A stretch of DNA of 64,000 bases, from IMG/VR virus record IMGVR_UViG_3300035310_000070; one strand, written 5' to 3'. This document shows positions 1-64,000 of the stretch, piece after piece. Source of the DNA: a virus. Below the pieces are notes generated by a model that worked only from the letters and a program-made list of their open reading frames with translations, searched no databases and was not told the origin of the DNA. How positions within the stretch are numbered: position 1 is the first letter of the stretch; each line of letters opens with the position of its first letter. Made by a program: the position numbers and the translations under genes.

Positions 1-163
1 CCAATTCGTTTGGAATCGCTATCCCATACAGCATGGGCGGATTCCGGCTCGCCTTGCCCCAGCTATCTTGTTAAGGTGCCTGGCCAGGTTCCTAAGCTGG
101 CCAGATAGGAAATTTTGAAGCTGGCACTAACGTACCACGTACATGAACGAGTGTCAAAGACGA

Positions 164-192
164 TTGTGTATATTACTACAATGTGGTATCAT
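164..192 (+). promoter_or_regulatory. Candidate sigma70-like promoter
   Basis: TTGTGT-17 bp-TATCAT upstream of the repeat leader and ORF 539. Confidence 0.4.
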
Positions 193-278
193 GGCGGGAT
201 AGCCGTTAGGCATGAACAGGGTTAGACGGTCTTTGTGATGAGCCAGTACTGAGGCTACAGAGACGACGGCCTGAGGGG

Positions 279-469
279 GTTGCTGAGGCGGTGCTGAGCA
301 GTTGCTGAGGTGGTGTTCAAGTGTCTCAGCAGTTGTTGCTGCTGAGGGGGATTGTTCAGCAGTTGCTAAGGTACTTCGGCAAGTTGCTCAAGTAGTTGAG
401 CCAGCCTCTGGCAAAGCAGTTGCTCAGCAAGGCTAAGCCGTGCACGGGTGGGCTCATTAGTTGCTAAGG
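279..469 (+). repeat. Iteron/operator-like GTTGCTNAG repeats
   Basis: GTTGCT(G/A/C)A(G/A) copies start at 279, 301, 362, 383, 419 and 460; about 11 CTNAG sites in 240 bp. Confidence 0.6.
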
Positions 470-538
470 TGGGCCTGGGGCGGATAACTGGCTGGGCGGC
501 GGTGCGGTCAAACATAGGGAGTCCATAGGGAGAATTAG

Positions 539-1855
539 ATGGCCTTGCCACTAGGTAAAGGTAGAGGCGTAGGGCGCGTCCGTACCCCCGCTTTGATTCG
601 TGACTACTTTACTGGCGACGGACCCTTTGCTGAGGACCCGCCTGAGGAGCTTGCTCAAAGGCGTATTGAGGGAGCTTACGTTGCTAAGGTCCACCAGCGT
701 GTTAAGCAGTATATTAAGCAAGTGAGCAAAGAGCTGCGCTTCAAGTACCAGTGGCCTCGCCGGCATAGCTTTAACGCCCGGATCAATGACTTACTACTAC
801 TGGGACTACTTGTTAAGACTGGTGAGGCCGCTCCTGAGAAAGTAGAGCCCCAGCAACGGGGTGCTGGTCAGCTAGGGAGCGCCGGGGGCTTTTCCAAAAA
901 ACTGTGGGTCCGGTTGGCTCCCGGAGCGGATACACGGCCTGAGTGGGCGGACCTGATGGGCTACATCGACCGTTACTACATGGAGAAGGCCTTAGCTGAA
1001 GGCCGCCCGCCCCCCAATATTAGGCCACAGCGTAGAGAGTTGGCTACAGCGCTGCAGCCAGTTGGTCAAGTAGCTGAGCCGGTGCTAAGGCGGCCAAGGC
1101 GGCGTGCTCAAGTATCTGAAGTGACACCTGAAGTGCTTGAAGTAGTGCGACAGTTTGAGGAGCGGCGTGTGGTGCTCAGGAGAGCCGCTGCGGCGCTCTC
1201 AATTAGCGGCGTCAACGCTACAAACTTTGAGACTGTTGGGAGGGCCACTGGAGAGTTCTACACTCAGGTGTTGCGCGTGTACGGGACGACCCCGTTCCCG
1301 GACCTACCAGAGGCCCTGGAGTTCCTTCAGAACTGCGTGCGGAATCTCCAGGCAGAAACCGAGATGACCCAACGGCGAGTCCAGGCGGTCAACTTCTGCC
1401 GTGAGTCCGCCCGGCGGGTGGCTGAGGCGATCTCACGTCCTCTTGAGCCACCTGAGGCGGGCCCGGAAGCGCCGGAGCAGGCGCCCCGGGCAGCAGCTCC
1501 TCCCCGGAGGGTCCGGCGCACTCGAGCTGCGGCTTCCACACCAGCGCCGGCCGCTGAACCCGTGGCGCCGCCGGTGGAGACTCTCACCGGGTTGACAGTT
1601 GTGGAGGAGGCTCATGCTCGTCTCAAGGATATGCGCCCCAATGTCAAGTCAGGCGAGCGCGCTCTTGATAAGCTAGAAACGCAGGGAGTCGAGGTGGGAG
1701 AGGCCCGAGAGAAGCTGGAGGAGTATCAGGCTATCACCCGCGATGACTACGAAGGCGGTAGAGAGGGAGCCGAGGAATATCGGAACGCTCGTGAGGAAGC
1801 CTGGACTGATTTCCTCGATACCTTGGAGAGCACCGAGCCACCAGAGGAGGAATGA
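539..1855 (+). CDS. Hypothetical protein with possible winged-helix N-terminus and Pro/Ala/Glu-rich C-terminus
   Basis: 438-aa ORF; RHSFNARINDLLLLGLLVKTG resembles a wHTH recognition helix and wing. Confidence 0.7.
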   Translation: MALPLGKGRGVGRVRTPALIRDYFTGDGPFAEDPPEELAQRRIEGAYVAKVHQRVKQYIKQVSKELRFKYQWPRRHSFNARINDLLLLGLLVKTGEAAPEKVEPQQRGAGQLGSAGGFSKKLWVRLAPGADTRPEWADLMGYIDRYYMEKALAEGRPPPNIRPQRRELATALQPVGQVAEPVLRRPRRRAQVSEVTPEVLEVVRQFEERRVVLRRAAAALSISGVNATNFETVGRATGEFYTQVLRVYGTTPFPDLPEALEFLQNCVRNLQAETEMTQRRVQAVNFCRESARRVAEAISRPLEPPEAGPEAPEQAPRAAAPPRRVRRTRAAASTPAPAAEPVAPPVETLTGLTVVEEAHARLKDMRPNVKSGERALDKLETQGVEVGEAREKLEEYQAITRDDYEGGREGAEEYRNAREEAWTDFLDTLESTEPPEEE

Positions 1856-1879
1856 TAATGCCGTTCGAAGTGCCTTGCG

Positions 1880-2875
1880 ATGGAGGTGTTTGCTTTGTCT
1901 AAGCGGCTTCTGGATTACGCCTCCGGTTTCGCCGCCTACATGCAGTCCGGCACGAACCTGTCTGAGCGGACCAGGCAGCTATACGCCTACGAGCTCACCC
2001 TTTTCGCTCGGAATGTAGAGAACCCTTTACTAACCGAGTTGTCGCCCCAAACCTTGCTCCAATGGAACCAGATGCTTTACGACGCCGGCGCCGCTGTCAA
2101 CACGATCAGCAGCAAGCACTCCGCTGTGAAAAAGTTCCTCGACTACCTGGAAGAGTTTCCGGAGGACAAGGAAACCGGTGAGCACGCCGGGCGGCTTCTC
2201 CGGTCCTTAAAACGGCTTCACACTCCAAGGGACCGGGAACCCCCCAGGAAACCCTTCTCTCTGGATGAAGGGCAGGTGTCCAAGATGCTGCAGGCGGCCG
2301 GAGCGCGCCTGGGCAGGGGGCCAAGAGACCGGGCCATGGTCCATCTGCTCTGGGCAGCGGGGATAAGACGCGCCGAACTTAGAGACCTGCTCCTGGATGA
2401 TTTAGACATGTCCGAGCGGCTGGCCACCGTCACAGGTAAGGGCGCAAAGACCCGAACTATAGTCTATGATGCTGATTGCAAAGAGGACCTGGTGAAGTGG
2501 CTGGAACTCCGGCTGTATTGGCGGGTCCCGACCGATGAGCAGCATGTTTTCGTGTCGGTCCAGGGCGGACCTCTGGCTCTAAACTACATTGGCGAGATGG
2601 TCCGGGAGATAGCCAAGGAAGCCGGCCTACGCAAAGAGGTCTGGACCCATTTGTTCAGGCACACCAGGGTCACCGCTTTGCTAAACAAGGGGATGGCGCT
2701 GCAGGAGGTGGCCAGCTTCGTTGGGCATACGAATGTTCAAACTACCATGGGGTACTACCATCAGGACACGGGCCGATTGAAGGATAGCTACGACCGGGCG
2801 ATGAAGCCAAAAAGAACGAAGGGAGCGCCCGCCCATACCACGGAGGAACCAACACCTGATGACGACCCAGAGTGA
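1880..2875 (+). CDS. Tyrosine recombinase/integrase (XerC/D-like)
   Basis: Catalytic R (GIRRAE), K (GKG), HxxR (HLFRH), GH and Y (MGYY); N-terminal SAM-like domain. Confidence 0.95.
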   Translation: MEVFALSKRLLDYASGFAAYMQSGTNLSERTRQLYAYELTLFARNVENPLLTELSPQTLLQWNQMLYDAGAAVNTISSKHSAVKKFLDYLEEFPEDKETGEHAGRLLRSLKRLHTPRDREPPRKPFSLDEGQVSKMLQAAGARLGRGPRDRAMVHLLWAAGIRRAELRDLLLDDLDMSERLATVTGKGAKTRTIVYDADCKEDLVKWLELRLYWRVPTDEQHVFVSVQGGPLALNYIGEMVREIAKEAGLRKEVWTHLFRHTRVTALLNKGMALQEVASFVGHTNVQTTMGYYHQDTGRLKDSYDRAMKPKRTKGAPAHTTEEPTPDDDPE

Positions 2876-3227
2876 ATCAGAAGGACTCCGCCGCCGCCTG
2901 GTGGATGTATTAAAGGAACGGCTGTCTGAACTTCAAGACGATGAGGTCAGGCGGACGAACTTACAAACGAATAACCGTGACCCGCTGATAGGACCTCAGT
3001 GCGGCCAGTGCGGCGAGGAGAGTTTTCGTTTCCTGGAGGGCAAGTGTATCCGGTGCTGGAGGGCGGATAGTGCGGCTGCAGTCGCGGACATGGAGGCGGT
3101 GGCATTGGCCAGGGCGGGAGCGGCGGCGGCTGAAAAAGAGCGATACGAATTTGATGGAACCATGACGCTGAAGAATGCACGACGTGCACTTGGCATTGTT
3201 ACCACTAAACGACAGAAGCAGAGGTGA
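2859..3227 (+). CDS. Hypothetical Zn-ribbon protein
   Basis: CGQC...CIRC; overlaps the integrase 3' end. Confidence 0.7.
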   Translation: MTTQSESEGLRRRLVDVLKERLSELQDDEVRRTNLQTNNRDPLIGPQCGQCGEESFRFLEGKCIRCWRADSAAAVADMEAVALARAGAAAAEKERYEFDGTMTLKNARRALGIVTTKRQKQR

Positions 3228-3230
3228 CGA

Positions 3231-3464
3231 GTGGAAATCAAAATTGAAAGCGCGATCGGGCTCTGTGAGGAGTTCATGGAGAACGTTGGTGGGAAAAAGA
3301 TTCCCGTCTCCATCGTCATATCCCCACTCAAGATCAGCGGCAACGAATCGGCCTTGCAGGTTACCAGTGGGTGCAATATGTGGCAAGCGTGTAGAAACCA
3401 GCGGTGCCATTTTAGCTCTGAGGCTCGAAAATTGCCCAAAGTGAAGGGGCCGGGAACTTACTGA
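3231..3464 (+). CDS. Small Cys-containing hypothetical protein
   Basis: GAGG RBS; CNMWQACRNQRC. Confidence 0.6.
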   Translation: MEIKIESAIGLCEEFMENVGGKKIPVSIVISPLKISGNESALQVTSGCNMWQACRNQRCHFSSEARKLPKVKGPGTY

Positions 3465-3521
3465 CCCGACCCCTTATTTGATACGCAGCCCGGGACTTGC
3501 TATTGCGGGTTTAAGGGGAGG

Positions 3522-3785
3522 TTATACGACTCGCCCATCCTTCCGCCTGTGGGTCTTTTTCTTGCCTCCAGGAACGCCACCACACGCGCCGACGTTGGAC
3601 TGCATGATCTGGCGCGCCTGCAACACGCTGGTGGCCGGCCTGAGGTGCCCTCCCATACAGCGAGCGTAGAAATTGACCCGGCCGGTGTGGGCGATGATCG
3701 GGATCCCGAGGAGCTGGCGTGCATCGTGCAGTGCCAACCCCCCCACTACGTTGTAGCGTTTCTTTGAAGCCTGCCTTTTCGCCAT
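3522..3785 (-). CDS. Small basic hypothetical protein
   Basis: GGAGG RBS upstream of the ATG. Confidence 0.6.
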   Translation of the reverse strand: MAKRQASKKRYNVVGGLALHDARQLLGIPIIAHTGRVNFYARCMGGHLRPATSVLQARQIMQSNVGACGGVPGGKKKTHRRKDGRVV

Positions 3786-3936
3786 TTTGATTCCTCCGTT
3801 TTACGTTTGGATTTAGTGTGTAATGCTTGAAAGTTTGCGTTTTGCGTAATCCTGGAACTCCGCCCATGTTAAAGAAGTCTTGACCGGCTGCCCCAGCAGC
3901 CGCTGGGTATCGGCCCACGAGATGGGCCCACCCAGC

Positions 3937-4293
3937 CTATACCGCTTCCGGACTGGCTTCCTCTTCATCCTCGGCCACGAAGCTTTGTGTAAAGCAGTCT
4001 AGCCGTTGGAGTTCCTCACGTATCCCCGGGCTGGCATCGCCTTTGATTATATCCATTGTCTTGGCGATTGTCGAGATGTCGCCGGTTTCATAGGCCTCTG
4101 AAAGTTTGCGAGCTGCCTCGGAGGCCTTGGCCTCTTCCAGGACTCCTAGATAGAGGCTGGCAAGCGGTTCAACCTGGCATGGCCTGCAGGTCCCGTTAGG
4201 GCCAAACTCCTGGGAGAAGTATTCCTCTAGGGGTTCGATTGTGCTCAGGTCGCACTCTCCAAGATATTCAGTGGGTTCCTGTGATTTCTCCAT
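3937..4293 (-). CDS. Hypothetical acidic protein
   Basis: 118-aa ORF in the leftward block; CxxC motif. Confidence 0.7.
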   Translation of the reverse strand: MEKSQEPTEYLGECDLSTIEPLEEYFSQEFGPNGTCRPCQVEPLASLYLGVLEEAKASEAARKLSEAYETGDISTIAKTMDIIKGDASPGIREELQRLDCFTQSFVAEDEEEASPEAV

Positions 4294-4295
4294 GG

Positions 4296-4484
4296 TCAGC
4301 GTCCCCTCCCGGCCTTCTTTATCGGCGTAAACAGCTTCCCCTGCTTGAGCAATGCGAGCGTTTTCCGCATCGTGACCAGGTCCAACTTGAGCGGGGGGAC
4401 CTTTCTACGCCGGCTGACTGGGCTCATCATCGTGTTATAAAGACCAGAGTATTTGCTGAAGGTCGACCCCAGGAGTGTGGCCAT
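4296..4484 (-). CDS. Small basic hypothetical protein
   Basis: Fills the gap between neighbours; start uncertain. Confidence 0.4.
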   Translation of the reverse strand: MATLLGSTFSKYSGLYNTMMSPVSRRRKVPPLKLDLVTMRKTLALLKQGKLFTPIKKAGRGR

Positions 4485-4854
4485 TGCTCGCTGGAGCTAT
4501 CTGATGGACCGGGCAGAAGCCCCGATCCCTCTTTGCCTGGTTGCAGTTGGCGCAGAGAATCTGAAACTTGGTTTTGTCCCATCCGCTCCGCCATGCTTCC
4601 AACAACGCGCTACTCATTGACCCCTTTTCTCGGCCATGTATGTGGTCGATGGTAAGAAAGAGAAGCTCCGAGACCTCACAGCCAGGGCAGGCACACTTGT
4701 TTCCTAGAATCCGCAGCGCGTCAGCCCTCAGGGTCGCGTAACGGGCCAGTGCGTAGGCCCGGTTGTGGGCATTTCGGTGCTCACGGTTAGAATGACGATA
4801 GGCTGGGCCGTGGAGCCGGTCCCAGGCCCTCTGCTTTTCTTTATTGCGGGACAT
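4435..4854 (-). CDS. HNH endonuclease
   Basis: CACPGC...LTIDHIHG...LCANCNQAK. Confidence 0.85.
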   Translation of the reverse strand: MSRNKEKQRAWDRLHGPAYRHSNREHRNAHNRAYALARYATLRADALRILGNKCACPGCEVSELLFLTIDHIHGREKGSMSSALLEAWRSGWDKTKFQILCANCNQAKRDRGFCPVHQIAPASNGHTPGVDLQQILWSL

Positions 4855-4885
4855 TTATTTTCCTTGTCGCACCTGCTTTTTAGAC

Positions 4886-5365
4886 TCACCTATGGCCGCC
4901 GCAACGCCGTCCCAAGTCCCACGTCTGATCCGACAGTTCCTTCAGACGCGGCGCCAGGGCTGCGGCTGCCTCAGAGCTCTTTACCTCGGGAAGTTCCTGG
5001 GCTACGGCGCGCATCTCCCGGGCCAGTTCGCCCTGCCCCATCCGGGCGGCCCCAGCGGCACCCTCCTCCAGGCGGTCTTTCCCGACTCGCAGGACCCCGA
5101 AGCCGCTCTTTCCCTCAGCCAGGTTGACCAGATAGCCATGAACCAAGAGGCAAGCATCCGCGGCCCTACACCCTGGACCTCCCGGGTACATGACACCTGG
5201 GGTCACAGCTTTGAGCTGGGGCTGAGGCCGGACGGGCGGCGCGACACGAACAGGCGCCCTGGGCTCCTCTTCAGGCTCCTCGACCATCCAGCGAGGAACT
5301 GGGGGCCCCTGCCAAGGCAGCAAGGGTAGCCAGCTACTAGGGTCTCTGTCCTTTAGGCTGGTCAT
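4886..5365 (-). CDS. Hypothetical protein
   Basis: 159-aa ORF coupled to the upstream gene. Confidence 0.65.
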   Translation of the reverse strand: MTSLKDRDPSSWLPLLPWQGPPVPRWMVEEPEEEPRAPVRVAPPVRPQPQLKAVTPGVMYPGGPGCRAADACLLVHGYLVNLAEGKSGFGVLRVGKDRLEEGAAGAARMGQGELAREMRAVAQELPEVKSSEAAAALAPRLKELSDQTWDLGRRCGGHR

Positions 5366-5613
5366 GGAACCGGTCGCCTCCCTCGAAAGGGGGACGCCTG
5401 GAGACGTGCTTTAACAGCTTCTTTGAGAGTGCTGGCCCCGTCCATAACTGTGCGGCTGAGGTCATCCGCTACCTCCCCCGCCCTGGTCCCCTGCTCCTGC
5501 AGGTCCTGGATACTTTTCAGGAGGGCATCAAGGGGGGCGCTCGGGTCTGGTAATTTGGGCAAACTTGGGAAGCCGGGGAATTTAGTGCCTCGGGGTTTGG
5601 GGGCGTCCGTCAT
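5362..5613 (-). CDS. Pro-rich hypothetical protein
   Basis: 83-aa ORF with translational coupling. Confidence 0.6.
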   Translation of the reverse strand: MTDAPKPRGTKFPGFPSLPKLPDPSAPLDALLKSIQDLQEQGTRAGEVADDLSRTVMDGASTLKEAVKARLQASPFRGRRPVP

Positions 5614-5614
5614 G

Positions 5615-6970
5615 TCAGCTCCTGGGTTGGCGGCCTGCCATTGCTAGTATCCTATCCTCAACGGCACGGGCCCCGGCGATCTGCTGGGCGGTCTCCATCG
5701 GATTATCAGATGCAGGTTGCATAGAGGACGGGGGCGCATTTGGGAGCGATAAAATAGGCATCTGACCTTTGCCGACCTGCTCCCGAATGCCCTTCAGCTC
5801 GTCCTTTATCCCGCTGCCGAGCTCTTGTAGCCGCGATCCCAACACAGGAAGGCCTGCAGAGATCAGGTCCTCAGTGGTCTTACCGGTCGGCTCAGTGTTA
5901 AGTTTTTGGCTGACCGTAATGAGCTCATTACGTAAAGCGTCGACCGTGCCTAGCAACTGGGCTTCCCGTTGACTCGCGATGGTTTCGCTCAGGGCCTGCA
6001 CTTTCTCGGCCAGTTGGTCCCTCTGTGAGGTTGCGGTATTAGCGCTCCCTCGCTGGAGCTCCTCACCCAATCCCTTTAACATGTCGCTGAACTCTTTGAA
6101 CGTGCTATCAACCTTGAGAGCAACGGCGTTGATCTGGGCTTGCAGTACAGCGTCCCGGTCCTTTTCCCGCTGTTCCTGCTGCTCCTTGACCCTTGCGGCC
6201 CGCTCGGCTTGGAGTTCCCCCAGTATACCATCACCCTGCTTCTGGAGGGTATCGACCTGTTTCTGGAGGGCAACCACGAGAGGGTTTTCCTCTAAACCAT
6301 GGGGATCCTGCACCCCCGGCCGTGAGTATCGAGGGTCATAGGCAAAAGGTTCAACCGGCCAGGGAGGTAGATAACCGGGTCGCGGGGGTGGCCAGAACTG
6401 GGGACCCCCGCGGAATGACCCTTGACCCCCATGGAAATAGGGTGGGTCTGAGGACTCTTGCGCGTTTGGGAACATTTCCTGGATCACCAAGGGAAGCAAG
6501 CCTCGGAGTTTAGGGGGAATATGGGTACTGATGAAGTTGGCGAGGTTATACTGATTCTCGCTGATCTGGCTGAAACTGCGGTAGCCCGTCACGATGGCCT
6601 GCCGGTTGAGAAGTGGGACCCCGATCCCGATGAGCAATTGGTCCAGGTGGGCGCCCTCGTCGTCTCCATCAAGAGCCGGAGCACTCACCCTGGCGCCTGG
6701 TTCAACAACGAAACTTCGAGGCGCTGCCGGTGTAGACGCTGCCGGTGTTGAATCGGTTGGGACGGTCCCGGGAGCAGGGTCCCTCGGAGGCTGCTCCCGG
6801 GGGGTCCGGCGTCCCTTAGGTGGGTCGGCTATTTTGGTACCCTCGGGGACCTGGTCGACCAAGAAAGTCTCCGACGCTGGCCTCGGTTCGTCTCGGTGCG
6901 CGTGCAGCCAGTGGCCCTGAAACTGGCGGGCCTCACGATATGCGATTTGGTGGACTGTGCAATAATACAT
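5615..6970 (-). CDS. Pro-rich coiled-coil protein with N-terminal C2H2-like finger
   Basis: YCTVH...HWLHAH; long heptad region. Confidence 0.8.
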   Translation of the reverse strand: MYYCTVHQIAYREARQFQGHWLHAHRDEPRPASETFLVDQVPEGTKIADPPKGRRTPREQPPRDPAPGTVPTDSTPAASTPAAPRSFVVEPGARVSAPALDGDDEGAHLDQLLIGIGVPLLNRQAIVTGYRSFSQISENQYNLANFISTHIPPKLRGLLPLVIQEMFPNAQESSDPPYFHGGQGSFRGGPQFWPPPRPGYLPPWPVEPFAYDPRYSRPGVQDPHGLEENPLVVALQKQVDTLQKQGDGILGELQAERAARVKEQQEQREKDRDAVLQAQINAVALKVDSTFKEFSDMLKGLGEELQRGSANTATSQRDQLAEKVQALSETIASQREAQLLGTVDALRNELITVSQKLNTEPTGKTTEDLISAGLPVLGSRLQELGSGIKDELKGIREQVGKGQMPILSLPNAPPSSMQPASDNPMETAQQIAGARAVEDRILAMAGRQPRS

Positions 6971-6972
6971 GC

Positions 6973-7164
6973 CTAACCTCTCCGGTTCTTAATCTCTTCG
7001 AGACAGGCGGTAATATCACGATTAAGCAAGGCCCAGATGTACGCTCCCAGGTCGACCGGCCCTGCAGGGTCGGTCTGACCGCTCCTGAGCCGCGCCACTT
7101 GTTCCACCATCTCTGCCTGGTCAGGGAGCAGTTGGATTGTTAAGGTTCTTCTCTCCATCACCAT
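6973..7164 (-). CDS. Ribbon-helix-helix-like small regulator
   Basis: TLTIQL beta strand followed by two helices. Confidence 0.55.
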   Translation of the reverse strand: MVMERRTLTIQLLPDQAEMVEQVARLRSGQTDPAGPVDLGAYIWALLNRDITACLEEIKNRRG

Positions 7165-7174
7165 GGCCAGCCCC

Positions 7175-7203
7175 TTGCGAAAGAGTCATTTCGATTATAG
7201 TAT
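7175..7203 (+). promoter_or_regulatory. Candidate promoter of the rightward lipid/structural operon
   Basis: TTGCGA-17 bp-TAGTAT in the divergent junction. Confidence 0.5.
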
Positions 7204-7216
7204 AAGAGACCAGGAA

Positions 7217-7453
7217 ATGGTAGAACCTTATATAACCGACGTAAAGGCATGGCTGGACCCTGAAGTTCCAGCGCAAGAGGGGGAACCCACTCCCCACGCC
7301 ATCGAGGGGGTCATCCCCAGGCTCTGCCGTGGCTGTGATGAGCCCCTGCCTCCGGATCGGAAAAGCTTCCACAACAAAGTTTGCCAGGGCGCCTGGCTGG
7401 GCAGAAACAGCGGGACGGCTAAGACGCTCAAAGCGAGTGGTAGCCCTCATTGA
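7217..7453 (+). CDS. Small Zn-finger protein
   Basis: AGGA RBS; CRGC...HNKVC. Confidence 0.55.
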   Translation: MVEPYITDVKAWLDPEVPAQEGEPTPHAIEGVIPRLCRGCDEPLPPDRKSFHNKVCQGAWLGRNSGTAKTLKASGSPH

Positions 7454-8235
7454 AGACAATTCTTTCAGCCTCGGTGAAGGGTGGTGTTGGGAAAACGACC
7501 GTTGCGGTCGGCCTTGCCCAAGCCCTCAACCGCAAGGGGTTCCGGGTCGGGGTCCTCGACCTGGACTACCGGGCCCCGTGTGTGCCAATCGTCTTGAACG
7601 CTGAGGATTTGGTTCTTGGCCGGACCGAAGAAGACGCGTTGGTCCCGGTCCAGGTGGACGGGCTTTACATGTTCAGCATGGCTTTTATATGGCCGGCCAG
7701 CAAATGTGTTCAAGTTGAGGATTCCGACGCCGCGGATGATGTCCGTCAGCTCTTGGCCCCTGGGGTGATCGCTTGGCCGAAACTGGACTTTCTGGTCTGT
7801 GACACGCCCCCCACGAGTTCGGGCATAGTACGGGTCGCCCTGGAGAGTTCCGAGGCCGCTGGCGCGGTGGTGATTTCCCACCCCAGTCGCGTAAGCCGGG
7901 CCGATACCCTCAGAACCTTGGACCTTTTCTCAGAGAAGCAGGTTCCGGTCTTCGGACTGGTCTCTAACCAAGGTGTTGACGAGCGCGGCGAAAATCGGTT
8001 TGACCTCCAGGACCAGGATATCCGGGACCTGGCCGCGCGGTACAACATCCCCTGGTGTTTTTGCATCCCGCACACCCGGCAGTTGGGACCTCATTTCGAT
8101 GAGCTCGCCGAGCTTATTTTGGCAACCAGCCCGGTCCTTCTGACAAAGACCAAAGAGCCTCAAGGAGCAGCATGGGACAAGATCATGACCTTGGCGAGGC
8201 AACTAACGAAGCCGCCATCGAGCTCAGCAAGATAG
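7450..8235 (+). CDS. Mrp/NBP35 (ApbC)-like P-loop ATPase lacking the CxxC motif
   Basis: KGGVGKTT, DLDYRAP, DFLVCDTPP, VPVFGLVSNQG. Confidence 0.85.
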   Translation: MKTILSASVKGGVGKTTVAVGLAQALNRKGFRVGVLDLDYRAPCVPIVLNAEDLVLGRTEEDALVPVQVDGLYMFSMAFIWPASKCVQVEDSDAADDVRQLLAPGVIAWPKLDFLVCDTPPTSSGIVRVALESSEAAGAVVISHPSRVSRADTLRTLDLFSEKQVPVFGLVSNQGVDERGENRFDLQDQDIRDLAARYNIPWCFCIPHTRQLGPHFDELAELILATSPVLLTKTKEPQGAAWDKIMTLARQLTKPPSSSAR

Positions 8236-8645
8236 AGCAGGTCCAGACCCTGCTGGAAGCCTTTAACATGCTTGAAGGGACCTTCGCCACCCTCGCCACG
8301 GTCGAGGAACTGAAGAGCGCGGAGGGGCGCCGTTGCATCTTGGCCATCACTGGGCTTAACCATCAGAAAGCGGCTTTCTTTTTCGAGGTGTCGGGTGCCC
8401 GGATCCGGCAGGTCCAGCCATTCGAGAATTACAACACCTATATCGCCGCCCCAATCGACTCGGTGATCCGGGTGTTGAAAGGCGTGCTCGATGGGGACGA
8501 AGATGCCTTCACCAATGAGTGGTCCCGAGGCCAGGCGAAGCTCGTGGGGGAGCATAGTATCCATGATGGTCTGCAATTCAATGAGGCCTTCCGGCGCCTG
8601 ACCCGCCTGATCAAAAGATATCGCGCCTTGACCACCAGGGCGTGA
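8172..8645 (+). CDS. SCP2 (sterol/lipid carrier)-like protein
   Basis: C-terminal pattern SVIRVLKG...AFTNEWSRGQAKLVGE resembles the SCP2 G-x-l-k-v-x-G end. Confidence 0.5.
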   Translation: MGQDHDLGEATNEAAIELSKIEQVQTLLEAFNMLEGTFATLATVEELKSAEGRRCILAITGLNHQKAAFFFEVSGARIRQVQPFENYNTYIAAPIDSVIRVLKGVLDGDEDAFTNEWSRGQAKLVGEHSIHDGLQFNEAFRRLTRLIKRYRALTTRA

Positions 8646-9268
8646 CCATGACTCCTCTAGGCTGGGCCTTCCTGTTTACGTCGCTACTCCTGAGCAGCTT
8701 TCTGGCCGCCAACTACCTCGTGGCCCGCGGCGTCCCTTTCCATATCGCCAGGAAAGTGGCACACCTGAGCGCCGGGGTCCCCATTGGACTCTCTCCCATC
8801 GTATTTCCATCGGTATGGTATCCCTGTGGGCTGGTCCTGACTTTCCTGGCCTTGTTGCTGCTGAGTCACCGGTTTGACATCTTGCCCGGGGTATCGAAAC
8901 CGGGGCGCTGGTCCGAGGTTGCCTTCCCCGCGGCGGTTTTGCTGTCTCTTGCCCTGTGGCCGATCTCTCCTTGGGCCGCCGCCCTGCCCGGTCTCTGGGT
9001 TGCCCTGGGCGACGGCGCCGCCGGCCTGGTGCGGGCTCGGGTCTACAAGAAGCCAAGCAAGGGTTTGTGGGGGACGGCAGCCTGTCTGGCGGTATGTCTT
9101 CCCTTTTCGGTTCTGGTGACGCCGTTCTGGCTTGGCCTTGCCGGCGCCGTGGCGTTTACGGCCGCTGAGGGCCTATTCGGAGACGTGGGCCGAATTCATC
9201 TTGACGATAACTTAGCCGCGCCAGTGGCGGCGGCGGCGGTCATGGGCGTCTCGTTGGCGGTGCTGTAA
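8642..9268 (+). CDS. Phytol/dolichol kinase-like membrane protein
   Basis: Multi-TM; RKVAH, GDGAAGLV, SKGLWG and DDNL motifs. Confidence 0.85.
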   Translation: MTMTPLGWAFLFTSLLLSSFLAANYLVARGVPFHIARKVAHLSAGVPIGLSPIVFPSVWYPCGLVLTFLALLLLSHRFDILPGVSKPGRWSEVAFPAAVLLSLALWPISPWAAALPGLWVALGDGAAGLVRARVYKKPSKGLWGTAACLAVCLPFSVLVTPFWLGLAGAVAFTAAEGLFGDVGRIHLDDNLAAPVAAAAVMGVSLAVL

Positions 9269-9284
9269 TGAAGGAGGTTAGTTC

Positions 9285-10364
9285 ATGACGACGACCATTG
9301 TTCCAGATGTCCGACTGAGCGTCCCCGCGACGAAGAAACCCGCTGCCTGGCTGGTCCACTTCTGGATTTTGCCCCGCTGGTTCGCCCTCCCAGCTGCTCT
9401 CTGCCCGGTACTCTTGGGGTACTTCGCTGTTCGAGGCGAACCGGGTCTTGCGCTGGCCCTGGCCTTGGTCGCGGCCTCCGCGCTTGTGGCGTCACTTCAC
9501 TGCTGGAACTCGGTGGTGGACTGGCTCTCCGGAGTGGACAAGCCCGGAGGGTCCGTAGAGAAACCTTATACTTCTGGGTCCCAGGTCCTGCCCCGGGGCT
9601 GGGCCCCGTTGTGGGCGGTTATCGCGAATGCCCTCGCCTTCTTTGGCCTGGCCGTTGGCCTTACCGTCTGGCTCGGCTTCCTGGTGAACTCCTGGTGGCC
9701 GGCCTTCGGTTTCGGCATCGCGTTCATCTTCGGCGCCTTCTATTCGCCAGTCTGGAAATATTGGTACATGCCCGAGGCCTGCGGCCTGCTCGCATTCGGC
9801 GTAGGCGGGACCGCGCTGGGCATGTCGGTCTCTGGCAACGTGCCGGTCAAAGAAGCGTTTTTGCTGGGAATCGGGGTCTCCCTGCCCTTCGCAGTTTCGT
9901 GGGGCGTGGACCAAGCCTATGACGCCGCTTCTGATGTCCAGCGCGGGGTCCGGAATATCGGCGGGCTGCTCCACGTCACGGGGTTTCCCACGTGGGCCTA
10001 CACCGGTATCGGTGTGCTGTTCACCTACGCTTACGTCGTGTTCCTGGTGGCCATCGGGTCCCTGGGCCCCTGGGCCGGGCTTACCTTCCTAGCGATGCCA
10101 GCCTGGATTCTCTGCCTGGCCTGGCTCTACGCTCACGACCGCGTAAGTTTACCCTCTTCCACGCGTTTCTTCTCGGTCCTCGATCGCCCACTGAATCCAG
10201 AGCAAATAGAGGCCCGTTTGTCCGAAGAGAATCTAGCTGTAGAACAACGATTGGCTGAATATCACAGCCGACTGAAGCGGACCCTCGACCTGGGTGTCAG
10301 GTTCGGCCTGCTGGCTATTCTGGTCCACATGGTGGCCCTGGTGGTCGCTGAAGCCCTAAGATGA
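9285..10364 (+). CDS. UbiA-family (MenA-like) prenyltransferase
   Basis: Multi-TM; NSVVDWLSGVD and DQAYDAASDVQRG Asp-rich motifs. Confidence 0.85.
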   Translation: MTTTIVPDVRLSVPATKKPAAWLVHFWILPRWFALPAALCPVLLGYFAVRGEPGLALALALVAASALVASLHCWNSVVDWLSGVDKPGGSVEKPYTSGSQVLPRGWAPLWAVIANALAFFGLAVGLTVWLGFLVNSWWPAFGFGIAFIFGAFYSPVWKYWYMPEACGLLAFGVGGTALGMSVSGNVPVKEAFLLGIGVSLPFAVSWGVDQAYDAASDVQRGVRNIGGLLHVTGFPTWAYTGIGVLFTYAYVVFLVAIGSLGPWAGLTFLAMPAWILCLAWLYAHDRVSLPSSTRFFSVLDRPLNPEQIEARLSEENLAVEQRLAEYHSRLKRTLDLGVRFGLLAILVHMVALVVAEALR

Positions 10365-10597
10365 GCACTGCGAAAGAGGAACTTCCGGGGATGGAATTTG
10401 AAGGTCCCATGGGCCATTTCTGGGTCATGGAAGAGGTGCCTATGCCGGCCCTAATAGCCGCAATCGCTGAGTGCTTGGACGAGCTGATAAAACGCGGGTT
10501 CTCAGAGTCCCAAATCATGGAAATGGTTCACAGCCTTCAGGTAGATAGAATCGAGGAAATGATTCACCGCCTTCAGCAGGGAGAACGGAATGTCTGA
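10361..10597 (+). CDS. Hypothetical protein
   Basis: Coupled ORF inside the cluster. Confidence 0.65.
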   Translation: MSTAKEELPGMEFEGPMGHFWVMEEVPMPALIAAIAECLDELIKRGFSESQIMEMVHSLQVDRIEEMIHRLQQGERNV

Positions 10598-11627
10598 GTT
10601 AAAACCACGCATTACCAGCCTGGGTCACGCTGTGGCCGATAATGTGGTGATGTCCATAGAAGAGGCCGTCGAGTATTTTGGATATACCTCTGGAGTCGTG
10701 AAAGGCATCGCCCGTAATACTAAGGTGGCCGGGAAGCATTGGTGGTGCGACCCCCGGACCAGGTACAGCGTCCAACAGATGACAGAAGACTATGAGGCTG
10801 GGGCGCTGGCCCTGAGCTGCAAGGCTATAGACAACTGCTTGCAGGGCTACCCAGTTGAAAAGATCGGCACGTTCATCTACGCTTCTTGTACTAAGCAGCT
10901 AGACCTGACTCCAGGTATGGCCTTCAAAATCGCCGGCGCTCTCCGGATGCGCCCCGACGTCCGCATGGACGAGCCGACCGGATTAGGTTGCCAAGGAGCC
11001 CTTCCAAGCCTGGAGACTGCCTACGCCCACTTAGTGACCTTTGGGGAGCCAGTTTTGCTGATTGCCTGCGAAATTTGCTCCGCGACATTCTTTGATGCCC
11101 CGCAGGAAGATATTGGGAACACAATATCCAACCTCATTTTTTCAGACGGTGCTTCAGCTGCGTTGCTTGACTTTTCTGACAATCCGGGACTTCCTGCGAT
11201 AATTGGCTTTGACCGGTATTTTTCCAAGGACGGGGAACGCTTACTCGGCTATGACATTAAGGACGGACGCAAGAAAGTCCGGCTCTCCAAGGATGTCCGT
11301 ACTCAGGTCCCGCCGATGGTCGCCCAGACTGTTCAGAGGTTGCTAAAACGCCACAGCCTGACCACTGAAGATATCTCCAGCTGGTGCGTGCACAACGGCG
11401 GCGCAGCCATTCTCGACGAAATAGCCAATGACCTCGGGCTGAACAGCCAGTACGATTTCCGCTATTCTTGGGAGACCTTAAGGGAGTATGGCAATCTCTC
11501 CAGCGCGACAGTCGGGGTCGTGGCGGAGAAGATGCACGCGGACCCGATCAACCGCCACGGGTGGGTTGTAGGGGCCGCGATGGGAGCTGGGGCAGGGGTG
11601 GGAGCGGTGCTCTGCCGTTACGGCTAG
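10590..11627 (+). CDS. Type III polyketide synthase (chalcone/stilbene synthase fold)
   Basis: Triad GLGCQG, VHNGG, YGNLSS; FSDGASA. Confidence 0.93.
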   Translation: MSELKPRITSLGHAVADNVVMSIEEAVEYFGYTSGVVKGIARNTKVAGKHWWCDPRTRYSVQQMTEDYEAGALALSCKAIDNCLQGYPVEKIGTFIYASCTKQLDLTPGMAFKIAGALRMRPDVRMDEPTGLGCQGALPSLETAYAHLVTFGEPVLLIACEICSATFFDAPQEDIGNTISNLIFSDGASAALLDFSDNPGLPAIIGFDRYFSKDGERLLGYDIKDGRKKVRLSKDVRTQVPPMVAQTVQRLLKRHSLTTEDISSWCVHNGGAAILDEIANDLGLNSQYDFRYSWETLREYGNLSSATVGVVAEKMHADPINRHGWVVGAAMGAGAGVGAVLCRYG

Positions 11628-11645
11628 TTTAAGGAGGAGCACGAG

Positions 11646-12002
11646 ATGCACGTTTTAGAACCGATTCACACAACGCAAGCTGGTTGGAATCGTCTATATC
11701 TTAAGCACCGTGATGAGACCAGCCTGCTGCTGGCGATAGTAGATTACAAGAAGAGGAGTGATATAAGGTGGGACCTTTTGCAGATGGACCCGATAGTGAT
11801 TCCTAAATTTCCAGAGGTCAAAAGCGAAGAGCTTCGCGAGCTCTGGATCACCTACTTGCGAAGTCACGTTAATGGGAAACTGCCCGACTTCTTACGTTGG
11901 GGTTCCTTTGACGTTTATGGGAAGATACCTGTACTGAAAGAGAACGGGGACTCATTTGCAAAACAGGTAAGGGCGATTTTAGAGAGCATACCTGTCAGCT
12001 GA
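11646..12002 (+). CDS. Hypothetical protein
   Basis: AAGGAGG RBS; AT-richer ORF. Confidence 0.7.
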   Translation: MHVLEPIHTTQAGWNRLYLKHRDETSLLLAIVDYKKRSDIRWDLLQMDPIVIPKFPEVKSEELRELWITYLRSHVNGKLPDFLRWGSFDVYGKIPVLKENGDSFAKQVRAILESIPVS

Positions 12003-12012
12003 TGAGGGCAAC

Positions 12013-12504
12013 ATGGTTAGAGGCTATCTAGGGAACGAACCGCCTTGGCAGCGTAAGCCTTTACCTCCAATTCCAGGAGTGCTGAGCGCCATCTCCTGGG
12101 TCACTGGAGAAGAAATTCCTTTGGCCGCCTTCAAGCCAGTCTTTGGTATGGTTTTTCCCCAGGGTGCGCTGCTCTACCATGGCACTAGCCCAAATGCTGC
12201 GCAGGCTATTCTCAAGGAAGGTTTCCACACGCCTAGTGGTGGTCCGGTCTGGTTCAGCTCTTCTTTTAGCGAAGCCCTTCAGTACGGGAAGCGGCGCTTG
12301 GGGGAGTTCCGTGAAGACCCCCGCACTGTCGCAGTTATTGAAGCCTTCGTTACTCCTAAGGAAGCCAGCGGATGTACAATCTCATTCGCCTATCCTCATA
12401 TCCGTGTTCATTGCCCGGTAGGAGGACGAATCATCCCCCATGAGATGAGGGCCTTTGTTCAGATCGGGGAGGCCAAGGGTTATGAAATTCTTGAGCGCGG
12501 ATAA
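12013..12504 (+). CDS. ADP-ribosyltransferase-fold protein
   Basis: LYHGTS...ILKEGF...VWFSSS...ALQYG (H-G-T ART motif). Confidence 0.7.
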   Translation: MVRGYLGNEPPWQRKPLPPIPGVLSAISWVTGEEIPLAAFKPVFGMVFPQGALLYHGTSPNAAQAILKEGFHTPSGGPVWFSSSFSEALQYGKRRLGEFREDPRTVAVIEAFVTPKEASGCTISFAYPHIRVHCPVGGRIIPHEMRAFVQIGEAKGYEILERG

Positions 12505-12535
12505 GCGTTGCTGTTATTAAGTAAGGAGCGGAAAC

Positions 12536-12730
12536 ATGAGTGCCTTGCGGGACGAAGGAAAGCCCGATTCCAACGTGGTGATGGAGCCAGGACAGAATAT
12601 GGTTGAAGTAACGACTGGGAAACTTCTGTTGTCTTGTGGTTGTGGAATTCGAGTCGTTAACGGGTTCCGCCCATTAAAAGCTTGGTGCTCTCGACATCCC
12701 GGCTCTTGGCCATACGTCCAGACACTTTAG
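12536..12730 (+). CDS. Small Cys/His protein
   Basis: AAGGAG RBS; SCGCG...CSRH. Confidence 0.55.
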   Translation: MSALRDEGKPDSNVVMEPGQNMVEVTTGKLLLSCGCGIRVVNGFRPLKAWCSRHPGSWPYVQTL

Positions 12731-12782
12731 TGCATTGCTGGTCGACATAGGCGCAGTCTTACATCACGTGACTAGGAGGCAT

Positions 12783-13037
12783 ATGTCTGAAGCTGAGCTC
12801 TTGAAGGTCATCGCGGACTACTTACAGGAGAAGCAAGGCACTGAATCCGGCCAAGTCAAGATGGAGACGTCCATCGTCGACGACCTAAAACTGGACTCCT
12901 TAGACACGATCGAGATGATACTGGCCATGGAGGAACATTTCAAAACCCAGATCCCAGATGAAGTGGCCGGGGAATGGCAGACCGTGGGCGACATCGTGAA
13001 GTTTCTCACCGCCAGCCCGGTAACTCCCCTGCCATGA
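12783..13037 (+). CDS. acpP: Acyl carrier protein
   Basis: DLKLDSLDTIEMILAMEEHF phosphopantetheine motif; AGGAGG RBS. Confidence 0.95.
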   Translation: MSEAELLKVIADYLQEKQGTESGQVKMETSIVDDLKLDSLDTIEMILAMEEHFKTQIPDEVAGEWQTVGDIVKFLTASPVTPLP

Positions 13038-14032
13038 AGCTCTTGCTGACTGGCGCCAGCGGCGTCCTCGGCAGTCATCTAACCCGGGAGCTTCTCCAAG
13101 ACGGCCACCAAGTCTACGCTCTGGTGCACCGGAAGGCCTTGGGTGAAGGCCCAGTGGTGTGCATCCAAGGAGATGTAACGTTACCTCGATTCGGGATTCA
13201 GGGGGAATTCCCGAAGCTGGATGCCATCGTCAACGCCGCGGGCTTGGTGTCTTTCAACAACCGTGAGCGTCCGGCGTTGCAACGGGTGAATGTCGACGGA
13301 GCATGGAATGCGGCGAATACGGCCAGCTGCCTAGGCATCCCCCTACTCCACATCTCCACCGCATACGTCTGTGGCGACCACAAGGGCATCTTCGAAGCAA
13401 CCGACCTTGAGCTGGGGCAACACCACCGCAATGAGTACGAGCGAAGCAAGTATCAGGCTGAGCAGGAAATCCGAGAGTGGAAGAAGCATCACTTATCCTG
13501 GACCATTTTCCGGCCCTCCATTCTGGTTGGAGACTCCAAGGTATCAGGCATCCCGCCTTTGCACGGCCTCTACTTGGGAGTCAGAGGAGTTTACCTGACG
13601 AAGCGCTGGCTGGAGCGCAAGTTTGCGCTGCCTGCTCTCGACCCGGAGTTGCGGTTAAGAGCCGACCCGCACGCTACCATCAATATTATTCCGGTGGACA
13701 TCGCGGCACGCCAGATAGCGGACTTGGTCCTTAAATCGGAGCCCGGCACGTATCCGATAGTCAACACGCAACCCCCAACCATCGCTCAGATCTGCGCGGG
13801 CGCCGGTGCTGCTTTGGGGGCCAAAATCATCCCCTGTTTATCATTTGAACCTAACCCAGGAGAACGGATGCTGGAGCGATTGGTGCGAGACCTGCTCCCC
13901 TACTTACAGGGTGAGCCGGTTTTTGCGGCGAACCCTTCCTGCCCGTCTCCAGCGGCTCAAGTAATCCCACCGGGCTTCGTTGAACAGACTGCGCGACTAT
14001 TCTTGTTAAATCATTCTGGACAGAAGAGGTAA
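13034..14032 (+). CDS. Fatty acyl-CoA/thioester reductase-like extended SDR
   Basis: TGASGVLG, HISTAYVCG, YERSK, RPSILVG. Confidence 0.88.
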   Translation: MKLLLTGASGVLGSHLTRELLQDGHQVYALVHRKALGEGPVVCIQGDVTLPRFGIQGEFPKLDAIVNAAGLVSFNNRERPALQRVNVDGAWNAANTASCLGIPLLHISTAYVCGDHKGIFEATDLELGQHHRNEYERSKYQAEQEIREWKKHHLSWTIFRPSILVGDSKVSGIPPLHGLYLGVRGVYLTKRWLERKFALPALDPELRLRADPHATINIIPVDIAARQIADLVLKSEPGTYPIVNTQPPTIAQICAGAGAALGAKIIPCLSFEPNPGERMLERLVRDLLPYLQGEPVFAANPSCPSPAAQVIPPGFVEQTARLFLLNHSGQKR

Positions 14033-14036
14033 CCGC

Positions 14037-14324
14037 TTGCTCGACCGATTCAAAGCCTTAGTGGACCGCATGCCATCCGACAAGACTCTTCAGGACCTGG
14101 TCAGAATGGCTCCTGTTCTGGAAAAGCTGCCCAGTGAAGCAACCCTTCAGGCCCTCATTCAATACCTGCCCCTCCTGGCAAAGTTGCCGGATTCGGCGGC
14201 ACTAAACCGGTTATCAGAGTACCTGCCCCTCTTGGAACGCTTGCCGGACCAAGCGACGCTTAAACAACTGCTGGATAAACTAGACACCCTGTCCCCCTTT
14301 CTTGCGGCATTGAAGGGAAAATAA
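14037..14324 (+). CDS. Amphipathic 19-aa repeat protein
   Basis: Four LPxxxxLxxLxxxLPxLxx repeats. Confidence 0.75.
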   Translation: MLDRFKALVDRMPSDKTLQDLVRMAPVLEKLPSEATLQALIQYLPLLAKLPDSAALNRLSEYLPLLERLPDQATLKQLLDKLDTLSPFLAALKGK

Positions 14325-14336
14325 TATACTGGCCAC

Positions 14337-14810
14337 ATGCCGCGCCCGACCTTCAGGCCGCCCATGCCGCCTCGAGTACCCGATAAGCTGCCCTTTGAGG
14401 AGAGCGTGGACCGGGCGCTGGACCGGGCCGCCGCAGCTTTAGAAGGAAGCAGATTCCTCCGCGTTGTACGCCGCATCGAGGACAAGCTGCCGGTCATTGG
14501 GCCCACCGAGATCCCGACCCCGCTGGGCACGGTGCGCGCTCCCCAGTTGGAGCCCCCGAGTTTAGAACCGCCACAGATGGACGACCGCCGCAAGCAGGCG
14601 GTCAAGGCCGCCGTGGCCCAGGACCTGGCGTTCATCGTGGGGTTCGTGCCGGTGGTAGGCGATGCCGTGGCGGACGTCGTTGAAGATGCCTACTTCCGCA
14701 CCATCCACGAGACTCTCACTCCGGAAGAGTTTGAGACCTATAAGAAGTTCGACGTGTACAGCCCTTCGACGGTGGCGGCCCTCAGGACTTTTTCCAAGCA
14801 CCGGAGATAA
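14337..14810 (+). CDS. Putative membrane-associated virion protein
   Basis: Pro-rich; hydrophobic segment LAFIVGFVPVVG. Confidence 0.7.
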   Translation: MPRPTFRPPMPPRVPDKLPFEESVDRALDRAAAALEGSRFLRVVRRIEDKLPVIGPTEIPTPLGTVRAPQLEPPSLEPPQMDDRRKQAVKAAVAQDLAFIVGFVPVVGDAVADVVEDAYFRTIHETLTPEEFETYKKFDVYSPSTVAALRTFSKHRR

Positions 14811-14812
14811 CG

Positions 14813-15253
14813 ATGCAGCGACCGTTGTTGCCAGACGCCCTAGCATTAACTTTCAATTCCATTATACTTGCCTTCGCTGAGGCGACAGGGATTGCTCCTG
14901 GTGCCGGAGAAGAGTGGGTCCAGGGGCTAGAAGACCATGTGAGGCGCAATGGCCTGTTTTCCAAGTTCTCCGTTTTGTACGCACCAATTCAACCTCCAAG
15001 CTTCTTCTGGCGATATTCGTGCGACAATTGTCGGGCATGGCAAGAACCGAACGGATGCAAGTGGGTCGAAGGGTGGATAGCGGCCGGGGGCTGGTGCGGG
15101 ATTTTTATGCCAAAAGAAGGGGATCCCCCATTCACCTGGCCGGCCAAGTTTCTCCAGGATATCCCGCGGTGGCTGGCCGAAGCGCCCGAGGCTTTCCGGA
15201 ATTGGCTTGACGAAGAACAGCCGCCTAAGGAACTCTGGATGCTTGGAGGGTAA
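14813..15253 (+). CDS. Protein with HiPIP-like four-Cys domain
   Basis: CDNC...C KWVEGWIAAGGWC matches the HiPIP CxxC...CxxVxGxIxxxGWC pattern. Confidence 0.6.
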   Translation: MQRPLLPDALALTFNSIILAFAEATGIAPGAGEEWVQGLEDHVRRNGLFSKFSVLYAPIQPPSFFWRYSCDNCRAWQEPNGCKWVEGWIAAGGWCGIFMPKEGDPPFTWPAKFLQDIPRWLAEAPEAFRNWLDEEQPPKELWMLGG

Positions 15254-15255
15254 AC

Positions 15256-15564
15256 ATGGCTGGCAATATAGGACCACCACCGCTCTTCGGGGCGCCATGG
15301 GAGAGGGAGGATGCGGAGGCTGAGGAACGCATTCAGGCAGGAGAACGGCGCCTCTCCGACCGAGATAGCTTCTTTGTCGGCATGAACCGCAACGGGATAG
15401 ATTGGGCCGCAAAACAAATCTCTGAATTGACGGGCATGGATAGTCAAACCGCCGGAAGTTTCGCCACTGCAATGTCAGTTATGGAACATCGTCAGCAGAC
15501 CCGAGTGGCCAACGACATTTACGATTACCTAAGGCGAATAGGGCAGTTCACCAAAGCAAGGTAA
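15256..15564 (+). CDS. Hypothetical protein
   Basis: GGAGG RBS. Confidence 0.7.
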   Translation: MAGNIGPPPLFGAPWEREDAEAEERIQAGERRLSDRDSFFVGMNRNGIDWAAKQISELTGMDSQTAGSFATAMSVMEHRQQTRVANDIYDYLRRIGQFTKAR

Positions 15565-15567
15565 GCC

Positions 15568-15819
15568 ATGCCTAACCGCGAAAGAATCGACCCCCTTGAA
15601 GCTAAGCTGTTCCGCCTGTTTAAGGTGGAAGCAGCCAAGGAACAGGCGATGGTCGCCCGCATCATAGAGGAGGGGGCAGTTCCAAGAGACCTCATGCGGC
15701 CCCCTGGCAAGGAAGCCGCCTGCGCTGTTCTGGCAATCATGGTCCGGGCTTTCCGCCCTCCGTTCAAGCTGCAAGATGGACTATTAGGCCGAGCAGAATA
15801 TTGGACCATTGAGGGGTAG
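15568..15819 (+). CDS. Hypothetical protein
   Basis: Operon ORF. Confidence 0.65.
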   Translation: MPNRERIDPLEAKLFRLFKVEAAKEQAMVARIIEEGAVPRDLMRPPGKEAACAVLAIMVRAFRPPFKLQDGLLGRAEYWTIEG

Positions 15820-16079
15820 TGATGCGCGTCGTCGTCGCCGCAGTCCCCTTCGGCAACCTGGACTCAATCCCCATCCGCGCCAAGCTGGAGAAAGCTTTGA
15901 AACAGGCCGCGGTCCCTTACGAGGTGACCCAGACGGCACTACTTCTGGACCCCGGGGCCCAAGTCCAGGCGTTCGCCAGGCGAAAGGCACCATACCTTTA
16001 CTTCCTGGTGGAAGAGCCTGACCTAGGCCGGGCCAGAAGCGCCATTGCCCCGGTTAGCCCGCACTCATTGGAGGAGTAA
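15819..16079 (+). CDS. Hypothetical protein
   Basis: Operon ORF. Confidence 0.65.
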   Translation: MMRVVVAAVPFGNLDSIPIRAKLEKALKQAAVPYEVTQTALLLDPGAQVQAFARRKAPYLYFLVEEPDLGRARSAIAPVSPHSLEE

Positions 16080-16082
16080 GTC

Positions 16083-16514
16083 ATGACACTAAGATTGCCC
16101 CCCCTTCTAGGGCTTCCGTGGGAGCGCCGGGCCAATGGTGATGGCTCCGGACTGCTGGCGCCCCTTGCTCTGACTGGCCTGACCAAGCTTCAAGGCCAAC
16201 CGTTCCAGTTTGGGTGGGGGGCCCGGAACACCGGGGGTTCTCCCGGGACTGTCGAACTAAATGTGGGCGCTCCCGCCTACCTCCGCAGCGGCCCCCTGGT
16301 GGTCAACCCCGGTCAGGACGTGCCCCTGGCTCTGGTATGGAACACCGGGTCAGTGGTGCCGGGGACCTACACGGTCACCATTCAGATCAACGAACTCACT
16401 CCCCAGGGGGTCTTTGCCAGGAACCTGGGGACCGATTCCTTTCCGCTGACCATTAGCTCCCCCGCTCCCGCGCCGGCCGCATTGTCCGTACTCGGCAGCC
16501 CGTCTGTTTCGTAA
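16083..16514 (+). CDS. Ig-like (CARDB-like) putative structural protein
   Basis: VNPGQDV...WNTG...GTYTVTI; ends LSVLGSPSVS. Confidence 0.7.
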   Translation: MTLRLPPLLGLPWERRANGDGSGLLAPLALTGLTKLQGQPFQFGWGARNTGGSPGTVELNVGAPAYLRSGPLVVNPGQDVPLALVWNTGSVVPGTYTVTIQINELTPQGVFARNLGTDSFPLTISSPAPAPAALSVLGSPSVS

Positions 16515-16525
16515 GGAGGAGCACC

Positions 16526-16783
16526 ATGACCCAGCAGTCCTCGTCCCCACTGGTCCAGGGCGCTGACGCGCTTGACGCTGCCGAAAGCAGGGTCGAGGAG
16601 ACTCTGAAACGAAGTATTCCTGATGTGGCTGGCTTGCTCCGAAGGATCGCCCTTGCTCTACCGGGTGGAGGAGTTCCTGGGGCTCCGCAACCAGAGGTAC
16701 CCGCCCCGGGTGTGCCGGTCCCGGGTGCCCGCGCTCCCCAGCCAGCCGTGCTGTCCGTGCTCGGCAGCCCAACTGTTTCGTAG
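16526..16783 (+). CDS. Pro-rich putative structural protein
   Basis: AAGGAGG RBS; ends LSVLGSPTVS. Confidence 0.7.
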   Translation: MTQQSSSPLVQGADALDAAESRVEETLKRSIPDVAGLLRRIALALPGGGVPGAPQPEVPAPGVPVPGARAPQPAVLSVLGSPTVS

Positions 16784-16789
16784 GTCGCA

Positions 16790-17458
16790 ATGGTTCGTCA
16801 GATATTCGGGGCTCTAACACCGGACCTTCCGATACGCGACGGCTTTCCACCGCATATCGACTCAAGGCTCTTGCCCAATAAGTTTCAGAATCTTCTGGCT
16901 GACTATGGCGGCACGCTGCCCATTCTCATATCGAAGGGCGACGACCTCACAGTCAGGGTCACGTTCGAAACCAAGGGGCCTCCTTTTATTTGCAAGGTCG
17001 GGGTGGGCCTTAATCTCACAACGGATGTCCGGAGGCTTCGCCCGGACGTCAACGTTGCCGTATGGCTGAGCGATACCAAGATCATCGCTCCTTCTTTGAC
17101 CTGGGCAAAACAAGAGGTCATTCTTAAAGGCAAGCTTATTTTTGAAGGAGAGCAGGAGCGCGATACAGTCGATGTATTAAAGGCTCTCGAGGTGCCTTTC
17201 CGCGACTTGGATATCGGTGGTGAGGATATGCTGCTGGCCGACTGGGACCGGGATGTTTACCGCGTTGGCGAGCGGCCTTTGCCGCCCATCCAAGGTCTAC
17301 CACGGTTGGGGGCCTATGGCGAAGGCCTACCCCCTTTAAGAGATATGCCGCCCATCCAAGGCCTACCACGGTTGGGGGCCTATGGCGAAGGCCTACCCCC
17401 TTTAAGAGATATGCCGCCCATCCAAGGTCTACCACGGTTGGGGGCCTACGGAGAGTAA
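16790..17458 (+). CDS. Beta-rich putative structural protein with C-terminal 22-aa repeats
   Basis: PPIQGLPRLGAYGEGLPPLRDM repeats. Confidence 0.75.
   Translation: MVRQIFGALTPDLPIRDGFPPHIDSRLLPNKFQNLLADYGGTLPILISKGDDLTVRVTFETKGPPFICKVGVGLNLTTDVRRLRPDVNVAVWLSDTKIIAPSLTWAKQEVILKGKLIFEGEQERDTVDVLKALEVPFRDLDIGGEDMLLADWDRDVYRVGERPLPPIQGLPRLGAYGEGLPPLRDMPPIQGLPRLGAYGEGLPPLRDMPPIQGLPRLGAYGE
17280..17458 (+). repeat. 66-bp tandem repeat, about 2.7 copies
   Basis: Copies start at 17280, 17346 and 17412 and are nearly identical. Confidence 0.95.
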
Positions 17459-17461
17459 GCT

Positions 17462-17902
17462 ATGTCGCATTGGGCACAAGTTCAGGTTGATACCACCGGA
17501 AGGGTCTGGGTCGTAATTGATTGGGAAGAGGGTCAGGGCGTAGTGAACGACACCGCCCGGCCCTTCGATATTTACATGGACCTGGAGATAACCCACAGCC
17601 GCAGGCTTTTGTCAGACCAGTCGGTTGTACGCACATTGCCCGGCACCAACCGGTTCACCACAGAACGAGACCGGGCGCTCATTATATTCACACATGCTCC
17701 CATCGGCACCGTTCAGCCAGGCACTGTCATGGGCATACCGGCTACCGTCGTTGTGGACCGACGGGCCTTCCCAAATGAGGGCTTAGAGGTGAAGGCGATT
17801 GTACGCCTTGTTGAAAATCCCCAGGCCTCGGAGCCAGGAGATGTTGGTCGAGTTATTCTCGAGCACAGACAGGATGGCGTGCTGAGAGTGAACTCAATCT
17901 GA
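17462..17902 (+). CDS. Beta-rich hypothetical structural protein
   Basis: GGAG RBS; 146 aa. Confidence 0.7.
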   Translation: MSHWAQVQVDTTGRVWVVIDWEEGQGVVNDTARPFDIYMDLEITHSRRLLSDQSVVRTLPGTNRFTTERDRALIIFTHAPIGTVQPGTVMGIPATVVVDRRAFPNEGLEVKAIVRLVENPQASEPGDVGRVILEHRQDGVLRVNSI

Positions 17903-17935
17903 CGTTGGAGCCCTCAGCAATTCGAGCAAGTTAAG

Positions 17936-18430
17936 GTGGCAATGCTGGAACTGTTAGGAGCATGGAGTCTCTTTTGCTGGAGGTTTTCTATTAATGAACG
18001 CCAAGAAAACTTTCGACTCGCCCGAGGAGCATCCGACAGTTCGGGAAAGCCTCTCCTTGTGGTGGGAAAACCACAAGAATGGGACTTTTCGATAGTGGGG
18101 CATCCTTGTGGCGATGTTACGCTCGACATTGACCCAAGAGTGCTTGAGCAGTGCCGTACGTCAGGCATTGTTGGCGACGTGACTGCGATACCGTTCCCAG
18201 ATAAGTATTTCGGGGCAGTCTATGTGAGTCACGTTCTCGAACATCTAGACTCCCAGGTGGCTTTCAACCAAGCTATGGCTGAAATTCACCGAGTCGCTGA
18301 TGCTGTATTTGTTTGCTGGCCTCGTTGGTGGAGCCCGGGTGCCTGGTTACACCCAGACCATAAATTGCTGCTGGGTGATAACAACGGAACTGTCACATTC
18401 ATTTCTCAAATCCGTGCATCAACCACTTGA
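17936..18430 (+). CDS. SAM-dependent methyltransferase
   Basis: DIDP...GDVTAIPFPDKYFGAVYVSHVLEHL. Confidence 0.85.
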   Translation: MAMLELLGAWSLFCWRFSINERQENFRLARGASDSSGKPLLVVGKPQEWDFSIVGHPCGDVTLDIDPRVLEQCRTSGIVGDVTAIPFPDKYFGAVYVSHVLEHLDSQVAFNQAMAEIHRVADAVFVCWPRWWSPGAWLHPDHKLLLGDNNGTVTFISQIRASTT

Positions 18431-18439
18431 ACCATCCTA

Positions 18440-18469
18440 TTGACATATTTGGAGAAATAACCCTAATAT
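18440..18469 (+). promoter_or_regulatory. Strong sigma70-like promoter of the major structural genes
   Basis: TTGACA-18 bp-TAATAT in an AT-rich gap, followed by GAGGAGG RBS. Confidence 0.65.
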
Positions 18470-18497
18470 TAAAACGTTTTCCCTGAGGAGGTGCTAA

Positions 18498-18890
18498 ATG
18501 GCCCACGAAGGCACACCCCATCGAGTCTTGGACAACATTCTCGACGGCGCAGCGAACGGCGCCAAGGGCCTGGTGTCAGGTCTTTCTGGCGCCCTTACGT
18601 CCGCCGGTGAAGGCATTCAAACAGGACTCGATGCGCCATGGAAGTCCATCGGCGGGCCGGACCAGCCGCTCAGGATCGTCGACCGCTTACTCGATGGAGC
18701 CGTTCACGCCGGTGTCAACGCGGTCAACCAGGGCCTCATCGAGACGGTGAAACAGGGTGGAGACGCAATACAGAACGCCTTGGACCATCCTGTAGAAAAC
18801 TTCGGCATTCCTCCCTCTATGGGAGAGGGCATGCGAAACCCTTCTCTTATGGGCAAGGGTTTCGGCCGCATTAGGCTGCCGAGGCTTTAG
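18498..18890 (+). CDS. Gly/Ala-rich amphipathic two-repeat protein
   Basis: PHRVLDNILDG...GLDAP and PLRIVDRLLDG...ALDHP. Confidence 0.75.
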   Translation: MAHEGTPHRVLDNILDGAANGAKGLVSGLSGALTSAGEGIQTGLDAPWKSIGGPDQPLRIVDRLLDGAVHAGVNAVNQGLIETVKQGGDAIQNALDHPVENFGIPPSMGEGMRNPSLMGKGFGRIRLPRL

Positions 18891-18902
18891 GGCTGAACGA
18901 AA

Positions 18903-19250
18903 ATGGCGGTAACTCAGTTGCCGAACGGAGGGCAGGGTAACATGACCACACGAGCGTTTCCGCAGCTACCGGATATTAAGGCGCTTTTGACCGGGCCGGC
19001 TCAGGCCCTGGCCAATATCGAAAGAGGTTTCCCCATAGGCCCCCCTCCGGTCTCGATCGGTCAGACGTTAAGCCAGATAGCAACCAGCCTCCCGGTCCCC
19101 GGTGCGCTTGGGGCACCTGCGGTGCCCGACCTCTTGCCACCGGCGATTCGCTCAACCCTTCAAGCCGCACTGACGCCTCAGGCGCCGCGGCCTTCTGGGA
19201 ACGGGCGGATCCAACCCGCTGTCGCTTACGCCCGCACCGGAATCAGTTAA
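18903..19250 (+). CDS. Pro-rich putative virion protein
   Basis: Operon ORF. Confidence 0.65.
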   Translation: MAVTQLPNGGQGNMTTRAFPQLPDIKALLTGPAQALANIERGFPIGPPPVSIGQTLSQIATSLPVPGALGAPAVPDLLPPAIRSTLQAALTPQAPRPSGNGRIQPAVAYARTGIS

Positions 19251-19288
19251 CAACCGGACCCAAGGCAAGACCCACAGGAGGGAGATAA

Positions 19289-20062
19289 ATGGTACTCGCA
19301 CAGGTTGCGGCTGAGTCTCGCGTCGAGAGTGTGCTAGGCGCCTACGTTAGGGGACAGCTACCCGGACAGCCTTATACGAGGGACAGCGTCTCCATCGGGG
19401 GCAAGCCTATCAGCGCCTTAGACCCCGACCCAAACGACTTCGAGATATTCCGTGCAGAGCTGGCGGTGTTGAGCAAACGCCAGCGCAATCCAATGGTGGC
19501 GGATATCATCGCCCGTAACGCCCCCCGGCTATGGGATGCGGTGCGGATGGTCAACTCCAACACCAAGCTGGGCTTTGGCGGAGCCAGCGCCCGTGGCGGC
19601 CGGCTACTCTTCAATCCCTTGGAGCCGCGAGACCTGGGACGCGCCGGCGGCTTCCCGGGCACTGCCCCTCCAGATAGCTGGCTCCAGGTCCCCGCCACGG
19701 TCGGGGCAGCCCGGTTGTGGCCCCCCACTTCCGGCACCATCGACATGACGATCAGCTCGTTGCCGGTCCTGAGCCACGTGTACTTTGGCTTCGTGAACCC
19801 GGTGGCGAACCCCAAGGTGAATAATATTCAGTTGGTCCTGGACGCCGACCCGTGGCCTGAGGAGATCCTGGACTGGGATTGGCGGGAAGGGTATGGGGAC
19901 AACGAGACGCCGGTCTACGAGCTAAAGAACCCCTGGGTGATCCGGCCCGGCGCTTCGTACCGAATCAGCGTGCGCAACTACATCACCGGCGAGGACCGGC
20001 TAACGCCTATCGGCTTCAGCGTGAAGAGAGCCCTGGACATCATCGCATCCCTGGCAACATAA
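19289..20062 (+). CDS. Candidate major capsid protein (jelly-roll-like)
   Basis: Strong RBS, C-biased codons, beta-rich C-half (VYELKNPWVIRPGASYRISVRN); fold assignment is inference. Confidence 0.5.
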   Translation: MVLAQVAAESRVESVLGAYVRGQLPGQPYTRDSVSIGGKPISALDPDPNDFEIFRAELAVLSKRQRNPMVADIIARNAPRLWDAVRMVNSNTKLGFGGASARGGRLLFNPLEPRDLGRAGGFPGTAPPDSWLQVPATVGAARLWPPTSGTIDMTISSLPVLSHVYFGFVNPVANPKVNNIQLVLDADPWPEEILDWDWREGYGDNETPVYELKNPWVIRPGASYRISVRNYITGEDRLTPIGFSVKRALDIIASLAT

Positions 20063-20074
20063 GGGGGTTGGACG

Positions 20075-20347
20075 ATGAATACACGGATGCGCTCGGTGCG
20101 GGGCCCGGCCGTTTACGCGGCCGGTGGTTTCCTTGTCACCCTAGGAGATATTGAGCGGATCTCAGTTTCGTCGGGCCGGTTGGTTTCAGCGGCAACTGTT
20201 TCGTCATCGCCCATGGTGGCCCAGGTTGTAAACGCTTCAGGCAACGTTGCCACCGTGATCCTGCGGGACCAGCGGTCTGGCGGGCTTGAACCTACTGCCG
20301 GCGACTTCAGCGGCCTACACGTGAACGTGCTCTACGAGGGCGTGTAA
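20075..20347 (+). CDS. Capsid decoration/cement-like small protein
   Basis: GPAVYAAGG...EPTAGDFSG...VLYEG resembles small proteins found after capsid genes. Confidence 0.5.
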   Translation: MNTRMRSVRGPAVYAAGGFLVTLGDIERISVSSGRLVSAATVSSSPMVAQVVNASGNVATVILRDQRSGGLEPTAGDFSGLHVNVLYEGV

Positions 20348-20394
20348 CAAACAACCACGACCCGTACCCGTAAACATTACATAAGGGGAAGGGC

Positions 20395-21006
20395 ATGGCA
20401 GTCGAACTCCTGACGGAGACGCCGCGTCTCCTGCAAGATGGTCACTACGTCGTCTTTGAAGGCGGTTGGCCAACCTCAACCGGCAAAGATAATAAATGGT
20501 TCCGGGTCGAGCGAGCCCAGCAGATCAAGCTGGACATCCCACGCATCGTCTCCAGCGGCGGCAGCATCGACCTGGACTTCTCGGCCCCCTCGGGCGGCGG
20601 GATCGGTGACCTAAACCTTTCCCTTATCCCCACCGGCGGCGACACTCTCTACGAGCTCCTTATCGGCATGAAGGGCAACGTCTTCATGTACCCGATGTAC
20701 AACAACTCCTTCTTCCAGAAGCTCGAGGTGACGAACGTCGCCCCCGACACCGGAGACCGCAACCTCCGGTACCTCGGCTTCTTCGATGAGAACGACTCTC
20801 CGTTTGAAGCGCCAAGGCTTCGGGAGCATGTTGTTAAAGACCAGCAGCCCCCGGTCCTTCGCCTGTACAACGACCAGGTCGTTGATGAGCCCCTGGTAAT
20901 TCGCTTCATCGTCAACCGGTGCAGGCTGGTCCCAGCCAGTGCGCCCTCGGAGGACCTCCGCCGGGTAGCCCGCATCGCTAAATACCATTCCTGGTTCGTG
21001 TACTAA
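20395..21006 (+). CDS. Second candidate capsid (beta-rich) protein
   Basis: SPFEAPRL...PVLRLYN...LVIRFIVN; high-expression codon style. Confidence 0.45.
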   Translation: MAVELLTETPRLLQDGHYVVFEGGWPTSTGKDNKWFRVERAQQIKLDIPRIVSSGGSIDLDFSAPSGGGIGDLNLSLIPTGGDTLYELLIGMKGNVFMYPMYNNSFFQKLEVTNVAPDTGDRNLRYLGFFDENDSPFEAPRLREHVVKDQQPPVLRLYNDQVVDEPLVIRFIVNRCRLVPASAPSEDLRRVARIAKYHSWFVY

Positions 21007-21017
21007 ACAGGAAGAAT

Positions 21018-21365
21018 ATGCCAGTAACGCGAGAAGACTATAAACAGCGGGCCAGGCGGCTGGTCTGCGCCTCTGGGGATACCCGATTTTTCCTCGTTCC
21101 CAGAAACCAGGTCGCACATGCAAGCCATATCCAGGTCGACACCTCAGACCTCAGCGGCGTAGCGGGGATAGTCAGCGTCCAAATCCGCGACAGCTTCTCC
21201 CCGATATCCGGCAGCAGCGGAACGGTCATCCGAAAAGAGCTTGCCGTCCGCGGCGGAGATGTGATCGCCGAAGACCTTGGGGCCGGCTACCAGCTCATCG
21301 GGGGGATCGATGTGCGCGTCGACACCTCCGGGCCCATAGTTTCTCTCAGCGCCGTTTTCCAGTAG
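21018..21365 (+). CDS. Small beta-sandwich virion protein
   Basis: Val/Ser/Gly-rich beta pattern. Confidence 0.55.
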   Translation: MPVTREDYKQRARRLVCASGDTRFFLVPRNQVAHASHIQVDTSDLSGVAGIVSVQIRDSFSPISGSSGTVIRKELAVRGGDVIAEDLGAGYQLIGGIDVRVDTSGPIVSLSAVFQ

Positions 21366-21370
21366 GCCCC

Positions 21371-21799
21371 GTGCAGCAACGCATAGTACATCCTATCGAT
21401 GACTTCGAGTTGAGGCCGGACCGGGTTCAGCTATCCGTCTTCACCGCGGCCGCGGCAATCACCGAGGGCGACGCTGTCTTCGTGAACTCCTCAGGGCGTG
21501 TAGACCGGGCCCGGGCCGATGCCTCTTCGACGATGCACGCCGTTGGGGTGGCCTATGAGGCCATCGCGAACGCTGGCCGCGGACGGGTCGTAACCCACGG
21601 ACCGATGCGGAGCGATAACTACGACGGGTCCGGCAGATTGGGCCTGCTGGCCTGGGTTAGCCCAACTAGCGCTGGTGGCGTGACCGGGGTCCCGCCTAGC
21701 AGCTCGGGACAGATCCGGCAGCAGGTTGGAGTCTGGCGGGAGCGGCGCCTGCTCTACGTAAGCCTGGGAGGCGCGAGCCAAGTCGGCGGCGTCCTCTAG
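21371..21799 (+). CDS. DUF2190/capsid-cement-like protein
   Basis: AAAAITEGDAVFV...A...AVGVA...GRVVTHG. Confidence 0.65.
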   Translation: MQQRIVHPIDDFELRPDRVQLSVFTAAAAITEGDAVFVNSSGRVDRARADASSTMHAVGVAYEAIANAGRGRVVTHGPMRSDNYDGSGRLGLLAWVSPTSAGGVTGVPPSSSGQIRQQVGVWRERRLLYVSLGGASQVGGVL

Positions 21800-22444
21800 A
21801 TGCCCTATAAAGATAAAGAGAAGGAATCGGCCTACCAGCGGGCCTACAGGCTAATCCATAAGGAAGACCAAAAGGCCTACAAGCGCGAATACTACCTGGC
21901 CCACCGAGAAGTGCGAAAAGCCTCGGACGCAGCCTATCAATTAACACACCGAGAAGAGAGAAAGGCCTACCTCCGGGCCTACCACCTGGCCCACCGCGAG
22001 GAGGAGACGGCCCGGAACCGTGGCTACTACATGGCCCACCGCGGGAAGTGGGCAGCCTACCAGCAGGCCCACCGGGAAGAGGATAATGCCCGCCACCGGG
22101 CCTCCTACCAGGCCCACCGTGAGGAACTCGCAGCCCGCCACCGAGCCTACCACCTGGCCCACAAGGAAGAGGCCAAGGCAAACAAGCGCAAACGGCGTGC
22201 GCTGAAGAACGGAGTAGCCCATCGCCCCTACAAAGTAGCTGACATCGTCGCCCGCGACCGCGGCATCTGTGGTCTTTGCCACAAGAAGGTAGCAAAGGTG
22301 GACCAGAGCATGGACCACATCCTGCCAATTTCACTGGGCGGGGCGGACGCTCCTTACAACGTCCAATTAGCACATCGCCGATGTAACAATAGCAAGCGCA
22401 ACTCGGCCCGATTCCCCGCGAATTTAAGAATGGCCTTGGCCTGA
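21800..22444 (+). CDS. HNH endonuclease with N-terminal YxxAHREE repeats
   Basis: CGLC...DHILPISLGG...NVQLAHRRCN. Confidence 0.9.
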   Translation: MPYKDKEKESAYQRAYRLIHKEDQKAYKREYYLAHREVRKASDAAYQLTHREERKAYLRAYHLAHREEETARNRGYYMAHRGKWAAYQQAHREEDNARHRASYQAHREELAARHRAYHLAHKEEAKANKRKRRALKNGVAHRPYKVADIVARDRGICGLCHKKVAKVDQSMDHILPISLGGADAPYNVQLAHRRCNNSKRNSARFPANLRMALA

Positions 22445-22573
22445 TTCTCGGCGTGGGGTGCCAAAATAGTAGGCGCCTGGGAAAGAGGTCCATCGGATTC
22501 GCCCTCCCCACTGGTCATTGGTATCTGCTATTCCCCGGTAACGCCTCTGACCTCGGAGTGGACCATTTCTCTT

Positions 22574-23137
22574 ATGAACTTGGACAAACCCCCGGGTACT
22601 CGTGTAGGGTTCCGAAGAGGGGTACCCATCGATGTGGCCCGCAACGCACTGGTCCGGTATGCACAGGACCACAAAGCCTCTCACATTTTCTTCTTTGATG
22701 CTGATGTGATACCAATTGACCAGGACATCATCTACCGGTTGATGGCCTGGAAGGTGCCCATCATCTCCGGAGTCTACTGGTCCAAAAGAGGATACCCCGC
22801 CGTCTGGGACCGGCATCCCAGCGGGCGGGGGTTCACCCCGGTTAAGAGTATCCCGGACACGGGATTAACCGAGGTCGGCGCCATACCCATGGGGGCGGCG
22901 TTAATCGACATGCGGACCTTCTCCTGCATTCCCGACCCCTGGTTCCAATGGACCATATTTGACCCAAGGCTGGAGGGGCAGGGCAAGGGCCTTTCCGAGG
23001 ACCTGGACTTTTGCCAGAAAGCAAGCCAACACGGCTTCAAACTCTACATCGACCCGGAGGTCCGGTGTCATCATCAGAGCATTGTCCCAATGACCGTTGA
23101 GGGAGAGGTGTATATGCCCCCCGAGGAGCAAGGATGA
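22574..23137 (+). CDS. GT-A (family 2-like) glycosyltransferase; frame stays open upstream to 22445
   Basis: FFDADV, ISGVY, GMGAALI, SEDLDFC, CHHQS. Confidence 0.85.
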   Translation: MNLDKPPGTRVGFRRGVPIDVARNALVRYAQDHKASHIFFFDADVIPIDQDIIYRLMAWKVPIISGVYWSKRGYPAVWDRHPSGRGFTPVKSIPDTGLTEVGAIPMGAALIDMRTFSCIPDPWFQWTIFDPRLEGQGKGLSEDLDFCQKASQHGFKLYIDPEVRCHHQSIVPMTVEGEVYMPPEEQG

Positions 23138-24096
23138 GTCGCGTGTTGATTACCGGGGCGGCCGGCTTCTTGGGGGCCCGCCTGGTCCGTCGGATGCTCC
23201 AGGACGGGTGGGAGGTCCAGGGCCTGGACCTGGTGCCCCGCGAGTACGCCTACCGGTTGGAGGGCTTGAAGTTCGACTACCGGTGGGGGAGCTGCCAGGA
23301 TATTGGCCGCCTGGACGTTCCATACGTGGTCCACTGTGCCAGCCAGGGAGATGTCCCCCTGGCCCTCTCCGCACCCGCTTTCACGGTGGCGCAGAACGTG
23401 GACGGGACCTTAGCGGTCCTGGAGGCGGCCCGAAGGAGCGACCGGCTGGAACGGTTCCTGCTTCAGTCTTCGGAGGAAGTCTACGGATACTGTGACAGGC
23501 TTCCGATTAAGGAGAATGAGCCGCTAAACCCGACGAACGTCTACGGGGCTTCCAAAGCGGCCCAGGAGCTCCTGGCCATGGCCTACTACCACTCCTACAA
23601 GCTGCCTGTAATGGTACTTCGGTCCAGCACCATCATCGGTACGGGGATGCGAAGGAGCCAGGTAATCCCGATTTTTCTCGACCAGGCACTCAGGGGCACA
23701 ACCTTGTCGATCCAAGGGGACGGAAGCCAGACCCGGGACTTTAACCCGGTAGAAAATCATGTGGACGCTATCTTGCTGGCGTTGCGCTACCTGGGTATGG
23801 CTGGCCGAACCATTAACGTGGGGTCAGGAGAAGAAAGGTCCATCGGAAACATCGCCGAGGAATGCCTTAGGGTAACCGGGTCTTCATCTGGCTGGGAGTC
23901 GCTGCCCTGGCGGCCCGGCGAGGAGGGCCTGCGCGTAGCCCTAGATATCACCCAGGCCCGGGAGCTCTTGGGCTACACGCCCAAACTCTCGTTCGAGGAA
24001 AGCCTGGAGCGGATGGCCGCCTGGCTCGCCAAAGAGCTCGGTGTCAATCTGCCAGCGATAGCACGAAGGCCTCTCGCCGCTACGAGTGTGCTATAA
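23134..24096 (+). CDS. NDP-sugar epimerase/dehydratase
   Basis: TGAAGFLG, SSEEVYG, YGASK, QTRDF. Confidence 0.95.
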   Translation: MSRVLITGAAGFLGARLVRRMLQDGWEVQGLDLVPREYAYRLEGLKFDYRWGSCQDIGRLDVPYVVHCASQGDVPLALSAPAFTVAQNVDGTLAVLEAARRSDRLERFLLQSSEEVYGYCDRLPIKENEPLNPTNVYGASKAAQELLAMAYYHSYKLPVMVLRSSTIIGTGMRRSQVIPIFLDQALRGTTLSIQGDGSQTRDFNPVENHVDAILLALRYLGMAGRTINVGSGEERSIGNIAEECLRVTGSSSGWESLPWRPGEEGLRVALDITQARELLGYTPKLSFEESLERMAAWLAKELGVNLPAIARRPLAATSVL

Positions 24097-24166
24097 TTTG
24101 TCCCTGCCGTCTGGAACCGGTTCTCCGTGTGTTCCAGCACGGTGAATCGGTGAAGGACGGTTTCTC

Positions 24167-24541
24167 ATGCCGATCGAAACAGTCCGGCCAATACCTGCAT
24201 TTAGCGATAGCCGTGGCGATATCACGAATCTCATGACTCTCTCGGTCCAGCACGTGGCCTTGATTAGTTCGCGGCCCGGGGCTATCCGCGGCAACCACGT
24301 GCACCAGACCGACAACCATTTTACATACCTCCTATCCGGCCGTGCCCGATACCACCAGCTCGTCGACGGAGTGGTGGAAAGCTGTTGGCTCGAAGCCGGT
24401 GAGATGGTCCTGACCCTAGCCGGTGTACCCCACGCCTTCGTGTTCGAGGAGGAGTCGGTGTTTCTTGCTTTCTGCACCGCCGAACGGATGGGGGGGAAGT
24501 ACCAGGAGGACACACAGCCGTGCATCCTCGTCCAGGGTTAG
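24167..24541 (+). CDS. Cupin, WxcM/FdtA-like sugar isomerase
   Basis: FSDSRG...RGNHVH...GVPHAF. Confidence 0.85.
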   Translation: MPIETVRPIPAFSDSRGDITNLMTLSVQHVALISSRPGAIRGNHVHQTDNHFTYLLSGRARYHQLVDGVVESCWLEAGEMVLTLAGVPHAFVFEEESVFLAFCTAERMGGKYQEDTQPCILVQG

Positions 24542-25263
24542 CCGCGGTAACCGGAGCATCCCGAGGCTTGGGGCGAGAGTTGGCCCTAGCGCTGGCCAGG
24601 GAGGGATACGACCTGATGGTCTGCGCCCAAGAAGTTGCGGCCATAGAAATCATACAGAAAGAAAGCGCAGCCCTGGGTCGAGAGTGCTTGGTCTGGGCAG
24701 GAGACCTTACGACCAACGAGATGATGAAGATTGGCTTAAAGAGGGACCCACCAGAGGTCCTGATAAACAACGCCGCCTTCCCTCCCACTCTGAAGCCGCT
24801 GGAAGAACTGACAGCTGGGGACTACTACCAGGCCTTTTCGTTGAACCTTTATGTCCCTTTTGGCTTGATGCGGGCGGTGATACCTGGTATGAAGGCTCGG
24901 GGCTCAGGGACCATCGTTAACATCTGCTCTCTCTCCGGCCGTCGGGCGATCAGGAATGTCTCGCTCTACAGTGCCAGCAAATTCGCCCTTCGTGGTTTGA
25001 CCGAGGCGGTAGCCCAGGAGCTGGAGGGGTCCGGGGTCAAATGCTTCAGCGCCAGTCCGGGCGGCATGAACACTTCCATGAGAGAGCAGATTTTCCACGA
25101 CGCTGCCCAACAGCAGGACCCGGCAGCTGTTGCCAAAATCATCGTCGACGCCATCGCCGGCAGGGTCCCGGTGAGCCAGGGCGCCGACCTGGTGGTCCGG
25201 GCCGGTGAGTACGCTATCGTGCCACCGGAGCGGTGGACAGGGATAACCCTGGAGCATGGGTAG
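24520..25263 (+). CDS. Short-chain dehydrogenase/reductase
   Basis: TGASRGLG, NNAA, YSASK. Confidence 0.92.
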   Translation: MHPRPGLAAVTGASRGLGRELALALAREGYDLMVCAQEVAAIEIIQKESAALGRECLVWAGDLTTNEMMKIGLKRDPPEVLINNAAFPPTLKPLEELTAGDYYQAFSLNLYVPFGLMRAVIPGMKARGSGTIVNICSLSGRRAIRNVSLYSASKFALRGLTEAVAQELEGSGVKCFSASPGGMNTSMREQIFHDAAQQQDPAAVAKIIVDAIAGRVPVSQGADLVVRAGEYAIVPPERWTGITLEHG

Positions 25264-25274
25264 GCGGTGCCGCG

Positions 25275-26480
25275 GTGAACTGCCGGATCTGCGGCAATGC
25301 CACCCAACTATTCCTGTCCCTGGGAGAACATCCCCTGCCCAACCGCTTTCTCTCACCGGAGCAGCTCTGCCTGCCTGAACCCCGTTATCCATTAGAACTA
25401 CACTTTTGCTCTCACTGTTCCCTAGTCCAACTAGGGACTGTCGTACCGCCGGAAGACCTTTTCTCGGACTACTTGTACGCCTCATCCACTAGCGCCTTGA
25501 CACGCCAGCATTTCTACGAGCTGGCGGCCCATCTGAAAAGAAGGTTCCCTGTGAGTCCTGGCGCCCCGCTGCCTCTCAAGGTGGTAGACATTGCATCCAA
25601 CGACGGCATCCTGCTTCGAGCCTGGCGAGAGATGGGCGTATCGGCTCTCGGGGTGGAGCCAGCCGAAAACCTCTGCCGTCTGGCCTGGGCCGACGGGCTG
25701 GAGACGCTGAACGAATTCTTTACACGCGAGACAGTGGACAAAATTGGGCCTGAATCCGCCCATATCGTCACGGCGGTCAACGTGGTCGCCCACGTCCCGG
25801 AGCTAAAGGAGTTTGCCGAGAACGTGCGGCGCCTCCTGCGCCCCGATGGGGTTTTCGTAGTCGAGGTTCAGTATTTCCGGGATACGGTTGAGAAGCTGTC
25901 GTTCGACAATATTTACTTTGAGCATGTGTTTTATTTCACGCTAACCTCCCTGGAAAGGGTTCTCGCCAACGCCGGTCTTTACGTTTTCGCCGCGGAGCGC
26001 GTTGATACCCACGGAGGCTCCCTCAGGGCCTACGCCAATACGGGCGAATTAAACTGGGGCGGCCCAAACCCGCTCCGCATCCGGAATGAAGAAAAGAAGG
26101 TGCGGCTAGACCAGGTGGGAACCTACCAGGAGTTCGCCAAATCGGTTGAAAAGGCCGGGCGGACCCTGAGGGAGCTGCTGCTGGCGCTTAAGAGGGACGG
26201 CAAAAGGATTGCCGGCTATGGAGCGGCGGCCAAAGCGACCACGTTAACCAATTATTGCAGGATCGGGCCAGAGACGGTAAGTTACATCGTGGACGACTCC
26301 CCCTTGAAGGTAGGCCGGTTCACTCCCGGGACCCATATCCCGATCGTGTCCCGCGAGTGGCTGGAGCATGAGCCGCCGGACCACCTGTTGGTGTTAGCTT
26401 GGAACTACCTTGAAAGCATCAGGGCGGCCACCAGCTCATTGGGCTGCACCTACATCCACCCCATCAAGGGAATCGTGTGA
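25275..26480 (+). CDS. NDP-hexose C-methyltransferase (TylCIII/EryBIII-like)
   Basis: CRICG...C SHC Zn motif, DIASNDG, YFEH, THGGS, GYGAAAKATT, LAWNY. Confidence 0.93.
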   Translation: MNCRICGNATQLFLSLGEHPLPNRFLSPEQLCLPEPRYPLELHFCSHCSLVQLGTVVPPEDLFSDYLYASSTSALTRQHFYELAAHLKRRFPVSPGAPLPLKVVDIASNDGILLRAWREMGVSALGVEPAENLCRLAWADGLETLNEFFTRETVDKIGPESAHIVTAVNVVAHVPELKEFAENVRRLLRPDGVFVVEVQYFRDTVEKLSFDNIYFEHVFYFTLTSLERVLANAGLYVFAAERVDTHGGSLRAYANTGELNWGGPNPLRIRNEEKKVRLDQVGTYQEFAKSVEKAGRTLRELLLALKRDGKRIAGYGAAAKATTLTNYCRIGPETVSYIVDDSPLKVGRFTPGTHIPIVSREWLEHEPPDHLLVLAWNYLESIRAATSSLGCTYIHPIKGIV

Positions 26481-26484
26481 GAGC

Positions 26485-27069
26485 ATGCGTCGGAAGACCA
26501 GACGGAAACCACTCCCTACCGTCCAGCAGGTGCTGTGCAGTCACATACGTTGGCCCGAGGTCCAGGCCAACCAGCCTGCCACCGTGGATACCAATCTGTT
26601 GGATGTACCGCACCTGGGCCGCTTGGTAATGGAAGGGAGGCCCATGCTCAAGCCAATAACGTTCGTTCCCTCCCTGGCAATGGTCGAGCGGATTGAGAAG
26701 TTCATCAGTGGCGTACAGCTTCGCAGCCTTCCAGGCGCCACTCTCTACGCGCGATACCTTGAAGCCTCGGATGACTCTCCTTTTCACTTCGCAGCAGCGA
26801 CCGATTTATGGTTCGGCTGCATCGGCATGGCCAAGCTGACGCGCGTCTCCTACGTAACGCCGGAAGGCCTGGCCCCGTATACCGCGGACCTCCGAGAAAG
26901 GGGCTACAGACGGCTCATGGCAGAAGCCAGCGGTAACGCGTGGGTCCTGTGGGGGATGACGTTGGCACAGGAACTGTCCTTGTCCAGGGGCAACGAGGTG
27001 GATTATCACTGGGTGCCGCTCACTTCCCCATACTGGTTGGCGTTCAAGGGACGGCTCGTGAAGGAGTAG
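26485..27069 (+). CDS. Hypothetical protein
   Basis: Operon ORF. Confidence 0.65.
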   Translation: MRRKTRRKPLPTVQQVLCSHIRWPEVQANQPATVDTNLLDVPHLGRLVMEGRPMLKPITFVPSLAMVERIEKFISGVQLRSLPGATLYARYLEASDDSPFHFAAATDLWFGCIGMAKLTRVSYVTPEGLAPYTADLRERGYRRLMAEASGNAWVLWGMTLAQELSLSRGNEVDYHWVPLTSPYWLAFKGRLVKE

Positions 27070-27074
27070 AGGCC

Positions 27075-28166
27075 CTGAAGATAGCAATCGTGGCCACGCA
27101 TACCTTTCCCCTCCCGCCGCCGACCCACACCGGCGACGTCGTGATCCTGGACCTGGCGGTCGCGCTCCAGGAGCTGGGGCACGAGGTCACCATGTACGCC
27201 CCGGAAGGTACGAAGGCGCCGGGCCGGCTGCTAACCATGCCATGCTCCCTCGGCAAGTACCCGCCTTCCAGTGAAGACTGCGAGCAGCAATGCTTCGACG
27301 ACCATGCGGCTGCCTTACGCGCAGAGGACGTCGTCCATGACTTCAGCAACACCAAGCGCATCGCGGAGGCCCTTGCCAGGGAAGGAAGGCCAACGGTGTC
27401 CACCCTTCTGGGCGGCGTCTGGGCGCACCCGGACCCCCCGCTGAACATCTGCGTCTGGTCCGAAGCGATGCGCCGGCGTGGGCTCCGCGGAGCGACCGAC
27501 TACGAAGGTACTCCGACGCCCGGGATGGGGGGCCCGCCTCAGAGACCGATCAAAGATGCCCACGTGGTCTATGGCGGCATCGATACGGGCTGGTATACGC
27601 CAGAGGGCCCGAAGGGGTCGTTTTTTCTTTGGATGAATAGATGGCACCCAGCCAAGGGCTACCGCCAGGCCATCGAGCTGGCCCGGGCGACCGGTATCGA
27701 GCTGGTAATGGCCGGCGAGCACCCAGATAACGAAAGATTCGAGTACCAGAAGAACTGTGCGCTGGAGGCCGTCCAGCTGGCCAAGGGGCTGTCGAATGTG
27801 CGGTTCCAGTGGTTGCCGCCGGACCCAGACCACCACACCGCCAAGCGGGAACTGTATCGCCGGGCCAAGGCGCTGATCTACAGCGTCCAGTTCCAGGAGC
27901 CCTTCGGACTGTCTCAGGTCGAGGCCCTGGCCTGCGGGACCCCGGTTATTGGAACCAACTTCGGCTCGGTGCCGGAAGTTGTCCAGCATGGGCGGACCGG
28001 CTTCGTGTGCGATACTATGGGGGACCTGGCCGCGGCCGTTCAGCGGGTCGGCGCCATCGATCCTGCTGAGTGCCGCCAGGACGCGGTCGCACGGTTCGAC
28101 CGAAGGGTCATGGCCAGCAACTACCTGGCCGAGTATCGCCGAGTGGCGCATGGGAGGACCTGGTAA
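27075..28166 (+). CDS. GT-B family 4 glycosyltransferase (probable CTG start)
   Basis: KIAIV..., RWHPAKG, EPFGLSQVEALACGTPV; AAGGAG 8 nt before CTG. Confidence 0.9.
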   Translation: MKIAIVATHTFPLPPPTHTGDVVILDLAVALQELGHEVTMYAPEGTKAPGRLLTMPCSLGKYPPSSEDCEQQCFDDHAAALRAEDVVHDFSNTKRIAEALAREGRPTVSTLLGGVWAHPDPPLNICVWSEAMRRRGLRGATDYEGTPTPGMGGPPQRPIKDAHVVYGGIDTGWYTPEGPKGSFFLWMNRWHPAKGYRQAIELARATGIELVMAGEHPDNERFEYQKNCALEAVQLAKGLSNVRFQWLPPDPDHHTAKRELYRRAKALIYSVQFQEPFGLSQVEALACGTPVIGTNFGSVPEVVQHGRTGFVCDTMGDLAAAVQRVGAIDPAECRQDAVARFDRRVMASNYLAEYRRVAHGRTW

Positions 28167-28168
28167 AA

Positions 28169-28378
28169 ATGGCTAACCGTGAGCGGCTGGATTGCGCTAA
28201 ACTAACGACCTGTCCATGCACCCACAAGTGGCCTTTCTCCCTTTTCTGTCCAGGCCTGCTCAAGTGCAAGCTCTGCTACTGTTACAACATCATCGGGCGG
28301 GTAGATAAGCCCCACACGGTCATTATCAAGACGATTTCTGAAGTCTCGACCTTGGGGTGGCCTGATGCTCAAGGTTAA
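28169..28378 (+). CDS. Small Cys-rich protein
   Basis: CPC.H...C...CKLC.C. Confidence 0.5.
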   Translation: MANRERLDCAKLTTCPCTHKWPFSLFCPGLLKCKLCYCYNIIGRVDKPHTVIIKTISEVSTLGWPDAQG

Positions 28379-29051
28379 CATCGGCTGCGCAACCTGTATT
28401 TTCGCTGGCTGGGTTAACCTGGACCACGTGGACATGAGCGAGTACGTGAAGTTCCTTCAGACCACCGGGACAACAGGTATACCTAAGCACCAGGCGGACC
28501 TCGCCCGCCGGGTCCAGGCCGCCGAAGCCGTGGGGGACAAGACCGACTTTCGGGTACATGACCTGCGAACCGGCCTGCCTTTCCCCGACAACAGCGTGGA
28601 CTTTATTTACTTTGGGCAGGTCATCGAACATTTGAACCCCCTTTACCAAGTTCCCCCCTTTCTGGCCGAGTGTCGGCGAGTCCTGCGACCGGGCGGGCTG
28701 ATCCGGATCTCCACACCAGACCTTGACATCCTGCTGGCTTCCTACCTGAACGGCGACATGATGGAGTTCGCGATAGAGCAGCCGGAGCCATATCGTGACG
28801 CTAAGAGCAAGGCGCTACGGCTCGCGTACCTGATGTTTGGATCCCTTGGCCCCCAAAGTACCAATGAGCATTACGAAGGGCATCATTTGACGTATAATCG
28901 AGATTCCATGACGGAGGTCCTGGAGGCCGCGGGCTTCGTCAACGTGGCCTTCTTCCTGCCCGGGGAGAGCCCGAATCCTGTTTTCAGTGAAGAGTGTCAA
29001 GACACAGGGACCACCCACAGCCTTTATGCTGAGGCGGCCAAACCAGCTTAG
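28365..29051 (+). CDS. SAM-dependent methyltransferase
   Basis: VNIGC, LPFPDNSVD, VIEHL, RVLRPGG. Confidence 0.9.
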   Translation: MLKVNIGCATCIFAGWVNLDHVDMSEYVKFLQTTGTTGIPKHQADLARRVQAAEAVGDKTDFRVHDLRTGLPFPDNSVDFIYFGQVIEHLNPLYQVPPFLAECRRVLRPGGLIRISTPDLDILLASYLNGDMMEFAIEQPEPYRDAKSKALRLAYLMFGSLGPQSTNEHYEGHHLTYNRDSMTEVLEAAGFVNVAFFLPGESPNPVFSEECQDTGTTHSLYAEAAKPA

Positions 29052-29060
29052 GAGGTCTCC

Positions 29061-29366
29061 ATGAGTACCAGCCGACGCCGACCATCAAGGCCTGCCAGCC
29101 GTCCCCACTCGGAACCGGTACCGGAAACGACCCCGGAGGAGCCAACGGCCCCCGAGGACATAGAGCGGGAGCCCGCGCCCGCCGCGGAAGCGCCGGTAGT
29201 GGCGCCACCACCAGCCCCCGCCGGGCCCCCAGAGGCGGAGCGCGGGACCTCCGATGGGCGCTTGGTCTGCACAGTCTGTCGAGGGCTGATCGGCGCCGGG
29301 GAGACCTTTGTCAAGACGGACGTCCGCGGTTTTAACCACTTGGATCCTTGCAGCCACCGGGCTTAA
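29061..29366 (+). CDS. Pro/Glu-rich protein with C-terminal Zn motif
   Basis: AGGAGG RBS; CTVC...H..C. Confidence 0.6.
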   Translation: MSTSRRRPSRPASRPHSEPVPETTPEEPTAPEDIEREPAPAAEAPVVAPPPAPAGPPEAERGTSDGRLVCTVCRGLIGAGETFVKTDVRGFNHLDPCSHRA

Positions 29367-29379
29367 AGGCTTAAGGCCA

Positions 29380-31674
29380 ATGCGTATAGCAGTTTTAAGC
29401 ACAACGACCTATTCCACAATGCCCCTCGCATACGGCGGTGAAGCTTCCTTCGGAAATCTGGCTAAGGGGCTCTGCGAAGCGGGCCATGACGTGGTACTTT
29501 ATGGGGCCCCGGGGTCCCAGCCTCCCCATGAGAACTGCCGGTGCACGCTTAGGTACATTCCCGGCACTTACTCAGAGGGAACCTTCCAGCGCGAGTGGCT
29601 GCTGGCCGAATGGTTCTATGATGAGGTGATGGCCTCCGATTACGTGCTGGACTGCTCGTTAAATCACCCTGTCGCTGAATGGGCCGGATGGTACAACCCG
29701 GAGCACCAGAAGAAGATCGCCGTGGTGCTTAATGGAACGACTAGCCATGTACCCCGCTGCGGCCTGTATAACACCGTAGTTGGGTCAAACAAGTGGAAGG
29801 AGCTACTGGTCTACGGGCGCACCCAATTTTATTCTACGCCATTCGAGGCCCAATACGGCGCCAGCATCGAGCCCGTGCCAGAGGAAGCGTTCCTTGGAAT
29901 TGTGCCCTTCTGGACAGACGTCAATTTCTATACGCCGGGCGGCTCCCCCAAAGAGGACTATTACCTGTTTTTGTGCTATGACGACCAGACGGAGATATTG
30001 ACCCGCCAAAGCTGGAAACTATTCAAAGATCTATTGGACACTGACCAAGTCGCCACCCTCAATTCTGCTGGCGAGATGGAGTTTCATACTCCAGTGGCCA
30101 AGCAGCGATTTTATTACAACGGGGAGATGGTCCACTTTAAGGGACGTGGCTACGACTTGTTAGTTACACCCAACCATGAGGTCTACTGTCGTTTTTGCAC
30201 TCCTCACAAGCGAAATACCCGGACCTTCAAGAAAATACCAGCCCACGAGCTAGCCACGCTGCTGGAAAGATGGGGGAGCAGTCACCGACCAGAGCTAAAA
30301 CGCGATTGTTTTTGGGTCGGAGAAGACCACGATTATTTCACGCTGCCGCGTGTTGAGTACGCTTTCCGTCCGCCACTCACAAGTGAGATGCTTCTGGAGG
30401 CCAAGCGTCTTCGGTCTGAGGGTTACAGCTACCACAGCGTCGCCAGAGATCTTAGCTCAACGCGGGGAGCTACGGTTCATGCAATGGCAGTATGGACCTC
30501 CCTGAATGAAACGAGAGGACGGGACTATCCAGAGAGGAAGCTTCCCATGAACCTGTGGTTGCAGTTTCTTGGCTGGTGGCTCTCAGAGGGTTGGTGTGAG
30601 ATCCGGGGAGATAAACATTATCGCATCGGACTCGCCAATACCAACAAGGAACTAATAGACGGCATGATGAAAGTAGCAAGGGACTTGGGCTACCATCCCT
30701 CGCTGCGCCTGTTGAAGCGCCAGAAAGTAACCCACCGACCCTGTTGGCAGATTCATATATATGATAAACAGCTTTATTTGTACCTCAAAGAATTTGGCAA
30801 GGCGCGGGAGAAATGGATACCGGAAGAGATCAAGGCTCTCCCACCTCAACGATTAAGGATCCTCCTTGAGGCCCTTCTGGATGGCGACGGTCACAGAGAC
30901 GGTTCGTCGTGGACCTATTACACCACTTCCACACGCTTGGCAGACGATGTACAGGAAATCGCCATCAAGGCAGGGTATCACGCAACCGTATCCAGGTCCA
31001 AAAGTCAACCGATCTGGCTCGTAATAGGAGGCCAGTCTCAGAAGACTCCCCAGATAATGTCCAAGGCAACCAGAGAAGGATACACCGGTTTTGTCTATGA
31101 TGTGACCGTGCCAAACCACACTATCCTAGTGAGGAGAATGGGCAGGGCAGTCTGGTCCGGGAACAGCCGCCCCACCCCGTACAAGGGCCTGGGCCAGGCT
31201 CTCGAGCTGGCAGCCGAGAGAAAGCTGCACCTGAAGATCGTGCCGGGCCTTGGTGCTGCTTCCCACAGGGTTGAGCTGGAGCAGCACCGGCCTCAAATCG
31301 AAGCGGCGATAGCCCGGGGGGCACAGGTAGAGGTGGTTGTACTTCCTCAGAACTCCCAGCACCACGTGCTGAAACGGGAGCTTTACCGGAGGGCCCGGGC
31401 CCTACTGGCGCCGGTCCAGGCGCACGAGCCATTCGGACTTACAATCATCGAGTCCCTGGCCTCTGGCACCCCGGTCATAGCCTCCCGCATGGGAGCTTTT
31501 CCTGAGATAATCAACCACGGGGAGACCGGTTTTTTATGCTCGAACAAAGCGCAGTACCTTGAGGCCATCGACAACGTGGGGGACCTCCCTGCTGGGGCCG
31601 CACGGGCCGATGCTGAAGCCAGATGGCACTACCTGCGGGGCGCCAAGGACTACCTGAAGCTGTTGGAGGGGTGA
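29380..31674 (+). CDS. GT4 glycosyltransferase containing an intein
   Basis: MRIAVL; extein SRPTPYKG; EPFGLTIIESLASGTPV. Confidence 0.9.
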   Translation: MRIAVLSTTTYSTMPLAYGGEASFGNLAKGLCEAGHDVVLYGAPGSQPPHENCRCTLRYIPGTYSEGTFQREWLLAEWFYDEVMASDYVLDCSLNHPVAEWAGWYNPEHQKKIAVVLNGTTSHVPRCGLYNTVVGSNKWKELLVYGRTQFYSTPFEAQYGASIEPVPEEAFLGIVPFWTDVNFYTPGGSPKEDYYLFLCYDDQTEILTRQSWKLFKDLLDTDQVATLNSAGEMEFHTPVAKQRFYYNGEMVHFKGRGYDLLVTPNHEVYCRFCTPHKRNTRTFKKIPAHELATLLERWGSSHRPELKRDCFWVGEDHDYFTLPRVEYAFRPPLTSEMLLEAKRLRSEGYSYHSVARDLSSTRGATVHAMAVWTSLNETRGRDYPERKLPMNLWLQFLGWWLSEGWCEIRGDKHYRIGLANTNKELIDGMMKVARDLGYHPSLRLLKRQKVTHRPCWQIHIYDKQLYLYLKEFGKAREKWIPEEIKALPPQRLRILLEALLDGDGHRDGSSWTYYTTSTRLADDVQEIAIKAGYHATVSRSKSQPIWLVIGGQSQKTPQIMSKATREGYTGFVYDVTVPNHTILVRRMGRAVWSGNSRPTPYKGLGQALELAAERKLHLKIVPGLGAASHRVELEQHRPQIEAAIARGAQVEVVVLPQNSQHHVLKRELYRRARALLAPVQAHEPFGLTIIESLASGTPVIASRMGAFPEIINHGETGFLCSNKAQYLEAIDNVGDLPAGAARADAEARWHYLRGAKDYLKLLEG
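29974..31164 (+). mobile_element. Intein, 397 aa, with LAGLIDADG endonuclease
   Basis: CYDDQTE...TPNH...LGWWLSEG...LLDGDG...WSGN then Ser(+1). Confidence 0.92.
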
Positions 31675-32108
31675 TGCCAATCGTTGTCGCGGTAGCCGGG
31701 GCGTTCGACCCGGTTCACGTCGGTCATACCCGCCATTTCCGCGAAGCAAGGAAACTGGGTGACTGTCTGGTGGTGCTGCTCAATCCTGACCGGGACCTTT
31801 TGGCCAAAAAGAACTTTGTTTTTATGCCCTGGGTTGAACGCCGGGAGGTTCTCATGGCGCTTCGGGATGTCGATGTCGTGGTCGAGATAACCGACCTGGA
31901 TGGGACCTGCGCCACAACCCTGGCCCGGGTCAAGCCCGATATCTTCGCCAAGGGCGGCGACCGGGATGGTCCACACAACATGCCCCAAAGCGAACTGGAC
32001 ATCTGCGAGCAAATCGGCATCCGGATCGTCTACGGGGTGGGTGGCGGCAAGATACAGTCCAGCTCGGAGCTGGTCCGCGCCGCACGGGAGAAGATGAAGG
32101 CCACGTGA
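31674..32108 (+). CDS. Cytidylyltransferase (TagD/RfaE-like)
   Basis: GAFDPVHVGH HxGH motif; KPDIFAKGGD; SSSEL. Confidence 0.92.
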   Translation: MPIVVAVAGAFDPVHVGHTRHFREARKLGDCLVVLLNPDRDLLAKKNFVFMPWVERREVLMALRDVDVVVEITDLDGTCATTLARVKPDIFAKGGDRDGPHNMPQSELDICEQIGIRIVYGVGGGKIQSSSELVRAAREKMKAT

Positions 32109-34363
32109 AAGCACTCATCGTTTCTACGCAGATTTATCAGGTTCCCCCAGTCAGCTATGGGGGCCTTGAGGTTTGCGTTTTCAACCTGGCCGAGGCCCTA
32201 GGCCAGATGGGGCACGATATCTTCGTGCTGTGCCCCGAGGGTTCTAAAGGACAGCACTTCACGGTCTGCTCCGCCGGCCCGGCGGGCCTGCACAACCCGG
32301 AGGAGCAGGCCTACAATGCGCTCAAGCCCTCCTTCAAGGACTTTGACGTTATCCACGATCATTCCTGGGCAGGATTTCCATACCTCGCCAAGCGGGAGTG
32401 GCCGAAGCTAAAGCTGCTCCATACGATACATAGCCAAAGGCCCTACAACACGAAACCCGTAGACAAGCCCTGTTTCGTCGCGGCCTCCCAGGCCCAGGCG
32501 GACTACCTGAAACGTGAGGTAGGCTTCGATTGTAAGGTGGTGCACCACGGCATTGATCTCTCACTGTACCCGCTATGCACGGCGAAAGAGGACTTCCTGC
32601 TGTACCTCGCCCGGGTTCAAGATGAAAAGGGCGCGCTGGAGTTTGTTCAGCTTTGCAAATCAGTCGGCATGAAAGGGATGCTGGCCGGCGAGGACATATT
32701 CGTTCCGGACCCGCTCGGCTACCCACGAAGGGTGATGGAGGCCTGTGAACAAAGCGGAGGCCTGGTGCGCTACCTGGGGAGGGTCCCCTTCGATTACAAG
32801 CTTGAGCTCCTGCAGACGGCCCGGTGCCTGGTCGCGCCGCTCAAGCCGCCTTATTGTCTCCCTCCCGGAGAAATTGTACTGACGAACCCCTCGGCTAAAC
32901 CTATTGAAGATGTTCGGCCTGCCGATAGGGTATTCGGCGCGGATGGCGTCTGGCATTTAGTTACAGGTATAAATAAACGTCAATTCGATGGGGAACTGGT
33001 CGTACTATACCCCCACTTGTCGCAAGCTGTACGCCTAACGCCGGAACATCGCGTCCTTGCGGTCCGGCCCAGAGCTTGTGGTAACAACGCTAATTCACCA
33101 TGCAGGCCTAATTCATGTAGGTGTCTTCTAAGGGCAAAACGTGCCACTACCTACAAGACTGCCATGGAGATGGACCGCCAGGGGATAGCCCCAAGCATCA
33201 TCAGGAGACAATTAGAAGTTCCTGAGACTACCCTTTACTATTGGCGTAAAAAGAGGACCAGACCACAAGCTTGGGATAAGCCCTTCTATCAATCCTACAA
33301 CCCCGAATGGATAGCTGCTAAAGACCTCCGAGCAGGAGACTTTTTGGCCGTCCCGACCCCTAAGGAAACTGTGGAGTATGCAGGCCCCCCACCACGTCTT
33401 CTTGGGTATTACGTGGCCGAGGGGTTTACCAATAACGATAATCTGCGGCTCGCCTTTGGCACACATGAGACCGCCCTGATAAACGACGCCCGTCATCAAA
33501 TTGAGCAATGGAAGGGGAAAGCGCCTGCGGTGTATCCGACCAAGACCGCAACGTTGGTGGTCTGGTATAGCACCGCAGATGTCTCTACATTCAGAGAGTG
33601 GTGTGGAGTTGGCGCCCACAATAAAAAGGTCCCTTTGCCAATCTTACAAGGGTCCCAAGAGGTGATGCAGGACTTCCTTAAGGGATTGTGGGCGGGGGAC
33701 GGATGTGTCTCCCACCGCAACGGGTATCAAGTTCTTTGCTACGCCACTGTATCACCAACTTTGGCAAGGCAGCTACTACTTCTCCTAGCCCGAGTCGGTG
33801 TGATAGCTAAACTAGGTATCGTTAGCAGTCCTCGGGCCTTCAATAAAGGCAAGCCTGTCTATCAACTCACTGTGTCCGGGCAGCATATGATCATGCTTTC
33901 CTCGTTATTAGACTACCCAATCAACGAGAAAATCAAGCGAAGCCGCGCTCACGCTTCATCTTTCATCCATGAAGGATTTCTTTACTACCCAATTAGACAT
34001 ATTGCACGCCAAGCGTACAAAGGCCCCGTCCACGACTTGCAGGTGGAAAGTGCAGAAAGCTTTCTAGCAGGGAACATCATGGTTCACAATTGCGAGATTT
34101 TTGGTTTAAGCACCGTTGAGGCCCTTTCTTGCGGGACCCCGGTTCTGTCTACGGACCGGGGCGCAGCCCGGGAGCTCCTGGTCCACGGCACGACCGGCGC
34201 CATTGCTGAGGATGTCGCCTGTCTTGAAACAAACCTCGAAATCGCCTTACAATGTCAGCCGAAGGCCTGCCGGCGCCGGGCCGAGGAATTCTCCAGGGAG
34301 AAAATGGCGACCGCGTACCTGGACCTCTACCGCCGTATAATTGAGGATAACGAGCAATGGTGA
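32105..34363 (+). CDS. GT4 glycosyltransferase containing an intein
   Basis: DVIHDHS, ARVQDEKG, CEIFGLSTVEALSCGTPV. Confidence 0.9.
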   Translation: MKALIVSTQIYQVPPVSYGGLEVCVFNLAEALGQMGHDIFVLCPEGSKGQHFTVCSAGPAGLHNPEEQAYNALKPSFKDFDVIHDHSWAGFPYLAKREWPKLKLLHTIHSQRPYNTKPVDKPCFVAASQAQADYLKREVGFDCKVVHHGIDLSLYPLCTAKEDFLLYLARVQDEKGALEFVQLCKSVGMKGMLAGEDIFVPDPLGYPRRVMEACEQSGGLVRYLGRVPFDYKLELLQTARCLVAPLKPPYCLPPGEIVLTNPSAKPIEDVRPADRVFGADGVWHLVTGINKRQFDGELVVLYPHLSQAVRLTPEHRVLAVRPRACGNNANSPCRPNSCRCLLRAKRATTYKTAMEMDRQGIAPSIIRRQLEVPETTLYYWRKKRTRPQAWDKPFYQSYNPEWIAAKDLRAGDFLAVPTPKETVEYAGPPPRLLGYYVAEGFTNNDNLRLAFGTHETALINDARHQIEQWKGKAPAVYPTKTATLVVWYSTADVSTFREWCGVGAHNKKVPLPILQGSQEVMQDFLKGLWAGDGCVSHRNGYQVLCYATVSPTLARQLLLLLARVGVIAKLGIVSSPRAFNKGKPVYQLTVSGQHMIMLSSLLDYPINEKIKRSRAHASSFIHEGFLYYPIRHIARQAYKGPVHDLQVESAESFLAGNIMVHNCEIFGLSTVEALSCGTPVLSTDRGAARELLVHGTTGAIAEDVACLETNLEIALQCQPKACRRRAEEFSREKMATAYLDLYRRIIEDNEQW
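32855..34090 (+). mobile_element. Intein, 412 aa, with LAGLIDADG endonuclease
   Basis: CLPPGE...TPEH...LGYYVAEG...LWAGDG...MVHN then Cys(+1). Confidence 0.93.
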
Positions 34364-34986
34364 ACCGACGCGCACTCGAAAGCCTGCGGGACCTTCCTTT
34401 TGACGAGGTGAGCTGGCGGAAGGTGCTGCTCGAGGTCCTGCCAGCCCAGGCCCAGACCATGGTGCTGATCGAGCAACACCTCGCTGCCATAGAGCTATTA
34501 CTCCGGGCTGGCGCTGCGCCATCTACCGTACTCCAACTTGGCGCCCTCCCCAACGCCGCGCCGGTGGTGACGAGCGAAGTCTTAGTTAAGGCGGTGGTCA
34601 GCACTCCGTCCGTGGCCGTCGGCGCCGAGAGCGAATTCGACGTGGAGCTCACTGACCTGTGGGGCAAGCCCATTGACTTCTCCCATCTAAGCATCACCGA
34701 AGTGGACATTGCGGCCCCGCAGCTGGTCAATGCTGACGACGTGCGATTGAGGATCTTCAGGACGGGCCGGCGACGTGTCCCCCAGGACCTGGTGGCCGAG
34801 TTTACCGGCACTTCAGTAGTTGCCGGCACGTGGCAAGCTTCGTTTTCTAACCGCCGCATTGAGTACAGCGACTCGGACGGCGAAGACGAACTGCACCTCG
34901 CTGTTCGCAACTCAAGCGGGAACTCCGGCCCCAGCACCTTCGACCTCCGATTCTTCGCGCGGGCCTTCCCCAAGACCAGGGGGTAA
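34357..34986 (+). CDS. Putative spike-base/penton-like structural protein
   Basis: Helical N-terminus and beta-rich C-half; precedes the spike. Confidence 0.55.
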   Translation: MVNRRALESLRDLPFDEVSWRKVLLEVLPAQAQTMVLIEQHLAAIELLLRAGAAPSTVLQLGALPNAAPVVTSEVLVKAVVSTPSVAVGAESEFDVELTDLWGKPIDFSHLSITEVDIAAPQLVNADDVRLRIFRTGRRRVPQDLVAEFTGTSVVAGTWQASFSNRRIEYSDSDGEDELHLAVRNSSGNSGPSTFDLRFFARAFPKTRG

Positions 34987-34989
34987 TCC

Positions 34990-36795
34990 ATGCCCATCAT
35001 GGAGCAGACAACCCCAGCCGAGTCGGGGGTGGCTTTGGGACGGGCGCAGACCTGGACCGCCAACCAGACGTTCAGCAGTACTGCGGACTTCCTCTTTTCT
35101 CCGGTGGCGCCGGGCACGGTGACATGGGCCGGCGATGCTGAAAGGTACGTGAGTTGGGAAAACGATGCGGTCGCCACCTACGATGCGCTACGTCTTCGTG
35201 GTGCTAGCGGCCTTGTCGCCCGGTTTGTGCAAGACGCACGCCTCCATATCTGGGACACAACGGCTTACGGTTCTGAGCCGCCCCCGAACCCCGCCGATGG
35301 CGACACATTCGCGTTCGCGCTCTACGGCGATATGTACGGCGGCGACGTCAATACGTTCAGCGAAAACACGCCCGGCGTTCAACGCTCAGCGGGGACTGCG
35401 ACCGCTGGCACCGCCGGCTTGACCCTGATTGACTCAGCCGCGGATTTCGTCACCGCCGGCGTGGTCGCAGGTGACATTGTGCAGAGCAGGACTTCGGGCG
35501 CTTATGGGCGGGTCGTAACCCGGGACTCTGCTACACAGTTGACCCTCGCCGCCTCGACAAACTTGGCAGGCCGTGTTTTGTCATTCAGTGTTGGTAATTC
35601 GTACAGAGTTCGAGCGCCGGGTAATAATCCGGGGTTCGTCCTGGGCCGCCGCTGGGGCGCAGAAATGCGCACCGTTCAGGCCGTGACGGTCCTCTCGCAT
35701 ATTCAAGGTCCTTTCGACAACTTCGGTGGCGCGCAGATCGTACTCTACAACGACGTTAACGGCGGAGGCGGCGATGCTGGCTCTCTGGTCTTGTCGGCCT
35801 TTGGCCAGGGCGGTGCAGGTAGTAACGAAATCCGCCTGGCGACCCGCAGCGCCGCCGACACGCTCGCCACACGGGTCATTGTTTCTTCTGGTGCAATGGC
35901 TTTCCAGGAAGCCACCACCATCAGCGTCACAACCGGCATCCTCGCCCTGGATGGTGCCTCTACTTCCGCAATCCGGCTGAACGAGGCCGGCATAAACGTA
36001 GATACGGCGATAGAGAGCGAGAATGTCACCACGCTGTTCATCGTTGACGCCACCTTGGACGTAGTCTCGATAGGCGGTGGCGTTGGTCTAGGAGGTGCGC
36101 TGCTGAGCTTGCAGTTCGGCGCCCAAGCCCGCACTTTTGCGACCTCCAGGGGCACTACTATTAACCACGTGGCCGACACCCAGACGGATAACGGCGGCGC
36201 CAGGACGATGGCCGTGGTTGCGGCGCAATTCTTCGGCATCCCCACCTGGACTAACGCCGCCAACGCCGTCACCGCCACCATTGGGGCCACCGTGTACATC
36301 AGCGGGGCGCCGGTCGCGGGCACCAACTGGACCAACACCGCGCCTGGCCCCTATGCCCTTTATGTGGCGGATGGCTCGTCGAGGTTCCAGGGCAACGTCT
36401 CGCTGTTCTCGACTTTGACCGCAGGGGCCGATGGCGTAGGAGCCTCTGGCGAGCAGCTTACGTCCGGCGGAGCTGGAGCTGAGGTCTCCTGGACGGCGGC
36501 GGCGTCGTTGCGCGAATACAAGCAGTTTACCGGCGAATATCTGCGCCCACAGGACGCCCTAGACCTGATACTTGGCACGGCAGTCCCGCTGTGGACGTAC
36601 AAGCCCGGTCGTGGGACCGGCGACCACCAGAAGATATACGCGGGGCCGGTGGCCGAAGAAGCACTATGGGCGATGCACCACGGCGGCAGGATTCTTGACC
36701 CCATCAGCACGTTTGGCTACACGATAGCCGCGTTCCAGGCGATGCAGGCGGAGATTGACCAGCTCAAGACCGAATTAGCAGGGCTACGGAGGTAA
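34990..36795 (+). CDS. Spike/fibre protein with peptidase S74 intramolecular chaperone
   Basis: Gly/Ala/Thr-rich beta body; S LREYK...W TYK...GPVAEE...coiled-coil end. Confidence 0.85.
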   Translation: MPIMEQTTPAESGVALGRAQTWTANQTFSSTADFLFSPVAPGTVTWAGDAERYVSWENDAVATYDALRLRGASGLVARFVQDARLHIWDTTAYGSEPPPNPADGDTFAFALYGDMYGGDVNTFSENTPGVQRSAGTATAGTAGLTLIDSAADFVTAGVVAGDIVQSRTSGAYGRVVTRDSATQLTLAASTNLAGRVLSFSVGNSYRVRAPGNNPGFVLGRRWGAEMRTVQAVTVLSHIQGPFDNFGGAQIVLYNDVNGGGGDAGSLVLSAFGQGGAGSNEIRLATRSAADTLATRVIVSSGAMAFQEATTISVTTGILALDGASTSAIRLNEAGINVDTAIESENVTTLFIVDATLDVVSIGGGVGLGGALLSLQFGAQARTFATSRGTTINHVADTQTDNGGARTMAVVAAQFFGIPTWTNAANAVTATIGATVYISGAPVAGTNWTNTAPGPYALYVADGSSRFQGNVSLFSTLTAGADGVGASGEQLTSGGAGAEVSWTAAASLREYKQFTGEYLRPQDALDLILGTAVPLWTYKPGRGTGDHQKIYAGPVAEEALWAMHHGGRILDPISTFGYTIAAFQAMQAEIDQLKTELAGLRR

Positions 36796-36845
36796 AATGG
36801 CACTCATCATCGGCAACAAGCAAATCCAGTCCTAGGAGTCCTTCT

Positions 36846-37301
36846 ATGACCCGGCGTAAAGTCAGCAGGAAAGCTGCGGTTGATAAGTTCTCGGTCTGGC
36901 TGCCCATCCCGGAGCAGTTCTTGACCGTCATGGATGACGGCTGGGCCATCACCCTCCAGGACGGCATTCACAGTGACATTGGGTTGCTCCAGGTCCTGAT
37001 ATACACGGTGCGCCGTCTACCCGTCAAGGACGCCGGGGATGCTGAGCGTAGCCTAGAAGTGCTGCAAATTCTGAAGGCAGCCGACGAGGACGAGGCCGTC
37101 GAATACCTGGAGCTGCGCCGTACCGACTACGACTGGGTCATAAACCAGCTACGGGAGCACTGTCACAAGCTGTGGGCCGCCCCGGACTCGGCCTACCTGC
37201 GGCACTGGCTCCAAGACAACCTGCTCAGCAACAAGCCCTCTACTGACCCAGCGAAGCCAAGCGGCCCGCCTCGGGAGGGGTCAGACCCCACTGTCCGTTG
37301 A
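36846..37301 (+). CDS. Hypothetical fibre-associated protein
   Basis: AGGAG RBS. Confidence 0.65.
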   Translation: MTRRKVSRKAAVDKFSVWLPIPEQFLTVMDDGWAITLQDGIHSDIGLLQVLIYTVRRLPVKDAGDAERSLEVLQILKAADEDEAVEYLELRRTDYDWVINQLREHCHKLWAAPDSAYLRHWLQDNLLSNKPSTDPAKPSGPPREGSDPTVR

Positions 37302-37315
37302 AGCTGTTGATGCGC

Positions 37316-37469
37316 GCCCCCTTGTCTCGGACCTGGAGGTCCTGGAGCGGGGGCACGTCTCCCAGGTGCCCAGGGGAAAGGGCCAAAATCCCTGGGTGAG
37401 CCTCCGGTCCTAGGCTCCGGGGGGGTATGCCTGCGAGAAGGAGGTCGTTCGAGCCGACCGGGCCCCCCA
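37316..37469 (+). ncRNA. Structured RNA candidate ending in a tRNA-like T-arm
   Basis: Several stems; GGTCG-TTCGAGC-CGACC then GGGCCCCCCA. Confidence 0.4.
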
Positions 37470-37532
37470 AAATTCTGTTCGGGTGACAGTTATACTTCTT
37501 CTTGGTGGGCCAACGGTTGCGGTATACTGTTA

Positions 37533-37922
37533 ATGAAAAGTCAGCTTCGGAGGTGTTCCGTGGTCACACCACGCCTGCCTCAGGGCAGCGGCATCTTCAG
37601 GGCCACCCGCCAGGACCCGAAAAACCCCCTGGCCCTGGTCTTTGACCTGTTAACCTTGCCCTTCCAGCTCACCGGCCAGGTAGCGGACATGCCCTTCTCC
37701 CTGCCAGTGCCTCTCACGACAGCGGGGACCCGTTGGTACAACCTGCTCCTGCCCAACGGGACTAATTACCGTGTTATTGCCTTCCCATTTCAAGGCGTAG
37801 CCTATGCGCTACCCACCCCGGAAGATATAGAGATAGTGCTGCAACGCTATTCACCGGTAGGTGATCCCCTAGAGCAGCTACCCACTTGGTACCAGGTTAT
37901 ATTTGGCCTACCCCCGATATAG
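37533..37922 (+). CDS. Hypothetical protein
   Basis: 129-aa ORF; start uncertain. Confidence 0.55.
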   Translation: MKSQLRRCSVVTPRLPQGSGIFRATRQDPKNPLALVFDLLTLPFQLTGQVADMPFSLPVPLTTAGTRWYNLLLPNGTNYRVIAFPFQGVAYALPTPEDIEIVLQRYSPVGDPLEQLPTWYQVIFGLPPI

Positions 37923-38051
37923 GCCTAAAGTGCAGCGGCCAGCCTGGAAGGCAAGTGGAACGTCGACCTGGCCACCGGCAAGTTGACGCCGGTGGCACCC
38001 ACATGATTAATTTGCCCGGGTCGAGTAGTACAGGGAGCTAAAGGCGAGATC

Positions 38052-39365
38052 ATGGCAACATTACTTGTAGAGATGAAACCCGGTGTGCCTGTCAGACAAG
38101 TCGAGGCCGGCTTGCTCCGGGCAGAGGCCCGACTGGTTAAACCCTACTCGAATATCTCTCGATTCATGGGGACCAGCCTCTGGCTCTTTGACTCTCCGTT
38201 GGGCACCCCATTGACCTCTCTGGCGCGTGCGCCGGGTGTGGATTACCTGGAGCCCGACGAGGAGCACATCTATGTCTTGCCCGGCAATGGGGTGCAGCCA
38301 TTAGGACCTTTTGGCACTCGTTTTCTCTCTCTGGGCGCGCCTGCGGACCCCCACGCCAGCACCCTTCCCTCGATCATACAAATGATTGGAGCGGACCCCG
38401 CCCTGACGCGGTCGCGGGGTGGTGAAGGGGTAATTATTCTGGTCGTGGATTCCGGGATCGACGGGAACCGCGTTCCGGCCTCTCAGCGAGCTGGCGGCTG
38501 GACCGACGACCCTGACGGCAATCCCTGGACGGACCGGACCGGTCACGGAACCATGGTGGGGTTGATCGCCCTGGCGACCGCGCCCAATGCGAAACTCTTC
38601 TCGGTCAAAATGAAGGCCGGCCCCAACGGCGGCCTCATGAAGGAATCGGTGATGTCCGCCATAGATGACCTGATCCCTTTAATCGAAGCCAACCCGGACC
38701 TGAAGCTGGTGATGAATAACTCCTGGGGCACTGAGGGTTGCGGGAGTAACCCATATTGGTGAGAGATGATCCCAGCCCGCCTTGTGCGGAGCATAGACCA
38801 AAAGAATGTCATCGCCATGGCGTTCGCCGCTGGAAACAGCAATCAGGACTGCGGTGGTGCATCCTCGATTCTCTGCATCAACTCCAATGAGGGCGGAATT
38901 ACAGCCGCCGCTCTCGACCGCAATGGTAACCCTCAGGCCTACTCCTCCAGGGGGCCCGGCCAGTGTTCCCTACTGCACCCTTTTATCGGCGCGCCTACGT
39001 TCGGTGTACTTCCCTACGGAGCCGGTTACGTTGACATGGGCGAGGTGGGCGGGGGCACCAGCAGCGCTACGCCGCAACTTTCGGGGGCCCTGGCGATTCT
39101 TAAAGGCGAAATCCCGAAGGCCAACAACACTTTACTTCGCACCGCGCTGGCGGCCGGCGCCAGAAAGACCAACTTTCCCAGCGGGTTCCTGCCATTCGCG
39201 CCGGCCACAGGTTTCGGGATGCTCCAGGTAGACCGTGCCCTGGATTGGTTGCCTTCGGCCCGAGTGCATCCATTTTACCCGGTCATTTCATCGCGATTTG
39301 CGGCGCCTTTAAGGGTACCAGCCACGCGGGTAATAGCTGGCGTGGAACCAAGCCGTCGCGCTTGA
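38052..39365 (+). CDS. Subtilisin-like S8 protease interrupted by one in-frame TGA (38760-38762)
   Basis: VVDSG (D), HGTMV (H), AAGNS (N), GGTSSATP (S); both ORFs share one frame. Confidence 0.85.
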
Positions 39366-39414
39366 TAGGCGCCTTGCCGCCACGTGTGGCGGCCTAAAAT
39401 GGAGCACAGGGACG

Positions 39415-39858
39415 ATGAAGCGCAAACTGCTCAATAGTCTCCGTTGGTTGAGGGACCTGGCATTGCTTCGCCTGTTCTTGAACGCGACGCAGCACGACGG
39501 CTTCTGGCTCGGTCAACAGCTATTCCAGGTTGGGAACGGGGCCAATCCGACCTACACGCTGCGGGACGGACGATACTGGACCGTACCGTTTGAGAAGTGG
39601 CAGAGGATTGCGAAGTACAATTGGCGGCTGAAATACTATGTGGACCGCTGGGACTGCGACAACTTCGCCGACCTATTCCGGGTGCTGGTCAGCGTGGCTT
39701 TCGGACTGAACACGGTCGGGACGGTCCTGAACCAGCAGCACGCCTGGAACGTCGTGGTGGCTGAGGATGGGCTGCATTGGTTCGAGCCACAGACCGGGGT
39801 ATGGGTAACGGACCTGACAGGGATTTACAGCCTAGAGGGGGCGAGGGTGGAGATATGA
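39415..39858 (+). CDS. Papain/transglutaminase-like cysteine peptidase
   Basis: DCDNFA...HAWN...FEPQT. Confidence 0.75.
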   Translation: MKRKLLNSLRWLRDLALLRLFLNATQHDGFWLGQQLFQVGNGANPTYTLRDGRYWTVPFEKWQRIAKYNWRLKYYVDRWDCDNFADLFRVLVSVAFGLNTVGTVLNQQHAWNVVVAEDGLHWFEPQTGVWVTDLTGIYSLEGARVEI

Positions 39859-39995
39859 AGATTCCCAAAATATTCAAGGTCCGGGTTTCCGAGAAGCCCC
39901 TGTGCGGGACCCGGGTCAAAGAGGCCATGGAGACCCTAAAGGCAGTGACGAACGGCAAAGGGAAGCTCAATGCCAGTGTCAAGCCCACTCGCTAA
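39855..39995 (+). CDS. Small basic protein
   Basis: ATGA overlap; GGAG RBS. Confidence 0.5.
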   Translation: MKIPKIFKVRVSEKPLCGTRVKEAMETLKAVTNGKGKLNASVKPTR

Positions 39996-40140
39996 GCTCA
40001 TTATTCAGGGAATATTGAGCTTGGGCCTTCTGGGGGCTGGGCTATTTGTGCTGGTCACTATGGATTTGAAGGCCAATCCAGAGCTAGCGGTATCGGCGGG
40101 CGGTTGGATCGCACTCCCGGTTGGCTACTGGATGAAGTGA
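39970..40140 (+). CDS. 56-aa two-TM holin-like protein (not in the ORF track)
   Basis: MPVSSPLAKLIIQGILSLGLLGAGLFVLV...AGGWIALPVGYWMK. Confidence 0.65.
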   Translation: MPVSSPLAKLIIQGILSLGLLGAGLFVLVTMDLKANPELAVSAGGWIALPVGYWMK

Positions 40141-40141
40141 A

Positions 40142-40393
40142 ATGACAGTTGCCGCGATACGCTCGCTTCGTCCGGCTTTGGATAAGCAAGAGCCTCTGAC
40201 CTGGTTGCCGCTGAAAGATGGGCAGCGATGGAGCGCTAGCTTTGTTTGCTCCAACGGACACGACGGCACACTTCTTGACCACGCTATCGCGCCTGACGGC
40301 GCGGTACACCCAAGTGTGGTCTGCAACGGAATCCCCGGAGGAGAGGGTTGCACCTTCCACGATTACGTTGTACTTCAAGGCTGGACGGCCTGA
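40142..40393 (+). CDS. Cys/His metal-binding phage protein
   Basis: CSNGH...VHPSVVC...CTFH...W. Confidence 0.7.
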   Translation: MTVAAIRSLRPALDKQEPLTWLPLKDGQRWSASFVCSNGHDGTLLDHAIAPDGAVHPSVVCNGIPGGEGCTFHDYVVLQGWTA

Positions 40394-40410
40394 GCGGGGG
40401 TTTATAGTCG

Positions 40411-40671
40411 ATGCCAAAGTACGGGGTGACGCTGAAATTACCTGGCGGCGGCTTCGCCAGGATTTGCGGCTCTAAGCCCATGGTGGCCTGCCGGGCTTGC
40501 GAAGCGGCCGTCTCTGCCTACCTTTGCGACTACCCGGTCTCCCAGGGCCGGACCTGCGACATGCCCCTGTGCGGCGGTTGCCGGGTTCCCCAGAGTCCGG
40601 GCCGGGACTTTTGCCCCCGGCATGGCCAGCAGACCCTAAAATTGGGCGCTACAGCGGGCCCAGCCCTCTAA
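40411..40671 (+). CDS. Cys-rich Zn-finger protein
   Basis: CxxC...CD...CD..LC..C...DFCPRH. Confidence 0.75.
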   Translation: MPKYGVTLKLPGGGFARICGSKPMVACRACEAAVSAYLCDYPVSQGRTCDMPLCGGCRVPQSPGRDFCPRHGQQTLKLGATAGPAL

Positions 40672-40881
40672 AACCACCGGCGAAACGGCCCTGGGCCGAC
40701 GTGGGGACCACTCCAACCGTTCTAGGCCCCGGAAACGCCGTCCTGGAGCGATTTCCCCCTGACCCGCCTGCCCTTTCCCCGGGTGGTTCTCGGCCTTTTG
40801 TATCTGGGGCACCCGCAAGCGTGACACCGGCGGCAGGGCGCGCGGTTTTTAATATTCGTTCAAAAGCCCGCCCTGGAGCTA

Positions 40882-40912
40882 TTGACACCAACTTCGTCTT
40901 GTAGGCTATACT
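40882..40912 (+). promoter_or_regulatory. Candidate promoter of the replication operon
   Basis: TTGACA-19 bp-TATACT (long spacer). Confidence 0.4.
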
Positions 40913-41048
40913 AACGGAGGTTTTACAAAATAGCAGGTTGACGCCAAAAGGAAAGGGCCAGCCCGACGACAAGCTGACCCCATCCCGAAGGCGCCGCCCC
41001 ATGGTGATAGCATGAGGCACACGGAAATCGTAACCAATTATTCCTAAG

Positions 41049-41086
41049 CGGTCAAGAGGCCCACAGGCCCTTGGCCGTTTCTTTTT
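41049..41086 (+). terminator. Intrinsic terminator before the SWIM gene
   Basis: About 12-bp stem, CACA loop, then TTTCTTTTT. Confidence 0.7.
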
Positions 41087-41113
41087 GCCTCAGGACAGGC
41101 TAGAAAGAGTAGT

Positions 41114-41452
41114 ATGCCTAATTTCCCTCAGACCACGCGAGAACTTGCCGGGGAACAGGTCGACATAGCGGCCATCTATCCCCTGGCCGACGGGTGGTCT
41201 GTCCCTTCCGACACCGGCCGACGCCGCTATATCGTGCGACTCAACGACGAGGACCGCCGCAGCGTTCCCAATGACCAGCCGCCCTGGGCCCGGCGGCCTC
41301 AGTGCACATGCATGGATCACCAGGTCCGCCACGTCCGCTGCAAGCATATATGCGCTGTGTTCAGGAAGCTCGTGGCTTACGAAATCACGATGGGCGAGGC
41401 CACACTGGAGTACGAGACCATCAGCCGGGCCGCCCAGGAGTGGACGCCATGA
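41114..41452 (+). CDS. SWIM zinc-finger protein
   Basis: CTCMDH...CKHICAV. Confidence 0.85.
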   Translation: MPNFPQTTRELAGEQVDIAAIYPLADGWSVPSDTGRRRYIVRLNDEDRRSVPNDQPPWARRPQCTCMDHQVRHVRCKHICAVFRKLVAYEITMGEATLEYETISRAAQEWTP

Positions 41453-42099
41453 CCAAACCACAACAGTACTACTTAGCGGGCCGATTCTTCGACTCCAAGG
41501 CTGCGGTCACCAGAGCGGTTCGTACCGAGCTACTGCAATATAACTGGTGGGACCAATTCACCTCGCCACTTCTGGCAGACCTTCTATCCCACTATCATCA
41601 CGCGCTGCCTCGCCTCGGCCTTGTTCCGTTGAAATTCAGAAAAACGCCGCCACTGGAATCTAACCGACTAGAGGACTACAACTTCGAGGCCTACTTCGAC
41701 GACCCCAGGATTGGCGGATGGCATGGCGTAAGTTGGGTCAAGTGCCTAAGACCGTCTACCTACTTCGACGAAGTCCGCGAGTTCCTAAGACGGACAATCG
41801 CCCCAGCAATGGCTTCCCAGCGGGGGCTTCGCTGCGAAAGCTGCGGCTCCAACCAGAACTTGGAAGTTGACCACGCCTCGCCGGCCTTCCAAGAGATATT
41901 CCTTGAAGCTGTTAAACAGTTCACGATGGCCGAGATTGATGGCTGGGCGTACCACGATTGGATTGGCGAAGAACGGTTCAAGCTGCCTAGGGACCACCCG
42001 GTCACACAATCGTTTCTCACCTTACACGCCGGCGCAGTGCTTCAAACCCTCTGCCGAACATGTCACATTCAGAAAACCAATGGACGGCAGATGCCATGA
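41449..42099 (+). CDS. DCL (DUF3223)-like plus HNH protein
   Basis: SWVKCL; CESC...VDH...LCRTCH. Confidence 0.7.
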   Translation: MTKPQQYYLAGRFFDSKAAVTRAVRTELLQYNWWDQFTSPLLADLLSHYHHALPRLGLVPLKFRKTPPLESNRLEDYNFEAYFDDPRIGGWHGVSWVKCLRPSTYFDEVREFLRRTIAPAMASQRGLRCESCGSNQNLEVDHASPAFQEIFLEAVKQFTMAEIDGWAYHDWIGEERFKLPRDHPVTQSFLTLHAGAVLQTLCRTCHIQKTNGRQMP

Positions 42100-43307
42100 C
42101 GGCCCACTCCACGCTAAAGATACTCGACATCATCCAAAGCTTCGCCCCGCGTGATCATTTCCTCGGTCATAATCCGAGGTCCAAGTACCTGATGGCCTGC
42201 CCCCTGTGTAATTACCACAGCCGGTCAGGACGCGACGTTTACTTCACGGTTTCGGAGGACCAACAGTTATTCAAATGCTTCGTATGCGGCGCCCAGGGCA
42301 ACGCATATCAACTGCAACAACTCCTACTGAACCCCACGCGCTCTCCACAGCCACTTCCCTCCACCCAGCCCAAGCAACGCCGTCGGGCAGCTCAAACTGA
42401 GATACCCCTCGGCACAACCGTGGCCGAGGTGGCAGCGGCCAAGGGCTTGGACCCCCATTTCCTCAGGCGAATCATGGGTTGGGACGATGCCAAGGAGTAC
42501 TATGGGAGACTCATACCTGTAGTCGTCATGCCTTACTACTCTCCCGAAGGCCACCGGTCCCTACGTCATCGGATAGCCTTGACCGGAGACCGGTTTCGGT
42601 GGGTCAGAGGCAGCAAAGTATCCCTCTACGGCCTCCAACACCTTGAACGACTTAGGAAACACAAATCGGTCATCTTGGTCGAGGGCGAGACCGACACCGC
42701 GCAACTACTCCAGCGGGGTATCCCTGCCCTAGGGGTCCCTGGGGTTGAGACGTGGAAAGAGGAGTGGAAGAAGCAGCTTGAGGGCTTCGATGAGGTCTAC
42801 GTCTGGCAGGAGAATGACACGGCCGGCGAGAAGCTGGTCCAGGCCGTCTGCCGCACCATTCCAACGGCCTTCGTCGTCACTGCCTCATCCTTTGCCAAGG
42901 ACCCTTGCGAACTGGCAGTCATAGCCAAAGATAATTTCAAGAACGAATTTGATACTCTGATCGCCCAGGCTAAACAACGCCCTATGCCTGCTTCCTTGCT
43001 CCCCGTCCCCGATTTCCTTCCGCGCCGCCATCAAGGCCTTGGTTATGCCCTACTCCGTCCGTACCGTCAGATAGACCTAGCCAAGTACGTCAACGACCAT
43101 CTTACCGCACTAATACCGGTGGCTCCCAATAGCTGGAAGGGCCAGTGCCCGATTCACGACGGAGGACCACCTAGTTTTCTCGTGACAGCCAATCCGTGGC
43201 GCTGGCGCTGTTTCGGCGCCTGCTCCACCGGCGGCGACATGGTCAAACTTATTGCCGAACTCAAACGTGTGGGGAAGTGGGGAAATGACAACACCAGCCC
43301 TTCCTAA
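42096..43307 (+). CDS. Primase-like protein: Zn finger, TOPRIM and a second Zn finger
   Basis: CPLC.YH, VEGETD, QENDTAG, KDP; C-terminal CPIHD...CFGAC. Confidence 0.85.
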   Translation: MTAHSTLKILDIIQSFAPRDHFLGHNPRSKYLMACPLCNYHSRSGRDVYFTVSEDQQLFKCFVCGAQGNAYQLQQLLLNPTRSPQPLPSTQPKQRRRAAQTEIPLGTTVAEVAAAKGLDPHFLRRIMGWDDAKEYYGRLIPVVVMPYYSPEGHRSLRHRIALTGDRFRWVRGSKVSLYGLQHLERLRKHKSVILVEGETDTAQLLQRGIPALGVPGVETWKEEWKKQLEGFDEVYVWQENDTAGEKLVQAVCRTIPTAFVVTASSFAKDPCELAVIAKDNFKNEFDTLIAQAKQRPMPASLLPVPDFLPRRHQGLGYALLRPYRQIDLAKYVNDHLTALIPVAPNSWKGQCPIHDGGPPSFLVTANPWRWRCFGACSTGGDMVKLIAELKRVGKWGNDNTSPS

Positions 43308-44772
43308 CGCCCAGCACCTGTACCAGGAACAGGCGCACTTATTAGACCAGGCTGCGCTAGAACCACAACACCACACGGACTTGGGCAACGCCCTCCGGCT
43401 GGTTGCACTGCATGGGAACGACTTCCGCAATTGCGTGGACCGGCTTTTCTTTTGGATGGAAGCCCGGTGGGTGCCCGAGGTTCCTGGAGCAATGCACCGG
43501 TTTGCAAAGGATGTCATCCTCTCTCTTTACAACGACGCGGCGTTGCTTCAGGCAGAGGCCGCCACCAGCCCGGACCTCATCCCCGAGGAGCGCAGCCAGT
43601 TATCAAAGCAGGCGGAGGCCACCGCCAGATGGGCGCGCACCTCGGAGAACCAGGCTCGGATAAACGCCATGATCGGGCTGGCCAAGAACGAAGAGAGTGT
43701 TCAAATAGGCGCCAAAGCGTGGGACCTTGACCAATGGTTACTCAACACTCCAGCCGGGACGCTGGACCTTCGGACCAGCACCCTCCGGCCCCATGACAGA
43801 GCCGACTACATCACCATGATGACAGTCGCCTCCTATGATCCCCAGGCCGGCTACCTACCCTGGGATGACTTCCTGGCCCGTATCATGCCAGACCCTACTT
43901 TGCGCTCCTACCTGCAACGGTCCCTCGGCTATTCGGTCACTGGCATTACCACAGAGGAGAAACTGTTTATGCCTTGGGGCCCGCCAGCAACCGGGAAAAG
44001 CACGCTACTCAGAGCGGTGGGAACCTGTTTGGGTGACTACGCCGTCGTGGTCGGTGGCGAAACCTTCGGTGAACAGAAATCCGATGGTAACGCGCCAAGG
44101 AACGACGTGGCCCGTCTTGTCGGCAAGAGATTCGTGCTGGCGATGGAACTTCCAGGTAATCAAAGGTTGGCTACCGGCCTCTTACAGAGGATGACCGGCG
44201 GTGATGTCATGGTCACCCGGTTCAATTACCAAGAATTCTTTGAATTTCTGCCAACCGGCAAGATCTGGCTCACGTCGAACAGCCGGCCAATTATCCCGGA
44301 CAACGAGCCTGGCATGTGGCGGCGGGTGTCCCAAGTACCCTTCCAGGTTGTAATCCCCGAGCCAGAGCGCGACCCCGATCTTAAAATCGCTCTCATGGAC
44401 CCCGACTTTGGGGGCACCGCCGTCCTCCGGTGGCTGGTCGAAGGCTGCGCATCATGGCAGCAGCTTGGACTAAATGCGCCCCAAGTTGTCCAACGTGCCA
44501 GTGCCTCCTACCGTCAGGAAATGGACCGACTCGCCGGATTCATCGAAGATGTCTGTTTCGTTGAAGAGAACGCCACCTGCACTAACTCGACCATCTACGC
44601 CGCTTACCAACAATGGTGCCAGCAAAATGGTGAGCGTACCATTAGCCATAAAGGGTTCACCCAGCGTCTGGAAGCGAAGGGCTACACCCGGCTACGGGCG
44701 CATGAGGGCGTTAGGCAGTGGAGAGGGATCGGCTTACAGGCGGATGGCTACCGGCAGGGCCAGTTGAGTTAG
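43285..44772 (+). CDS. P4/D5-family primase-helicase (D5_N plus SF3 ATPase)
   Basis: LLNTPAGTLDL, GPPATGKS, GKRFV...E, WRRV. Confidence 0.95.
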   Translation: MTTPALPNAQHLYQEQAHLLDQAALEPQHHTDLGNALRLVALHGNDFRNCVDRLFFWMEARWVPEVPGAMHRFAKDVILSLYNDAALLQAEAATSPDLIPEERSQLSKQAEATARWARTSENQARINAMIGLAKNEESVQIGAKAWDLDQWLLNTPAGTLDLRTSTLRPHDRADYITMMTVASYDPQAGYLPWDDFLARIMPDPTLRSYLQRSLGYSVTGITTEEKLFMPWGPPATGKSTLLRAVGTCLGDYAVVVGGETFGEQKSDGNAPRNDVARLVGKRFVLAMELPGNQRLATGLLQRMTGGDVMVTRFNYQEFFEFLPTGKIWLTSNSRPIIPDNEPGMWRRVSQVPFQVVIPEPERDPDLKIALMDPDFGGTAVLRWLVEGCASWQQLGLNAPQVVQRASASYRQEMDRLAGFIEDVCFVEENATCTNSTIYAAYQQWCQQNGERTISHKGFTQRLEAKGYTRLRAHEGVRQWRGIGLQADGYRQGQLS

Positions 44773-44774
44773 CT

Positions 44775-44927
44775 CGGAGACACATCCTGAGATACCACGG
44801 AGACACTTCCAGATAGGGACACATTAGTGTTACATCCTTTTTTATATAAAGGGGTATTATAGGGGAGTATTGCAAATAAGGTATCCGTCGTATCTACAAC
44901 CGTCTCCCGAAGTGGCTCCCAGATAGG
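44775..44927. promoter_or_regulatory. Candidate replication origin
   Basis: CGGAGACAC x2, GAGATAC, CCAGATAGGG x2 around an AT-rich core, right after the helicase. Confidence 0.5.
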
Positions 44928-44957
44928 GCCGTACATCATCGATGGAGAGGGCCAACA

Positions 44958-45158
44958 ATAAAGAGCTTTGACGAGCTATGCCGGGCCCGCGACGAGGTGG
45001 TGGACGAGCTGCTGAAGCGCCCGGCCACCGACGGCTTCCGGTCCAGCCTGGTCCAGTACCTTATCTCGGGTAAGTCTCAAGACAAAATGCCAATGCAACT
45101 GGTAGCGGCTCAAGAGGCGGTCATGCTAGCTTTGGAGACCGGCGCTGATGCCCAGTGA
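44958..45158 (+). CDS. Possible small protein with ATA start
   Basis: GGAGAGG RBS; SFDELCRARDEVVDELLKR reads like protein. Confidence 0.3.
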   Translation: MKSFDELCRARDEVVDELLKRPATDGFRSSLVQYLISGKSQDKMPMQLVAAQEAVMLALETGADAQ

Positions 45159-45197
45159 GCGCCGGACTACCGGAGGCAAGGGTTCTAGGCGGGCTTA

Positions 45198-45665
45198 TCA
45201 CTGCCTTGCCCAGGCAGTCCAACGGTCGAACTTAGATTGCAACCGCCTCAGCTTCGTCGGGCTGAGACCGTGGCGATCTCGGATCTGGCGCGTCGTCTCG
45301 GCCAGATGGCAATCGTGGCACAGCACCTCCAGGCCGCCACCGTCTGGCCCCGCCTCCTGGTGGTGGTGGCATCCGAGACCATAGCCCCGCCCTTCGCGCG
45401 GCGTGACGTGGTTGACTTCGAGTTTGCCCTTATGCGTCGCGTCCCTGCGACATTGGTGGTGTGCCCGCCTCAACGCTTCCGTCCTCGCGTAACCCCAATC
45501 GTGGTTCCGTAAATAGCGCAAGCGGCAGCTATCCTCGTCTCCTCGCGTCGCCTTGCAAAACCATATTGCGCGCCCCTGTAAGGCGCGTCCACAAGCGCCG
45601 CAGGTGCCGGGCCCCTTGGGCGACTTTCGCGGCTTCCAGTCGGCGCCTTGACAGAATGGCAACAT
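45198..45665 (-). CDS. HNH endonuclease
   Basis: CGAC; LEVNHV...LCHDCH. Confidence 0.8.
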   Translation of the reverse strand: MLPFCQGADWKPRKSPKGPGTCGACGRALQGRAIWFCKATRGDEDSCRLRYLRNHDWGYARTEALRRAHHQCRRDATHKGKLEVNHVTPREGRGYGLGCHHHQEAGPDGGGLEVLCHDCHLAETTRQIRDRHGLSPTKLRRLQSKFDRWTAWARQ

Positions 45666-45882
45666 CAGTTCACCTCCGCCTGAATCCGCAGCTGGGCTAG
45701 GTGGTAGACCCCTACAGAGATCGCATCCCAGGCGTGGTCTGAGTAGTTCGCCTCGTGCAGATTGTACTCGTGCCGGAGGACCGCCTCGACCTCGTCTTTT
45801 GAGGCCCGCCGTGAGCCAGCCACCCGCAGCTTGATGTCGGCGACCTTATACCGGTGCAGCCGGTAACCTCTGGCCATGACCC
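45665..45882 (-). pseudogene. C-terminal fragment of a RuvC-like resolvase
   Basis: IKLRVAGSRRASKDEV...HAWDAI; N-terminal half missing at the transposon end. Confidence 0.7.
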
Positions 45883-45985
45883 GGCTTTGCACAACAAATG
45901 CGTCCTGCACAAATAATCGGCAGCCTGCACAAATAATCGTCTATGCTATACTCCCGTCAGTCCTGTTGCTGGGGTATGGTGGCGC

Positions 45986-46585
45986 ATGGTCAGGCCGAAC
46001 ATTCTCGACCAGTGGCAGATCAGCTCGGCGGAACTCGCTGAGATCATTGCCGCCAATCCCAGTATGCGCGGCTTGGTCTTCGGGTATGTAGCAGAGTTCA
46101 AACTTAGGAAGATGTGGTTTTCAGGTAAGGCGGTTGAGAACGCCACCAAATATGATGACCACGACCGAGGCCGAAAAAGTGACCTAGTATTCAGATATAA
46201 GGACTGTGAGATAACTGTAGAGTCAAAATCGCTACAGACGGCCAGTATATTGCCGACGCTCGAAGGATTTCGCGGGAAATTCCAATGCGACGCAAGCGAC
46301 CGACGTGCAGTGACCCTACCGGATGGCTCTACGTTGGAAACAACATGTCTGGTTGTAGGGCAATTCGATCTGCTGGCTGTCAACCTGTTCGCATTCGAGA
46401 ACAAGTGGCGCTTCGTCTTCGCTCGCAACCAAGACCTCCCGCGTTCCACGTTCAAGAAATACACTCCTACGCAGCGGCAATCTTTGTTGGCGACGCTAGT
46501 GACCGTAACCTGGCCTTCTCAAGCCCCTTTTGAGGAGGAGCCGTTCAGGTTGTTGGATGTGATTGCTAAGGAGAAGTCCCGCTGA
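45986..46585 (+). CDS. PD-(D/E)xK type II restriction endonuclease-like protein
   Basis: GYVAE...SDL...VESKS. Confidence 0.7.
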
Positions 46586-47268
46586 GTCTGTCCTACTTTT
46601 GTTTTTACGAAGACTAGGAAGTAGGAGTGGTTTTTTCTCGCGTGAACCTGTTGAATGACCCGACTCATGCCTGGGGCGTTAGTTCTAACCACAATGAACA
46701 GGTCTTTTGCATAGAAACCCATATCGGCGTATTTGTTGATAATTTCAACGTGAGTGAGGCATTGAGTGTTCGCGCTAACTTCGTCCTGACACTTAACAAC
46801 CAGTACCCCTCCGGGTCTTAGAACGCGGTATGCTTCCGCTCCCGCTCCAAAGTACATCGCAGTAACGGCCCCATGGTATTTCTCACCTTCCAATGTTGGC
46901 TGGCCATTGGAATAGGTAGCACGGAAGGCCCCATGCGTCCCGGCCCCGGCCATGTGTTCAGACTTTCTTCGGTAGAGACCTTCCATGTACGGCGGGTCTA
47001 GGACTACACAGTCGATCGAGGCTTCAGCGTAGGGCAACGCCCGGCAATCCGTCCCGGTTGAGACATCTGTAGCAAGAAGGTTGTATTTCCCCTGGGGTAC
47101 TCGTTTCCAGAAAATCCCTTTGCCATAGGTAACATCGGCAATAGTCGAATGTTCCGGCACATGGAGCTTGAGAATCTGCGGGAATAACTCGTCATTTGAC
47201 CCGATGTGACTTGAACGTACCACATCGCTGGTCGCAATCCCTTTGGGCGACTTCCGTTTATTGTTCAT
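46519..47268 (-). CDS. N6-A/N4-C DNA methyltransferase
   Basis: [22 protein letters not shown]. Confidence 0.9.
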
Positions 47269-48390
47269 TTAGGGATTCCCTGACGGTAGCGCACGCTGCC
47301 CAGTTACGATGTCAATTTGGAGTGCATTAGCCAAAGCATCAGCTTGAAGGCCGATGGTCGCCGCAAGCGCTTGGACAACCTCTCGTATGATGGGAACTGG
47401 TACAAAATCGTCGTCGTCATATTGGGCCAGATGAATACGGGTTGCTTCTTCGGCAATTGTGGTGTATGACAGCGCAATCCGGGAGAAGTGGTCTCTGGGG
47501 TTTTCCTTTGGAGTAATACCGAGTCTTTCCTTGAGACCCTGTGCGTCATCGTGGAAAACCCCTTTATACACGACGTTCGTCAAGGAGCCAATAATGAACC
47601 CGAATTGCTTCCTATCCTGGACGAGTGCATAGATTTGGGACACAAATTGCTTGCGCGTTATTACACTCTGTTCCCTAGTTACAATCCATGCTTCTGTTTT
47701 TCCATCCTGTAAGGCTTGTGTCCGCCTTGCGATTGCCAGCCGCTCTGCTGCCCCCTCCGGGTCCCGGCGGGCCTCATCCACAAACACGCCAGCTTTAGCC
47801 AGGAACTCCTTGATGGCCTTTAGTGCAGGACGCGTCTTGGTTATCTTAAGTTCTACCGCGATCCTATACAGACCTTCATCGGTGGTGAAATCCATCGTGA
47901 ATGTCCGACCATCGGCAAAAACGTACAACATCCCCTTGACAAGGGGGAGACCTCCTTTGTGTCTGTCCTTGAAGTTTTCCCACGTATGGCCGGGTCGCGT
48001 GCTGCCAGTGAGACCTGTAATCCAATCCTTGATGCTGAAGAACTCGTTATCCTCAACCTGATGGTGTTGAAGTGGGAAGCTCCACAACCTTGCCACATGG
48101 AGCGGTAGGGGGGTTGAAAGGTCAAGAGTATCCTTGCCATGAAAAGGAACAATAGAGCTCCGGACCATTGCGACCTCTCTAGGATTGGTATATCTCCGCT
48201 GCTTTGGTATGCGCCTGCGCCTAGCTAGCCCGTCAAGGGCATCGACCACCAGTTTGGCATTAGTGGGGTATCTGTCCCCGGCCTTCCACTTCTCAACAGC
48301 GTTGACGGTGACAGCCAACTCAGTCGCCAATGCCGCCAGCGTCCAGCCGTTTTCCTGTAGCTGCGCTATTCTCTCTTGAACATTGTTCAC
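47269..48390 (-). CDS. Xre-HTH plus BRO-N/antirepressor-like protein
   Basis: TLAALATELAVTVNAVEKW; FSIKDWI...ADG...LYRI. Confidence 0.7.
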   Translation of the reverse strand: MNNVQERIAQLQENGWTLAALATELAVTVNAVEKWKAGDRYPTNAKLVVDALDGLARRRRIPKQRRYTNPREVAMVRSSIVPFHGKDTLDLSTPLPLHVARLWSFPLQHHQVEDNEFFSIKDWITGLTGSTRPGHTWENFKDRHKGGLPLVKGMLYVFADGRTFTMDFTTDEGLYRIAVELKITKTRPALKAIKEFLAKAGVFVDEARRDPEGAAERLAIARRTQALQDGKTEAWIVTREQSVITRKQFVSQIYALVQDRKQFGFIIGSLTNVVYKGVFHDDAQGLKERLGITPKENPRDHFSRIALSYTTIAEEATRIHLAQYDDDDFVPVPIIREVVQALAATIGLQADALANALQIDIVTGQRALPSGNP

Positions 48391-48501
48391 GCCGCAATAT
48401 TACCATACGGTGTATGGCTTAGTCAATACGCCTCTGCTCTTGACAAGACCATACAGTGTATGGTATTATACATATGGATTGAGTTGGAGCGTGTAGATAC
48501 A

Positions 48502-49734
48502 ATGGACGCCAGAGAAGAGCGGGGATTGGCAATAGCGGCAAAGTGTAAGATCACCAAGAAGGGCGACGCCTGGCTGGTGCCATCCCAAAGCCAAGACGGT
48601 GAGAAGTACACGGTCATTCCAGGAACGAAATGCTCCTGCCCAGACCACGAGGTTCGCCAGGTCAAGTGCAAGCACCTCTGGGCCGTAGAGTATGTCCTGG
48701 AGCGGGAGACGGCGCAAGACGGGACTATCACCGAAACTGAGACCGTCAAGGTCATCAAGGTCACGCGCAAGACCTATCCGCAGAACTGGCCAGCCTACAA
48801 CGCGGCTCAATCCGAGGAAAAGACTCGGTTCGGCGTCCTGCTGGCGGACCTCTGCAAGGGCATCGAACAGCCCGTCCATGAGGGCAGGGGCCGTCCGGCA
48901 CTCCCCTTGGCCGACATGCTCTTTGCTTCGGCCTACAAGGTCTACACCGGCTTCTCGTCGCGGCGTTTCACCAGCGACCTCCGGGACGCCAAGACCGATG
49001 GCTTGGTTGTCAGCGCCCCGCACTTCAACTCGGTCACAAACTACTTGGCGAACCCTGACATGACGCCGATCCTGAAGCACCTGGTCATGGTCAGCAGCCT
49101 CCCGCTCAAAGCTGTTGAAACTCAATTCGCTGTGGATTCCAGCGGGTTCACCACTTCCAGATTCATTCGCTGGTTCAATAAGAAGTACGGGCGGGAGATT
49201 GATAATCGGGAATGGGTAAAAGTGCATCTGATGTGCGGCGTGAACACCCACGTCGTTACCAGCGTGGATGTGAGCGGATGGGAAGCCAATGATACCAGCT
49301 ACTTCGTCCCGCTCTTGGAGCAGACCGCCCGGAACTTCCAGATGATTGAAGTCTCGGCTGATAAGGCGTACCTGAGCCACAAGAACTTGGCAGCGGTCGA
49401 GGCTATCAACGGTACTCCCTTCGTCCCGTTCAAGAGCAACACCGTCGCCACTACCGAGAACTCGGCCTGGGGCCGGATGTATCATTACTTCATGCTGAAC
49501 CGGGAAACCTTCTTGACTCATTACCATCGCCGCTCAAACGTTGAAACCGTGTTCTCGATGTGCAAGGCGAAGTTTGGGGACTCAGTTCGGAGCAAGACTG
49601 ACACCGGTATGGTCAACGAGGTACTTTGCAAGGTTTTGTGTCATAATATCTGCGTGCTGATCCAGGCAGTCCACGAGTTGGGAGTCGAGCCGAATTTTTG
49701 TGCAGAAATCAGCCTTGCACAAAAAGTGGCCTGA
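48502..49734 (+). CDS. DDE transposase with N-terminal SWIM finger
   Basis: CSCPD...CKH; AVDSSG, ADKAY, YHRRSNVETVF. Confidence 0.93.
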   Translation: MDAREERGLAIAAKCKITKKGDAWLVPSQSQDGEKYTVIPGTKCSCPDHEVRQVKCKHLWAVEYVLERETAQDGTITETETVKVIKVTRKTYPQNWPAYNAAQSEEKTRFGVLLADLCKGIEQPVHEGRGRPALPLADMLFASAYKVYTGFSSRRFTSDLRDAKTDGLVVSAPHFNSVTNYLANPDMTPILKHLVMVSSLPLKAVETQFAVDSSGFTTSRFIRWFNKKYGREIDNREWVKVHLMCGVNTHVVTSVDVSGWEANDTSYFVPLLEQTARNFQMIEVSADKAYLSHKNLAAVEAINGTPFVPFKSNTVATTENSAWGRMYHYFMLNRETFLTHYHRRSNVETVFSMCKAKFGDSVRSKTDTGMVNEVLCKVLCHNICVLIQAVHELGVEPNFCAEISLAQKVA

Positions 49735-49758
49735 AAATGGCATTTCTTGTGCAAAGCC

Positions 49759-49981
49759 GGTTACACCTGCTACCACACCCAGTGCGGTCGACCAACGCTT
49801 TCTGCTGGCTTGCTTCCTCTCGTGTAGGCCATAGCGTGACGGTGAGCACGTTGCAGGGGGCTACCAGCGCATACCGCCCGTCTCCGTCGATCCAAGCACT
49901 GTTCCTACCCCAACGCCGTCTTGCCGCTTGCTTCCAAGATATTACCGTCGCTGTCAACCGCCTCCAGCTGCCTGTATCCAA
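49759..49981 (-). pseudogene. Phage Cys-containing gene truncated by the transposon
   Basis: The frame runs into the right inverted repeat after GCGSRCN. Confidence 0.55.
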
Positions 49982-50208
49982 TCCTGGGCTTCACGGGCCG
50001 CTGCGATGTAGGCCTGAGACACGTTCATGTTTTCCTCTTGCCCGGCTCGATAGGCTGCCCAAATCTTGTTCCGGATGCGAACGGGGAGCCTGTACCAGTG
50101 CTCTCTACACATGAACTTTGCGGGGGGGACTTGTCTGGAACACAAAGGCCAATGGCAGGGATGGTCGCGGGTCTGGCGAGCTGCCCGAACGTGGTCATAT
50201 TTGTTCAT
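49954..50208 (-). CDS. Zn-binding phage protein
   Basis: CHWPLC...FMCREHWYRLP. Confidence 0.75.
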   Translation of the reverse strand: MNKYDHVRAARQTRDHPCHWPLCSRQVPPAKFMCREHWYRLPVRIRNKIWAAYRAGQEENMNVSQAYIAAAREAQDWIQAAGGG

Positions 50209-50363
50209 CCGCCGCCTCCGGCCCGTCGTTCATCATCCGCTTTTTCTGCCGTCCGCCAATTCGGGAACCACACGGCTTCTGATGAACAGGAACATCTAGC
50301 AGTCGAGTAGCCGTCCACCGCGCACCAGTACAACCAGAGGCCCTTGTGTTTCCGCTGCTTCAC
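50205..50363 (-). CDS. Small hypothetical protein
   Basis: GTGA-coupled; GGAGG RBS. Confidence 0.5.
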   Translation of the reverse strand: MKQRKHKGLWLYWCAVDGYSTARCSCSSEAVWFPNWRTAEKADDERRAGGGG

Positions 50364-51262
50364 ATCCCTACCTCCGGCATCTCCCTTACTCGCAAATCCT
50401 CGGGCCACTCGTCCATATCGCCGCCTTTGGAGTCCCATAGCAGGTGTCCCTTGCCGTCCACGCTGTCCCACAGAATCTCAGAGTCAATAGGGTTTCGGCC
50501 AAGCTGTTTCACGAAACACGCCACACCAACCTGCTTGCACTGGTGTACCAGGTCTCTGGCCCAGACCAAGTCCATCGGTCTGGCGCCGGGCCCGGACTCA
50601 CCACCAATGATAACTTGGTGGATAGCCAGTCCCTTGCAGGCGCAGGGCTTCACGCCGCACCCTGAGTACTTGAAGAAGTAGGGCTTTAGGTCCAGAGGGC
50701 CTAGAAGGGGTTCTGCCGACACGAACCGCACCTTGGTCGGCACCTGGGCCAGGATAGGCAGGCGCTCATCCACCAATCGCTGGTTCTCGACCGACACGCC
50801 AAGCCAGACATTGGGTAGGGGCGTCAGCTCTGCTAGCGTGACATTCCCCGGCCCATAGGTGTGGATAAACTCGTGCATCCTCTCAGGTCTTTTGGTCAAA
50901 ACTAAGAAGGTGTGCCAGTGGGCCAGCCGCATAGTCTCCCAAACCTGCGCGACGAACTCGAACGGCACGTCCTTATGGAATAGATCGCTCATGCTGTTCA
51001 CGAACACCCGGCGGGGCTTGCGCCAGCGCAGGGGCATTTCCAGCCGATCCGGATGTAGGTGAACGGCGGCCACTCCAGCCTTGGCCTGGGCATGAACCGT
51101 CCAAGGGACGTGCGGCCCGTCGTGCTGAAAGCGGCGGTCTATCGTCTCTGCGTAGCAATTTAGGCACCCGGGGCTGACTTTTGTGCAACCAGTGACAGGA
51201 TTCCAGGTCATTCCAGGAGACTCATCATCCCCGCGCGTCCACTCAATTTTCGTTTTGCCCAT
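50360..51262 (-). CDS. Phage Gp37/Gp68 (DUF5131) protein
   Basis: TKIEW, WNPVTGCTKVSPGCLNCYA, VNSMSDLFH, GGESG. Confidence 0.95.
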   Translation of the reverse strand: MGKTKIEWTRGDDESPGMTWNPVTGCTKVSPGCLNCYAETIDRRFQHDGPHVPWTVHAQAKAGVAAVHLHPDRLEMPLRWRKPRRVFVNSMSDLFHKDVPFEFVAQVWETMRLAHWHTFLVLTKRPERMHEFIHTYGPGNVTLAELTPLPNVWLGVSVENQRLVDERLPILAQVPTKVRFVSAEPLLGPLDLKPYFFKYSGCGVKPCACKGLAIHQVIIGGESGPGARPMDLVWARDLVHQCKQVGVACFVKQLGRNPIDSEILWDSVDGKGHLLWDSKGGDMDEWPEDLRVREMPEVGM

Positions 51263-51749
51263 TTCTCTTTTCCTGTTCTCTCCTATGATGGCAAGTAGTG
51301 CATACGGCTTGAACATCTTCGTGATGCTGCGAGGCATACCCTAAATAGTGGTCATATTCGTGCCGTCTCTCTCCAACTTCCCAAACGTGTCCGCAATCGA
51401 CACAAGGAATTGCATTCGGATCAAGGATAATCCGGGCGTCTACAAAGTAATTGATTCTTGCCCTTGCCTGTTCCGCATCGCCATCCCGAGCTGGTACAAA
51501 AGAGCGTCCTTTGGGAGGTCGCACTTTTGGCATGTAACGGCTTCTTGCCTGTCTACTACGCGACTCACTACAGGCAGAGTTAAGGCTGTCCCATCGGGAG
51601 GAGTCTTTTGCAAAGAACGTCTTTGGTTGCCAAGTGCGGCAGAGAATACACCACTTTAGACCAAGCGCAATTCGTGACCAATATTCTTCGACTGATAAAC
51701 CAACCTTCTTTGCAGCGATCTTAACAGCCCCAGCTTTTGTTTGTGCCAT
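51243..51749 (-). CDS. HNH-like endonuclease
   Basis: CILC; CVDC...DH...VCTTCH. Confidence 0.8.
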   Translation of the reverse strand: MAQTKAGAVKIAAKKVGLSVEEYWSRIALGLKWCILCRTWQPKTFFAKDSSRWDSLNSACSESRSRQARSRYMPKVRPPKGRSFVPARDGDAEQARARINYFVDARIILDPNAIPCVDCGHVWEVGERRHEYDHYLGYASQHHEDVQAVCTTCHHRREQEKRNGQNEN

Positions 51750-51820
51750 ACTATATTATAGCATGGACGGGTTAATTATCCCATTCTATGCCGGTTGTTT
51801 TCGCCATGGTTGTCTCCGTT

Positions 51821-52018
51821 TCAGCCGGCAGGCTCTGCAAGGGCGCCTAGCAGGTGTTGGTAGGTCGCCTCAGTATCTTCGGGAGTCGGGGTCGGGCTGT
51901 AGGGCTCCAGCTCGGCGGCCACTTTCTCCCGAATCGTCACGTGGAGACCATTTGTGGCTTCGATGAATTTTGTTTTCACTTCTGCTCCGTTGTTCGGGGT
52001 CTTTGTACGGCATGTCAC
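51821..52018 (-). CDS. Hypothetical protein
   Basis: Operon ORF. Confidence 0.5.
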   Translation of the reverse strand: MTCRTKTPNNGAEVKTKFIEATNGLHVTIREKVAAELEPYSPTPTPEDTEATYQHLLGALAEPAG

Positions 52019-52019
52019 T

Positions 52020-53195
52020 CTATTGGCGCAAGGTCGCTTTTACCTGGAAATAGACTTGTTCTAGGTTTTGCCCTGCCAAGTCAGCTGCCCGACTATAACC
52101 CGCGATGCGCAGAACCTCAGCGGGCTGCAGCTTGAAGTCGTCGAAGCAGGCGTGGAACAGGTCCGAGGGCGTGAGCAGAAGTGCCAGGTCGCGGTCTAGG
52201 GTGCGCTCCAGTTGCTCGACGTCATTTTCCCAAGGGATGGCTGCGTCAGGCGTCACCGGGGCGTCGCCGGGGAACAGGTCGTCGGCGTCTCTGTACGGGG
52301 CATTCGGATAATCCGAACGTCTTTCGGCTGCAAGCTCCTCATCGGTCAGACCGCTGCCGCGGACAAAGTCTCCGGGTTTTTGAACTACCTGGCCCTCGAC
52401 CACCTGGCGCTCTTCCTCGGCAAGGTCAAACTCCCCGCTACCCTGGAGCCCCGCCATGTCACTGGGGAACGCCTCCCGGAGGGCCTGGACCACCGCAACC
52501 TTACGGATCATCGTGGCCGGCATCGTCCTCCACAGGTTTCGACCCTTATCGTATTCCTTCAGGGAGACCGAGATGAAGGATGGCTCCTTTCCCTTCCGAA
52601 GGACTTTGCACCAGCCCCCCAAAAGCTCGGCGCCGGGTGCCAGGAACGCGCCAGAGACTTCTTTTAACTGCCCATCAAGCTGGATGATAAGACCGGCCTC
52701 CATCCCGAGGTAATCCGGATGTCTTTCGGCGCGCCGGGTATGGGCCTCTTTCCCGATTATCATGGATGTAGACCGGCCCTGTTGCCCGTCGTACACAACC
52801 AGGTACGCTTCTCCCAAAAAGGGATTGAGCTTTTGGAAGCGACACTTTTGCAAGAAGATGAACGCTTCTTCTGGCGTGGCTTTTGGGCAAAGATACAACC
52901 GGATTGCTTCTACGGAGAGTTCCACGGGCCCGAGGAAGGTCTCGTACTTTACTAGAGTGCTGCTGCCTTCAGATGTCACGTCAATCCATCCTTTCTCTGG
53001 GTGATAGCCCTTTCGCGTCCAGATGTTCGGCTTGATAGCTTTGTGGCCGGCGTCGACCCCGCACCGAAGAATGTAGCGGTCCAGGCCCCAATAACCTCCC
53101 CACGCCACGCTAAGGCGACCACTACAGCCTGGTTCGGCGCAGCGGTGGGACTTGACCAGGCGCCGGGCCTCCGGTTCTTCGATGTGGGTGATCAC
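52020..53195 (-). CDS. Bet/RecT-like single-strand annealing protein
   Basis: LCPKAT..E...LNPF..EAYLV; W..MPATMIRKVA..QALREAFP. Confidence 0.9.
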   Translation of the reverse strand: MITHIEEPEARRLVKSHRCAEPGCSGRLSVAWGGYWGLDRYILRCGVDAGHKAIKPNIWTRKGYHPEKGWIDVTSEGSSTLVKYETFLGPVELSVEAIRLYLCPKATPEEAFIFLQKCRFQKLNPFLGEAYLVVYDGQQGRSTSMIIGKEAHTRRAERHPDYLGMEAGLIIQLDGQLKEVSGAFLAPGAELLGGWCKVLRKGKEPSFISVSLKEYDKGRNLWRTMPATMIRKVAVVQALREAFPSDMAGLQGSGEFDLAEEERQVVEGQVVQKPGDFVRGSGLTDEELAAERRSDYPNAPYRDADDLFPGDAPVTPDAAIPWENDVEQLERTLDRDLALLLTPSDLFHACFDDFKLQPAEVLRIAGYSRAADLAGQNLEQVYFQVKATLRQ

Positions 53196-53368
53196 GGCGG
53201 GGGCGCGGGCGTGGCGTTGGCCGGAGCCCTTAAACCTTCTTTGTCGGACCTCTCCCTGATGAGGACCTCAAGGGCTGCTGTGCGGTTGATCCCCATACGT
53301 TGGGCTATAGCAGCCAGAAGGTCGTTGGCCTCTTTACTGAGGGTGAAGCTGGTTCTTCCTTTTGCCAC
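53192..53368 (-). CDS. Ribbon-helix-helix (CopG-like) regulator (not in the ORF track)
   Basis: GGAGG-GTG; RTSFTLSKEANDLLAAIAQRMGINRTAALEVLIRE. Confidence 0.8.
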   Translation of the reverse strand: MAKGRTSFTLSKEANDLLAAIAQRMGINRTAALEVLIRERSDKEGLRAPANATPAPPP

Positions 53369-53480
53369 GGCGGCCTCCGATAGTGTAGGCCTATGATACG
53401 CCCACTAGCCCTATGTTGCAAGCCAAGGGAGTCAGGAATCCTGGGCATACCGCATCTGCCTCTCTTTTGCGGCCTTGGGG

Positions 53481-53792
53481 TTACGCATCGGGTGCAGTCA
53501 GCCGCTCCCGTACCCAAGAGAGGTCAAGTCCACCCTCGCTCCATCCCTCGAGCAACTTGTCCAGCGTCCGGTAATAGTGCTGCCCAGGGTCCGGCGGGAC
53601 CACGCCCAATATCTCCACCGGGCCATTCACGCTCTTCGCGTAGACTTCGCCCGTGGCCTGGATATAGCTCACCCGCCAATTGGGCCAGCGGCGGGCGCCG
53701 TCGGTCCACCAGACCCCGTAGTCTGACTCGCCGCTGCGACGGCGCCGCGGGTCGTCATCGTAGAACACCTCAATGTTTGGGAAGGTATTCAT
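53481..53792 (-). CDS. Hypothetical phage protein
   Basis: Trp-rich; SGESDYGVWW. Confidence 0.7.
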   Translation of the reverse strand: MNTFPNIEVFYDDDPRRRRSGESDYGVWWTDGARRWPNWRVSYIQATGEVYAKSVNGPVEILGVVPPDPGQHYYRTLDKLLEGWSEGGLDLSWVRERLTAPDA

Positions 53793-53901
53793 CGCTTAGC
53801 TCCAACTCTTAGTTTGCTGTCTGCACAGCTTTGGGTTAAAATAGACAGACTCCTGGCGAGTTTCGCGCCAGGAGTCTTACATCCGGAAGGAGAAGTTCCA
53901 G

Positions 53902-54438
53902 ATGTCAGCGAATTGTAACACTCCTCGGTCCTGTTCCGTCCCTGGTTGTAGCAAGCTCCAAGATTCCCGCGGTTATTGCAAGTCTCATTACTACCGCTGG
54001 TCACGTTATGGGGACCCACTGGGGACCAAACCTCCTCGCCTTACCCGGCCTACTAGTGAACGCTTCTGGGAAAAGGTCGACAAGCTCCATCCGAGCGGAT
54101 GTTGGCTTTGGACGGCCGCGACTAATGGTGATGGCTACGGCACTTTCCATCTTGGTGGTGGAGACCCGATGGTCGGAGCCCATCGCTTCGCTTATGAGGC
54201 TTTGCGCGGGCCAATCCCGCCTGAAATGGAACTTGACCACCTTTGTCGCAATCGCCTGTGCGTTAACCCTGACCATATCGAGCTGGTCACAACCCAAGAG
54301 AATATTAGACGCGGGCATGGCGGCCAACATCAAGCCATGAAAACGCACTGTCCGAGAGGGCACCCTTATGACTTGATAAACACTCGGTTCTACAAGGGAC
54401 GGCGGTTTTGCAGGCAATGTAACGTGAACCGCCTTTAG
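53902..54438 (+). CDS. HNH homing endonuclease, antisense in the early operon
   Basis: CWLWT...AHR.AY...DHLCRNRLCVNPDH. Confidence 0.92.
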   Translation: MSANCNTPRSCSVPGCSKLQDSRGYCKSHYYRWSRYGDPLGTKPPRLTRPTSERFWEKVDKLHPSGCWLWTAATNGDGYGTFHLGGGDPMVGAHRFAYEALRGPIPPEMELDHLCRNRLCVNPDHIELVTTQENIRRGHGGQHQAMKTHCPRGHPYDLINTRFYKGRRFCRQCNVNRL

Positions 54439-55713
54439 CAAGCCACACTGTCTTCTGAGTCGGGCGCAACCTCACCTTCCTGAGCCGCCGGCCTGTCGGT
54501 CGCGCTTATATGCATTGGCATGACCAGCACATCGGGGCTGCCCAAGTTGAAGAATCTCCCCGGAGACGACGGGTCTGAGGTCTCCAGCAGCACCGGCCCC
54601 GACTTCCCTGCCAGGTAATCGTTCAGATACCTGATGTGGAACGCGATTTTGCCCTCGCCGCCCTGGGCGTGGCCGCGAACGCTGCTGGAGACTAGCCCGG
54701 CCTCTTCAGCTTTGGCAGATAAGACCAGACTGTTCTCGGACCAGTTGAGACGGACGCCTTCCGCTTCCGCCGGCCGCGATGTCCGCCAGGGACCTGATGG
54801 CCCGCAACGCTTCCTCGGCGTCAAAAGTCACCTTGTGGGGCAGGTCAGTGGGGATAAGCTGGTGGTAATCAGGGAATGACCCCTGGGTCAACTGGACCCA
54901 GATGGTCACTGCTCCGTGATGAAAGCTCAAGAGCGTCGGAGTGAACCTAATAGCCGCCATGCGGCTGGCCACGGCTAGCATCGCCATCGGGAAGCTCCCA
55001 TCCTTTTTCAGGGGATTGGAGATGCCGGCATCCGGGACCGTGGGCTGCTTTTCTATCAGCTTCCACACCTTGGCCAGGGTGTGCACCGCTGCGGTGGGCA
55101 CCAGCAAGTGTTTCAGCCCTTCCGTGGAAGGGTCGGGCGCAGGTAGAGCCACAGGGATGGTTTGCCAGGCCAGGCGGAAGCCATCGGCGCCGACCATCTC
55201 TACTGGGTCCCCCAGGGCGATGCACACGCACTGCAGGACCGGGCGGCTGTCCTCGGTGGCCGCGTATCCAGCGAGGGCAGTAGCGGTCTTGAGAAAGAGG
55301 TCACCGTCCACCTGGCCCTCACCGATGGGTTGCAGCTCGGGCAAAGATCCCTGGCCCTCACCGATGGGTTGCAGCTCGGGCAAAGGAGGGAAGTCAGCGA
55401 CTTCTCCCGGCACTGGGAAACCAGCAATGGCGGCCCCTGCCGTTAGGTTGATCCACTCGCCTTCACGGCTGAGTGTGAGGCGCGTCGGACCGGGGATATT
55501 CTTCAGCAGATTGAGTACCTGTTTGTGAGGCAAAACTACCGGGTCGTCGGTGGCCTCGGGGAAGTCCAGGTTGATTGCCGTCTCCAGGTTGGTGGCGTAG
55601 GCCCTGCCCTGGCCGAGCACCACGTTTTGTAGGATGGGCAGCGTGGTCCTCTTTGCCACGGCGGGCTCTAGGACTTGGAGTGCATACCTTAATCTTTGCA
55701 CAGTTGTTTCCAT
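54435..55713 (-). pseudogene. dnaN: DNA polymerase III beta-clamp homolog, frameshifted near 54765, with a 39-bp duplication
   Basis: TTLPILQNV, ATNLE, DSRPVL, ADGFRL, GSFPDY; domain 3 (IAFHIRYLND) in another frame. Confidence 0.8.
55311..55385. repeat. 39-bp tandem duplication
   Basis: A 36-bp identical block starts at 55311 and at 55350. Confidence 0.95.
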
Positions 55714-55801
55714 GATTGCCTCCTTGCTTTCTTATTAAAGTCTCGAGCGTGACGCCTTGAATAACCCCGAGCTTATTAAACTATGCTTTATCACCTCCTT
55801 C

Positions 55802-56269
55802 TCAGAACATCCTCGGCCTTTCGATGACGACTGGGGGCGATGGCACCTGGGTGCGGATGTCTTCGCACTCTGGCAGAGGGACCTTATTGCCGTTGCGGTA
55901 CTCGTCCAGATACTGCCCAATTAGCCCGTACTCCGGCGCCACTACGAGCCCACAGCGGTCCCAGTGGTCGTGCCAAATCGCCATACGCAGCCGGGCGATA
56001 TTGTCGAGCTCCACCTGGTAGAAACTGCCTTCCGGGTCTTTGCTTTTGACAAGCACCCTGTCTACTGTATAACCCTTCACCCGCTTGGTCTTCGCTACTT
56101 GCCATGGCCAGCACTCGACTTGAACGTAATCGTCGGCCAGCACCGTGATGATGTCCGGTGGGCGTTTGTCTCCTGGTGGAGCCCCTCCCGAGAAAATGCT
56201 GTTGACCAGGCCCTCCCGGCGGTCGGATAGACGGACCCGCTCGTTGAGTCTGAATGCGTTAGTGTCCAC
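55802..56269 (-). CDS. Hypothetical protein
   Basis: 155-aa operon ORF. Confidence 0.65.
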   Translation of the reverse strand: MDTNAFRLNERVRLSDRREGLVNSIFSGGAPPGDKRPPDIITVLADDYVQVECWPWQVAKTKRVKGYTVDRVLVKSKDPEGSFYQVELDNIARLRMAIWHDHWDRCGLVVAPEYGLIGQYLDEYRNGNKVPLPECEDIRTQVPSPPVVIERPRMF

Positions 56270-56388
56270 AGCTAAAACATCCTCTCTTTCGGACTGTCCG
56301 GGCTCTGCGCAGCCTCCAGCGATTTAAGGTCCTCTTTGGTGAGCCACCCCTGGTCAAACATGTTCTCACCTCTCTAGGAGACCAAAAT

Positions 56389-56423
56389 TGTGACCCGATC
56401 CCCCAAGCGGGGATCGGGTCACA
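56389..56423 (-). terminator. Perfect 15-bp hairpin closing the array transcript
   Basis: TGTGACCCGATCCCC stem, 5-nt loop, then ATTTT on the minus strand. Confidence 0.75.
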
Positions 56424-56591
56424 CCCTGCCGCGCCGCGCCCAGCCGCGCCGCACCAAGCCCTGCCAGGCCAGGCCTAGCCCCGCCCGGCCCCGCCGAGCC
56501 CGGCCTTGCCTCGTCACACCGAAGATGATTACAACCTCGCCTCGCCTCACCACACCACGCCAAGCCTCACCTGGCCGTGCCACGCCCAGCC
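56421..56591 (-). ncRNA. GGY-NN pentamer array A (tracts of 12 and 18 units), candidate guide RNA
   Basis: Every unit is GGC/GGT plus a variable dinucleotide; fills the gap after the ParB stop. Confidence 0.8.
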
Positions 56592-56599
56592 CCGACGTG

Positions 56600-57271
56600 T
56601 TACGCTGATTGTTGCAGCTTCTCGGCCAGCAGCTCAAATAGCCGGTTTAACGTGGCGACCACCTGGCTCCGCTTCCAGTCAATGGAGTCTGTTTCCAGTA
56701 GCGCCACCACCTGGTTGATGTAGAAAAGCTGGTCCATGCCCCCCGCTCGCCGCAAGTGACCCGCTTGTTCCTCAGTCAGTGTCTCGCCCGCCAGGTGCCC
56801 CATCGTGCGTTTGAGAACCTCACCGCTGGCCGCCACGCGCTCCAGCAGCATTTTTTCGGCCCGTTCTACTGTGATGTTTAAGGCCCCGGAAATCACTTCA
56901 CGGGTGATCCCCATCTCTTTAGCGACCAACAAGCACCTGGTTTTATCGTAGAGGGTTAAATTGCGCCCATGCGCTGCGTTCAGCATGACAGCCTCTTGAA
57001 ACATGGAGGCTTCGTCGGGATATGTGCGCAACTCAACGTCAATCTCGGCATTTGGGCCGTGAAGTTTTTGGCTGGCGCGGACCCGGTGGAAGCCGTCGAT
57101 GATCCGCTTGCTCTTGCGGTCTGCGATAACCGGAGGGAATGTCGCGCCTGCGGTCATGGCTTCCGCCATCTCGCGCACATGGTATTCGTCCACCTGGGCC
57201 CGGGGATACAGGTGGAAATCCTGGACTAGAGAACTGGCAGGTATTTTTGTTATGAGCTTTCTTGCTGCCAT
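56600..57271 (-). CDS. ParB/Srx-domain protein
   Basis: FPPVI...IIDGFHRV...LNAAHG. Confidence 0.9.
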   Translation of the reverse strand: MAARKLITKIPASSLVQDFHLYPRAQVDEYHVREMAEAMTAGATFPPVIADRKSKRIIDGFHRVRASQKLHGPNAEIDVELRTYPDEASMFQEAVMLNAAHGRNLTLYDKTRCLLVAKEMGITREVISGALNITVERAEKMLLERVAASGEVLKRTMGHLAGETLTEEQAGHLRRAGGMDQLFYINQVVALLETDSIDWKRSQVVATLNRLFELLAEKLQQSA

Positions 57272-57301
57272 AGTGCCCCCTCAAAACCGGATTAGGGTTA
57301 G

Positions 57302-57467
57302 ATACCTCGCCTGGCCCGGCCTCGCCCGGCCTCGCCTGGCCCGGCCTCGCCTGGCCTCGCCGCGCCAGGCCCGGCCCGGTCGCACCGAAGAGGATTACAA
57401 CCTCGCCTCGCCAAGCCACGCCCCGCCTGGCCTCGCCGCGCCTCGCCTCGCCTCGCCTCGCCAGGCC
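57302..57467 (-). ncRNA. GGY-NN pentamer array B (tracts of 14 and 15 units), candidate guide RNA
   Basis: Begins right after the RAMP-like stop codon; shares a 34-nt linker with array A. Confidence 0.8.
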
Positions 57468-57477
57468 TTGTCACACT

Positions 57478-58053
57478 TCAGGACTCGATTACCCGCATAG
57501 AGCCCACATCAAAGGTCCCGTACCAGCCCTTTTTCTGCGGCCGGTAGTCCAAAATCCCAATTGATTGCCCGGATACGCTCAAGGCGTCTATCAGAACCGA
57601 TTGAATCCCCTCGGCGTCCAGGATGGTCGTATTCAGGTTGAAGTTGAACACCACAACCCAAGGGGGGTCGATTCGTGCCCTTGACCGCATGATGCCTTGA
57701 CGTTGCACCACCGCCCGCTGGGTATCCACGACCCAATCGCGTATCGGCTCGCCGGCCGGTGTGGTCAGCGGAAACAGCAGGTCCGACGGCAAGAGGGAAC
57801 CGGCAATGATGGGGGATGCGGCACGACGGTTGATGCGAAGCCCGGTACACCCAGCCAATATATTGTTCCGAACCGCCACGGCGGGGACGCATAGGTCGCC
57901 ATTGGGGAGGCGGTAGGTGCTGGCTTTTGCTTCGTCTTCCGGGGAGGGGATGGCCTTTCTGCCAATCGAGCGTGTAGATGGGAACATTGAGCCACTGGGG
58001 TTGTGCATCAAGAGGGGGGTCTTGCCAATGAGGGTGCCTTGAAGAATCGCCAT
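57478..58053 (-). CDS. Stand-alone RAMP/Cas7-like protein (Vipr-like), 191 aa
   Basis: TLIGKTPLLMH, YRLPNGDLCVPAVAVR, Gly-rich end GQSIGILDYRPQKKGWYGTF; GGAG RBS. Confidence 0.75.
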   Translation of the reverse strand: MAILQGTLIGKTPLLMHNPSGSMFPSTRSIGRKAIPSPEDEAKASTYRLPNGDLCVPAVAVRNNILAGCTGLRINRRAASPIIAGSLLPSDLLFPLTTPAGEPIRDWVVDTQRAVVQRQGIMRSRARIDPPWVVVFNFNLNTTILDAEGIQSVLIDALSVSGQSIGILDYRPQKKGWYGTFDVGSMRVIES

Positions 58054-58174
58054 GATTATTCTCCCTGGACCGCTACTCAAATTCACGGCCGCTTCAAATA
58101 AGTTGGTCTAGTTTCAAATCCCAGAATTGATAACGCCCGTTTTACTTCATCGGCGCCCTCCTAAAATGGAGTCC

Positions 58175-58317
58175 CTGCCTCGCCATGCCGAGCCAAGCCG
58201 CGCCTAGCCCCGCCCCGCCATGCCCTGCCAGGTATTTCGGATAAGGTCATCCTTGCCCTGCCCGGCCTCGCCTTGCCACGCCTTGCCAAGCCCCGCCTTG
58301 CCAAGCCCCGCCAAGCC
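58175..58317 (-). ncRNA. GGC-NN pentamer array C (tracts of 13 and 11 units), candidate guide RNA
   Basis: 24 perfect GGC-NN units split by a 23-nt linker. Confidence 0.8.
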
Positions 58318-58347
58318 ATCCCGTGCTTCGCACAAATTGAAATTATG

Positions 58348-58545
58348 TCAACTAGAGACCGTCTTAAAGCGCTTGCCGCAAGTACAAACCCATTTATAAA
58401 AATCGTTATGCGACGTACTTCGGTCTGGGTGGGCAAATTGGTTACACTGAGGACATCGGTGGTGTTTACTCTCGAAGCGTCTTTTACTACGGCTCCCACA
58501 CAGATTAAAAGCGTGGTACATCTGTACGGGACGATGTGTGGTCAC
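58348..58545 (-). CDS. Small Zn-ribbon protein
   Basis: CPQC...CTCG. Confidence 0.6.
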   Translation of the reverse strand: MTTHRPVQMYHAFNLCGSRSKRRFESKHHRCPQCNQFAHPDRSTSHNDFYKWVCTCGKRFKTVSS

Positions 58546-58551
58546 TGAGCC

Positions 58552-58965
58552 TCAGTTTTCCACCGGCGGGGCTAGCCGCTTGCCCAGAAGCAAAAAGCCC
58601 CAGCCGGGCGCCCAGTCAGCAAACTCCACTCCCAGGTACTCGAAGGTGAGTAGCTCGCCGGTGGCTTTGTTCAGGAAGGAGACGGCTTTCTCGTCGGGGA
58701 CCCACTTCTGTCCTCGAAGCTCCAGCTGCTTTTCGATACCTGACAGACCCAAGGTCAGAGCTTCTCGGAGGGTCAGCCTGGGTTCTTCCGAACCGTCACT
58801 CGCCTTATCGCGATGCCCCCAACTCAGCCGGTATATCCGCTCGTCCGCCAGGTCCCACCGCCGCATGTCGAACGGTTTCACCGACCGGCCGTCGGGGTTG
58901 ACCGGGACCATCATGTCCCAAAGGCTGGCCTCGCATTTGAAAACGATCGGGTCTTTGTCAACCAT
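58552..58965 (-). CDS. DUF3850/ASCH-like protein
   Basis: AAGGAGG RBS; FK...KPFDMR..D...GW.FL.LG. Confidence 0.55.
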   Translation of the reverse strand: MVDKDPIVFKCEASLWDMMVPVNPDGRSVKPFDMRRWDLADERIYRLSWGHRDKASDGSEEPRLTLREALTLGLSGIEKQLELRGQKWVPDEKAVSFLNKATGELLTFEYLGVEFADWAPGWGFLLLGKRLAPPVEN

Positions 58966-59055
58966 GGTGCGCCTCCTTGTCCGTCTGTTGCGCCCCAGAT
59001 AACGCTTTGTCGATTGCGGCCCGCAGCTCATTCAAAACTTCCTCCTCATTCACGT

Positions 59056-59247
59056 CTACCCCTCCCTTTGAGCAAGCTGCTCACCGGCCTCGGCCTGCTC
59101 GTAGAATTCCGTCTTGCAGGATCGGGACTCCACCGAGCCCAGGGCCTGTTCTAGGCTCCGGGTGAGGTCCATGCACCCGGCGCCCACGACGCCAATAGCC
59201 TCCACCGTGATGGTGCCGTCTTTGGAAATCACGACCTCTATCTCCAT
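59056..59247 (-). CDS. DUF2997 protein
   Basis: I..DG.I.VE..G..G..C...T..LE..LG...K.EFY. Confidence 0.9.
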   Translation of the reverse strand: MEIEVVISKDGTITVEAIGVVGAGCMDLTRSLEQALGSVESRSCKTEFYEQAEAGEQLAQREG

Positions 59248-59471
59248 TATTTGCCCTCCGTCTTCAACACTGCCCCGAGTTTCTCAACTACGTCTTTCGT
59301 ACAATCATCACAAAGCGCGAAGCTCTTGGGGCGGCCTTTCTGCCAGCTCCCTGGGCGGTAAATGTCGCCATGGGAATAGCAAAAGTCTTTGTGGCAGAGG
59401 CAGCATGGCTCGTTTGAAACCTCCCTTTCACAAGAGTCACAGATACGCCTTTCGACCTGTTTAACCGCCAT
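59247..59471 (-). CDS. Small Zn-finger protein
   Basis: CDSC...CCLC...C..H...CDDC. Confidence 0.7.
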   Translation of the reverse strand: MAVKQVERRICDSCEREVSNEPCCLCHKDFCYSHGDIYRPGSWQKGRPKSFALCDDCTKDVVEKLGAVLKTEGK

Positions 59472-59655
59472 TTTGTCCTCCCCTCAGAGCTTGCAGTTTG
59501 TCAACCATGGCCCTCGCCCATTCCCATTCACCCTTGAAGTACCCACCGGAGAGACTGTCCTCAAGAGCACACACTAGGCCCCAAAGGTCGGTGTCTTCTA
59601 GGATGATGCCGCGGCCACCTTCAAGCCCGGCGAGCATGTATTTTTTAGTGGTCAT
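59461..59655 (-). CDS. Hypothetical protein
   Basis: Coupled ORF. Confidence 0.55.
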   Translation of the reverse strand: MTTKKYMLAGLEGGRGIILEDTDLWGLVCALEDSLSGGYFKGEWEWARAMVDKLQALRGGQNGG

Positions 59656-60283
59656 GGGTCTTCTCCCCTTTATAGTCTGGGTCCGCTGCGCGAACCGCGT
59701 TCAGTAAGGCGTTATTCGACTCCCTCTCCTGGGCGACCATCCGGCGTATGTCGGAGATACTGTCGGCCGTGACGGGCAAGAGTACGCCGTGGCCTAAAAA
59801 GCTCTTGTTATACCCTTCAAGCTCCCCAGTTTTCGGCGCGTCAGTGAAAGGTCGATTCCCAGAATCCATTGCTGGTCTCCAATCCAGTAACTCCTCAATG
59901 TCTCCATCTTGGAGATGCTGAGGTAGGGGCACCTCTCGCCAATACGTCTTCCCGTCGGGGCCTTCTGCCTTCACAACCCCAGAGACTTTTACGTTAGACG
60001 AGCCCGAAGCCGCGTGTCTGATAATTTGACTTCCGTTCGTGTATACAAGGTAAAAATGAGGAACCCATTTGAGGCTGGCGCGCGCAGTTACCGTGCTGGC
60101 AACTTTATTTCGGAGTGAATTGATGTCCGAGGCATGCAACTTGATGTCCAGGCTTTCCAACTGGGCCTCGAAGGTGGCTTGGTCCTCCGTCTGGACTATC
60201 CAGACGGGCACTTTGATGTCGGCTCCGTCCACTTGGAATATGAACTCTGTGACCTTTCTCCTGCCACGTGTGGGCATGGTCAT
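59645..60283 (-). CDS. Hypothetical protein
   Basis: 212-aa coupled ORF. Confidence 0.7.
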   Translation of the reverse strand: MTMPTRGRRKVTEFIFQVDGADIKVPVWIVQTEDQATFEAQLESLDIKLHASDINSLRNKVASTVTARASLKWVPHFYLVYTNGSQIIRHAASGSSNVKVSGVVKAEGPDGKTYWREVPLPQHLQDGDIEELLDWRPAMDSGNRPFTDAPKTGELEGYNKSFLGHGVLLPVTADSISDIRRMVAQERESNNALLNAVRAADPDYKGEKTHDH

Positions 60284-60795
60284 GCCTCCACTGAAATATG
60301 GATTTTCGTGGCTCCGTCTTCCAACTGTTCCTCCCAGCTGCTGTACCCTTGCCGCTGGGCCTCCAGGATGGCCGCTGAAACCCCATATCCCTGACGTAGC
60401 CTATTAAGGTCACGCCCCAACACCTGCTCTAACCCACCCGCAGCCCAAGAGTCGTACAGTAACTTATAGCTGCCGTCGCCCCACCGTTGCACCCCGATTT
60501 CGTAGTCGGCGCCCGGCGCCTTGATTGCATGCGTGCATTTCCCGAGGTCGTCCACCCCGAAGCCCTGGGGTAGCGGGGTGGAGCCCACGTAATGGCCATA
60601 CCATTCGTAGCGCCTCTGGCCCTCCATGAACTGCAAGCCCAGGCGCTGGCAGGCCAACTTCAGGGCCTCCAGGTTCTTGACCTCAAGTTTGAGCGAGGTC
60701 ACATGGCACTGGCCAGAGCAAATATTCTTGAGAAGCAGAGCTGTTTTAGGCTCTACATCGATTCTAAGCAGGGCGAAATCACACATGTTGTTCAT
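60280..60795 (-). CDS. DUF1257 (Ycf35-like) protein
   Basis: HVTSLKLEVKNLEALKLAC..LG; YEIG; D.W; L.Q.Y. Confidence 0.88.
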   Translation of the reverse strand: MNNMCDFALLRIDVEPKTALLLKNICSGQCHVTSLKLEVKNLEALKLACQRLGLQFMEGQRRYEWYGHYVGSTPLPQGFGVDDLGKCTHAIKAPGADYEIGVQRWGDGSYKLLYDSWAAGGLEQVLGRDLNRLRQGYGVSAAILEAQRQGYSSWEEQLEDGATKIHISVEA

Positions 60796-61747
60796 TCTCC
60801 TTCAGTAAATTGCGGAATCGTTCCACTTTCCGCTCTAGGCAAATAGTGCTCTGCGAATAGAAAGCTCTATAAAGAAGATGCACTTCTGCCTTATGAAACC
60901 GTAAGGAAAAGGTACCCGGGCTGTTGCTTTTCTCATATAGCTGTTTGGGGTATCTCGTCCCTATCAACGAATGAAGCCTCTGTGCCACCTCCTGCAGTAA
61001 GTTGTGTTGACCAGTGAACGATGCTTCATATTGCGCCGCTAAAGTTTTACCCCGGACTGCCTTTCGGGTGCTCTTCTTCCTGTAAATACTCCCGTCGGCG
61101 TCAAAGAACCCTCGCGCAAAGTGTAGAAACACAGAGTCAGGAATAGAGGCTGTGCTCTTTACCCTGAACCCGATCGCTAAGAGACGACCTCGGAGGCGGC
61201 GGCTGCTGACAACCAAGCTCACAACACGCCGCAGCCGATAATTGTCATGGATCTCCCACTCCCTGAGGCGTCCTTCGTAGGCAAGCAGCCGCGCGATGGC
61301 CTCTAACCAAGTTCTGTCTTGCACCTTGAGGTGTATCTCCAGCCTATTCAGCTTCTTGCCTTTTGTTTCTGGTAGGCATCCATCGCCATACATCACACCA
61401 ACAAAATAAGCGGAGGCTTCAGTCCAGTCGTCCAGAACGTAGTCATTAACATGAAAGCGTCGGTTCTTGGAGTAATCGATGTAATCTCCCGGTGGTGTTT
61501 GGACCAGCCAGTAACACTTTGAACAGAGGCCGCGGCCCTCATATTTGCCAGTTCGACTGCCGCAGCGTGAGCACTTATCCCAATGTCGGCTCCATTGTCT
61601 TGGGCAGACCGCGCAATAGGCCCACGTATGTCTTAAATGCGCGGCTTTTTGAGCCGAAATGAAGAAGTGGCCACAGCTCAACGAGATGTTAAAACCCTTT
61701 GGCTGCAGCGGAGTAATTGCTAGGATTTGGCGGGCCGCTCTAATCAC
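60779..61747 (-). CDS. LAGLIDADG homing endonuclease with N-terminal Zn fingers
   Basis: YFVGVMYGDG and FARGFFDADGS. Confidence 0.9.
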   Translation of the reverse strand: MIRAARQILAITPLQPKGFNISLSCGHFFISAQKAAHLRHTWAYCAVCPRQWSRHWDKCSRCGSRTGKYEGRGLCSKCYWLVQTPPGDYIDYSKNRRFHVNDYVLDDWTEASAYFVGVMYGDGCLPETKGKKLNRLEIHLKVQDRTWLEAIARLLAYEGRLREWEIHDNYRLRRVVSLVVSSRRLRGRLLAIGFRVKSTASIPDSVFLHFARGFFDADGSIYRKKSTRKAVRGKTLAAQYEASFTGQHNLLQEVAQRLHSLIGTRYPKQLYEKSNSPGTFSLRFHKAEVHLLYRAFYSQSTICLERKVERFRNLLKENEQHV

Positions 61748-63203
61748 GGGCTTTCTCTACCCTCCCTAAAGTTAGCTTTCTGCCGGATACCGGCTGCTCC
61801 TCGGCCAGCGACGCCGGTATGGCCCTTCCCGAGGCCCAATCGCGCAGGGCCTGGATCTGTTCTTTCATCGAGCGAGCCAGTGGCACCACATACTCGGCCG
61901 CTTCGGGCAGAAGACTGCCCATCATCGCGGACGTTTCACAGCACTTCCTGATGTCGGCGCCGGTCCATTCCTGGTCGCTGGGCATCTCGACCTTTGCCAG
62001 GTCCTCAGGGGACAACCCCAGGAGCCGTTTGGCCCAAATGGCCCAGATCGCCGCTTTCTCTTCAGACGTGGGCAAGTCCAAGAAGAAAACCGCGTTCCAT
62101 CTCTGAGAGCCGACATACTCAGGAGGGAGCTTGCTGATGTCATTGGTCGTGGCAATTACATAAGCTCGCCCAGGCTTCCGGTCGCTCAACCACTTTAGGA
62201 AGGTGCCCGCCACACCCGCCTTCACGCCAGAATCCAGTTGCCCGGAAGAACCGGCGCCGGCTAGCCCCTTCTCCAACTCATCGAGAAACAAAACACATCT
62301 GCCCATCGCATCGACGGCCTTGAGTGCCTCTCGTATGGTTGCCTCGGAGCTTCCCACGAGGCTGGACATCATTCGCCCGAAGTCCAGGCTCAGAGTAGGG
62401 ATACCAAGCTCGTTTCCCAAGGCGCGGGCGAAGGAGCTCTTGCCCGTCCCGCTGACACCCAGGAGCAGAATACCTAAGCTTAGGGGTGACCTGGCGGTGC
62501 GCAGCGTGTATTCTTTCAGGCGGGCCAACCCGCCGAGGTCGGCGAACCGCTCTGGGTAGAGCTCCAGGGTAATCTTGGACTGGCGGAGGAGGGCCCCCGC
62601 CTTTTCCTTGGCGACCACGGCCGCATCGAACCCACCGGTCTCCACCAGAGCCAGGGCGAAGGCGTCTTCCGCCTCCATGTCAGTGAGGCCGAGAGCCGCG
62701 TCAACCAGGCCGTTGGACTCCGCGGGGGGGACCAGGTTATAGGGCTCACCGATCTTGGATGCGACCTGGCGCAAGTCCTCGCTGGTGGGCAAGGAGAATT
62801 CCAATGTAGTAAACACCCGGGCCAGCTCCTCCGGGAGCTTCTCAGCAGAGGGGGCAAGGACAACGATGCAGTTGCCTTTTTCTTTGAGCGTGGGGACTAG
62901 GTTCTGAATGGTCTGCACGACCTCCAGGCTGCCCAGGAGCCGGTGAAAGTTGTGCAGGAAGGCCACTGTGCCCTCAGGGGCTTTGGCCGCCTGCTTCAGA
63001 GCTTCTACTGGAGACGGGCAGGCGGTGATGGTGCCGGTAGCCAAGTTGACGGAACCCTGGGCAAGGTCCCACCTAATGGGGACCGCGTTGGGAGAAACCT
63101 CCAGCGCAATCATGCCTAAGGTCTGCTGTGCCCGTGCCGGTTCCAATGTATTTATCCATAGGCAGCTATAGCCAGCTCGTAGATACTCCTTGAAAGTTGC
63201 CAT
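61740..63203 (-). CDS. Ycf46-like AAA+ ATPase
   Basis: LGGLARLK, GVSGTGKS, VLFLDELEK, ATTND, GADI. Confidence 0.92.
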   Translation of the reverse strand: MATFKEYLRAGYSCLWINTLEPARAQQTLGMIALEVSPNAVPIRWDLAQGSVNLATGTITACPSPVEALKQAAKAPEGTVAFLHNFHRLLGSLEVVQTIQNLVPTLKEKGNCIVVLAPSAEKLPEELARVFTTLEFSLPTSEDLRQVASKIGEPYNLVPPAESNGLVDAALGLTDMEAEDAFALALVETGGFDAAVVAKEKAGALLRQSKITLELYPERFADLGGLARLKEYTLRTARSPLSLGILLLGVSGTGKSSFARALGNELGIPTLSLDFGRMMSSLVGSSEATIREALKAVDAMGRCVLFLDELEKGLAGAGSSGQLDSGVKAGVAGTFLKWLSDRKPGRAYVIATTNDISKLPPEYVGSQRWNAVFFLDLPTSEEKAAIWAIWAKRLLGLSPEDLAKVEMPSDQEWTGADIRKCCETSAMMGSLLPEAAEYVVPLARSMKEQIQALRDWASGRAIPASLAEEQPVSGRKLTLGRVEKARD

Positions 63204-63215
63204 ACCTTCCCTCTC

Positions 63216-63383
63216 TCAGCGGTCTCCATGCTCTGCTAGTGGCTTAGGTGCTCTATCACACGCCTGCACATGCTGCAATAGTTCCTGAATGACCCCACCC
63301 AACGATTGCCCGGGGTGTTTTAAGGCGTCCAATTGCATCTTGACTTCACTTGATACTTTTATTCCCACCAAGACTTTTGACAC
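63216..63383 (-). CDS. Small RHH-like regulator
   Basis: GGAGG RBS; GIKVS.EVK..LD.LK.PGQS...VI..LL. Confidence 0.7.
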   Translation of the reverse strand: MSKVLVGIKVSSEVKMQLDALKHPGQSLGGVIQELLQHVQACDRAPKPLAEHGDR

Positions 63384-63419
63384 TTGACTACCCCTCCCGA
63401 TACTGTATACTACTATTAT
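63384..63419. promoter_or_regulatory. Overlapping divergent promoters
   Basis: Plus strand TTGACT-16 bp-TATACT; minus strand TATAAT at 63419-63414. Confidence 0.6.
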
Positions 63420-63436
63420 ACACCAAAGAGGAATAG

Positions 63437-63670
63437 ATGAACCGCCGAGAGAAGGCAGTCTACCAAGAGTATCTAGACCAAGGGTATGGGGTCCTTCGTA
63501 ATGGCGCACCCGACTTTGTGATCCTGAAAACCGAAGGAGGTGAGATTCAAGAGGTTATCGCCGGGGTAGAGGTGAAAAGTCCTGGTGGTAGAATGTCGCA
63601 CGAGCAGCTGGTCTGGAAGAAGATTTTTGAGAAGGCGGGCATTCCCTTCCTCGTGCGCGTCGTACCATGA
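63437..63670 (+). CDS. VRR-NUC-like PD-(D/E)xK nuclease
   Basis: GAPDF...VEVKS...S.EQ..W. Confidence 0.8.
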   Translation: MNRREKAVYQEYLDQGYGVLRNGAPDFVILKTEGGEIQEVIAGVEVKSPGGRMSHEQLVWKKIFEKAGIPFLVRVVP

Positions 63671-63672
63671 GG

Positions 63673-63772
63673 CCTTACCACCCCAGTCCAGCCCAAGCCG
63701 TTCCAATCCAAGCCACCCTTTGCCACTCCAATCCATCCGACACCATGCCAAGCCAGGCCAACCCCAACCATT
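63673..63772 (+). repeat. CCA-NN pentamer array D (20 units)
   Basis: 15 of 20 units begin exactly with CCA; the dinucleotides vary. Confidence 0.85.
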
Positions 63773-63787
63773 TTCATAGGAGACCTC

Positions 63788-64000
63788 ATGCACAAAACAT
63801 ACCGCTTACATCTAAGGGATGTTTTCGGAGGTGACGGGGAAGTCCGCCACATCACCCTCGAAGAGCCACGGGTCACTCGTACCCGGTCCACCACCACCAA
63901 ACGCCTGGATACCAAGGTTGCAACTGAGAGTGGTTATGAGGAGCTCCAACTCGAGAAGTCCCTAAAAGAGGTGGCTACTTTCCGTAAGGACGCTGAGGGT
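63788..64000 (+). CDS. Truncated hypothetical protein, possibly a second RAMP-like protein
   Basis: AGGAG RBS; open to the window end: MHKTYRLHL...ATFRKDAEG. Confidence 0.6.
   Translation, partial: MHKTYRLHLRDVFGGDGEVRHITLEEPRVTRTRSTTTKRLDTKVATESGYEELQLEKSLKEVATFRKDAEG

Follow-up and report, generated by a model that had tools for sequence, protein, structure and literature searches.

The short linker that separates the paired tracts of GGYNN pentamers in this viral DNA is, with a probability that we put at about 0.65, the boundary between consecutive guides (vrRNAs) of a phage VIPR system. Analysis of the window (the whole stretch of 64,000 nt) established the identity of the system, the anatomy of its arrays, the register in which the linkers meet their tracts and the conservation of the outer layers of the linker; we infer that the precursor is cut or trimmed at the exposed spacer of the linker into six vrRNAs, a route for which a hairpin would be unneeded. 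Within this known system the linker is an ordinary component; it does not reveal a new kind of system.

VIPR (Viral Interference Programmable Repeat) is an RNA-guided DNA-silencing system. It is related to CRISPR and was first described in 2026. Its parts are Vipr, which is a minimal RAMP protein with an RRM core, a G-loop and a thumb, a set of accessory vap genes, and vrRNAs of about 100 nt; in each vrRNA, 9–16 GGY/NN repeats lead into a conserved 3′ tail, which the authors likened to the crRNA repeat handle (bioRxiv 10.64898/2026.04.26.720920). In the published architecture, one Vipr protomer sits on each repeat and the 3′ tail caps the filament, as seen in the SUSP1 cryo-EM structures.

Judged by its sequence, the locus studied here is a VIPR system with six predicted guides: it brings together a minimal RAMP protein related to that of SUSP1, hypervariable GGY/NN tracts on the vipr strand, an adjacent accessory gene and a viral context. 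A profile of the Vipr family built from 25 homologs matched PDB entry 36pp ('SUSP1 Vipr protein') over its full length (residues 1–180; E = 1.1e-6), and the AlphaFold (AF2) model of the protein (pLDDT 88.5) found its best Foldseek matches among Csm3/Cas7 chains with TM scores of 0.5–0.6; the 191-amino-acid product is thus assigned as Vipr with a predicted Cas7 fold, and its family has 872 representatives. All six tracts in the window, of 11–17 units each, lie on the vipr strand, as do 245 of the 246 tracts in 87 related loci. Of the 56 loci with a homolog of the neighbouring ParB-like gene, 53 have it immediately after vipr, and 44 of the 55 loci with room for the gene carry it. The surrounding genes (RecT, sliding clamp, AAA ATPase) belong to a phage replication module, in which a LAGLIDADG-type endonuclease open reading frame (60779–61747) also lies between a DUF1257-like gene and the AAA ATPase gene, and a perfect 39-bp tandem duplication (1.9 copies; 55311–55385) is found within the sliding-clamp-like gene. 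A TRAP-like RNA-binding track, a centromere or iteron array beside ParB and an R-loop origin had also been considered for the arrays, and all three were dropped once the neighbouring gene proved to be vipr.

Three minus-strand intergenic regions each consist of two GGYNN pentamer tracts with a short non-repeat linker between them, and the order along the minus-strand operon is array C, vipr, array B, the ParB-like gene, array A and a terminator. Outside these regions, a search of both strands of the 64-kb window at the same stringency gave no comparable GGYNN runs (0 expected). The features in operon order are as follows.

58253–58317, minus strand: predicted vrRNA tract C1, 13 GGCNN units in an in-register parse
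58230–58252, minus strand: array C linker, 23 nt, beginning GGATGACC..ATCC
58175–58229, minus strand: predicted vrRNA tract C2, 11 units
57478–58053, minus strand: vipr gene, 191 amino acids, RAMP/Cas7-like, between arrays C and B
57470–57477, minus strand: first copy of the boundary motif (AGTGTGAC), abutting the vipr stop codon and 2 nt ahead of tract B1
57403–57467, minus strand: predicted vrRNA tract B1, 13 units, the final two being GGCGA GGCGA (57403–57412)
57377–57402, minus strand: array B linker, 26 nt, made up of a GGTTG pseudo-unit, a private spacer and GGTGC-GACCG in the register of B2
57307–57376, minus strand: predicted vrRNA tract B2, 14 units, ending 33 nt short of the start codon of the ParB-like gene
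56600–57271, minus strand: ParB/Srx-like accessory gene, 223 amino acids (phrog_1033, E = 1e-10)
56537–56591, minus strand: predicted vrRNA tract A1, 11 units, some of them GGT, with terminal GGCGA GGCGA
56511–56536, minus strand: array A linker, 26 nt, 24/26 identical to the array B linker
56426–56510, minus strand: predicted vrRNA tract A2, 17 units
56389–56425, minus strand: fourth copy of the motif (GGTGTGAC, at 56418–56425) and terminator-like hairpin

The fourth motif copy is in register with A2 and forms the 5′ arm of the hairpin that follows this tract, a structure resembling an intrinsic terminator (15 pairs, 10 of them G-C, then ATTTTGG) that closes the operon. No sigma-70 promoter was predicted in a scan of 55700–59100; as a linker of 26 nt also has no room for one, this was counted in favour of reading the linker as a boundary within a single transcript.

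Several further observations were made on the tracts and their surroundings. The guides of array B are of low complexity: in B2 (57307–57376) a block of three units (NN = CG, CA, GA) is repeated about three times (TRF period 15/25), and in B1 (57403–57467) NN is GA in 8 of the 13 units, so that the decoded targets of these guides would themselves be periodic DNA. When the six guides were compared with the window under the gapped (xNN) code, no self-target rose above the background of shuffled guides. A ribosome-binding site and the next start codon typically lie 10–35 nt beyond terminal tracts (58140–58175 here; also L019, L022 and L027 among the related loci), and loading of Vipr on a terminal tract could affect translation of the gene downstream; the interval after C2 (58140–58175) contains a mini-ORF of two codons (ATG AAG TAA). 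On the plus strand, about 19 CCANN pentamers occupy 63673–63790 and stop about 10 nt before a ribosome-binding site and the ATG at 63788.

The sequence-only reading had drawn attention to a 34-nt segment shared by arrays A and B, and this segment is indeed identical at 32 of 34 positions between them (minus strand, 56546–56513 against 57412–57379), with differing NN content around it; NN identity collapses right at its edges. The motif RGTGYGAC was likewise found where it had been reported, at four tract boundaries (57477–57470, 57386–57379, 56520–56513 and 56425–56418), which puts four occurrences within 1,063 nt, whereas the rest of the window has six on its two strands together (Poisson P = 2.6e-7). 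Its proposed relative in array C, GGATGAC, is present (58252–58246) but is only loosely similar to RGTGYGAC, and a better match to it is found in the 3′ flank of A2 and in the GGATG...ATCC tail of related locus L008.

By comparison with related loci, the linker resolves into three layers. The first is a 3′ end signature of the preceding guide, GGCGA GGCGA GGT, in which the last two units with fixed NN are followed by a GGT pseudo-unit, and this is common across the clade. The last two GGC units have GA or AA as their NN in 59% and 62% of the de-duplicated tracts of other loci, while the figure for inner units is 19% (Fisher 1e-31 and 1e-35, values that overstate significance and are upper bounds because the related loci are not phylogenetically independent). 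The 3 nt after the last unit are GGT, GGA or GGG in 82% of tracts.

The second layer is the middle spacer, TAATCNTCTTC, of about 13–16 nt, which is private to this lineage. It was found in no other locus examined, including those of Vipr relatives at 74–76% identity; these closest relatives (L003, L009, L010 and L147–L150) carry different linkers. An exact search of IMG/VR with the linker core gave one chance match in an AT-rich coding region (L001). Searches with GGCGAGGCGAGGTTGT in viral contigs and with a degenerate 20-mer in genome contigs returned 57 loci, among which only L138 had units upstream; these units are a plain (GGCGA)n microsatellite, and L138 was rejected as a relative of the linker.

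The third layer, GGTGY-GAC-NN, stands in pentamer register with the tract downstream. Among 211 tracts, 28 (from 17 loci, 16 besides the window) have GAC at exactly −5 relative to the first unit, and no other offset accounts for more than 3; in 66% of the 211 tracts a C occupies position −3 before the first full unit, where it corresponds to the Y of the first YNNGG unit. In L038 and L060, whose Vipr proteins are about 45% identical to the one described here, GGTGN-G-GACNN is the entire junction between abutting guides, which are 6 nt apart. Flanks that are repeated within a locus (a partner in the same locus with at least 8/10 identity) are common, at 58 of 171 for 5′ flanks and 52 of 171 for 3′ flanks against 1.1 expected.

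The expectation that the linker would be conserved at other loci was therefore borne out for its two ends, both of which have counterparts at tract boundaries, but not for its middle. As its parts recur at the ends and starts of guides, the linker marks guide boundaries. Neither boundary motif is obligatory, since A1 and C1 have no GTGYGAC upstream and the 3′ flanks of B2, C1 and C2 differ. Linker lengths vary among the relatives without a preferred register, and some relatives join guides without any linker: in L014 a tract of 27 units (2196–2330) has an internal GGCGA GGCGA at units 12–13 and no linker, and probably represents a head-to-tail fusion of two guides that is marked by the end signature alone. 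With the full linker present in two copies only, its internal conservation could reflect recent duplication.

The idea that the tracts are single guides parted by the linker can be retained, as they appear to be separate guides with their boundary at the linker; the hairpin that was offered as the signal for parting them cannot. It had been suggested that GUUGUA pairs with UGYGAC around a C(UUCG)G loop, and a nuclease would then cut at the base of this hairpin in the manner of Cas6, an explanation that we consider quite unlikely. Both copies allow six pairs to be drawn, but the drawn structure has a free energy of +5.3 kcal/mol in copy A, where three of the six pairs are G-U, and of −0.2 kcal/mol in copy B; the C(UUCG)G loop is not stacked on the stem and has five unpaired bases on one side. 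The substitution that was read as turning G-U into G-C does strengthen one pair, although this U-to-C change is one-sided and not compensatory, and two full copies with a single one-sided change hold no two-sided covariation. Folded freely, linker B reaches −9.1 kcal/mol (z = −2.1), in keeping with a structured element, but linker A reaches −1.7 kcal/mol, no better than its shuffles (z = +0.8), and the two copies fold differently. Vipr and Cas6 are both RAMP proteins, and one linker of L008 contains GGUUG...CAACC with the same topology; against this, two of the three GGTTG linkers of L008 have no partner arm, and the motif serves as a junction without the upstream arm in L038, in L060 and in the copy before B1. 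Clade-wide, stems of at least 5 pairs starting from the terminal GG occurred in 66 of 165 cases compared with 58.4 ± 5.1 in shuffles, which is not an enrichment. The array C linker can form a small GGAU/AUCC hairpin (MFE −12.5 kcal/mol with its flanks; z = −2.5), and a permissive Rfam scan of 56200–58500 returned no family and one sub-threshold match to an sRNA, which fell on the terminator hairpin. A hairpin in the linker is not supported.

A linker with no sequence-specific role, left behind by the segmental duplication that expanded the arrays, also seems rather unlikely to us. Gene conversion or recent copying would then have kept the linker alike while changes built up at the NN positions, and any stretch other than GGY would be enough to part the filaments. 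The recurrence of GTAATC...GTGTGAC at the 3′ end of vipr and in the B1 leader agrees with this, and the likeness of the linker to the first-tract leader of L147–L150 hints that these are copies of a single ancestral segment; the absence of the linker middle from all other loci, the free variation of lengths and registers and the relatives that need no linker point the same way. Copying would not explain why both linker ends recur in a constant register in many independent loci, nor why identity falls abruptly at the first NN beyond the 34-mer. An action of the element as DNA, for example as a site bound by the ParB-like protein or as one where guides are exchanged by recombination, we hold to be highly improbable. 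The arrays do flank the ParB-like gene, and vap proteins were predicted in the VIPR paper to interact with DNA; but the linker is neither palindromic nor symmetrical in the way of parS, a role at the level of RNA is indicated by the strict strand bias of the tracts and by the fixed register, and in related loci the motif is no commoner than chance away from tract boundaries.

We therefore favour the linker as the boundary between consecutive vrRNAs. By analogy with the SUSP1 cryo-EM structures, we expect every GGYNN pentamer to hold one Vipr protomer, so that a non-GGY stretch would end one filament and let the next begin. Filaments would form on each tract, the fixed last units and the GGT pseudo-unit would end a guide, and GGTGY-GAC-NN would mark the 5′ start of the following one; the private spacer, left exposed between them, would be the site where nucleases cut or trim the polycistronic precursor. 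The expected products are six vrRNAs with repeat tracts spanning 55–90 nt plus flanks, and their release should require no hairpin. A stronger form of this proposal, possible but in our view doubtful, is that GGTGY-GAC together with GGCRA-GGCRA-GGT constitutes a sequence-specific maturation signal of the ParB-associated VIPR clade, at which Vipr or a host RNase would cut one operon transcript and free the six guides as well as the vipr and ParB-like mRNAs. In that case, making guides and expressing the effector genes would be coupled through the maturation cuts.

VIPR has already been published together with its guides and their tails (bioRxiv 10.64898/2026.04.26.720920), and the present analysis makes modest additions to the guide boundary as favoured here: an end signature shared across the clade and the GAC boundary, both of them testable marks for guide maturation. 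Those parts of the text of the 2026 VIPR preprints that were available describe no processing route for vrRNA arrays that are free of ribozymes. In the large ParB-associated Vipr clade (this locus and about 87 relatives) guide boundaries appear to carry a short two-part signature and not the 40-nt pseudoknot of SUSP1; this signature helps to annotate guide ends and to predict targets, and it defines mutants for processing experiments.

Among known systems, the CRISPR repeat and crRNA handle offer a broad parallel, in that a conserved segment alternates with a variable guide and the guide is coated by proteins of the RAMP family. Unlike in CRISPR, there is no spacer-repeat periodicity, and pentamer repeats with a gapped code make up the guide; there is no cas1, cas2 or cas6, and the linker is neither palindromic nor stably folded. 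The vrRNA arrays that are interspersed with hammerheads differ as well, the linkers here being too short for a self-cleaving ribozyme and the Rfam scan of 56200–58500 having found none.

The nearer comparison is with the type II VIPR of the Escherichia phage SUSP1, where the tails are of about 40 nt, form a hairpin and pseudoknot supported by covariation and are followed by about 35 nt more before the next guide (bioRxiv 10.64898/2026.04.26.720920, 10.64898/2026.04.26.720927). In both systems a constant element lies 3′ of a hypervariable GGY/NN tract, is repeated between guides and delimits guides of roughly 100 nt. Both also have one or more last units with fixed NN and then a pseudo-unit (GGTRT and GGG/GGA in SUSP1; GGCGA GGCGA and GGT here), and the end signature described here occupies the position at which the SUSP1 3′ tail begins. 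In contrast to SUSP1, the tracts here are 26 nt apart, with no sequence similarity to that tail, no convincing structure and no room for the SUSP1 pseudoknot; a tail of the SUSP1 type (hairpin and pseudoknot) was not found in the 26-nt linker, nor was a stem signal found across the clade.

A possible likeness in arrangement is to the 'staggered' vrRNA arrays named in the legend to fig. S18 of the VIPR discovery preprint (bioRxiv 10.64898/2026.04.26.720920), where, as far as that legend goes, guides abut and the end of one is the start of the next. The junctions of L038 and L060 may be of this published type. Their GGTGN-G-GACNN matches GGTGY-GACNN of the window in the same register to the downstream tract, and the window differs from them by 16 extra nt ahead of the motif, namely the GGTTG pseudo-unit and an 11-nt private spacer.
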